Shown here: in pieces, positions 1 through 32,182 of the stretch
Numbering within the stretch: position 1 is the first letter of the stretch
Layout: each line of letters begins with the position of its first letter
IMG/VR virus record: IMGVR_UViG_3300006217_002764
Source: a virus
Lineage: Duplodnaviria; Heunggongvirae; Uroviricota; Caudoviricetes
DNA: 32,182 bases
Direction: 5' to 3' (one strand)
The notes under the pieces: model-generated
Told to the model about the DNA's origin: nothing
What the model saw: the letters and a program-made list of their open reading frames with translations, nothing else
Databases searched by the model: none
Program-made: the position numbers and the translations under genes

Positions 1-16
1 ACCGGCGTCAACCATG

Positions 17-70
17 CGCTGACAACACGTAAACCGCTACGCTGACAACACGTAAACTATGCGCTGACAC
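17..70. repeat. Iteron-like tandem repeats, CGCTGACAACACGTAAAC x2 plus a partial third copy, period 22-23 bp
   Basis: Exact 18-bp copies at 17-34 and 40-57; CGCTGACAC at 62-70. The array may continue left of the window. Confidence 0.75.
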
Positions 71-460
71 AAGACAGGTTTTGTTTTCGAATCCCTTCGT
101 GAAAACGAACCTCGGCTTACAGTCGGAACACTGGATGCCGGTGTGCGCGTGTTTTTTACCGCGTAAGGAAGGCGCGATTATGCGCGTAGTACGCGCCGTC
201 GTTCGCCGAACGCGGCCTGAAAAACGGAAAACCGTGCAAAAACAGAGGGGTTTGGTGTTAGCAGGCTGCATGACGTGGGGTGTGGCCGCGATGAAACTGT
301 ACGGCATGTGCCGCATGGCATGCGCACCATGAGCGTCTGGTAGATACGGAGGATCCGGGCGTGGTGTACATGAATTACTATTTTTCGGTGGTTTCGCGTA
401 CACCTGTTTGGCGGAGACAATCGGCTAGGGTATGTGTGGCATCCGGGGACGCGGCCGTTG

Positions 461-1054
461 TCAGGCTGGCGTGATGTTCACCGCCCCGTGTCCGGTTGCG
501 TCGAGTAGGACGAGCCAACTGACCGGGTGGCGGCGTTCGTAACGGAGTTGGTCGCGTTCGTCGCGCAATCGTAGGTATTCTTGGTTCCATTGGTTGTATT
601 GGTCGAGCACTGGTTGTGGGCGTAGGTCGGTGTGGCAGACGGGGCACTGGTTGCGCCAGCTTTTTCGGGTACCGCAGTATGCGGTGTTGAGCGTGGAATG
701 GCAGTGCGGGCAGGTTACCATGCCATCCGTGGCGTCGTCCGCGTGGTGCGCCCAGTAGGGTTCGTTGCGTTGTTCCAAGCGGCCGCGCAGTTCCTCAAGC
801 TCCCGATTCACCGCCAGTTCACGATCACTGGGGCCCAATGGGGCGCTGTGTTCGTCCCGGTAGCGTACCGCATGGAATCCGGTGGGATCGTCATGGTCGG
901 CGAGCCAGTCGATCGCATCCCGGGTCGAATCGAGGACGGGTGTCTCATGCAGGATGACCGGTTGGGTGGGCGTATGGTTGGCTGTGCACCATTGGTTGAC
1001 GTAGGTTTGCAATGCCTGCTGTGTGGCATCGCTGGTCGCGGTGATCAGTTTCAT
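461..1054 (-). CDS. Hypothetical protein with C-terminal zinc ribbon (CPHC...CPVC), 197 aa
   Basis: ATG at 1054 preceded by AGGAGG; MKLITATSD...; starts further upstream would overlap the higB promoter. Confidence 0.7.
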   Translation of the reverse strand: MKLITATSDATQQALQTYVNQWCTANHTPTQPVILHETPVLDSTRDAIDWLADHDDPTGFHAVRYRDEHSAPLGPSDRELAVNRELEELRGRLEQRNEPYWAHHADDATDGMVTCPHCHSTLNTAYCGTRKSWRNQCPVCHTDLRPQPVLDQYNQWNQEYLRLRDERDQLRYERRHPVSWLVLLDATGHGAVNITPA

Positions 1055-1131
1055 GGGGGGCCTCCTGTTTGTGTTGATTTTACCGGTTTTCAGATGTGCT
1101 CGCATGCCGCGATATGTTACATTCGCGTGTA

Positions 1132-1179
1132 AAAGTTCAATTTCGGCGTGAAAGTTAAATAATCGGCAGAAAGTTAAAT
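1132..1179. repeat. Three ~19-bp direct repeats, AAAGTT(A/C)AAT-N-TCGGC
   Basis: Copies start at 1132, 1151 and 1170, between divergent promoters. Confidence 0.65.
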
Positions 1180-1193
1180 GCGGATTGCCTGAT

Positions 1194-1226
1194 TCGACAG
1201 ATTGTAGCACATATGCTACAATCTGT
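1194..1226 (+). promoter_or_regulatory. higBA promoter (TCGACA-17-TACAAT, extended TG) overlapped by a 13-bp perfect inverted-repeat operator
   Basis: ACAGATTGTAGCA (1197-1209) cata TGCTACAATCTGT (1214-1226); -10 at 1217-1222; GTG 8 nt downstream. Confidence 0.8.
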
Positions 1227-1229
1227 ATT

Positions 1230-1574
1230 GTGAACAGAATCCAGTTCATCGTCCACATTCAAGACGACCGCAGCAGCCCCTACCTTGAATGGCGGGACGC
1301 CCTGCCAGCCAAGGACCGGCTCAAACTTGACGCGACCATCCTCAAAATCAGCCAGTATGGCCTTGGTGTCGCGCTCAAGATGCAATGGGCCAAAAAACTG
1401 GACGCGGACATCTGGGAAATCCGCTCCCAACAATCCAACAACATCCAACGCGTCTGCTTCTTCCACCGGATAGGCGACCAATACGTCATCACGCACGGGT
1501 TCACGAAGAAAACGCAGAAGACCCCACGCAACGAAATCAAAAAGGCGCACGACATCATGCGCCAATACCAATAG
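1230..1574 (+). CDS. higB: RelE/HigB (Gp49-like) toxin, probably leaderless
   Basis: WEIRS...QRVCFFH...YVITHGFTKKTQKTPRNEI motif; toxin-first order ahead of an HTH gene. Confidence 0.88.
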   Translation: MNRIQFIVHIQDDRSSPYLEWRDALPAKDRLKLDATILKISQYGLGVALKMQWAKKLDADIWEIRSQQSNNIQRVCFFHRIGDQYVITHGFTKKTQKTPRNEIKKAHDIMRQYQ

Positions 1575-1588
1575 AAAGGACCTTCAAG

Positions 1589-1864
1589 ATGCCCACCACC
1601 ATTCCCTATGACATTCTCATCGAACAGGATCGCCGCGACCCACAGGCAGCCGCCTACATGGACGAGCAGGGCGCGCTCATGGACGCGGCCGTGGAGCTCA
1701 TGCTCGCCCGCGAAGCCGCCCACTTGAGCCAAGAACAGCTCGCCGAGAAAAGCGGAGTCAGCCGTATCACCATCAGCCGTATCGAAACTGGACGGATCAG
1801 CCCGTCGTTGAAGACACTGAGCCGTTTGGCGCAGGCCATGGGTAAACGAGTGGCACTCGTTTAG
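1589..1864 (+). CDS. higA: XRE-HTH antitoxin (HigA-like), 91 aa
   Basis: AGAAAGGA RBS; AREAAHLSQEQLAEKSGVSRITISRIETG HTH; directly downstream of the toxin. Confidence 0.88.
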   Translation: MPTTIPYDILIEQDRRDPQAAAYMDEQGALMDAAVELMLAREAAHLSQEQLAEKSGVSRITISRIETGRISPSLKTLSRLAQAMGKRVALV

Positions 1865-1869
1865 TATCT

Positions 1870-2427
1870 TCAGCAGGTTCGGTTGTTGCCGTCCAGTATC
1901 GGGTTCGCTTTGTTGAGCTGGGTGTACAGGGCGGACAGGTCGCTCAATGAGTACAGTGCGGTGACGAACATGTGCGCGGTGAGTGCCAGTGCGGTTGCCT
2001 GAAGTGTGTGGGTGATCCACCACCATGCGTGTTCCGGCGTGGGAAGCATCATTGAGACAAGCAGCATCGGTATTGCAAGGATACCGCTGGTGATGGCCGC
2101 GAGTATGTGTGCGGTCGTGCCGTCAAGCAACCATATGTCCGCGTCGTAACCTCGTGGTTTTGTCCGGTTATATGATTGCCTCCATATGGAAAGCTGCCAG
2201 AAGAAGACGAACAGTCCGATGGTGATCGCGCCGGCGGCGGTCACGATGGCGCCCGCCGATTGGCGGGGAATACCTTGGTGGAAGTTGAGCACGGCCGCCA
2301 ATATGGGCAAACCGTAAGTGCAAGCGAACCGTATCGGCATCACCCAATGCCTAGGCGTTTCCTCGTCGTCGAGCCAGGAATGCCGGAATGTCTTCCACTG
2401 CGCCCTGTACACGTTTGCCACAAACAT
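1870..2427 (-). CDS. Hypothetical membrane protein, ~4 TM, 185 aa
   Basis: GAGGG RBS; four hydrophobic segments. Confidence 0.75.
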   Translation of the reverse strand: MFVANVYRAQWKTFRHSWLDDEETPRHWVMPIRFACTYGLPILAAVLNFHQGIPRQSAGAIVTAAGAITIGLFVFFWQLSIWRQSYNRTKPRGYDADIWLLDGTTAHILAAITSGILAIPMLLVSMMLPTPEHAWWWITHTLQATALALTAHMFVTALYSLSDLSALYTQLNKANPILDGNNRTC

Positions 2428-2488
2428 GTTTTCCCTCTCGTCCTGTATCAGTCTTCGAGCTCATATAGTTCTTCGACCAGTCGCCATG

Positions 2489-2887
2489 TCATGCGTGTTC
2501 TCCTAATTGGTTTTCGAGGCTGCGGCATAATTCCAATGCTTTGTCCCATGCGGCGAGGAATCCCACAACGTAGGCTTCTGCCGGGGTGTTGAGGTTGGTT
2601 TGGTTTTCCGCAGTGAGGGTGCGGGTGGCGAGGCGGAGTGTGTCATGCGACCAATGATCGTTCTGGTCGCGGGTCCAGCAGCAGGTACCGCACACCCATG
2701 TGTCCCCATCAAGGTTCATGAGGCGGCCGCATTGGATGCAGTGCGGGATGGCTGGTTCGGTTTTGTCTACGGCACGGTCTTCGCAAGTTGGGCATACGTA
2801 CACCCAGCCGTCGGCGCCGTCAAGACGGTTGCGGTAGATGCGATCGAGGGTGCTGTCGCATGTGGCGCAATGTGTGTGGTCGCTCAT
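2489..2887 (-). CDS. Double zinc-ribbon hypothetical protein, 132 aa
   Basis: AAGGAG RBS, ATGA overlap with upstream gene; CATC, CPTC, CIQC, CGTC pairs. Confidence 0.75.
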   Translation of the reverse strand: MSDHTHCATCDSTLDRIYRNRLDGADGWVYVCPTCEDRAVDKTEPAIPHCIQCGRLMNLDGDTWVCGTCCWTRDQNDHWSHDTLRLATRTLTAENQTNLNTPAEAYVVGFLAAWDKALELCRSLENQLGEHA

Positions 2888-3204
2888 GCCTGCTCCTTTA
2901 TGGTTGTGTTGGCGATGGATGCCAGTTGGGTTGTGGCATGCTCTGCGATGGTGTTGGTGTCGGCGATCAGGTGCCGGCGCAGTGGGCTGGAGCTTGTGTA
3001 TTCGGCCGTCAAATCCGCGAGCAGGATGCGGATTGCGTTGCTCGCGTCCGCCGCCATATGCCGCAGCATGATTGTTTCCTCCGGCGTGGCTGTGGCGTGG
3101 GCGCGTTTGATGATGCGTTGGCCGTACCGGATTTCCGACAGCAGGGCCGGGTGTGTGCAGCGCAGCCAGATGCAGGTAGGAAAACAGTGGGATATTCGGG
3201 ACAT
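2884..3204 (-). CDS. Hypothetical protein, 106 aa
   Basis: AAGGAG RBS; TGATG stop/start coupling. Confidence 0.7.
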   Translation of the reverse strand: MSRISHCFPTCIWLRCTHPALLSEIRYGQRIIKRAHATATPEETIMLRHMAADASNAIRILLADLTAEYTSSSPLRRHLIADTNTIAEHATTQLASIANTTIKEQA

Positions 3205-3758
3205 CAGTTCTCCTTGTCATGCGGCGTCGGCCAACGGGTGAATTCCCGGTCATTCACATTGAGGTATTCGTCCATCAGGGTGAACAGAATGCTGCGTCCG
3301 CCGCCAAGCAGGCTGCGCCACATGCCGCGCAGGAAATCCTCACGGCTCATCGTGTACGGGTCGAGGCGCATGAGTTTGCACAGCGCGTCACCGTTCTCGT
3401 CGACGCGGGCGATCTGAGTGGCTACCCATACGAGGGTGTAGGCCATCATCTCCCGCCATCCCTGCGGGTTGCCGCATCCAAGTCCAATGACCTGTTCCGC
3501 CGCCTTGTCCAAGTCGTATTCGCCCATGAGGAGCATGTTCAACTCATTTCTGATGGCGGTCAACTGGTTGGCAGGGTCAGGGTCATGCGGCAGGGGGATT
3601 TCAAGCGTGTAGCCGGTCGGCGCACGTAATGAGACGGTGGTGGTGCCGTCCTGCTCGGTGATGTCGAAAGTGGCGTCACCGTCCGCGAATCCCAGATCAG
3701 TGAGCAGGGCGTGCAATGGATGCTCGAACATTGGTGTGGGAAGGTTGTCGCTGTTCAT
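3204..3758 (-). CDS. Acidic hypothetical protein, 184 aa
   Basis: AAAGGAA RBS; ATGA overlap; part of a coupled operon. Confidence 0.75.
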   Translation of the reverse strand: MNSDNLPTPMFEHPLHALLTDLGFADGDATFDITEQDGTTTVSLRAPTGYTLEIPLPHDPDPANQLTAIRNELNMLLMGEYDLDKAAEQVIGLGCGNPQGWREMMAYTLVWVATQIARVDENGDALCKLMRLDPYTMSREDFLRGMWRSLLGGGRSILFTLMDEYLNVNDREFTRWPTPHDKEN

Positions 3759-3970
3759 GTTCTTTCCTTTCGGTTATGGCGTAGGAAACTGCGGCATTGG
3801 CGGCCAAGGCCCATGAGGCTCAGCCCGATGCGTGACGTGGGAAACCAGAACTTGGTGGCGATTGGCTTGTCCTTGTTCTTGGTGCGCCACCATTGTTTGC
3901 AGACCGGGCACTTGTATACATCCCAGAAGCATTCGGTTGCCGGTGGCAGTTCGCAATGTCGTGGAAGCAT
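3755..3970 (-). CDS. Small basic Cys-containing protein (CPVC), 71 aa
   Basis: GGAG RBS; stop coupled to the next gene. Confidence 0.6.
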   Translation of the reverse strand: MLPRHCELPPATECFWDVYKCPVCKQWWRTKNKDKPIATKFWFPTSRIGLSLMGLGRQCRSFLRHNRKERT

Positions 3971-4021
3971 TGTTTTACTCCGCTTCTCTGTTGTTGGTGG
4001 TGTTGGTGGTGGCCATATGGT

Positions 4022-4984
4022 CTACCTGATGGTTTGTAGTTGTTTGAAAATGCTTTCGAGGATGGGCACGGGCATGGAGTTGCCGGCTTGTTTGTACAGT
4101 GTCCCGTTCATGCGATGGGGTTTGCCGGGGTTCGCTTTCAACGCGGCGTTGAAATCATTGTCGGTGAATCCTTGGAGCCTCCAGCATTCGCGTTCGGTCA
4201 GGTACCTGTAGCAGCCTGGGCTTGTTTCCAAGACACCGCTGTTGGGGCATCGCATCTGTTTGGTGGCGATTGTCATGACGTGATCGGTGATGACAGGTAT
4301 GTCGCCCCTGAACCCGGTCTTGGACCTCACGCCGATTCTGGAGAGTATGCTTGGCTGGGTCACTTTGTATTGTGGTTCGTCTGTATGTTCAAGGAACTGT
4401 CCGATTGGCCGCATGGGTGTGTGTTCCAGACGGTCGAAGGAGAAGGGGGCTCCGTGGAGGATGCTGACGGTGAATACACGTTTGCGTGCTTGCGGCAGTC
4501 CGAAATCCATCGCGTTGAGTGTGTCGTATGTATTCGCATACCCCATGGCGCGCATTGCTGTCAAATACTTGTCGAAGTTGTGGCGCATGTGTCTGGATAG
4601 CACGTTGGTGACGTTTTCCCAGATGACCACACGGGGTTTCCATTCGCCGAGGTTGCGGATGATGCGCAAGGTCTCCCACATGAGGCTGGAACGGGTTCCG
4701 CTGCCTTCGTCCGCTCCTTGCTGGCGGCCGGCGATGCTGAAGTCCTGGCATGGGCTGCCGTGTACGAGCACGTCCGGACGCAGGTTCCATCCTCGTATAT
4801 CCTGTGTGTGGTACCGGAGTTCGTTGGCGAACATCGCGTTGTATGATCTCACGGCTCTCTCGTCGACCTCCACATAGTCGATGGATTTGACGGGTACGCC
4901 AAGGTTGCGGTAGGCGCATCGCGGAGCGCCGATACCGCCGAACAGTTCCAGGATCTGCAACTTGTCCTTGTTGGAATCGTTCAC
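4022..4984 (-). CDS. dcm: Orphan C5-cytosine DNA methyltransferase, 320 aa
   Basis: Motif I LELFGGIG, IV GSPCQ, VI WENV, VIII QARKRVF, IX RECWRLQGF, X KQAGNSM; no adjacent endonuclease. Confidence 0.95.
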   Translation of the reverse strand: MNDSNKDKLQILELFGGIGAPRCAYRNLGVPVKSIDYVEVDERAVRSYNAMFANELRYHTQDIRGWNLRPDVLVHGSPCQDFSIAGRQQGADEGSGTRSSLMWETLRIIRNLGEWKPRVVIWENVTNVLSRHMRHNFDKYLTAMRAMGYANTYDTLNAMDFGLPQARKRVFTVSILHGAPFSFDRLEHTPMRPIGQFLEHTDEPQYKVTQPSILSRIGVRSKTGFRGDIPVITDHVMTIATKQMRCPNSGVLETSPGCYRYLTERECWRLQGFTDNDFNAALKANPGKPHRMNGTLYKQAGNSMPVPILESIFKQLQTIR

Positions 4985-5211
4985 TTGGTTTCCTTCCCTT
5001 CCATGGGGTGTTCCCAGTCACACGACAACCCGCCGGACGAATACCCTTTGTAGACTGCGCAGGGGATACGGCGCCCGTCCTCTGTAGTGAATTCTTCGTA
5101 GTGCAGACCTGTTCCCTCGTTCGGATTATCAGGTTCCCAGACACAACCGCTCAGTGTGATTACCGTGAGGGCGGCCAGTGTGGCGGCAGTGATTCGTTGT
5201 GCATGGTTCAC
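4981..5211 (-). CDS. Small lipoprotein of actinophage type, 76 aa
   Basis: Signal peptide with lipobox LSGC; C-terminal GGLSCDW. Confidence 0.75.
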   Translation of the reverse strand: MNHAQRITAATLAALTVITLSGCVWEPDNPNEGTGLHYEEFTTEDGRRIPCAVYKGYSSGGLSCDWEHPMEGKETK

Positions 5212-5226
5212 GGTGGGTGCCTTCTT

Positions 5227-5580
5227 TCAGGGTCGGTAGCGTGGTGGGGCGGTGATGCTTGATGGCAACGGTCCTTCCTGCTGGATTCTGGTCGGCATGG
5301 GCGTGTGTGGCATGTGGTGACGTTGGCGCCATAGGCGTATGCAGATGAGCAGCATGCCGGCGGCGGCCAATAGGTTGAGACCGACTGTGAGCCAGTCTGG
5401 GTTCGGTTCGCACAGTTCCATGATGATTGCGCCGGTGTTGGCGAGTGTGTTGGCCGGGGGCAGCCAAGTGACACAGGGGTCGGTGTATGCCGGCCGGTGG
5501 TTCAACCGGTCTTGGTGGAGGCGATGGCACAGCTGGAATGCGAACCCGACTGCCATGCCGTTGAATAATACGGGCCACAT
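5227..5580 (-). CDS. Hypothetical membrane protein, 117 aa
   Basis: AGAAAGG RBS before ATG 5580; hydrophobic segments. Confidence 0.5.
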   Translation of the reverse strand: MWPVLFNGMAVGFAFQLCHRLHQDRLNHRPAYTDPCVTWLPPANTLANTGAIIMELCEPNPDWLTVGLNLLAAAGMLLICIRLWRQRHHMPHTPMPTRIQQEGPLPSSITAPPRYRP

Positions 5581-5680
5581 GGGTGAGCCTTTCTGTGATG
5601 AAGTGTTCGGGGGCTTGTTATTGGCATGCGGATGGGAGAGGGCGTGATACCGGTGCGCAAGGAGACGATATGATACAACC

Positions 5681-6175
5681 ATGCTTGATTTCAATGCTGA
5701 GAAGCACTATAGGTTCTCCCGTCTGCTTGTGGAACAAGGTTGGACATTCCGCCGGGAGACGGTGAATGACCGTGACGCCGCGGATCGTCTGGTATCCGAT
5801 TCCATTGGCCCTTCTGCTGTTGGACCGGATCAGGAGGGTATTGTGGCGGTGGCGCCCAATGGGCGAATTGGCGGTGTCATCCGGTATCAGGCCTTATATT
5901 TCCCAAAGGGAGTCCGTGTGTTTTTGCGTGCTGTCGCAGTAGTGGGGGAATACCGCAGACAAGGGATTGCCACTGTGCTCATTAACTTGTTTGGCACGGT
6001 CCTGAGGGCCCATGGCAATCCGGTGGCGATTGGCAATTGTGAGCAGCGTATGCGGTTGCTGTATGAGGATTGCGGCTATCGGGTGTTGCCTCCAGGGATG
6101 CCTTTTGTGGATCCGGTTCTAGGAGTGTTGTACTGTTCGGGTCAAAAATTTGATTGCTGGTTTGCAAATGTATGA
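5681..6175 (+). CDS. GNAT-family N-acetyltransferase, 164 aa, probably leaderless
   Basis: Motif A LRAVAVVGEYRRQGIATVL, then LYEDCGY; TATGAT -10 at 5669-5674, 7 nt before the ATG. Confidence 0.85.
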   Translation: MLDFNAEKHYRFSRLLVEQGWTFRRETVNDRDAADRLVSDSIGPSAVGPDQEGIVAVAPNGRIGGVIRYQALYFPKGVRVFLRAVAVVGEYRRQGIATVLINLFGTVLRAHGNPVAIGNCEQRMRLLYEDCGYRVLPPGMPFVDPVLGVLYCSGQKFDCWFANV

Positions 6176-6253
6176 TCGTTCCTCCCAGTGCTTGTATGTC
6201 CTGATCGAATGATGATGATTGGGGGTTGAGCCATGTCCGTGGTTTGTCTGGTT

Positions 6254-6475
6254 TCATGATTCCTCCTGCTGTTGGCGTGCTGCCGTACATCGCACATGGT
6301 TGGCGTGGCAGCAGTTGTTGGTGCATGTGGGGCAGTGCCGTCCGACCGGGCACTGGTACAACCGATGGCGTAACCGTGGTGTGTGGCGCAGGTAGTCCTC
6401 CGCGCTCTGGTAGCCGTGAGCGAGGGCTTTGCGTTCCAACGCGTTGTAGCGGATGGTGGTGTAGGTGCGGCTCAA
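6254..6475 (-). CDS. Small Cys/His-rich protein, 73 aa
   Basis: AAAGGAG RBS, TTG start; CPVGRHCPTCTNNCC. Confidence 0.6.
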   Translation of the reverse strand: MSRTYTTIRYNALERKALAHGYQSAEDYLRHTPRLRHRLYQCPVGRHCPTCTNNCCHANHVRCTAARQQQEES

Positions 6476-6491
6476 GAGGGTTCTCCTTTGA

Positions 6492-7274
6492 CTAATGGAT
6501 GTAGGTGTATTGGGTGGCGTCCGTCAGGGTTCGGTTGGAGATGACGCCCAGACCTTGCGCGTTGCTTTCCGAGATGGTGATGCTCCCGTCCCCGTGCGCT
6601 TGTTCGACGATGGCGACATGCCCATACGTTAGGTCGGCGCCGGCCTGGCCGGGTTGGAACACGATGATCGCGCCCACTGTGGGTTGGTGGCTGACACTGT
6701 AGCCGAGCCGTGCGGCGGATGCGGCCCATGCCTGCCCGTTGCCGAAATACGATCCGACAGGCAATCCAAGTTGGTGGCGGCGCACGTACGCCCACCATGT
6801 GCATTGCCCCCACGGGTACGCGTTGCCGCTGTCGCCCGTGGCGGTTGGGGTGCTGGTGCTCGTATCGGCTGGTATGTCAGTGGTGTTGAGCAGGTCCACG
6901 GTCTGTTGTGTGGCTTTCGCATGATGCAGGTCAGTGGGTTCGGGTGCGGTGCGGGTGAGCCGGTCCACGTCGATACGGTCATTGCCCATGGTCCATGTGC
7001 CGGTGGAATCCACACTCACCGCCGCTACTCCGTCAGCCAACGCCTCACGGGTGGCATCACGGGATACGGTTGGCCCGTCCACACTGCGGGTGACGGCGGG
7101 GGTCGGGCTGCGGTCGGGTACGCCGAGCGCGGTGGGGGTTCCGGGCATGGTGAGCGCGCACGTGGCGGCCCCTGCCAGTAGTGCCGCACCCATCATGCCG
7201 TCTGTCCATTTGCTGATGCGGGCCCGCCTCCGGTGTTGGCGTCGGGTCAATGGTTTTGCATGCGCACCGCTCAT
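6492..7274 (-). CDS. CHAP-domain peptidoglycan amidase with N-terminal TM anchor, 260 aa
   Basis: YPWGQCTWW catalytic Cys, GHVAIVE His, ISESN; N-terminal basic plus hydrophobic anchor. Confidence 0.92.
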   Translation of the reverse strand: MSGAHAKPLTRRQHRRRARISKWTDGMMGAALLAGAATCALTMPGTPTALGVPDRSPTPAVTRSVDGPTVSRDATREALADGVAAVSVDSTGTWTMGNDRIDVDRLTRTAPEPTDLHHAKATQQTVDLLNTTDIPADTSTSTPTATGDSGNAYPWGQCTWWAYVRRHQLGLPVGSYFGNGQAWAASAARLGYSVSHQPTVGAIIVFQPGQAGADLTYGHVAIVEQAHGDGSITISESNAQGLGVISNRTLTDATQYTYIH

Positions 7275-7288
7275 ACTCTGTGTCCTTT

Positions 7289-7651
7289 CTACTCGTCGTA
7301 GCCGCGCAATTGCCGGACGTAGGCGACGGACCCCAACCCGCCGGTGAAATCAAAACCAGGACGGGGCAGGTCGGCGGCCGTGACGGTCCGATGTGGGTGC
7401 GATGTGAACCGTTCGAGGCGTTCCACCCGCATGATGCACTGCCTCCCGTCATGGGTGATCAACCCGCGCACGTCCACGACACTGCCTTTGCCCAATCCGC
7501 ACGCCATCGTGGCGAGCCGGTCGGGGATGAGCGCATGCACGATCATGCCGCCACGGTCGGCCATATCGAAACTGTGCGCGTACACGCGGGTGACCACGCC
7601 ATGCACACGCCCGTAGGTGCGTCGTGTCTTGTGGCTGTTGGGGGTCATCAT
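7289..7651 (-). CDS. Possible OB-fold nucleic-acid-binding protein, 120 aa
   Basis: GGAGG RBS; beta-rich pattern VHGVVTRV...LGKGSVVDVRGLI...MRVERLE (fold is an inference). Confidence 0.55.
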   Translation of the reverse strand: MMTPNSHKTRRTYGRVHGVVTRVYAHSFDMADRGGMIVHALIPDRLATMACGLGKGSVVDVRGLITHDGRQCIMRVERLERFTSHPHRTVTAADLPRPGFDFTGGLGSVAYVRQLRGYDE

Positions 7652-8043
7652 TCGTCCTCCAAGGTCTCGTTGTCGTTCCACCATTGCGCGGCGCGTGCGC
7701 ACAACCGTGCCTCCAGTTCGCCCACGGTCCGTTCGTCCACGTTCGGGCAGTACCGGCGGCATGTCAGGGTGGCGATGTCGATCAGCGCATCGTCGGCCCA
7801 CCCGTCCCCAGCCAAGTCCATGAGCTCGTCGTCGAGTTCGTTCCATGTGCGGACAACGGCGAATACTGTGTCACTGTCCCCACATTGCTCGCACGGTGTC
7901 TCGATCCGCTGCCGTTGCCCTTCCACGTCGGTCTGCATGGGTACGGCCAACAGGCCGCCCATGTGGGTGGTGACGATGAGGATCGGCGGACCCAAGAGCA
8001 GGGTGGTGCCGGTGTCGTCGGCCGGATTGGGGTTCGCGTTCAT
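7648..8043 (-). CDS. Acidic hypothetical protein (CEQC), 131 aa
   Basis: GAAAGGA RBS; coupled stop. Confidence 0.7.
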   Translation of the reverse strand: MNANPNPADDTGTTLLLGPPILIVTTHMGGLLAVPMQTDVEGQRQRIETPCEQCGDSDTVFAVVRTWNELDDELMDLAGDGWADDALIDIATLTCRRYCPNVDERTVGELEARLCARAAQWWNDNETLEDE

Positions 8044-8068
8044 AACCGTTGTCCTTTCACATGTGTGG

Positions 8069-8254
8069 TCAGTCGAACAATGCATCCACGGGGTCGGGTG
8101 TGTCCGGCGCCGGGGGAGGGTTGGTGTCGGTTGGGGTGGACAGGATGTCTTTGATGACGCATCCGCTGATGCCGGTGATGAGGTGGATTTCCGCGACACT
8201 GCATCCCTGGCCGTGCAATGTGCGGATGTGCCGTATGGTCTTCGCTGAGGTCAT
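8069..8254 (-). CDS. Small HTH-like protein, 61 aa
   Basis: AAAGGA RBS; IRTLHGQGCSVAEIHLITGISGCVIKDIL resembles a resolvase-type HTH. Confidence 0.6.
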   Translation of the reverse strand: MTSAKTIRHIRTLHGQGCSVAEIHLITGISGCVIKDILSTPTDTNPPPAPDTPDPVDALFD

Positions 8255-8502
8255 GGCCGGTGTCCTTTGCCTTGGCATTGAGGGCAGACCGCGTCGCGTC
8301 CGTCCACGATGAGCCACCCGTCGATGGAGAGCACGTTGTGGGTGACGCATCGGATCATCCGCCCGCAGGATATGCACAGCACCTGCCAATGCTCCGCGCA
8401 CCGATGGTGGTGGTGGCCGAGCGCGTCCACATAGTGCTGCCAATACTGGTTGCCTTCGGCATATTGTTTGCCGCACAGGTCGCATGGTTGGTGTGTTCGC
8501 AT
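8251..8502 (-). CDS. Zinc-finger-like protein, 83 aa
   Basis: CDLC, CISC, CPQC; GAGGAG RBS. Confidence 0.7.
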   Translation of the reverse strand: MRTHQPCDLCGKQYAEGNQYWQHYVDALGHHHHRCAEHWQVLCISCGRMIRCVTHNVLSIDGWLIVDGRDAVCPQCQGKGHRP

Positions 8503-8505
8503 GGT

Positions 8506-8943
8506 TCACTGCTCCTCTCCCGGTCGCATGACCTCGATGCCGCCCAACAATTCGTCCGTGCCGGCCATGATGCGCCGCGCGTGTTCGAGCAGGTTCGCGT
8601 CCATACCGTTCGCCTCGTATTCCAACAGCACCATCTCGTTGTATCGGGTGCGGGCCTTGTCCATGAGTTCATCGGCTGCGGCGAGCCCGTCCGACACCAG
8701 TCCACGCCGGCCTGCATGCCACCTGTCCGGCAAGGTTCCGGCAGTAAGGTATGCTTCCAGTTCGCCGAGCCGGGTGTCGATCACGTGGCGCATATGGTAC
8801 GCGTCAGTGAACGTGTCTTCGTTGAACCCGTTGTCCAACCGGTTGGCCAACCCGCAGTATGCGTCGGTCAACAATGCGATGTTGGACAGCAGGCGGCGTG
8901 CACGCCACGCGCACCGTATCTGGCGTATCCATTCGATGGTCAT
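8506..8943 (-). CDS. Helical hypothetical protein, 145 aa
   Basis: GAAGGAG RBS; ATGA overlap. Confidence 0.75.
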   Translation of the reverse strand: MTIEWIRQIRCAWRARRLLSNIALLTDAYCGLANRLDNGFNEDTFTDAYHMRHVIDTRLGELEAYLTAGTLPDRWHAGRRGLVSDGLAAADELMDKARTRYNEMVLLEYEANGMDANLLEHARRIMAGTDELLGGIEVMRPGEEQ

Positions 8944-9095
8944 GCGTCCGCTCCTTCCGGTTCCGGTTCGCTTTGTTCGCTTAGGATCATGTCGAGCTCC
9001 TCGTCGCTGATTTCCAACAGGCGGGTGATGTCCACCCGCGGCACGTGGCAGTCCCACCATGTGCGTGCGATCTCCTTGCGTTGTTCACTGGTCAA
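8940..9095 (-). CDS. Small HTH-like protein, 51 aa (below the ORF-track cutoff)
   Basis: AAGGA RBS, TTG start; MTSEQRKEIARTWWDCHVPRVDITRLLEISDEELDMIL; stop overlaps the next ATG. Confidence 0.6.
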   Translation of the reverse strand: MTSEQRKEIARTWWDCHVPRVDITRLLEISDEELDMILSEQSEPEPEGADA

Positions 9096-9126
9096 TCGTC
9101 ATGTTCCTTATATATGTGTTGATAAG

Positions 9127-9300
9127 TCAGGGTTTCCACATGTTCCTGTCGAGGCGGTCGCAGTACGATTCGATCCGCCCCAACGCATCCAGATACCCGT
9201 CGGTGTACTGGTCGGCCTGGCTGGTGCGTTCCCGTGCCAACCGGTCGCATTCGGCCATGATGCGTTGCAGCAGGGCGCGCTGTTGGGACACGTTGATCAC
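9127..9300 (-). CDS. Small hypothetical protein, 57 aa (below the ORF-track cutoff)
   Basis: AGGAGG RBS, GTG overlapping upstream TGA; MINVSQQRALLQRIMAEC...YTDGYLDALGRIESYCD. Confidence 0.65.
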   Translation of the reverse strand: MINVSQQRALLQRIMAECDRLARERTSQADQYTDGYLDALGRIESYCDRLDRNMWKP

Positions 9301-9545
9301 GATGCCTCCTTGTTGTTGAGCATGGTGAGCGCGGCCCGCTGCGCACGCAACCGTGCCGCCGGGGTGGACGGGTCGAATTGCCGGCCCACGCGTTCCAATG
9401 CGTCGATCAGCGCCGGCAGGCCGCTCGTGTCGCCGGCGCGTGCGGACAGCTGCTGTTTGGCGTCCGCGATCTCCTTGCCGATCACACGGTGGATGCGTGT
9501 GTCCTCGGCGAGAATCGCGCCAATCAGGCCTTGCGTATCGGTCAC
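9297..9545 (-). CDS. Hypothetical protein, 82 aa
   Basis: AAGGAG RBS, GTGA overlap. Confidence 0.7.
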   Translation of the reverse strand: MTDTQGLIGAILAEDTRIHRVIGKEIADAKQQLSARAGDTSGLPALIDALERVGRQFDPSTPAARLRAQRAALTMLNNKEAS

Positions 9546-10141
9546 CTTGTGCTCTCCTTGTCTTCTTGCAATTGCCGGATGATGCCGGGCGCCTGTCTCC
9601 AATCGCTCATGGTGATGCCCCCACCGTCACGGCAGTACGGATGGTCGGGATGGATGACGGTGACGCCCTTGGCGGCCAGCTCGTCAATGACAGCTGGGTC
9701 GTCCTCGAACGCGGCATCCACATCCAACAGGGTCTTGTCACCGAAATGGAATCCGACACCATACTCGACCGGGCCGTGCGCCGGATCATGCCAATGCCGG
9801 GTGAACCATGCGAACGTCTGTTGGAAGTGTTCGTCGTCCACACGACTGGTGGCGACGACCAGATCATGGCCGTCCTCGACCAACTGCCACAGGGCGCGCA
9901 TCGCATGAGGATACGGGTGCTCCGCCGCATACAATCCGTCCAACACCGCAGCATGGTGGGCGTCCGCATACTCCTCATATGAGCTGAACGGCCACGACGG
10001 GTCACGCCACAACCCGTACTCGCACGGCTCCGCCATCGCATACTCGTTCAACGGGCCATACACATGGGTGCCACGCAGCCAGTACCGCAACGCGTGCGTG
10101 TAATCCGCAAGCGTATTGTCGATATCGACCATGATCCTCAA
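9542..10141 (-). CDS. HAD-superfamily 5'(3')-deoxyribonucleotidase-like phosphatase, 199 aa
   Basis: Motif I VDIDNTLAD, motif II VVATSR, K in GDK, motif IV FEDDP; AAGGAG RBS plus TTG. Confidence 0.85.
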   Translation of the reverse strand: MRIMVDIDNTLADYTHALRYWLRGTHVYGPLNEYAMAEPCEYGLWRDPSWPFSSYEEYADAHHAAVLDGLYAAEHPYPHAMRALWQLVEDGHDLVVATSRVDDEHFQQTFAWFTRHWHDPAHGPVEYGVGFHFGDKTLLDVDAAFEDDPAVIDELAAKGVTVIHPDHPYCRDGGGITMSDWRQAPGIIRQLQEDKESTR

Positions 10142-10377
10142 CGCCGGCTCCTTGCCTGTGTGGTGGACAGCGTCATGCGGCGCCGTTCGCGTGGTGTCTT
10201 GCCTCCCCAGATGCCGTATTGTTCCGGTGCGCGCATCGCATGGTCGAGACACTGTTCTCGCACGGGACAGTCCGCGCAGATGGCTTTCGCCTCCTGTTCA
10301 CGGATGTCATCGAAGAACAGGTCGCCCTTGCCGGAGCATTTGGCATGTTCGCGCCACACGGCGCTGTTGCGGCTCAT
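10138..10377 (-). CDS. whiB: WhiB-family Fe-S transcription factor, 79 aa
   Basis: C-x19-C-x2-C-x5-C and GIWGG turn. Confidence 0.92.
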   Translation of the reverse strand: MSRNSAVWREHAKCSGKGDLFFDDIREQEAKAICADCPVREQCLDHAMRAPEQYGIWGGKTPRERRRMTLSTTQARSRR

Positions 10378-10565
10378 GCCCGGTGCTCCAGCATCATGTG
10401 CACGGCCTGGACGCTTTCCACGGTGTCGCGGACGGTCACGTCGTCGGGCATGGACAGTGTCCAGTCGGGGGTGTGCAGCGTGTATCCGTTGGTGTCGTAG
10501 CGGAGGTCCATGCGTACGGTGTCCCCGCATTCGGGCATGAGCATGGTCATGGTGAAGTTGTTCAT
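10374..10565 (-). CDS. Hypothetical protein, 63 aa
   Basis: AAAGGA RBS; ATGA overlaps at both ends. Confidence 0.65.
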   Translation of the reverse strand: MNNFTMTMLMPECGDTVRMDLRYDTNGYTLHTPDWTLSMPDDVTVRDTVESVQAVHMMLEHRA

Positions 10566-10777
10566 CGTGTGGTCCTTTGCGGGGTGTGGTTGCCGGCCAG
10601 TCTGGCCGCGGTGTCGTTGAGCGTGTCCCTGAGTTCGGTGAGCTGTGTGGTGTCCCTGTCTGGCCCGATCCGGTCGATGGCGAGGGTGATGCTGTCGGCG
10701 GCGTCCCGGATGCTGCGTTTCGCGTATTGCAGCAGGTATTGGTTGCGCCAGTCGTCGGGGGTGGGGGTGGTGTACAT
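10562..10777 (-). CDS. Hypothetical protein, 71 aa
   Basis: AAGGA RBS; coupled stop. Confidence 0.65.
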   Translation of the reverse strand: MYTTPTPDDWRNQYLLQYAKRSIRDAADSITLAIDRIGPDRDTTQLTELRDTLNDTAARLAGNHTPQRTTR

Positions 10778-10779
10778 GT

Positions 10780-10831
10780 AGTGTCCTTGTGGATGGTGTG
10801 GTATCGTTGTCCACAGTGTCCTTGTGGATGG
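10780..10831. repeat. 17-bp direct repeat AGTGTCCTTGTGGATGG x2
   Basis: Copies at 10780-10796 and 10815-10831; TTGTCCACA at 10807-10815 lies between them. Confidence 0.8.
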
Positions 10832-10886
10832 GCGCAGACGTCAATCCACAATCTGACATAATGTTCATTATCGGCTATTCAGCCCG

Positions 10887-11348
10887 TCAGGCACGGTCCG
10901 ACACGCCGTCGAACTGCGCGTATGGGTCGTCCATTCCTCCCGCCGGCGGAGCGTAATCGAACATTCCCGCACCCATGGCCGGGCCCGCCGCATCCTGCGA
11001 CGCCGCGAACATGAGGCTCGGTCCGGCGTCGGCCACGGTGACGACCTGCATGCTGCGTTGTTCGCCGGTGTTGCGGTCACAGTAGGATTCGCACGACTCG
11101 CTGCCGATGATGACCACGCGCATGCCTTTTCGCAGATTGGAGCCGATCCCTTCGGCGAGCCGTCCGAACGCCTTGCACCGTTTGAATGTCGTGGCGCCCT
11201 TCACCCATTGTTTCGCCGCGGCGTCCCAATGCCGGTGATTCACGGCGAGCGTGAAGTTGGCTACGGGGGTCTTGCCTTGTGTCTGGTAGAGCTTCGGGTC
11301 GGCGCATGCCGTGCCGGAGAAGCTGATGGGTATGTCGGGGAACGCCAT
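10887..11348 (-). CDS. ssb: Single-stranded DNA-binding protein, 153 aa
   Basis: DPKLYQTQGKTPVANFTLAV...W...FKRCKAFGRLAE...LRKGMRVVIIG; acidic DDPY tail; AAAGGAAG RBS. Confidence 0.9.
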   Translation of the reverse strand: MAFPDIPISFSGTACADPKLYQTQGKTPVANFTLAVNHRHWDAAAKQWVKGATTFKRCKAFGRLAEGIGSNLRKGMRVVIIGSESCESYCDRNTGEQRSMQVVTVADAGPSLMFAASQDAAGPAMGAGMFDYAPPAGGMDDPYAQFDGVSDRA

Positions 11349-11367
11349 GGTGCTTCCTTTGCCGTGG

Positions 11368-11391
11368 TTTGTGGATAATCTCAGTATAGCA
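11368..11391 (-). promoter_or_regulatory. Shared promoter motif upstream of ssb
   Basis: TGC TATACT GA GAT TATCCACAAA. Confidence 0.75.
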
Positions 11392-11432
11392 TATGTATTC
11401 CGATGCCATGACACGCTTCGAACGCGCCGAGT

Positions 11433-12296
11433 TCAGCTTTCCATGTCGCACTCCATAAGGATGCACGTGAAGTCATCTTCGTCGATCGTGTCCAGATTCG
11501 CGTGGATGTTCGTGTTGCGCCACCTGCCGGTACCGTAGTCCACATACTCGTCGAGCGTGTCCACGATCCTTCGCTGCGTCTCGTCGGACAACGCCACCAT
11601 GCCGTTGCCCGAATACTCCGCCACCTGATCCTCGATGTCCGCCCTGCTGGAGAAATCCGGTCTGACGGAAGCGCCACGCGCATCAGAGACCGTCAAAAAT
11701 CGCAGCGGCCCATCATGGTCTTCCGGATCATAGCCGGGCGCGTACAGGGTTGCGCTCGAATACGCCGCTTCCGAATCGTAATCAACCTCCGCCGCATATC
11801 CCGAACCGTCGTCGAACAGATTGCGTGCGAACGCGTATGTCGTGTCGCGCTCTTCCATGTGGTCGAGCACGTCATCGGGGGTCAGGCCGGTGCCACGGAA
11901 GTCGCAATCGACGATGGCGGCCGCATCCCAATGCGTGCTGGACACGTCGGCGTCATGAAAATCACAGTTCGCGAGGGTCGCATTGCGCAGCTCCACATCC
12001 GACAGGTCCGCTTGCGACAGGTCGGAGCTGTACAGTCCGGCGCCACGCATGTCCGAGCCGGACAGATCCGCGCCGCGCAGGTTTGTGTGCCAGAATTCGC
12101 AGGCGCGCAGGTCGGCGTCATGGAGATCGGCTGCGGACAGGTCATGGAAGGAGAAGTTCCTCTCCCTGAGGTCTATGCCGCTGAAATCGGGGCGGGCGTT
12201 CGCAGTCCCGCATGCCGCTTTCAGCCGCGTGTTGCCCATGTCGGCGAAGGTGCCGTCCGGGTTGCGCCGGTGCTGGGTTTCGTTGAATCCTCCCAT
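11433..12296 (-). CDS. Pentapeptide-repeat protein with short N-terminal motif and acidic C-terminal domain, 287 aa
   Basis: About 18-20 A(D/N)LXX-type repeats (ADLHD ADLRA ... ADLSG SDMRG); GAAGGAA RBS. Confidence 0.9.
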   Translation of the reverse strand: MGGFNETQHRRNPDGTFADMGNTRLKAACGTANARPDFSGIDLRERNFSFHDLSAADLHDADLRACEFWHTNLRGADLSGSDMRGAGLYSSDLSQADLSDVELRNATLANCDFHDADVSSTHWDAAAIVDCDFRGTGLTPDDVLDHMEERDTTYAFARNLFDDGSGYAAEVDYDSEAAYSSATLYAPGYDPEDHDGPLRFLTVSDARGASVRPDFSSRADIEDQVAEYSGNGMVALSDETQRRIVDTLDEYVDYGTGRWRNTNIHANLDTIDEDDFTCILMECDMES

Positions 12297-12342
12297 GGTG
12301 GTTTCCTTCCATTTTGGCGTACGTCATTGTCCTGTAAGTAGG

Positions 12343-12366
12343 TTTGTGTACGCTTTCAGAATATCA
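12343..12366 (-). promoter_or_regulatory. Shared promoter motif upstream of the pentapeptide gene
   Basis: TGA TATTCT GA AAG CGTACACAAA. Confidence 0.65.
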
Positions 12367-12528
12367 TCTAGCGAGGTCGGCCCAGTCTTGATTGTCTTTG
12401 TCGCGGAAGATCGCGCCGATACGCCAATAGGCCGTCACTACAGCGCAGACTAAGGCGAATGCGAGTGCATCTCCGATATTGCGCACGCATGACGATGCCT
12501 TGTTTATGAAGATAATGTTTTTGTGCAT
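12364..12528 (-). CDS. Leaderless 54-aa single-TM peptide (below the ORF-track cutoff)
   Basis: MHKNIIFINKASSCVRNIGDALAFALVCAVVTAYWRIGAIFRDKDNQDWADLAR; ATG 7 nt after TATACT. Confidence 0.6.
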   Translation of the reverse strand: MHKNIIFINKASSCVRNIGDALAFALVCAVVTAYWRIGAIFRDKDNQDWADLAR

Positions 12529-12543
12529 GTGTTCAGTATATCA
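12520..12543 (-). promoter_or_regulatory. Shared promoter motif; the +1 coincides with an ATG
   Basis: TGA TATACT GA ACA CATGCACAAA. Confidence 0.7.
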
Positions 12544-12578
12544 CTGATAAAAGTTCTGGAATCCGAACTGACCCAGAC

Positions 12579-12621
12579 TTGAGGGGGGAGCGATATGTGA
12601 TATGCTGATTGCGTCCACAAA
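12579..12621 (+). promoter_or_regulatory. Shared promoter motif driving the putative ncRNA
   Basis: TTGAGG (12579-12584) ... TGA TATGCT GA TTG CGTCCACAAA. Confidence 0.7.
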
Positions 12622-13110
12622 CCATGGTCGTCCTCCAGACCGAAACGGGGAACGGTCACAGTAACGGAAAGGCTCGGCCACCGAGGTGGTCGAGCCCAAG
12701 AGATAATTGAAAACAGATTCAGTATAACATAGGTCGCGAACATACGCAACCCAGTACTGAAGACCGAGGGAAACAGGGATAGCCCCTCGCGAATCCTCCC
12801 GCCAACGTGTACCCGTCCGATGGGGACGCCGGTCTTCGTGAGATAAAGCCACGAAGCAGCCAGAGCCGAAACAAGGACCGGAGCCGAGGAACGTACCGAC
12901 CAATGCGGGCGCATTAGTAGTGTATGGGTGCGGTGCAGCAATAATCGGACCGCCAACTGCATGTTTCGACCAAACCGTTGATTCGGACACCCATACGTAT
13001 GCCGCCGTGTACGGAACAATACCCGTGCCGAGTGTCTCTTAGGCTCCATACTGCCGCCGCTGGGGAACCAACGGAAAAGACCTCGCCTGAATGAGATCAG
13101 GCGGGCGCCC
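12613..13110 (+). ncRNA. Putative large structured non-coding RNA, ~500 nt, class unassigned
   Basis: Own promoter; no + strand ORF over 28 aa; A-rich linkers; many nested helices and crossing pairings (see findings); ends in hairpin 13082-13105. Confidence 0.65.
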
Positions 13111-13497
13111 CTTCTTCACCACCAACCACCACTAGAGAACCTTCTTGGTTCGCGCTTATGTGCACTGTCATATTCACGAGTCCGCCGCACATGCCTCTCC
13201 TCCCCTAGTTGGTCGTCTTATTCCTTCGCTTAATACCCCCCACCCCCCCGCTGATCCTCCTGTTCTTTTTCGTTTTCCTCTTCGGTTTCCCCTCTGTTGC
13301 GAATCAAGTCATGGTTCTTGGGCAAGAACGATCGTTGCATTGGCCTATTCCCTGTTCCCTTCGACGTGTTGTCACGGGTTGGAGCGATCCGGATGATGCG
13401 ATGGTCTGTCGTGGGGTTGTTTGGGGTGTTGGTGTGTTTCTTGCTTTAGATGTGACGTGGATATTGTCGCGGGGTGTGCGTATCAACCATACTTAAG

Positions 13498-13521
13498 TGC
13501 TATACTGAACTTATCTACAAA
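13498..13521 (+). promoter_or_regulatory. Shared promoter motif
   Basis: TGC TATACT GA ACT TATCTACAAA then AAGGAG RBS. Confidence 0.75.
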
Positions 13522-13535
13522 ACAAGGAGTATGTC

Positions 13536-13817
13536 ATGACCAACCTCGACCACGCCACACGCAGCCTCTACCAGACAGCAATGCGCATCCTCAACCAACA
13601 ACCCCCATGGATCGACCCCTACATGGGCGCCGACTTCACCCACCACACCATCACCATCGCACAGGGGCGCACCCAATACAAAATCAGCTTCGAAGAGACA
13701 CACGGCCTGCTGATCGCCCACATCACCCACAACAGCAAACTAACCCAAGACAAACCAATAGCCACTGAACAGGACGTCGAAACCCTGTTCACCAACATCT
13801 ACCAACAACTCGCCTGA
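13536..13817 (+). CDS. Hypothetical protein, 93 aa
   Basis: AAGGAG RBS, promoter motif upstream. Confidence 0.75.
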   Translation: MTNLDHATRSLYQTAMRILNQQPPWIDPYMGADFTHHTITIAQGRTQYKISFEETHGLLIAHITHNSKLTQDKPIATEQDVETLFTNIYQQLA

Positions 13818-13849
13818 AACCACAAGCAACTAAGAAAGGAACCAGTTCA

Positions 13850-14242
13850 ATGAGAACAAGAATCAGCAAGCACGGCAAGTACCGGATTTATGAGGGTGTC
13901 GAACGGGAAGTGGGTGACATGCTGCAATCCGGCGACCAGTTGACCCTCAATTTTTTCAACGGTAAGCGCGTCACGGTTGAGGTCATCCAGTTGATTCGTG
14001 ACCGTGAAGAGTGGGAGAATGTTATACCGCAGGTGGGGCTCGCCTCCTTTTTCCTCTTCGACACGTTGCTCAGTCAAAGGGGTGATGGGGTTTTCGACAG
14101 GAACAATTATCTTATTCGTAACGGGAAAACCGTGTCCGTGTGGTTTCCCTTTTTGGATGATTCCCCGGTGAAGATCAAGCGTCTTATTCCCCGGTCAGAG
14201 ACGGGGATCACGGGCGACACTGTGCGTGAGGACACTAAGTGA
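13850..14242 (+). CDS. Hypothetical protein, 130 aa
   Basis: AGAAAGGA RBS. Confidence 0.7.
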   Translation: MRTRISKHGKYRIYEGVEREVGDMLQSGDQLTLNFFNGKRVTVEVIQLIRDREEWENVIPQVGLASFFLFDTLLSQRGDGVFDRNNYLIRNGKTVSVWFPFLDDSPVKIKRLIPRSETGITGDTVREDTK

Positions 14243-14258
14243 GGAAACCGCCGTCGAC

Positions 14259-14498
14259 ATGCCCGACAAGCCGGGATTCTGGCGCGACAGGGCCGGCGAC
14301 CTGCTCTTGGCGGACATCACCACCACAAACCGCATCACCCGCCTCCATGCATGGGCGAATAGCCGCCACACGCTCACCAAACTGTTTGCAGACCCTGGCA
14401 ATCCCCAGCGCACCATCCAATTGTCCATCATCGGCCAACCCGTCCAACGCATCGCACAGCGTGCCGCCGACCATTTGCGATTGGTCGCCGCACAGTAA
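14259..14498 (+). CDS. Hypothetical protein, 79 aa
   Basis: GAGGAA RBS before ATG 14259. Confidence 0.6.
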   Translation: MPDKPGFWRDRAGDLLLADITTTNRITRLHAWANSRHTLTKLFADPGNPQRTIQLSIIGQPVQRIAQRAADHLRLVAAQ

Positions 14499-14510
14499 CC
14501 TACATGCCGA

Positions 14511-14602
14511 AAAGAGCGAAGGCCGGGCCAAAACGGACCAGCCTTCGCGCTTTAGTGAGGTAAAGGTACAGGCTAATTTTGCAGTGCCTGTAAGCCTTAA
14601 CC
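14511..14602. terminator. Two adjacent long hairpins between convergent genes
   Basis: GCGAAGGC/GCCTTCGC (14516-14548) with AAAG/CTTT flanks; TACAGGC/GCCTGTA (14567-14592) with AAGG/CCTT flanks. Confidence 0.55.
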
Positions 14603-14614
14603 CTATTCTACCAG

Positions 14615-15010
14615 CTAATCGTTCCCTTTTTTACCCGAAGTATCCACTTCGGCATGACGGCGGAACATCTGACTGTGCATCCAAACAGCGCATGCAGCAA
14701 TCCCATCACACAATGCAACAAAGATCTCGGGCACCCATTCGCGCCAACGCCAAATCGCCGAACCAACCGCCCACAACATCCACAGGATTATCGCAATCAC
14801 GGAGGCAAGCTGTAGGCGCGTCCAAAAACCTCCGCCCTGCCAGACATGGATGGTCGTGGCGGCGATCGGGCGGAACCATTCCCGGAACCCGCTGAGTCGT
14901 TCCGCGCAGAATGGTGCCGCATACTCCCAAGACAGTCGTACGATGACGACGATGACCGCGACAAGCGCCAGTTGGCGCAAACGGTCCATGAATCCGGTTC
15001 GTTCCATCAT
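14615..15010 (-). CDS. Hypothetical membrane protein, 131 aa
   Basis: AAAGGAG RBS; 2-3 TM segments, Trp-rich. Confidence 0.7.
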   Translation of the reverse strand: MMERTGFMDRLRQLALVAVIVVIVRLSWEYAAPFCAERLSGFREWFRPIAATTIHVWQGGGFWTRLQLASVIAIILWMLWAVGSAIWRWREWVPEIFVALCDGIAACAVWMHSQMFRRHAEVDTSGKKGND

Positions 15011-15903
15011 TGTTGGGTCTCCTTTTCGAGTGTGGTGGAATCCGATGAGAGCAGGGTCGCCCCGTTGGAGATGTGCACGGCCATGAAACGTTCCCTGTCC
15101 ATTTGCGCCAGCATGTATGCGACGCGCATGATGGCGTTGTGCCGTGTATGCGTGGGCGTTCCGGTCATGGTCAGGTATGCGCCGTACTGGAGTTCGGCGC
15201 GCAGGTATTCGAGCATCCATTCACGGGGTTGCGTGTCCTCGACCTTGTGGGCAACCAGTACAGCGCGATTCACTAGATCTTGGAACCGGTTTGCCTCGGG
15301 GTCCGCTTGCCTGTCGGGGGCGAACCGGGAGGTCAGGGTACGGCTGGCCTCCTCATAGTCTTCTTGATTGTCGAACAGGTACAGTGTGACGGCCTTTGCG
15401 GGGAGCATATGGACTTGCACCGTTCCGTCTTCCATCTCCTCAGGATCGGCGTCGCTGAACCTTTCATAGAATGCGTCCAGGATTCCATGCGCTTCCCTGT
15501 CGGTTTCCTGATGCAGGCTATCAATGGTCTGCCATGCGTTGCGTGATGGCGTGTAGGTTTCGTCTTTCGATTCCCATCGGCGTTCCGTGCCGATGCTCAC
15601 GCCAAGTCGGGAGGCGAGTTCGTGTTGGGTCAGGCCGCAGTATTCGCGGAGAAATTTGAACTCGGTGTTCGACCGGTTGAGGCGTTGTTCGAGGTCGTGT
15701 CCGGTTCGCAGTTCGTTGGTGTAGAAGTGTTCGATCCGTTGGTATTCCGGTTCATCTTCGATGGTGAGCAGCGCCTGCTGCACTTGGCGGACAGGTAGAT
15801 TGGCGATGGCGTGGTACTCGGCGAGCGGCTTGGCCGCTGGGTCTGGTTGTTCCGCCCATTCGAGGATGCGCCTGAGTTGGCTAGTGATGTCGTCGTGGTT
15901 CAT
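15007..15903 (-). CDS. XRE-HTH protein with DUF1870/Aca2-like C-terminal half, 298 aa
   Basis: FKFLREYCGLTQHELASRLGVSIGTERRWES HTH; downstream VTLYLFDNQEDYE and HNAIMRVAYML; AAAGGAAG RBS. Confidence 0.75.
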   Translation of the reverse strand: MNHDDITSQLRRILEWAEQPDPAAKPLAEYHAIANLPVRQVQQALLTIEDEPEYQRIEHFYTNELRTGHDLEQRLNRSNTEFKFLREYCGLTQHELASRLGVSIGTERRWESKDETYTPSRNAWQTIDSLHQETDREAHGILDAFYERFSDADPEEMEDGTVQVHMLPAKAVTLYLFDNQEDYEEASRTLTSRFAPDRQADPEANRFQDLVNRAVLVAHKVEDTQPREWMLEYLRAELQYGAYLTMTGTPTHTRHNAIMRVAYMLAQMDRERFMAVHISNGATLLSSDSTTLEKETQQ

Positions 15904-15935
15904 GGTGGTCTCACTTCCTTTTTGGTGAGTATAAT

Positions 15936-15976
15936 GTTATCACGTTTTGATAACCAAGTGTACACGAAATGATAAC
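15936..15976. promoter_or_regulatory. Operator-like inverted repeat GTTATCA-N5-TGATAAC plus an extra TGATAAC half-site between divergent promoters
   Basis: 15936-15954 and 15970-15976; TGC-TATACT at 15986-15994 on +. Confidence 0.55.
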
Positions 15977-16025
15977 ACCGTGATATGCTATACTGAAAAC
16001 AACCAAAAAACACAGGAGGCGGAAC

Positions 16026-16916
16026 ATGAACCACCCGAACCCACCCACCATAACCCCCATCAACCCGCAAAGCCTCACGCAGACCATCACCCCACAACAA
16101 GCCCGGCACTGGCTCGAACACAACAACAACCACAACCGCCACCTCAACCCGACAACCGTCAAAAAATACGCCTCCGACATGCGCGAAGGGAATTGGCAAA
16201 TGAACTCGATGCCGATCGTCTTCTCCGACACCGGCCAACTCCTCGACGGACAGCACCGCCTCGCCGCCTGCGTCAAAGCCAACACGCCATTCGAAGCAAT
16301 CGTGTTCTCGGGCCTGCCGGAAAACACCCAGACCACCATCGACACCGGCAGACCCCGCTCCCTGCCCGACGTGCTCGCCATCAACGGCGAAGCCAACACC
16401 GCGATTCTCTCCTCAGCCGCACGAACCTACTGGCTCATGGAGCGCAAAAGCATCGACGGCATCTACCAGCCGGACGCGCGACACGGCACCATTCCCCAAT
16501 TCCTCGCAATCATCGAGGAACATCCTCATCTCCGGCAACTCGCCAAGGAATATGCGACGTTCAAAGCCAAATCGAACGGCCTGCTGACCTCATACCCATA
16601 CCTCGCGTTGCGTCTCAGATTCGACGAAATCGACCTGTCAGCCAGCCAAGAGTTCTTCGACAAGTTGGCGACCGGAGAGGACCTCGGCAAAGGCAACCCG
16701 ATCCTCGTCCTGAGAAGCACGCTGATCAAATACCGTTTCGCCAGCGAGGGGCTGAGGAACGGCAGCGCGTACAAGGATAGGCATTTCGAGCTGGTGGCGA
16801 CCATCAAAGCGTGGAACGCGTGGCGCAAAGGCGAGACTTTGAACCACATTTCGGTGCGGTCGGGCGCGTTGGCGCCGAAGATCTACAGCAGGACGGCGCC
16901 GAACCTGTTGTACTAG
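16026..16916 (+). CDS. ParB/Srx-like protein with DGQHR motif, 296 aa
   Basis: ITPQQARHWL...NRHL...YASDMREGNW...PIVF...LLDGQHRLAA...IDTGRPRS; AGGAGG RBS. Confidence 0.8.
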   Translation: MNHPNPPTITPINPQSLTQTITPQQARHWLEHNNNHNRHLNPTTVKKYASDMREGNWQMNSMPIVFSDTGQLLDGQHRLAACVKANTPFEAIVFSGLPENTQTTIDTGRPRSLPDVLAINGEANTAILSSAARTYWLMERKSIDGIYQPDARHGTIPQFLAIIEEHPHLRQLAKEYATFKAKSNGLLTSYPYLALRLRFDEIDLSASQEFFDKLATGEDLGKGNPILVLRSTLIKYRFASEGLRNGSAYKDRHFELVATIKAWNAWRKGETLNHISVRSGALAPKIYSRTAPNLLY

Positions 16917-16921
16917 AGGGG

Positions 16922-17329
16922 TCAGGCGTTATTGAGCCGTGAGACCAAGGCTTGTGCCTGTTCGCCCTCATGCCGATACGAGTCCAATGCGGTTTGCGGA
17001 TTGTTGGCACAATCATGGGCGCCGGGTTCGGTTGGTTGCAACCGTTGCAAGAACCCGTTGCGGGCCTGCACGGCCTGCTGGTATGTGTCCGTGGCATCGG
17101 TTTGGGCCGTGTGGCATTGGGCGACAAGCTGCGCATGCAACACGGGCGCGCGCCCATGCGTGGCCGCCAACCCCCACAACACCCCCACCGTCAGAGCCAC
17201 CGTGAGAATGGCCGCGGTGAGGATGGCGCGATGTCTGGCACGGCGCCGCCGTTCCTGCCTCACGTATTGGCGTCGGGCGCGGCGCATGACCGTATCAAAC
17301 GACGGGGTGTACGGTCCGGGGGCGTTCAC
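16922..17329 (-). CDS. Single-TM hypothetical protein, 135 aa
   Basis: Basic N-terminus plus TM; GTGA overlap. Confidence 0.65.
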   Translation of the reverse strand: MNAPGPYTPSFDTVMRRARRQYVRQERRRRARHRAILTAAILTVALTVGVLWGLAATHGRAPVLHAQLVAQCHTAQTDATDTYQQAVQARNGFLQRLQPTEPGAHDCANNPQTALDSYRHEGEQAQALVSRLNNA

Positions 17330-17730
17330 CGCCCCCGCCTTCCCTCGTCCGGATTGTCAAGGTACTGTTCCAAGCGGTCGATCACAGCCAACTGCGCATA
17401 CCCGATGCGGGATAGTTCGGCGTTCTGGTCATCGTCGATCAGAGTCGTGTCGTCGCGCACTTCGACGAGATCGTCCAAAGCGTGGCACATCGTATCATGG
17501 ATCTGCATGAGTTCCCCTTGTGGGGAACCGACGGCGGCAGCGTTCTCCCCGTATGGTGCGCGGTATGGGATGCCATCGTCCACGTCGGTCGCCGAAACCT
17601 TACTTCCCTCATGTTCCGTCATGTGGGCGAGCCACCTGTCGAACAGGTCCTCCGCGTTGCGGATGCCCATGGTTGGTGCGTTTGAGATGAACACCTCTTT
17701 GATGACCGCTGTCCGTGGATCGTGGATCAT
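17326..17730 (-). CDS. Acidic hypothetical protein, 134 aa
   Basis: AAGGGG RBS; AEDLFDRWLAH segment. Confidence 0.7.
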   Translation of the reverse strand: MIHDPRTAVIKEVFISNAPTMGIRNAEDLFDRWLAHMTEHEGSKVSATDVDDGIPYRAPYGENAAAVGSPQGELMQIHDTMCHALDDLVEVRDDTTLIDDDQNAELSRIGYAQLAVIDRLEQYLDNPDEGRRGR

Positions 17731-17757
17731 GCGTGTTTCCCCCTTGTTCCCTTCAAT

Positions 17758-18222
17758 TCATTTTTGTTTTGTGTTGTTGACGACGACGCCGTATGCGTCA
17801 TCACAGATCAATCCCCTGTCGGCCAACATCTGAAGATGCTCCGGGCTGGCGCCCACGCTTCCGGCCAACAATTGCGCGGTGACCTGATCGACATGCCGTC
17901 CGGTGGTGGACATGCGTGCCGAAGAGGTGAGCGCGACGAGCAGCGCGAACGCTTTCGGGTCTTCGCGGGCAAGGTCGAGCATTGGTTGCGAACACCATCG
18001 GATTGCTTCGGCGTGGTCGCCGAGCAGTTGCCCCGGCGTGGCGTCAAAGGCTTCCCCCAGATTTTCAAGATCGTCGATGTCCCACCCGTGGGTGCCGTTG
18101 AGTCGTTGGCGGACGTATTCGCCGCTGTGTCCCAGGGCGTGTGCGATGTCGGCGCGACGGATGTGGCGTGCGGCCATGATCGTTTTGACTTTGTGGGATA
18201 TGGTGTGGTTGAGGTTGTCCAT
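17758..18222 (-). CDS. XRE-HTH regulator with possible C-terminal winged-helix, 154 aa
   Basis: KVKTIMAARHIRRADIAHALGHSGEYVRQRLNG...WDIDDLENL; AGGA RBS. Confidence 0.8.
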   Translation of the reverse strand: MDNLNHTISHKVKTIMAARHIRRADIAHALGHSGEYVRQRLNGTHGWDIDDLENLGEAFDATPGQLLGDHAEAIRWCSQPMLDLAREDPKAFALLVALTSSARMSTTGRHVDQVTAQLLAGSVGASPEHLQMLADRGLICDDAYGVVVNNTKQK

Positions 18223-18262
18223 GGTGTGGTTCCTGTGGGTTGATCTGTGGATGGATGCCGTG

Positions 18263-18286
18263 TTTGTGGCTATGTTCAGATTACCA
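18263..18286 (-). promoter_or_regulatory. Shared promoter motif
   Basis: TGG TAATCT GA ACA TAGCCACAAA. Confidence 0.65.
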
Positions 18287-18464
18287 TATATGAGACATGG
18301 GTTGTTGTCGTGTCGCCATGTTTTCCCGCACGAGGCAATACCTCTTGCCGCCGTTTCGCTTATGCCTGCCGTCGCTGCTCCTTTTTCGTGTCGATGGTTG
18401 ACGGCACCATCATATATTCGAACATTTGTTCGGAACAAATCGGCGTGTCGCCAACCAAGACGAC

Positions 18465-18749
18465 TCAAGCGGCAAACGCCGCACCATCGAACAGGTCATC
18501 CACCGACACACACCATCCGGTCATCTTCGGCAACTTCAAATCCGTGAACCGCCTATACCGGAACGGACGAAGACCCCTCAAATATTGGTTCCCCCGCAGT
18601 TCGGCGGCGGTCGGACGGTCCGCCAACTCCAAAGGCACACGCCTGACCCCATCATCATTGAGAAAATCAACGTCGATGATCGTACTGTCGGCGCACTTGT
18701 CGAGAAATTCACCGAAATCGACGTAATCCCTCGTCTCCGCATGCATCAT
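18465..18749 (-). CDS. Acidic hypothetical protein, 94 aa
   Basis: AAAGGA RBS, promoter motif upstream. Confidence 0.7.
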   Translation of the reverse strand: MMHAETRDYVDFGEFLDKCADSTIIDVDFLNDDGVRRVPLELADRPTAAELRGNQYLRGLRPFRYRRFTDLKLPKMTGWCVSVDDLFDGAAFAA

Positions 18750-18777
18750 GATGCCATCCTTTGTTCGAGAACACGGT

Positions 18778-18801
18778 TTTGTGGATAATGTCAGTATAGC
18801 T
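18778..18801 (-). promoter_or_regulatory. Shared promoter motif
   Basis: AGC TATACT GA CAT TATCCACAAA. Confidence 0.75.
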
Positions 18802-18818
18802 TATACTATTGGGTTCAG

Positions 18819-19769
18819 CTATCTACCAGCGGCACACTGCTCCAGATACCCCACCGTCTCCGACTTCTCCCACGGCGACATCGACAACCCATACTTGTGC
18901 TTGATGTACACACGCTTCGACATATAACCGCAACGGTACGAGACGTTATCCGGAAGCCACACGCTCGGCGTGGACACCTTCCAACCATGTTTCGCACCCA
19001 CCCCGGAAAGGTTCACCCCCTCACCCTTCGCATTGTTGGCGGCGCCCTGCGACGCCAACAACACCTCGGGATCATTCGCATACGCCACCCGCTCCCCTTG
19101 GGGACGGCTCCACAAACCACTCGCATACGCGTCATACAAAGCGACCACATGATCGATCTGCACCAATGACGACGTGTCCTTGCCCCGCTGGAACCTCATT
19201 GCCTCACCCGTGTACGGGTCGATGAACGACCCGGATGTGACACGGCACTGCGCATCCATCGCCGCATCATGCAGATCACGTTGGAGCACAAGGTCACGGG
19301 TCGTACCGCGGCCGCACATGGCGTCAGACTGCGCCCACCCGCCGAATTGGTCGGCGCGCTTGTACCCCTTCATATGCGGGATGGCCACGGGAAGGCCTTT
19401 CGCGGCCTCCAACGCTTCCGACACTCCCAACGGACTCGCCGACGCAGCGGGAAGCCCCCCGCTCGCATCAGGCGCCGCCGACGTGCCGTCCGACACCGTG
19501 GGAGATGGCTCCTCCCGCCCACCCGCTGATGGTTTGAGCACGTCCAGACCAGACGCCCCCACATCCGGTTGCGGCAACGACACCCGGTTCTTGGAATCCG
19601 CGCCAGGCAGCAGTTGGGCGACGCTCGTCACCCGCGGCAACCCCAATGACGACGCAAGAGACGCCCACGCCCCCGATTCGACAACAATGACCAGCATGAG
19701 GAACATGCACCCCACGCAGACGAGCGCTTCCCAGAAACGAAACCTGCCCTTATGCCTGTGTGACGCCAT
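18819..19769 (-). CDS. Membrane-anchored DUF1524/HNH-type extracellular nuclease, 316 aa
   Basis: TRDLVLQRD...DPYTG...VQIDHVVAL...ANDPEVLLAS...NNAKG; N-terminal TM; AGGAGG RBS. Confidence 0.85.
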   Translation of the reverse strand: MASHRHKGRFRFWEALVCVGCMFLMLVIVVESGAWASLASSLGLPRVTSVAQLLPGADSKNRVSLPQPDVGASGLDVLKPSAGGREEPSPTVSDGTSAAPDASGGLPAASASPLGVSEALEAAKGLPVAIPHMKGYKRADQFGGWAQSDAMCGRGTTRDLVLQRDLHDAAMDAQCRVTSGSFIDPYTGEAMRFQRGKDTSSLVQIDHVVALYDAYASGLWSRPQGERVAYANDPEVLLASQGAANNAKGEGVNLSGVGAKHGWKVSTPSVWLPDNVSYRCGYMSKRVYIKHKYGLSMSPWEKSETVGYLEQCAAGR

Positions 19770-19777
19770 GGCCCCTC

Positions 19778-19927
19778 CTAGAACACGAGGTTGATGAACA
19801 AGGCGATGCAGAACGCTGCCACCAAGCCACCGGAAATGAGCGCGGCGTTGTCTGACACCCATCCGGAGAAGCTGTTCGCATCATCCTTCCCGCTGCCAGT
19901 GCGGTTATCCATTGTATGTTTCTCCAT
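19778..19927 (-). CDS. 49-aa peptide with C-terminal TM (below the ORF-track cutoff)
   Basis: GAAAGGA RBS; MEKHTMDN...ALISGGLVAAFCIALFINLVF; exactly fills the gap in the operon. Confidence 0.65.
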   Translation of the reverse strand: MEKHTMDNRTGSGKDDANSFSGWVSDNAALISGGLVAAFCIALFINLVF

Positions 19928-19938
19928 GGGGATTCCTT

Positions 19939-21051
19939 TCAATTCTGCCCGGATTCGACGGAGGGAGCATCCGTGGCCGCCGCGCCCTCATTGTCCGTGG
20001 CGCCGGAGAACACGGACAGCTGGTCCTTTGGAATGGCGTTCGCATACGGTTTGAGCTGGGATAGGACTCCTGACGCGTTCCAATCCACGATGCGGGCCGA
20101 ACCGCTGGACGGGTTGGCGATCAGCACGCCAATGCTCATCGTCGAACTCACTGACATGGATTGACGCCGCTCATCCTCGCTCAGTTCTCCGGCTTTTGCG
20201 TATGGCGTGAACTGTACCGTCAACGATGCCGCACCATACTTGTGGTCCGTGTCACTGGACTTGGGCACAGGGTTGCCCTCGTTATCCACACCGATGAGCC
20301 AATCGACGCTTGCGCTTTTGAACACGCCGACATTGGCCGGCTGGTAGGCGTGCTGAGTGTCTGGGTCCCCGACGAGCACCGTCAGCGCCGACGGGTCCTT
20401 CCCCACATAGGCTTTCGCCCAAGCGTTGACGACATCCGCCAATGTGGGTGCTTGATCGAGTCGCGCCTTGTCGTCCGGAACGTAGTTCTGTTGGTCATTG
20501 CTGCCATCCGCCGGCAACGGCAGGATACTGGGCGAGCCCACCGGGGATGCGACGCCGTCCATGACGGAGACGAGTTGCGCGATGTTGCGTGTCGTACCGT
20601 CCGACAGGTCGGTGAAGCTCAATTGGTGACTCCAGTATTGGGTTTCCACTGCCTGCCCCCCGGCTTGTTGGGCGTTTTTGGCGACGGTGTTGACGAGTTG
20701 CGCGTCCACCCACCATAGGTTCGCGTATCCGGATTGGAATGGTGTGTCTTTGGAGGTGAGCCACCGGTTGACGTTCTGCAACGCCGCCTGCCGTCCCGGC
20801 TTGTTCGCGGTGGCGAGGTGGAAGCGTTCCGCTGCGAAGTCGGTGAACCGTTCGGTGTTGGACATGATGCGGGCGCAGATGAGGGGGCTGATGATGGTGA
20901 TGATGGTGATGATGGCGAGGTAGACTTTGACTTTGCTGGTGTTCTTGACTTGCAGGCGCAAAGCGGCGAGGTCGGTTTCGGTACGGCGCTGCTTTTCGCT
21001 TTTCAGTGGTGTGTCGTCCACACTGAGGGTCTGTTTGCGTTTGAATAGCAT
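19939..21051 (-). CDS. Bitopic conjugation protein, probably TcpC/VirB8-like, 370 aa
   Basis: Short cytoplasmic N-terminus, one TM, two similar-sized extracellular alpha/beta halves; T4SS context (inference). Confidence 0.6.
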   Translation of the reverse strand: MLFKRKQTLSVDDTPLKSEKQRRTETDLAALRLQVKNTSKVKVYLAIITIITIISPLICARIMSNTERFTDFAAERFHLATANKPGRQAALQNVNRWLTSKDTPFQSGYANLWWVDAQLVNTVAKNAQQAGGQAVETQYWSHQLSFTDLSDGTTRNIAQLVSVMDGVASPVGSPSILPLPADGSNDQQNYVPDDKARLDQAPTLADVVNAWAKAYVGKDPSALTVLVGDPDTQHAYQPANVGVFKSASVDWLIGVDNEGNPVPKSSDTDHKYGAASLTVQFTPYAKAGELSEDERRQSMSVSSTMSIGVLIANPSSGSARIVDWNASGVLSQLKPYANAIPKDQLSVFSGATDNEGAAATDAPSVESGQN

Positions 21052-21075
21052 TGTGGTGTGTTCCGGTTCCAGTGG

Positions 21076-21099
21076 TTTGTGGATTGTTTCAGTCTAGCA
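21076..21099 (-). promoter_or_regulatory. Shared promoter motif
   Basis: TGC TAGACT GA AAC AATCCACAAA. Confidence 0.7.
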
Positions 21100-21155
21100 T
21101 ATGCAGTGTGTTGCGTGTGCTTGGTTTTGTATGTATGGTGGATACTGAAAAAGTG

Positions 21156-21179
21156 TGCTATACTGAAACTGTCTACAAA
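21156..21179 (+). promoter_or_regulatory. Shared promoter motif
   Basis: TGC TATACT GA AAC TGTCTACAAA. Confidence 0.7.
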
Positions 21180-21234
21180 AACAGTAAGCTGTCACCCAGA
21201 AAGGGAACACACAACACACGAAGGAAAGACCGCC

Positions 21235-21765
21235 ATGATCAGCTTCACACTCGGCCTCATCCTAGGCTTCATCGCAGTCATCATCGCACCATTCGTCCTG
21301 CTCGGCCTCGGCATCCAAACAGCCCTGGGATTCGTGGACACCCTCGCGGTCTTCTTCTTCGACATCATCATCGGGGGCGCCATCCTCTACATGCTGTTCA
21401 TCTACGGCGCATACTTCGGCACCATGCTCTTCTATCAGATACGCGACAGCCTCGGCAAGGAGAGCGAACCCCAAACAGGCCTCGGCGTCGGGGAGGGTCT
21501 GAAGATCATCTCCATGCCGGCCTTCGTCACCTTCTGCGGCATCGCCGTCTACTGGGTCTTCTTCCACAGGTTCACCGGATATGTCCACGGGCTTTGGATC
21601 ACCGAAGGCGTCATCGTCGCAATCGGCGTCCTGCTCACCGCCATCACCGAACTATGGGGGAAGTCCCTTGCCAAGAGACACGGAAGCGCAGTGAGGCAGA
21701 CCGCAGGCACCGGCCACTCGCAGGCATCCAAACCGGACGACATCGAATACGTCGATATCCACTGA
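21235..21765 (+). CDS. Hypothetical membrane protein, 4-5 TM, 176 aa
   Basis: GAAGGAAAG RBS; hydrophobic segments; terminator follows. Confidence 0.75.
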   Translation: MISFTLGLILGFIAVIIAPFVLLGLGIQTALGFVDTLAVFFFDIIIGGAILYMLFIYGAYFGTMLFYQIRDSLGKESEPQTGLGVGEGLKIISMPAFVTFCGIAVYWVFFHRFTGYVHGLWITEGVIVAIGVLLTAITELWGKSLAKRHGSAVRQTAGTGHSQASKPDDIEYVDIH

Positions 21766-21780
21766 AAAACGACCATCTAC

Positions 21781-21810
21781 AGGGGCATCCCAGACGGGTG
21801 CCCCTTTTTC
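21781..21810 (+). terminator. Intrinsic terminator
   Basis: AGGGGCATCC/GGGTGCCCCT stem followed by TTTT. Confidence 0.8.
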
Positions 21811-21922
21811 GTATCGGATTGGCTGTCTGTTTGACCATGCAACCAATCAATCAGACGATTGAGTGATCGCTCAGACACGCGATTGACTGAATATGTCCAC
21901 AAACACATGGACAATCAGACAC

Positions 21923-22579
21923 ATGCTTCCAACCATCATCACCATCGCCATCATCAAAGGCGGCAGCGGCAAAACCACCACCAGCATGGCCCTCGCCGAA
22001 GGCCTTGCCATGCGAGGTAAAACCGTCACCGTCCTCGACTCCGACAACACCGGTGGCGCAACACTCTGGCAGGAATACGTCGCCAACGAAAACGACCGGC
22101 GCCAACACGACGACCCCAACGCAACCCCCTACGAGCTCGGATTCGACGTGCAACCCGTCAACACCGCACTGCTCGACCGCACACGCATCCTCAACCGGTA
22201 CAAGGATTACGACTACATCATCATCGACACACCACCAAGCGACGCCGGCGTCATGCAAGCCGCACTCGACTGCGCCGACGTGACCATCATCCCCTGCCAA
22301 CCATCCGTAAGCGACATGACCCACGCGGGCAAAACCTACATGGCATGCAGGAACGGCATCGTGCTGCTCACCCGCGTCAAACCACGCACCCGATTGGCGC
22401 GCAACGCCATCGAGGAGCTCGACACCAACGGGATCCCACGGTTCGAAACCGTCATCACCGAACGCGAAGCCATCAAGAACATGTACGGCACCACCCAACG
22501 TGACAAGACCGAATACCCATCCGTCGTGCAGGAACTGCTCGACTACCTCGAATCCCGCACCACCACCGGCAAGGAGTGA
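21923..22579 (+). CDS. parA: ParA-family Walker ATPase (type Ib, no N-terminal HTH); alternative leaderless start at 21893
   Basis: KGGSGKTT deviant Walker A, VLDSD, IIIDTPP Walker B. Confidence 0.92.
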   Translation: MLPTIITIAIIKGGSGKTTTSMALAEGLAMRGKTVTVLDSDNTGGATLWQEYVANENDRRQHDDPNATPYELGFDVQPVNTALLDRTRILNRYKDYDYIIIDTPPSDAGVMQAALDCADVTIIPCQPSVSDMTHAGKTYMACRNGIVLLTRVKPRTRLARNAIEELDTNGIPRFETVITEREAIKNMYGTTQRDKTEYPSVVQELLDYLESRTTTGKE

Positions 22580-22584
22580 CGACC

Positions 22585-22905
22585 ATGGTCAAGAACATCT
22601 CCAACGCGTTCAGCCACGGCATGAGCGACAACCGCGACATGCGACCCCTCGAAGACCCCACAACCAGCCCGGATCATGCCAGCAATGAGACTGCACGCAA
22701 ACCAGCCATGCGCGGCGGTTACGTGCATCCACGCACCCGGCGCTTCGGGGTGACCATCACCGAGGAACTGTACAAGGCGTTGCGCCTCAAATCAGCTGAG
22801 AGCGGCCTGTCCATGACGGCGTTGACGGAAGCCGCGTTGGACACGGCATTGCTTAGCGGCGGATTGGACATGGGGAAAGCCTACGGCTACGACGAAAAAC
22901 AATAG
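22585..22905 (+). CDS. Ribbon-helix-helix partition protein (ParG-like), 106 aa
   Basis: AAGGAG RBS; RFGVTITEELYKALRLKSAESGLSMTALTEAAL; directly after parA. Confidence 0.8.
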   Translation: MVKNISNAFSHGMSDNRDMRPLEDPTTSPDHASNETARKPAMRGGYVHPRTRRFGVTITEELYKALRLKSAESGLSMTALTEAALDTALLSGGLDMGKAYGYDEKQ

Positions 22906-22911
22906 GTAGCG

Positions 22912-22955
22912 GTGTGGGGCGGAACCATCGACAGTTCCACCCCACACATGGTTTT
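22912..22955. terminator. Terminator hairpin between convergent genes
   Basis: GTGTGGGG/CCCCACAC with inner GGAAC/GTTCC; T-run on +. Confidence 0.75.
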
Positions 22956-22974
22956 TGGTTTTGTGGATACTGCC

Positions 22975-23208
22975 CTACCTCATCATCATGTTTTCGCTGG
23001 CGTTCAGGAACGCCACCAGATGCGCCTTGAGCATGCCCCGCAACACTTCCACGGATTGCACGCCCTGCACCTGCGGGTCGTCCACGAACTCCACATAATC
23101 ATCCAACACTGCGGCCAGACGGTTATGCAACCCGATCATATTGCGCTCAACGGCATCCATGCCGTCCTGCGGTTCCAACGGTGCGAAATATTCGATGTCC
23201 TGTTCCAT
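22975..23208 (-). CDS. Acidic hypothetical protein, 77 aa
   Basis: GAAGGAAG RBS. Confidence 0.65.
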   Translation of the reverse strand: MEQDIEYFAPLEPQDGMDAVERNMIGLHNRLAAVLDDYVEFVDDPQVQGVQSVEVLRGMLKAHLVAFLNASENMMMR

Positions 23209-23253
23209 GACACTTCCTTCTGTTCACTGATTCGACTATTACCGGGTGGCAGG

Positions 23254-24060
23254 TCAGGCGACGATGCCAGTGCCACGCTTACGAAGCAGACCACGCAACA
23301 CATCCAATCCCTTCGCGGTGACACGCACCGTCGGCGGATACGGGAACGTGCTGCCATCTCTATGCGTGCCATGCTCCACATGCACCTTCATCTCAAGACG
23401 CCCATTGTCCACTTAGGACTGGTACGCCTTCCACGCATTGGTGGCGGCGTCACGGAACACCCAATTGATCTCGGCCATAAACCCGTACAGACGGTTACGG
23501 CCGATCTGAATGTCCAGATCATTCGAGAGGAGCTTCGCCGCGTCGGCCACACTGTAGGAACCCTCAACCGAAGTGAACACGTCCAACGCCTCAGCCTTTG
23601 GTTCCAACTCCTTGACCTTCGCCTCAGCGACAGCTTGCTTTTCCTGAGCCTTTTTGAGTGCCATGCCAAGGTTAATGACGAAATCAGGATTGGACGCGAG
23701 CTGCTGCATGGCGGTCGGGGTGATGTACGCTCCGTGGTCGTGGATACTGGGCGCCACTTCATCGAACAGCCAGCTTTCAAACCGTTCGGCGGAGGGGAGC
23801 TTGCTGGAGGTGATGAGCCGATACACGTCATTGCGCTTGATGAACGTGAATGTCTGTGTGCCACCTGCGGTCTGAAGGGGGTAACGTTTCGTTACTCCCT
23901 TGCAGTGGTCTTTAACCGCCTTGCTTGTATTGGTGTATCCAAGTGCAACGGCTACATCTTTTGCGCAGTACCAGATGGTTCCGTCTTCGCCTAACCAAAT
24001 GCGGATGTGCATGTTGTCGAAGATAAAATCCTGGGCCGTGGTAATCTCGGTGGTTGGCAT
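23254..24060 (-). pseudogene. BRO-N + ANT(KilAC) phage antirepressor with an internal TAA at 23413-23415
   Basis: WYCAKDVAVALGY...YRLITSSKLPSAERFESWLFDEVAPSI; the frame continues after the stop with VDNGRLEMK...TVRVTAKGL to TGA at 23254. Confidence 0.85.
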
Positions 24061-24227
24061 CTTTCGGAGTCCTTTCTGTTGATGCCGTTGGGTTGAGTGC
24101 TGGTAACGCTCAACCCTTTTCCATACGCCTAGTTGGTGTACGTGAACTAATATATACCACATACACTACAAGCGTCAAACATATCTTAGTAAAGTGCTTA
24201 TGCAATAAAAGTGCTATACTGAAACGT

Positions 24228-24491
24228 ATGAGAAAGATACCAGTAACACCCAAAGAGAGGAGCGTCAACCAATTCATCCTCGCTCAAATGGGAATGAGAA
24301 AACAGACCATCCACTCCATCGCAAAACAAATCGACCGAAGCGACAAGTACATCCGCGATCGTCGCGACGGCATACAAGCATGGGCAATCTCCGACATCGA
24401 AGCCTTTTCGCAACTATGGGGAATCCCGTTTACGGAATTCTTCACTGAATCCATTGAGATTCAACCTATATCCCCGGATGGTGACGACTAA
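24228..24491 (+). CDS. XRE-type HTH repressor, leaderless, 87 aa
   Basis: TGC-TATACT at 24212-24220 with ATG 8 nt later; IHSIAKQIDRSDKYIRDRRDGIQAWAISDIEAF. Confidence 0.8.
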   Translation: MRKIPVTPKERSVNQFILAQMGMRKQTIHSIAKQIDRSDKYIRDRRDGIQAWAISDIEAFSQLWGIPFTEFFTESIEIQPISPDGDD

Positions 24492-24492
24492 A

Positions 24493-24980
24493 TCAGCATA
24501 AGTAGAAAGATTCCAATTCCCGGTCTCGTTGAGCCATATGTTTCTGCGCGATCATGACCGCTCGCGCCGTGATGTCCATGTCCGTATCGTCTTCATGGAT
24601 ACGGATTGCCCCACCCTCGTTGAAGTAGGCGTCAAGAGCTTCCGCTGCTTCTGCCTGATACAGTTCAACCTTCTGTCGGACAAGTGGGTTGGAGATGTGT
24701 GATGGGTTGAGCGTTGCAAGCCACATGGTGAGCGCCTTACGGTCGATGACGGTCATACGATATGTTTTTCCGTCTGTTCCAGTTGTGGGGATAATCACCA
24801 CAACTGCCCACTTATGAACTTTGAGCTTTTTAAGCTGGGAGCTGTAGTCGATGCCAAGGTTTTCACAGATTGCTTTTAGTGCAGCATATATGCTGTCGTC
24901 TTCCTGTTGTTGAGCGAGGATGGTTTGTGACTGTGGAACAGTACTTTTACAAGGCCGCGAGTACGGTTGTTGTTTGGCAT
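24493..24980 (-). pseudogene. P22-AR-N antirepressor, frameshifted near 24927 and C-terminally truncated
   Basis: AGAAAGG RBS plus MPNNNRTRGLVKVLFHS in one frame, QTILAQQQEDDSIYAALKAICENLGID...KVELYQAEAAEALDAYF in another; removing a CA duplication joins them. Confidence 0.8.
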
Positions 24981-25037
24981 TGGGAACCTTTCTATGTGCC
25001 ATGTGCCGCAGGGTATCGTTACTACCCTGCGGCGTTT

Positions 25038-25111
25038 TCCCTTTTTCGGGAGCGAATATATATTCCCACTATCGGGAAAAGCTGTCAAGTCGGCATGTCC
25101 CGAAAACGGGA
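25038..25111. promoter_or_regulatory. Three TCCC-N5-CGGGA operators between divergent promoters
   Basis: 25038-25051, 25064-25077, 25098-25111; TTGACA on minus at 25083-25088; TAGAAT on plus at 25115-25120. Confidence 0.7.
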
Positions 25112-25127
25112 GTGTAGAATACTGAGT

Positions 25128-25343
25128 ATGTCCACAAAAGCACAAACCGCAATCAAGAACATCGAAAGGCTCTACCCCGAGAAAAACCTAACCCCCAAAG
25201 AGCTTTACGACCAAGCAGGAATCAGCAAGTCCGCCTTCTATCGAAAGATGGCAGGCGAAGTGGATTTCACACTAGGAGAGCTAGAGCGAATATCAAGCGT
25301 CCTGGATTGCAGCATAGAAGACCTTCTCAAAGAAACCGAATAG
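25128..25343 (+). CDS. XRE/Cro-CI HTH repressor, leaderless, 71 aa
   Basis: LTPKELYDQAGISKSAFYRKMAGEVDFTLGELERISSVL; ATG 8 nt after TAGAAT. Confidence 0.85.
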   Translation: MSTKAQTAIKNIERLYPEKNLTPKELYDQAGISKSAFYRKMAGEVDFTLGELERISSVLDCSIEDLLKETE

Positions 25344-25355
25344 CTACGTGGCATG

Positions 25356-25382
25356 TCAAAACTGGCGTCTTGCCAGTTTTGA
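25356..25382. terminator. Bidirectional terminator-like inverted repeat
   Basis: TCAAAACTGGC gtctt GCCAGTTTTGA. Confidence 0.7.
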
Positions 25383-25535
25383 CGGTCTTCGACATCACCA
25401 TGGCCACTTGATCAAGTGGCACAAGCCTGATTCGCTGTCCAGCAAAGGCGCACGACCTCCGCGCCCGCCCCCCAGTATGGGAGAGTTTGGCGGAATCCAA
25501 GGATTTTCGAGGGGAATCGCAACTCGTCAAAGCTC

Positions 25536-25850
25536 TCATGTTGCTGTGTTCACCAACCGTGTGATGAATATGACGAACGCGTCCAACAGTTTCGGTATGC
25601 AATTGCCGAGTTGGATAAGCCACTCCCTGACGGGGATGCCCATCGCACCCAAGACACCTGACATGATCCACACGAACAACAGGACCATGGTCACCGTCAA
25701 ACAGGTTTTCAAGATACGTCCCGTCCTACCCAACAGGCGCAGGATGCCGGATACGGCACCCATGACGATCATAAGCAGGGTCAAGGTGGCACCAACGGGG
25801 GTGAACACCCATGAGAAGAACAGTTCGAGGGCTGTGTTCGCGGTGTGCAT
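25536..25850 (-). CDS. Small membrane protein of the tra operon, 104 aa
   Basis: AAGGA RBS; 2-3 TM segments. Confidence 0.75.
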   Translation of the reverse strand: MHTANTALELFFSWVFTPVGATLTLLMIVMGAVSGILRLLGRTGRILKTCLTVTMVLLFVWIMSGVLGAMGIPVREWLIQLGNCIPKLLDAFVIFITRLVNTAT

Positions 25851-25858
25851 GATGATCC

Positions 25859-28800
25859 TTACTCATTGTTGGGAAGGGCGGGTTCGTCACGGAACGTGGG
25901 GCGTTGAATCACTTGCGGTTGCGCACGTTTGGGTGCCGACGTTTCCTGTCGGGGGCGTTTCACTGCCACATCCCTGCCGGTAGCGGTGGAAGTTGGCGCC
26001 ACGGGCTCCGGAGCGGGGCCTTGGGGTGACATGGGTGTGTCTTCAACATGTGTCGCGTTGACGTCAACCACCCGTGGCGGCTGTGCATCTTCACCGGAAC
26101 CTTGGGATGCCATGCTGGACCCAGTTGGCTTGTCCACGTATCGCATGCCATTGGTGTCGGTGACCAGTCGTTCAGCCATGGCATCGGCGTCCTCATGGAA
26201 TTCGCGACGCAGATGGTTCACCGAATTGCCAAGAGATTGACCGAACTGGGTCGAGCCGCTGCGGGCACGCTGCACAAGACTGCGCGCCCCCTTGTATCCG
26301 GCGTATGCGCCCATGGCCATCGGGATCGCATACGGGACACCCGCGATCGTTGCCGCGCCGACGGCCGCCGCCTTCACAGCGCTCTTCGCGGCCTTACGCC
26401 GGTAGTCCTTGTCCGTGATGACCGCCTTGCTCATGTTGACGACTTGGGCGCCACGCATGAACGTGGCGGCACCGGCCTTCTGGAAGGCACGCTTGATGTC
26501 ATGGGCCTTAAGTGCTTCCACCGCCTGCCTCTGGGCGATGTTGGCGTGTGTCGCGCGAGCGGCCGCCATACGCCCCTCCATGGTCTTGTCGCTGGGCATC
26601 ATGGCATGCAGCTTCTCCCCCATGAGTTTGCGGCCCCTCTCCATGAGCGGGGGCTTCTTCACTTTGGGTCTGGTGCGGTGATCGGCGTACATTTGGCCGA
26701 AGGTCCTGCCATCACCGAACACACGCATGCCATGCGCATCCCTCTCCACAGGTTTCGCATCCTGCTCTTTTGCGGCCTTGTCCATGATCGCTTCGGACGA
26801 TGCGGCATCCGGGTTCGCGACGCCTTTGGTTGCGGCGACCGATTTGCCGCCACCCTGATGCTTCGCTGTGTAACGCTGCTTGCTGGCACGTTTCATACGA
26901 CGCCGCACCGACGCCTTCGCATGGTTCATCGCGTTGATTGCACCAGCGGCCAACACGCCTCCACCGGCCAACCCCATCATCGTCTTGGGGTTGAACGGGT
27001 TCGACGTGTGCAACACGAGGGTGAAGAACATGGCGATGCACGCCAATGCGGTCGCTGGACTCAACCCGATGACAACATTGCTGATGAAACTGTTCGGCAT
27101 GCTGGACACCATGCTCATCTGCATACGGCATATGAACACGACGAACTGCATGAACAACGAGTACAGCAAGCCGACGAGGCAGATGTTCAGCATCGTCTTC
27201 GACCAGTTCTTCAATGCGCGTGCCGGGGCGGCACCGACCGGGACCATCTGCACGCATACCGCCGCTATGAGGAATACGCACATGGCGACCAGCATGGCTT
27301 TGGATATGATGAGCACGATCGCGGCGAACCCGTATACGAGCATGCTGACGAATGCGCCGATGAGGCTGCCGAACGCTCCCAACGTGTTCACTTCCTTGTT
27401 GCCGTAGAAGTAGTCCAATGTGGTGCGCACCGAATACGCGTGGGTGCCGACCTGCGCACTGCCCTCAAGGTTTGCCTCGTTCCATGTGGCGCCCACGTTG
27501 GGAACGTCGAACAGGTATCCGAGGGCGGCCGCCTGTTTGTCCTTGCTCTCCGCGTCGCCGTCTTGAAACAGTTGGTTGCCCAACACCACTGTGCAGATCG
27601 CGTCGATGGACGCTTTCGCACTGTCCTCGCTCTGATTCTCTGGGATCTGGTCAAAGATGTCTTTCAACGGCGCCGACTCTTTGTTGTCGAACACGTCGTT
27701 GACTTCCTTGCCATTCTTGGCTGCGCGCACGACCTTATCGACATTCTTGATCTCATCGGTCCCCTTATCATTGAGGTTGTTGACCAGCATGCGCCATCCC
27801 GGGCGTGACGCCACCGTCCCATCCTTGTTCGGTGACGTGCATGTCTCCCAGAACACGGCCGCACGGGTGGCGCGCACACTGTCCACGCCTTCGATTTTGG
27901 ACTTACCCTCCTTGGTTACATCCGGTTCCTGCGGAGACAACCATCCATGCGTGGAGAACAGATAATTGGCGGTGTTCTGGTTGATGCCACCACCATTCGC
28001 ATCCAACCCCATCGCTTTATTCGTCAAATACCGTTGGATGTTCGTACTGGTGTTCGTGTTCATCTCCAACACATGGCAGTACGCCATACGCGCGTTCGCG
28101 GCGACCTTCTCATCAGTCGTGTCTGACGCGGCCGGTCCGTCCCATTGCATCGTCACCCACGACCGCAACGCGGTCTCCTCCCACATGGTGCTGATCGCCT
28201 CAACCGCAGCGGACCGATCCCCTTGCGCTTCCGTACGGTAATGCTCATGCATCGCATCCAAATAGTCAGGGCACCCCGGATGCGTCGCGTTCTTATGCGC
28301 CATGCCCATCCCGGTCGAATTGTCGCCGAACATGTTGATCCCATTGGCAAGCTGGTTCACCGTGTCATTGACGGATTGCACCACCCACCACGGGGAATAC
28401 TTGTTTGGAGATGTCGCCCCCTCCTGTGTTCCCGATGCGGCAGCACCCATGACAATCAGCGCCGCGAAACATACAATGCTCGCAAACAAGCGTTTGGCGA
28501 CCATTCGGGCCCTTCCCACACTGAACAGCATGGACCCGAACAAGGCGAATATGCCGACGGTGACAAGCACTGCGGGGATGTTCCCGGAAATGAACCCATT
28601 GGCGAGATTGCCGGACGCGATGTCGATCTGCGCACCGAATTTCTGCAACGGGTTGAACGTCGAAGCGAACTGGTTGAGGGACAAGCCCACATTCCAGCAC
28701 ATCTGACTGAACGCGAGCAGGATGTTCGGCATGACCAACCGCATTGTGCGCCCCATGAAGGACACCATGTTCGACAATCCACCCACCAGCCCGTCCGCGG

Positions 28801-29098
28801 GTTCACTGCGACTGGAGATCGAACCGATGGAACCAGCCCACCTTCCCGCCGGCAGACAGGCGGAATAGTCATACACCGTGTCCGTGCCCTCGCCCTTGGA
28901 AGTGCCGCACGTCACATACGATCCACCACCACCGTCAACGGTTTGTTGGGCGAACGCCTGTGCCGGCAGGCACAACAAGGTGACCACGGCGAGCAAGAGG
29001 GCCATGACACCAAGGGTCGCACCACAACCAACGGCAAACATCCCGGTTTTGTCAGGGTCTTTGGGCTGCGGTGTGAACCATGCACGCAAGTGTCTCAA
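25859..29098 (-). CDS. Large polytopic conjugation protein, VirB6/TrbL-like, 1079 aa
   Basis: Signal/TM, large extracellular domain, cluster of ~5 TM around aa 575-710, basic/low-complexity tail; operon context. Confidence 0.7.
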   Translation of the reverse strand: MRHLRAWFTPQPKDPDKTGMFAVGCGATLGVMALLLAVVTLLCLPAQAFAQQTVDGGGGSYVTCGTSKGEGTDTVYDYSACLPAGRWAGSIGSISSRSEPADGLVGGLSNMVSFMGRTMRLVMPNILLAFSQMCWNVGLSLNQFASTFNPLQKFGAQIDIASGNLANGFISGNIPAVLVTVGIFALFGSMLFSVGRARMVAKRLFASIVCFAALIVMGAAASGTQEGATSPNKYSPWWVVQSVNDTVNQLANGINMFGDNSTGMGMAHKNATHPGCPDYLDAMHEHYRTEAQGDRSAAVEAISTMWEETALRSWVTMQWDGPAASDTTDEKVAANARMAYCHVLEMNTNTSTNIQRYLTNKAMGLDANGGGINQNTANYLFSTHGWLSPQEPDVTKEGKSKIEGVDSVRATRAAVFWETCTSPNKDGTVASRPGWRMLVNNLNDKGTDEIKNVDKVVRAAKNGKEVNDVFDNKESAPLKDIFDQIPENQSEDSAKASIDAICTVVLGNQLFQDGDAESKDKQAAALGYLFDVPNVGATWNEANLEGSAQVGTHAYSVRTTLDYFYGNKEVNTLGAFGSLIGAFVSMLVYGFAAIVLIISKAMLVAMCVFLIAAVCVQMVPVGAAPARALKNWSKTMLNICLVGLLYSLFMQFVVFICRMQMSMVSSMPNSFISNVVIGLSPATALACIAMFFTLVLHTSNPFNPKTMMGLAGGGVLAAGAINAMNHAKASVRRRMKRASKQRYTAKHQGGGKSVAATKGVANPDAASSEAIMDKAAKEQDAKPVERDAHGMRVFGDGRTFGQMYADHRTRPKVKKPPLMERGRKLMGEKLHAMMPSDKTMEGRMAAARATHANIAQRQAVEALKAHDIKRAFQKAGAATFMRGAQVVNMSKAVITDKDYRRKAAKSAVKAAAVGAATIAGVPYAIPMAMGAYAGYKGARSLVQRARSGSTQFGQSLGNSVNHLRREFHEDADAMAERLVTDTNGMRYVDKPTGSSMASQGSGEDAQPPRVVDVNATHVEDTPMSPQGPAPEPVAPTSTATGRDVAVKRPRQETSAPKRAQPQVIQRPTFRDEPALPNNE

Positions 29099-29502
29099 CG
29101 GATGATCATCTCCTGTAGGTCGATGAGGTTCTCAGGATGGCTGCTGTTGACGTAGAACACCTGCCCCTCAATGTTCCTGCTTTGCAACTGGTGCATGGCA
29201 CGCCGCCATTTACGTTCCTCGGTGGCGTCACGTACGGTTCCGACACCAAGGTAGACGACGGCGGCCATGATTATGCAGAACACCGCCGCGGCAACAGTGA
29301 CTCCAGCCAGAGGATACAGCATGAACCCCAAGACACCACCGATGCCCGCGCCGACCACCATGACAACAATGGTCTTCCACCGTATCTCCGTGCTTCTGGT
29401 GACCATGGTGGTGTTGACCTTCTCAATCTCCCGCCCGCTGCTGATGGATGTGATGTCATCCATCGTATCCTGCGGATGTCGTTGGATGGGCCCGTCTTCC
29501 AT
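29095..29502 (-). CDS. Two-TM conjugation protein, PrgI/VirB3-like, 135 aa
   Basis: GAGGAG RBS; helical hairpin followed by a basic helix; position in the operon. Confidence 0.55.
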   Translation of the reverse strand: MEDGPIQRHPQDTMDDITSISSGREIEKVNTTMVTRSTEIRWKTIVVMVVGAGIGGVLGFMLYPLAGVTVAAAVFCIIMAAVVYLGVGTVRDATEERKWRRAMHQLQSRNIEGQVFYVNSSHPENLIDLQEMIIR

Positions 29503-29533
29503 GCGCTCCTCTTCCCTGGTTACCTCAAGAAGG

Positions 29534-29875
29534 TTATAGCTTGTTTTCCGCGATCCCGGTCAAAAAGTCCACACCCTTATCGATCGGTGCAAGGATCATG
29601 CCTCCAGTGGCTGGCGCCGAAGCAATAAGAACCGCGACGGTCCAAGCGATAGCTACCAAAAGGCCGGGGCAGAATGTGCGCGAGAACCAATTGCTTCGCC
29701 CGAGCAGTCTCGTGACAATCCCAATCAAGAAGAAGATGGTCACCACCCCCGAGGCAAGTCCCAGAACGTTTTTTGCGAACGCCCCGAAACCGGTACCCAG
29801 AAAATAGTTGGTCCATTCGGTGAAGTTGCCCTTGAGGTTGGAGGGGGCGGCCGCCAATGTGATTGTGTGTCTCAT
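29534..29875 (-). CDS. Small two-TM protein, pilin/VirB2-like, 113 aa
   Basis: First gene after the promoter motif; AAAGGGA RBS; two hydrophobic helices. Confidence 0.5.
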   Translation of the reverse strand: MRHTITLAAAPSNLKGNFTEWTNYFLGTGFGAFAKNVLGLASGVVTIFFLIGIVTRLLGRSNWFSRTFCPGLLVAIAWTVAVLIASAPATGGMILAPIDKGVDFLTGIAENKL

Positions 29876-29899
29876 GATGGTTCCCTTTGCGGTTCATGG

Positions 29900-29923
29900 T
29901 TTGTGGATATGGTCAGATTATCA
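29900..29923 (-). promoter_or_regulatory. Shared promoter motif for the tra operon
   Basis: TGA TAATCT GA CCA TATCCACAAA. Confidence 0.7.
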
Positions 29924-29980
29924 CATATGAACCGTGGCGGTTGGACGTATTCGCTTGATTTATATGGCGCGGTTGGAAAT

Positions 29981-29994
29981 CCCCCCCCCCCCCC
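29981..29994. repeat. C14 homopolymer
   Basis: 14 consecutive C. Confidence 0.9.
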
Positions 29995-30166
29995 GCATCC
30001 AGGGCCCCGTATTGTATGAGGCGGGTGCCATACTGGCTGTGTCCGCATATGTGGTGGATTGTTCCAACTTCATCACCGCCGCACACCGATACCGTGGTAG
30101 TGGTGCCGGGTCCTCCATGTCACTGTGAACAGATTTGCCTAGCCCCTAGGTGAAAACGTCACAGAA

Positions 30167-30199
30167 GGGAGGCAACGCTCCCCACGAGCCGTTGCCCCC
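30167..30199 (-). terminator. Hairpin downstream of the coupling-protein gene
   Basis: GGCAAC-GCTC/GAGC-C-GTTGCC with GGG/CCC extension. Confidence 0.55.
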
Positions 30200-30219
30200 A
30201 GCCCCTCCAAGAACATAGG

Positions 30220-32182
30220 TCAGCGAAGACCCTCATCAAAATCCGGCACTTTCACCAGACATGCAGGCTGCAACTGCACATCGTCACGGGTACGCAACGC
30301 GACATGGAAACGGGGCAATGTCTGCACCGCACTGGCGGTCCACCCATCCTCCCCCATGTCCGACGTCAACTGGGCTGCCGTACGCTCCGCCATCGATGCG
30401 TCAGGCGTGTTGAATGTGATGAACGTGGAATAGCCGAACACACTCGTCAGCAAACGGGGTGCAAGCTGTTCCGGATACTGGGTCGCGACAACGGGTATCC
30501 ACCCAAACGACCTTCCCTGATCCTTCATCGCGGACAATATCGTGTCGTCGGCGGTCGCCAGCATCGACACCTCATCGCATACGAACATGGTGTGCTTGCC
30601 CAACGCCTGCCATCCTTGGCATGTGGACATGACAGTATGCCACAGGCGGTACATGAGCCATTTGCCGATGATGTCGGTCATCCCGTCAGGCAGACTCCAC
30701 GCACGCCCCTGCGCATCATGGACCGGGCACAATGCGATATGCCAATCTGAGGGGCGGGCAAGCACCGACTCCCAGGTTTCGACGGCACGGCTGGTGCGGA
30801 ACACATGCTCGCAGTTCATGAACTTCATGATCTTGTTGCGTGACGCCATCACCTTGGTGTCGATCCTCGTGTTGGAAGCATCCGTCACCTTGCCATCAGG
30901 GTGCCCATACAACTGTTCACAACTGGCTTGCGCATCCCGCAGATCGGAATCGTCCGGCTGCTCCTTGCTGAGGGTGAACACCATCTGCCCCAAGGCGCGT
31001 GCGGTGCCGATGGCGCCTTCCGTACCGCCCAATGCCATGTAGGACCAGCCCATGGGGGTGCGTTGCGCACGCGCCTTGCCTGCACCATTGTAGCGTTGTT
31101 CCAATTCCCTGATCCGCGACGCGAACGCTTCAGCGGCTGCACGTAGCCCACCAAGCTGTCCGGTCTGGCGTTCCACATGGCGTTGCACGGCCATGCCGAT
31201 GGTCAAGGCATGGGTGAGCACCTCGGCGGACGCACCACGAATGTCACCATCCTCGAAACTGAACTGCATGGCGGCGGTCGCGTCAGCGGCCAATTCCCTG
31301 ACAGGGCGCGCGTCATGATAGCCGAGCAGGTCGATGCAGGGGCACGCCGGGTCGGCCATGCGCATCACATGCGATTCCACCCCCGTGGGATGGTGCGCAC
31401 GCCAAGCCTGCATGAGGTCCGCCCCGTGGATGTCCTTCATTTCGAAATCAATGATACGAGTGTCTTTCCCCCACGCCTTTGCATCGGTCGTGTCCCTCGC
31501 CATATCCGCCCATTGCATGATGCCATGCGACAGAACGCTCTTGCCGGACCCCGCTTCGCCGAAGATGGCGATTCCACCGAACAGTTGGGACACTGGTATA
31601 TACGTGTCACGGCCGCTTTGATCCACACCGACAAGGATGCCGCCATGTGTCAACGGTTCAGGCGCGGGATGCAGCTCCTGACGTTTCGCTTCCCCTTGTC
31701 CGGTCGGGGTGATGATGGCGACGATGATGGGTGGGGTGAGCAGCAGGGTGGAACGTGCGGTGCAATACCCATCGACACGGGTCTGATCGCGTTCCACCCC
31801 CAGTTTGGTGCTGTTGTCGGAATCCTCAGCGGTACGGGTGCGTTTCACCCACCAGTAACGGTGCGGCGGGGTGAAGATGTCATCCCACACATCCCATCGC
31901 ATCCACCGCACCCCCGTCATGACACCGGCGCATGCCGGCACTGCCACAATCCACATGGGGATGTCCCATATGCCACTCGCCCACCACAGGGCCATCGCCG
32001 ATAGGCAAGCCGCCATGGCGGGCACGTTCAAGCTGAGTTTCGGTGTGAAATGGTTGATGACCATGAGCACAACCCAGCCGGCCAGACTGGCAAGCGCACC
32101 CCCGACCGTCGCTTTCCACGCCCACAGATCCCATGCAAGGCACGCCACCGGGTGCAATGTGATCGCGGCCGTGAGCGCGAGC
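30220..32182 (-). CDS. VirD4/TraD-like type IV coupling ATPase (5' end outside the window)
   Basis: IAIFGEAGSGKS Walker A, FVCDEV Walker B, QGRSFG...VATQYPEQL; N-terminal TM region; frame open to the window edge. Confidence 0.85.
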   Translation of the reverse strand, partial: LALTAAITLHPVACLAWDLWAWKATVGGALASLAGWVVLMVINHFTPKLSLNVPAMAACLSAMALWWASGIWDIPMWIVAVPACAGVMTGVRWMRWDVWDDIFTPPHRYWWVKRTRTAEDSDNSTKLGVERDQTRVDGYCTARSTLLLTPPIIVAIITPTGQGEAKRQELHPAPEPLTHGGILVGVDQSGRDTYIPVSQLFGGIAIFGEAGSGKSVLSHGIMQWADMARDTTDAKAWGKDTRIIDFEMKDIHGADLMQAWRAHHPTGVESHVMRMADPACPCIDLLGYHDARPVRELAADATAAMQFSFEDGDIRGASAEVLTHALTIGMAVQRHVERQTGQLGGLRAAAEAFASRIRELEQRYNGAGKARAQRTPMGWSYMALGGTEGAIGTARALGQMVFTLSKEQPDDSDLRDAQASCEQLYGHPDGKVTDASNTRIDTKVMASRNKIMKFMNCEHVFRTSRAVETWESVLARPSDWHIALCPVHDAQGRAWSLPDGMTDIIGKWLMYRLWHTVMSTCQGWQALGKHTMFVCDEVSMLATADDTILSAMKDQGRSFGWIPVVATQYPEQLAPRLLTSVFGYSTFITFNTPDASMAERTAAQLTSDMGEDGWTASAVQTLPRFHVALRTRDDVQLQPACLVKVPDFDEGLR

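Follow-up and report, generated by a model that had tools for sequence, protein, structure and literature searches.

A probable new structured RNA restricted to one Bifidobacterium plasmid lineage

Analysis of a 32,182-nt stretch of DNA (IMG/VR record IMGVR_UViG_3300006217_002764; hereafter the window) points to a probable new structured RNA that is restricted to one plasmid lineage. We put at about even the chance that this rodent-gut Bifidobacterium megaplasmid carries, on the + strand between ~12613 and ~13113, an independent gene encoding a folded non-coding RNA ~500 nt long, the 5' part of which is overlapped by an antisense RNA of ~50 nt. Promoter motifs, the absence of a conserved open reading frame (ORF), conservation among relatives, substitutions compatible with structure and the absence of any known RNA family are all observed here, and on this basis transcription of the stretch, both ends of the RNA, the antisense RNA and any function are predicted. 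The RNA could possibly represent a new class; the family is so far confined to one narrow plasmid lineage. To our knowledge, few large structured RNAs of unknown function have been described in bacteria, and nearly all of them come from Firmicutes and Proteobacteria. If the prediction is true, this new Bifidobacterium plasmid RNA would come with an antisense partner and an allele-specific recognition patch built in, and would offer a tractable case for learning what large RNAs do for mobile elements, whether in their maintenance, when they become established in a new host or where related plasmids compete.

Results

The original prediction, made from this single sequence, described a discrete, ORF-free + strand unit of ~500 nt running from a promoter to a hairpin. 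That outline is supported by the present analysis, and the conservation and the pattern of substitutions fit a folded RNA. The features of the locus are collected in Table 1.

Table 1. Observed and predicted features of the RNA locus (positions in the window; strand left empty where none is assigned)
Feature	Position	Strand	Remarks
Poly-G tract	12583..12588		Between two divergent promoters, ~-30 to -25 of RNA start; length varies
54-aa ORF, leaderless, one hydrophobic helix	12364..12528	-	Divergent from the RNA
RNA promoter	12598..12621	+	Extended -10 (TG-A-TATGCT), GA, five bases, then TCCACAAA; predicted start 12613 +/- 2
Predicted non-coding RNA, ~500 nt	12613..13113	+	No conserved ORF on either strand; near-invariant core; wobble-type substitutions fit +; in contigs of four RNA libraries
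Micro-ORF, 28 codons, RNA 5' end	12624..12710	+	Open (27-28 codons) in all haplotypes
Hairpin H1, GACCG/CGGTC, 10-nt loop	12638..12657	+	Within invariant 5' segment 12598-12664
Predicted antisense small RNA, ~50 nt	12660..12714	-	17-nt A/U-rich tail, H2 hairpin, then UUUCC
Hypervariable patch (H2, linker, antisense promoter flanks)	12665..12749		20-21% divergence in type B relatives
Hairpin H2, 11 bp, 4-nt loop, two allelic forms	12671..12696		Compensatory changes
Internal promoter TGTTATACTGA	12719..12729	-	Exact member of the 12-copy motif; invariant between two variable patches
Branched region H3 (GAAGACCG/CGGTCTTC around two hairpins) and hairpin H4	12759..12856	+	Helices present; stems without variation
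3' domain closed by GGAGCC/GGCUCC	12880..13047	+	Contains CGUAC/GUACG, AAUGC/GCAUU and 9-bp helix 12922-12930/12988-12996
Terminator hairpin	13082..13105		9 bp on + including one U-G; 7 bp on -
Hypervariable pyrimidine-rich spacer, end of conserved block	13168..13472		~55-60% alignment identity

The window encodes SSB, WhiB, C5 methylase, CHAP and ParA domains and a pentapeptide protein, and no relaxase or type IV secretion domain was found in it as a sign of conjugation. The RNA is located directly upstream of a leftward operon comprising ssb, the methylase, WhiB and a DNA-mimic-like gene. The 54-aa ORF, whose peptide has a charged tail besides the hydrophobic helix, adjoins the RNA in the 11 related loci considered for this (of 12, all but L005), wherever the contig reaches, and the right flank changes. 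This ORF is intact in all nine loci examined, L005 included, and its nucleotide changes are commoner in nonsynonymous than in synonymous codons, with no purifying selection.

Twelve related loci were fetched, and the locus was placed on about 240 public contigs via a proxy ORF cluster (P0001/P0002), which comprises 80 protein variants. Divergence in the 364-nt core is 0-2%, apart from the inversion of one loop, and reaches 3.8% in L005; the neighbours diverge by 3-10% (ssb 3-4%, the 54-aa ORF 4-8%, the pentapeptide gene 8-10%). The promoter together with the 5' 52 nt of the RNA (12598-12664) displays 0% divergence in four relatives, with both flanks at ~20%. Likewise, the first 100 residues of the proxy ORF, equivalent to 300 nt of the core, are invariant save for three singleton changes (21 variants, about 240 contigs), and the core is kept in several lineages with differing flanks. 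In BLAST comparisons the match to the relatives breaks off at 13167 and is taken up again at 13473. Downstream of the RNA the relatives vary, some having the 93-aa gene and others a restriction-modification gene, and a 3-kb deletion also occurs; the RNA unit is consequently not tied as a leader to any single gene. The plasmid is a mosaic with respect to divergence, which is only about 1% in some coding stretches as well, and recombination could therefore explain part of the conservation.

The promoter signature reported upstream of the RNA is real. Its core, TGNTANNCTGA, is found in 12 copies in the window, one of them at 12598(+), against 0.35 expected from shuffles, and it is accompanied by a CCACAAA box at fixed spacing. 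The RNA promoter, which is invariant across all relatives, agrees with the other units in the spacing to this box. Since a CCACAAA box at the start site is common to the promoter type of the element, the RNA probably shares its regulation with ssb, with the pentapeptide DNA-mimic-like gene and with further units. The poly-G tract that precedes it measures G6 in the window, G5 in L002, G13 in L004 and G7 in L073-L076, and has five extra G in the RNA-library contig of run X7; at this site the proxy-ORF variants show P/PP/PPP differences and frame shifts.

Concerning coding potential, the statement that no + strand ORF exceeds 28 aa holds for ATG starts but not for GTG and TTG starts, which give + strand ORFs of 33, 36, 38 and 40 aa. 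In L075 the 36-aa ORF is interrupted by a stop codon, and all changes in the 40-aa ORF alter the protein. The minus strand of the region contains two longer ORFs, of 181 and 149 aa, which were absent from the first account of this DNA and display no conservation. In fact, no minus-strand frame is kept in homologues: the 181-aa ORF, without a Pfam match, is broken by a C3/C4 indel at 12750-12752 and by the changes in poly-G length. No Shine-Dalgarno sequence precedes the 28-codon micro-ORF at the 5' end, whereas the other promoter units have one, and translation of this micro-ORF is doubtful because there is no ribosome-binding site. The substitution C12632A is synonymous in this micro-ORF, the C-terminal half of which changes freely and is frame-shifted in type B. 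Among the stop-to-stop + strand frames of the long RNA no hydrophobic ORF was found.

All of the helices proposed from the single sequence are present at the positions proposed. In contrast, two of the crossing pairings that had been considered feasible, CGG/CCG and TGGTCG/CGACCA(12967), are contradicted by three substitutions in relatives. The suggestion that G-U pairs favour the + strand does not hold for static folds, and consensus folds give 165 pairs and a lower energy on the minus strand versus 134 pairs on the + strand, the covariation term being alike (-1.58 vs -1.50 for the two strands); it does hold for the substitutions found in relatives. All five helix substitutions outside H2 (12737, 12885, 12895, 12912 and 12989) produce G-U on + and a mismatch on -; four of these five wobble sites fall in helices that had been proposed from one sequence, and a 50:50 null gives ~0.03. 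Four helices of the 3' domain have one variable pair each (12885, 12895, 12912, 12989), changing in every case from Watson-Crick to G-U on +. The four substitutions of L005 in the H3/H4 region (12791, 12820, 12842 and 12849) all lie in loops or linkers, where most of the other core substitutions are also placed, and C12632A disrupts one pair of a predicted long-range 5' helix. The folding energy is better than that of shuffled controls (z = -2.60, 0/100 shuffles as good), but the minus strand performs equally (z = -2.78), and with the 7th rank among 62 windows of 500 nt across the element the energy is unremarkable. The placement of substitutions on single-sequence folds is marginal for both strands (P = 0.02-0.15). 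As the relatives belong to one narrow lineage with few haplotypes, they allow no statistically sound covariation.

The two allelic forms of H2 differ by two double compensatory changes (G-C to A-U and A-U to G-C) and by one change from G-U to G-C, and two C-A mismatches of type B on the + strand correspond to G-U pairs on the minus strand. On the minus strand the hairpin is stable in both alleles, with loops CUCG and UUCG, energies of -21 and -24 kcal/mol and z = -3.5 and -4.6. The 5' 67 nt, with 0% divergence, and the core, with 0-2%, contrast with the hypervariable patch around H2, and this patch has also received a 12-nt insertion in L075/L076 and a 4-nt deletion in the contig of run X6. 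The antisense promoter copy, at 12729-12719 (-), is found about 100 nt downstream of the sense start and is one of three leftward promoters that lie 186 and 177 nt apart. The predicted antisense RNA would start 7 nt past the -10 hexamer, and the minus strand has a terminator-like site; its body coincides with the sole hypervariable patch, and its promoter is invariant.

At the 3' end, the hairpin announced at 13081-13105 is present. Its loop reads ATGAGA in some haplotypes and the exact reverse complement TCTCAT in others, the stem remaining unchanged. Terminator prediction assigns the hairpin to the minus strand owing to a TCTTTTCC tail, the + tail being a weak U-tract and the poorer of the two, and the hairpin may be active in both directions. 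The RNA stretch is present in contigs of four RNA-labelled libraries from two studies, such contigs being able to contain DNA and giving no strand. One RNA-library contig stops at 13113, 8 nt past the stem, which is a weak hint from a single study.

With regard to coverage elsewhere, the contigs of runs X6, X7, X9 and X13 have no cover over 13272-15941, and neither uncovered parts nor contig depth can rank expression. Cover in X13 is limited to the ssb region and 12708-13113, the contig having its left end at 12708.

Membership in ROOL, GOLLD, OLE, raiA, HEARO or the group I/II introns, which had been put forward for comparison, was not borne out, as no match to any of 4227 Rfam families was obtained by cmscan, either for the whole window at gathering scores or for 12400-13400 at E <= 10 with permissive filters (0 matches in both). 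No tRNA or tmRNA was detected by ARAGORN in the whole window. The RNA stretch gave no match to PLSDB plasmids and GenBank phages by blastn in distant mode, and no homologue outside this plasmid lineage was found in the searches made. A tblastn search of plasmids with the pentapeptide and 93-aa neighbours returned unrelated pentapeptide proteins only, or nothing. Pattern scans of metagenome contigs revealed one further relative (L005) and one random match; those of genome contigs yielded nothing by the pentapeptide protein and unrelated matches only by the promoter motif, and those of viral contigs nothing or a random match. A covariance model of the 3' domain (R1) recovered only the window copy among 30 loci, and nothing in four IMG/VR records of 90-217 kb or in pMP7017. 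Comparison of the RNA with five IMG/VR records carrying the promoter motif resulted in chance BLAST matches of 14-16 nt only, and the 11-mer complementarity of the RNA within the window was limited to the promoter motif and chance-level matches. No partner protein was recognized among the neighbours by PADLOC, NCBIfam or PHROGs, and GGA motifs, as in a CsrA sponge, were judged by eye not to exceed expectation.

The plasmid pMP7017, reached via the SSB search, was discarded as a relative of the locus; its ssb region is not syntenic and it has no match to the RNA. No more than a tmRNA and a manA motif is reported in its published transcriptome (PMC10832533).

Discussion

As the most likely mechanism, we hypothesize that the long RNA would be transcribed from the element's own promoter type and its transcript ended by the hairpin, the conserved 3' 400 nt forming a folded body that would bind a partner. 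The small antisense RNA would pair with H2 and the linker and in this way set the amount or the activity of the long RNA, and the allele-specific patch would make sense/antisense recognition specific to each plasmid variant, as happens in plasmid systems under antisense control. We may further speculate, as a long shot, that actinobacterial mobile elements have a new class of large structured RNAs, of which this one would be the first member. It would be switched on together with establishment/anti-restriction-type genes, would work on its own (one example being a decoy RNA directed at host defence, another an RNA scaffold/assembly) and would be held in check by its own antisense RNA and by the length-variable poly-G tract of its promoter.

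Another explanation is that no working RNA body exists and that the stretch is a leader, the mRNA of the 28-codon micro-ORF, or DNA kept alike by recent recombination between plasmid variants. The mosaic divergence, the weak structure statistics and a micro-ORF that is open in all haplotypes and tolerates C12632A as a synonymous change would be in accordance with it; we nevertheless consider it improbable, given that the core is kept across lineages with different flanks, that 5/5 helix substitutions are wobble-compatible on the + strand, and that the micro-ORF, devoid of a ribosome-binding site, covers the first 100 nt only, and that the genes downstream of the unit vary. It is also quite unlikely that we are dealing with a large 'ornate' RNA of the ROOL/GOLLD kind whose action depends on nothing but its three-dimensional shape, perhaps through self-assembly into a multimer, and whose antisense promoter is incidental. 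RNAs of that kind are described as forming RNA-only assemblies in a preprint (10.1101/2024.12.08.627333), and a ~500-nt stretch with many helices, no protein and an almost frozen core on a mobile element resembles them, but the lack of an Rfam match at E <= 10, the unremarkable folding energy, the contradiction of two crossing pairings and the very narrow distribution all speak against this assignment.

The proximity of the 54-aa ORF raises the alternative that the RNA is one half of a maintenance module resembling type I toxin-antitoxin systems, in which the long RNA or the antisense pair would control transcripts that start at the 12729 promoter and run into this ORF. The long RNA would, over its first 100 nt, find its complement in such read-through transcripts from 12729(-), and the ORF, with its hydrophobic helix and charged tail, stands beside the RNA wherever the contig reaches; however, its changes fall mostly in nonsynonymous codons, its own promoter would give a leaderless mRNA with nothing to pair with, the long RNA itself carries no hydrophobic ORF, L017, a distant relative of the peptide, is without such an RNA beside it, and a simple antitoxin would leave 400 nt of frozen sequence unexplained, so that we regard this alternative as rather doubtful (a global RNA-RNA duplex prediction between the long RNA and the 54-aa mRNA is meaningless at such length). 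Replication or copy control of the ColE1 RNA II/RNA I type, in which the long RNA would serve as the pre-primer and be inhibited by the antisense RNA, appears very improbable. It would account for a ~500-nt sense RNA that has an antisense promoter some 100 nt past its start and for an overlap region that is allele-specific, like an incompatibility determinant, and related elements have a RepA_C module between ssb and a 92-aa gene, the position occupied here by this RNA; yet the predicted sense RNA is terminator-ended, the DNA past 13167 is hypervariable and offers no conserved 3' origin, and no Rfam match, RNAI included, was obtained. Besides, RNA II/RNA I systems of the ColE1 type are not known from Actinobacteria. 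Hardly to be expected is an element that acts at the DNA level by folding as single-stranded DNA; ahead of the ssb operon this could be a promoter of the Frpo/ssi type, an oriT or a single-strand origin. Promoters of the single-strand kind have been described upstream of ssb (PMC11541004) and the stretch lies just upstream of the leftward ssb/methylase/WhiB/DNA-mimic-like operon, but no long hairpin with -35 and -10 boxes was found, the inverted repeats of 12250-13550 being facing promoters and short arms only, ordinary double-strand promoters are present, wobble substitutions suit RNA over DNA pairing, and 500 nt is far above the length of such sites.

The reading preferred here, a folded RNA with an antisense partner, can be compared with several known systems. 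The position upstream of an ssb-containing operon of establishment-type genes is shared with Frpo/ssi elements, which differ in that here no long promoter-bearing hairpin exists, the promoters are normal double-strand ones and the substitutions fit RNA pairing. Staphylococcus aureus RNAIII, an RNA of 514 nt that encodes the 26-aa delta-haemolysin, is likewise an RNA of ~500 nt that forms many stem-loops and has a short ORF close to its 5' end, although there is no sequence or model similarity and translation of the 28-codon ORF is questionable in the present case. The ColE1 RNA II/RNA I pair resembles what is predicted for this locus, where the sense RNA would be long and folded, a short antisense RNA would start about 100 nt in and the overlap is variable and allele-specific, whereas the sense RNA predicted here ends in a terminator followed by hypervariable DNA and has no match to the Rfam family RNAI. 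Similarly, hok/sok and other type I loci of plasmids combine a folded RNA of ~400-500 nt, a short antisense RNA over its 5' part and a small adjoining hydrophobic ORF, but in the window no toxin-like ORF is found on the long RNA and the 54-aa ORF belongs to a divergent transcript and is not under purifying selection. ROOL and GOLLD are Rfam families from prophages and plasmids of Firmicutes. The RNA predicted here differs from them in having no covariance-model match, an actinobacterial host, a single plasmid lineage so far and a predicted antisense partner, and resembles them in its length of several hundred nucleotides, in its many helices, in yielding no protein and in forming a unit of a mobile element that is equipped with a promoter and a terminator of its own.

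Locus and promoter context

For the region 12613-13110 (+), the most likely reading is a genuine gene, restricted to one lineage, whose product is a folded RNA of about 500 nt and which has a predicted cis-antisense partner; the evidence for an RNA gene is good but indirect, and the family is narrow. The unit occupies part of an interval of roughly 1 kb between a leftward and a rightward run of genes (see table) and, as the original prediction had claimed, it is headed by the same promoter type as the coding units, a copy of TGNTANNCTGA at 12598(+), from which a start at about 12613 is predicted. The window has twelve copies of this core, where shuffled sequence would give 0.35; in most copies a gap of five bases leads to TCCACAAA, or to a sequence close to it, ahead of a ribosome-binding site and a gene. 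Within 12300-13600 only five extended -10 sites occur, every one of the TGNTANNCTGA type, and the three leftward ones lie in tandem (12355-12729), 186 and 177 nt apart.

Since the signature TGnTATACTGA-N5-TCCACAAA is present in 28 IMG/VR contigs (L037-L064; 44-217 kb; similar G+C, 0.51-0.56) and has no match in Bifidobacterium records, searched as one genome per species, it is a mark of a group of large elements and not of the ordinary promoters of the host. The distribution suggests that these elements, large and of Bifidobacterium type, form a family with a common promoter and operator, or with a sigma factor or regulator of their own. Because the RNA is driven by the shared promoter/operator type of the element, it is probably co-regulated with ssb and with the DNA-mimic-like gene, which encodes the pentapeptide-repeat protein. 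A comparable logic is found in p576, in which a plasmid repressor has operators in several establishment promoters, leading to transient expression after transfer (PMC6294495).

Features of the locus and divergence among relatives
Feature	Position	Strand	Remark	Divergence from window
Extended -10 site	12598	+	heads RNA unit	
Extended -10 site	13498	+		
Extended -10 site	12366	-		
Extended -10 site	12543	-		
Extended -10 site	12729	-	inside RNA unit	
54-aa ORF	12528-12364	-	left gene run	4-8%
Pentapeptide-repeat protein	11433-12296	-	same left run	8-10% (nucleotide)
SSB (ssb)		-	same left run	3-4%
WhiB		-	same left run	
Nucleotidase, CHAP-domain protein, C5 methylase			farther left of RNA unit	
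93-aa ORF	13536		right of RNA unit, first gene of rightward run	
Promoter + 5' 52 nt				0% in 4/4 relatives compared
Patch	12665-12749			20-21% in type B relatives
Core	12750-13113			1.6-2.2%; 3.8% in related locus L005
Variable helix pairs	12885-13042, 12895-13010, 12905-12912, 12929-12989, 12737-12746			

The left flank keeps the 54-aa ORF and ssb across haplotypes, whereas the right flank changes and shows the 93-aa gene, a type IIG restriction-modification gene or a 3-kb deletion. In some haplotypes (L073/L074, 1-1024) the restriction-modification gene encodes about 1250 aa and runs towards the RNA terminator. Related smaller elements (L009, L013, L014) lack the RNA, and their 92-aa gene is preceded by a RepA_C replication module and an HTH gene. 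The pentapeptide-repeat protein, which has an acidic tail, is highly variable among haplotypes (287 aa; split into 223 + 63 aa; 201, 200 or 189 aa), and this fits engagement with host defences.

A poly-G tract (12583-12588) separates the RNA promoter from the divergent promoter of the 54-aa ORF. Its length differs across haplotypes and RNA-library contigs (G5 to G13); the tract could switch promoter strength by strand slippage, or the variation could be noise of assembly. In a strain of one mouse-gut study an insertion lies just upstream of the RNA -10 box; it is probably an IS element, given its imperfect inverted ends, starting GGTTATACGCCAAAA, and a 9-bp target duplication of 12591-12599, and one variant of the minus-strand translation (P0146, 7 contigs) reads into the same foreign sequence. 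Contig L017 encodes a peptide distantly related to the 54-aa one. At 81-487 it has nine iteron-like copies of ATGCCGATAGTCCAC, and four of these are spaced at exactly 22 bp. The copies are similar to the RNA promoter (GATATGCTGAT...GTCCACAAACC) but have three bases fewer in the spacer; a Rep-like or DnaA-like protein may bind at the CCACA box.

Conservation and coding potential

Twelve related loci were fetched through neighbouring proteins, through translations of a minus-strand frame over the RNA locus, and by one pattern scan, and the stretch is contained in 20 runs from 10 studies of mouse and rat gut. One inversion of the terminator loop accounts for six of the core differences: by haplotype, 13091-13096 reads ATGAGA or its exact reverse complement TCTCAT, with the stem unchanged (hairpin-loop inversion). 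Beyond 13167 the alignment is almost lost up to the next promoter at 13473.

The original prediction allowed plus-strand ORFs of at most 28 aa, which holds for ATG starts (28 codons) but not once GTG or TTG is admitted as a start (up to 40 codons), and it did not mention minus-strand ORFs of 181 and 149 aa. The 181-aa ORF has no Pfam match, and its sole database relatives are translations of the same locus, 21 variants on about 240 contigs. Its frame is not kept among these relatives, being lost past residue 100 through a C3/C4 indel at 12750-12752 and poly-G length changes at 12583-12588. Gene callers placed no gene at the RNA locus in three relatives (L002, L003, L008). On the plus strand, a 36-aa ORF carries a stop codon in one relative (L075), and all changes in a 40-aa ORF are protein-altering.

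Fold and predicted antisense unit

All helices of the original prediction were found in place, as was its terminal hairpin. The unit does fold better than shuffles on the plus strand (z = -2.60), but the minus strand does so too (z = -2.78), and by folding energy the stretch ranks 7th of 62 same-size windows; folding energy alone therefore says little about the unit. On the plus strand, the 500-nt windows 21613-22112, 24613-25112 and 1613-2112 exceed the unit itself in folding against shuffles (z = -3.5 to -4.5), the first two on both strands and located at the parA promoter region and the antirepressor switch. Covariation terms of consensus folds are equal on both strands, and a substitution-placement test with single-sequence folds is marginal, again on both.

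The informative test sets individual substitutions against the helices that had been written from one sequence. The hairpin at 12671-12696 (H2), with two allelic forms, types A and B, shows two double compensatory changes, and outside it all five variable helix pairs (see table) exchange Watson-Crick and G-U pairing on the plus strand, changes that on the minus strand would leave A opposite C (probability about 0.03 under a 50:50 null, by our arithmetic). Other core substitutions (12781, 12791, 12820, 12842, 12849, 12891) fall in loops or linkers of the same model. The optional crossing pairings CGG/CCG and TGGTCG/CGACCA (12967) are contradicted by disruptive changes at 12932, 12968 and 12971, and, in the computed fold, C12632A disrupts one base pair of the long-range helix at the 5' end. 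Overall, this gives moderate support, far from proof, both for a folded plus-strand RNA and against reading the unit from the minus strand or as a feature of the DNA alone.

The sequence on either side of the 12729(-) promoter varies, but the promoter itself does not. From it, an antisense RNA of about 50 nt is predicted to start near 12714 and to comprise a 17-nt A/U-rich tail and H2 in its minus-strand form, followed by UUUCC, an arrangement that a simple scan rates as terminator-like. On this strand the H2 loops are CUCG (type A) and UUCG (type B), and the hairpin is stable in both alleles (-21 and -24 kcal/mol); type B pairs perfectly here, with two C-A mismatches on the plus strand. The predicted antisense RNA coincides with the sole hypervariable part of the unit, which can in addition take up 12 nt or lose 4 nt, a pattern that we infer to be the same as in antisense control regions of related plasmids, where the diverging overlap sets specificity. 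We hypothesize that the RNA would work through its frozen 3' 400 nt, as its body, and that the antisense RNA and the variable patch would control it.

The stretch is also found in assembled contigs of four libraries recorded as RNA, from two studies, and one contig spans 12708-13113, ending 8 nt past the terminator stem. This is a weak hint of transcription, because the contigs carry neither strand nor level and the libraries may include DNA.

Alternative explanations and relation to known RNAs

An ornate, self-assembling RNA is one rival. The classes named in the original prediction (ROOL, GOLLD, OLE, raiA, HEARO, group I/II introns) received no support, as no Rfam family matched the stretch even at E <= 10; no tRNA or tmRNA was detected either. 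The unit might instead be a leader or a micro-ORF mRNA: the 28-codon 5' ORF is the only plus-strand ORF open in all haplotypes. Against this, it is devoid of the ribosome-binding site that other promoter units possess, and its ATG is part of the CCACAAACCA motif common to other promoters. Conservation might also reflect recombination, and caution is warranted, since divergence is mosaic along the plasmid and some coding stretches are likewise only about 1% diverged.

A type I toxin-antitoxin-like link between the RNA and the 54-aa peptide is a further rival. ColE1-like replicon control is unlikely, because a terminator ends the sense unit and the DNA downstream of it is hypervariable. A single-strand DNA promoter or origin is also unlikely, given that no promoter-bearing hairpin was found and that the substitutions follow a wobble pattern.

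No DNA similar to the stretch was found in plasmids and phages or in pMP7017. Among IMG/VR records with the promoter motif, a covariance model of the 3' domain had no match in four large ones and BLAST found no similar DNA in five, and pattern scans of metagenomes, genomes and viruses returned nothing similar beyond the same lineage. If real, the folded RNA represents a new family that shows no detectable relation to those already catalogued; its general kind is a known one, that of mobile-element RNAs with antisense partners or of large RNAs of unknown function.
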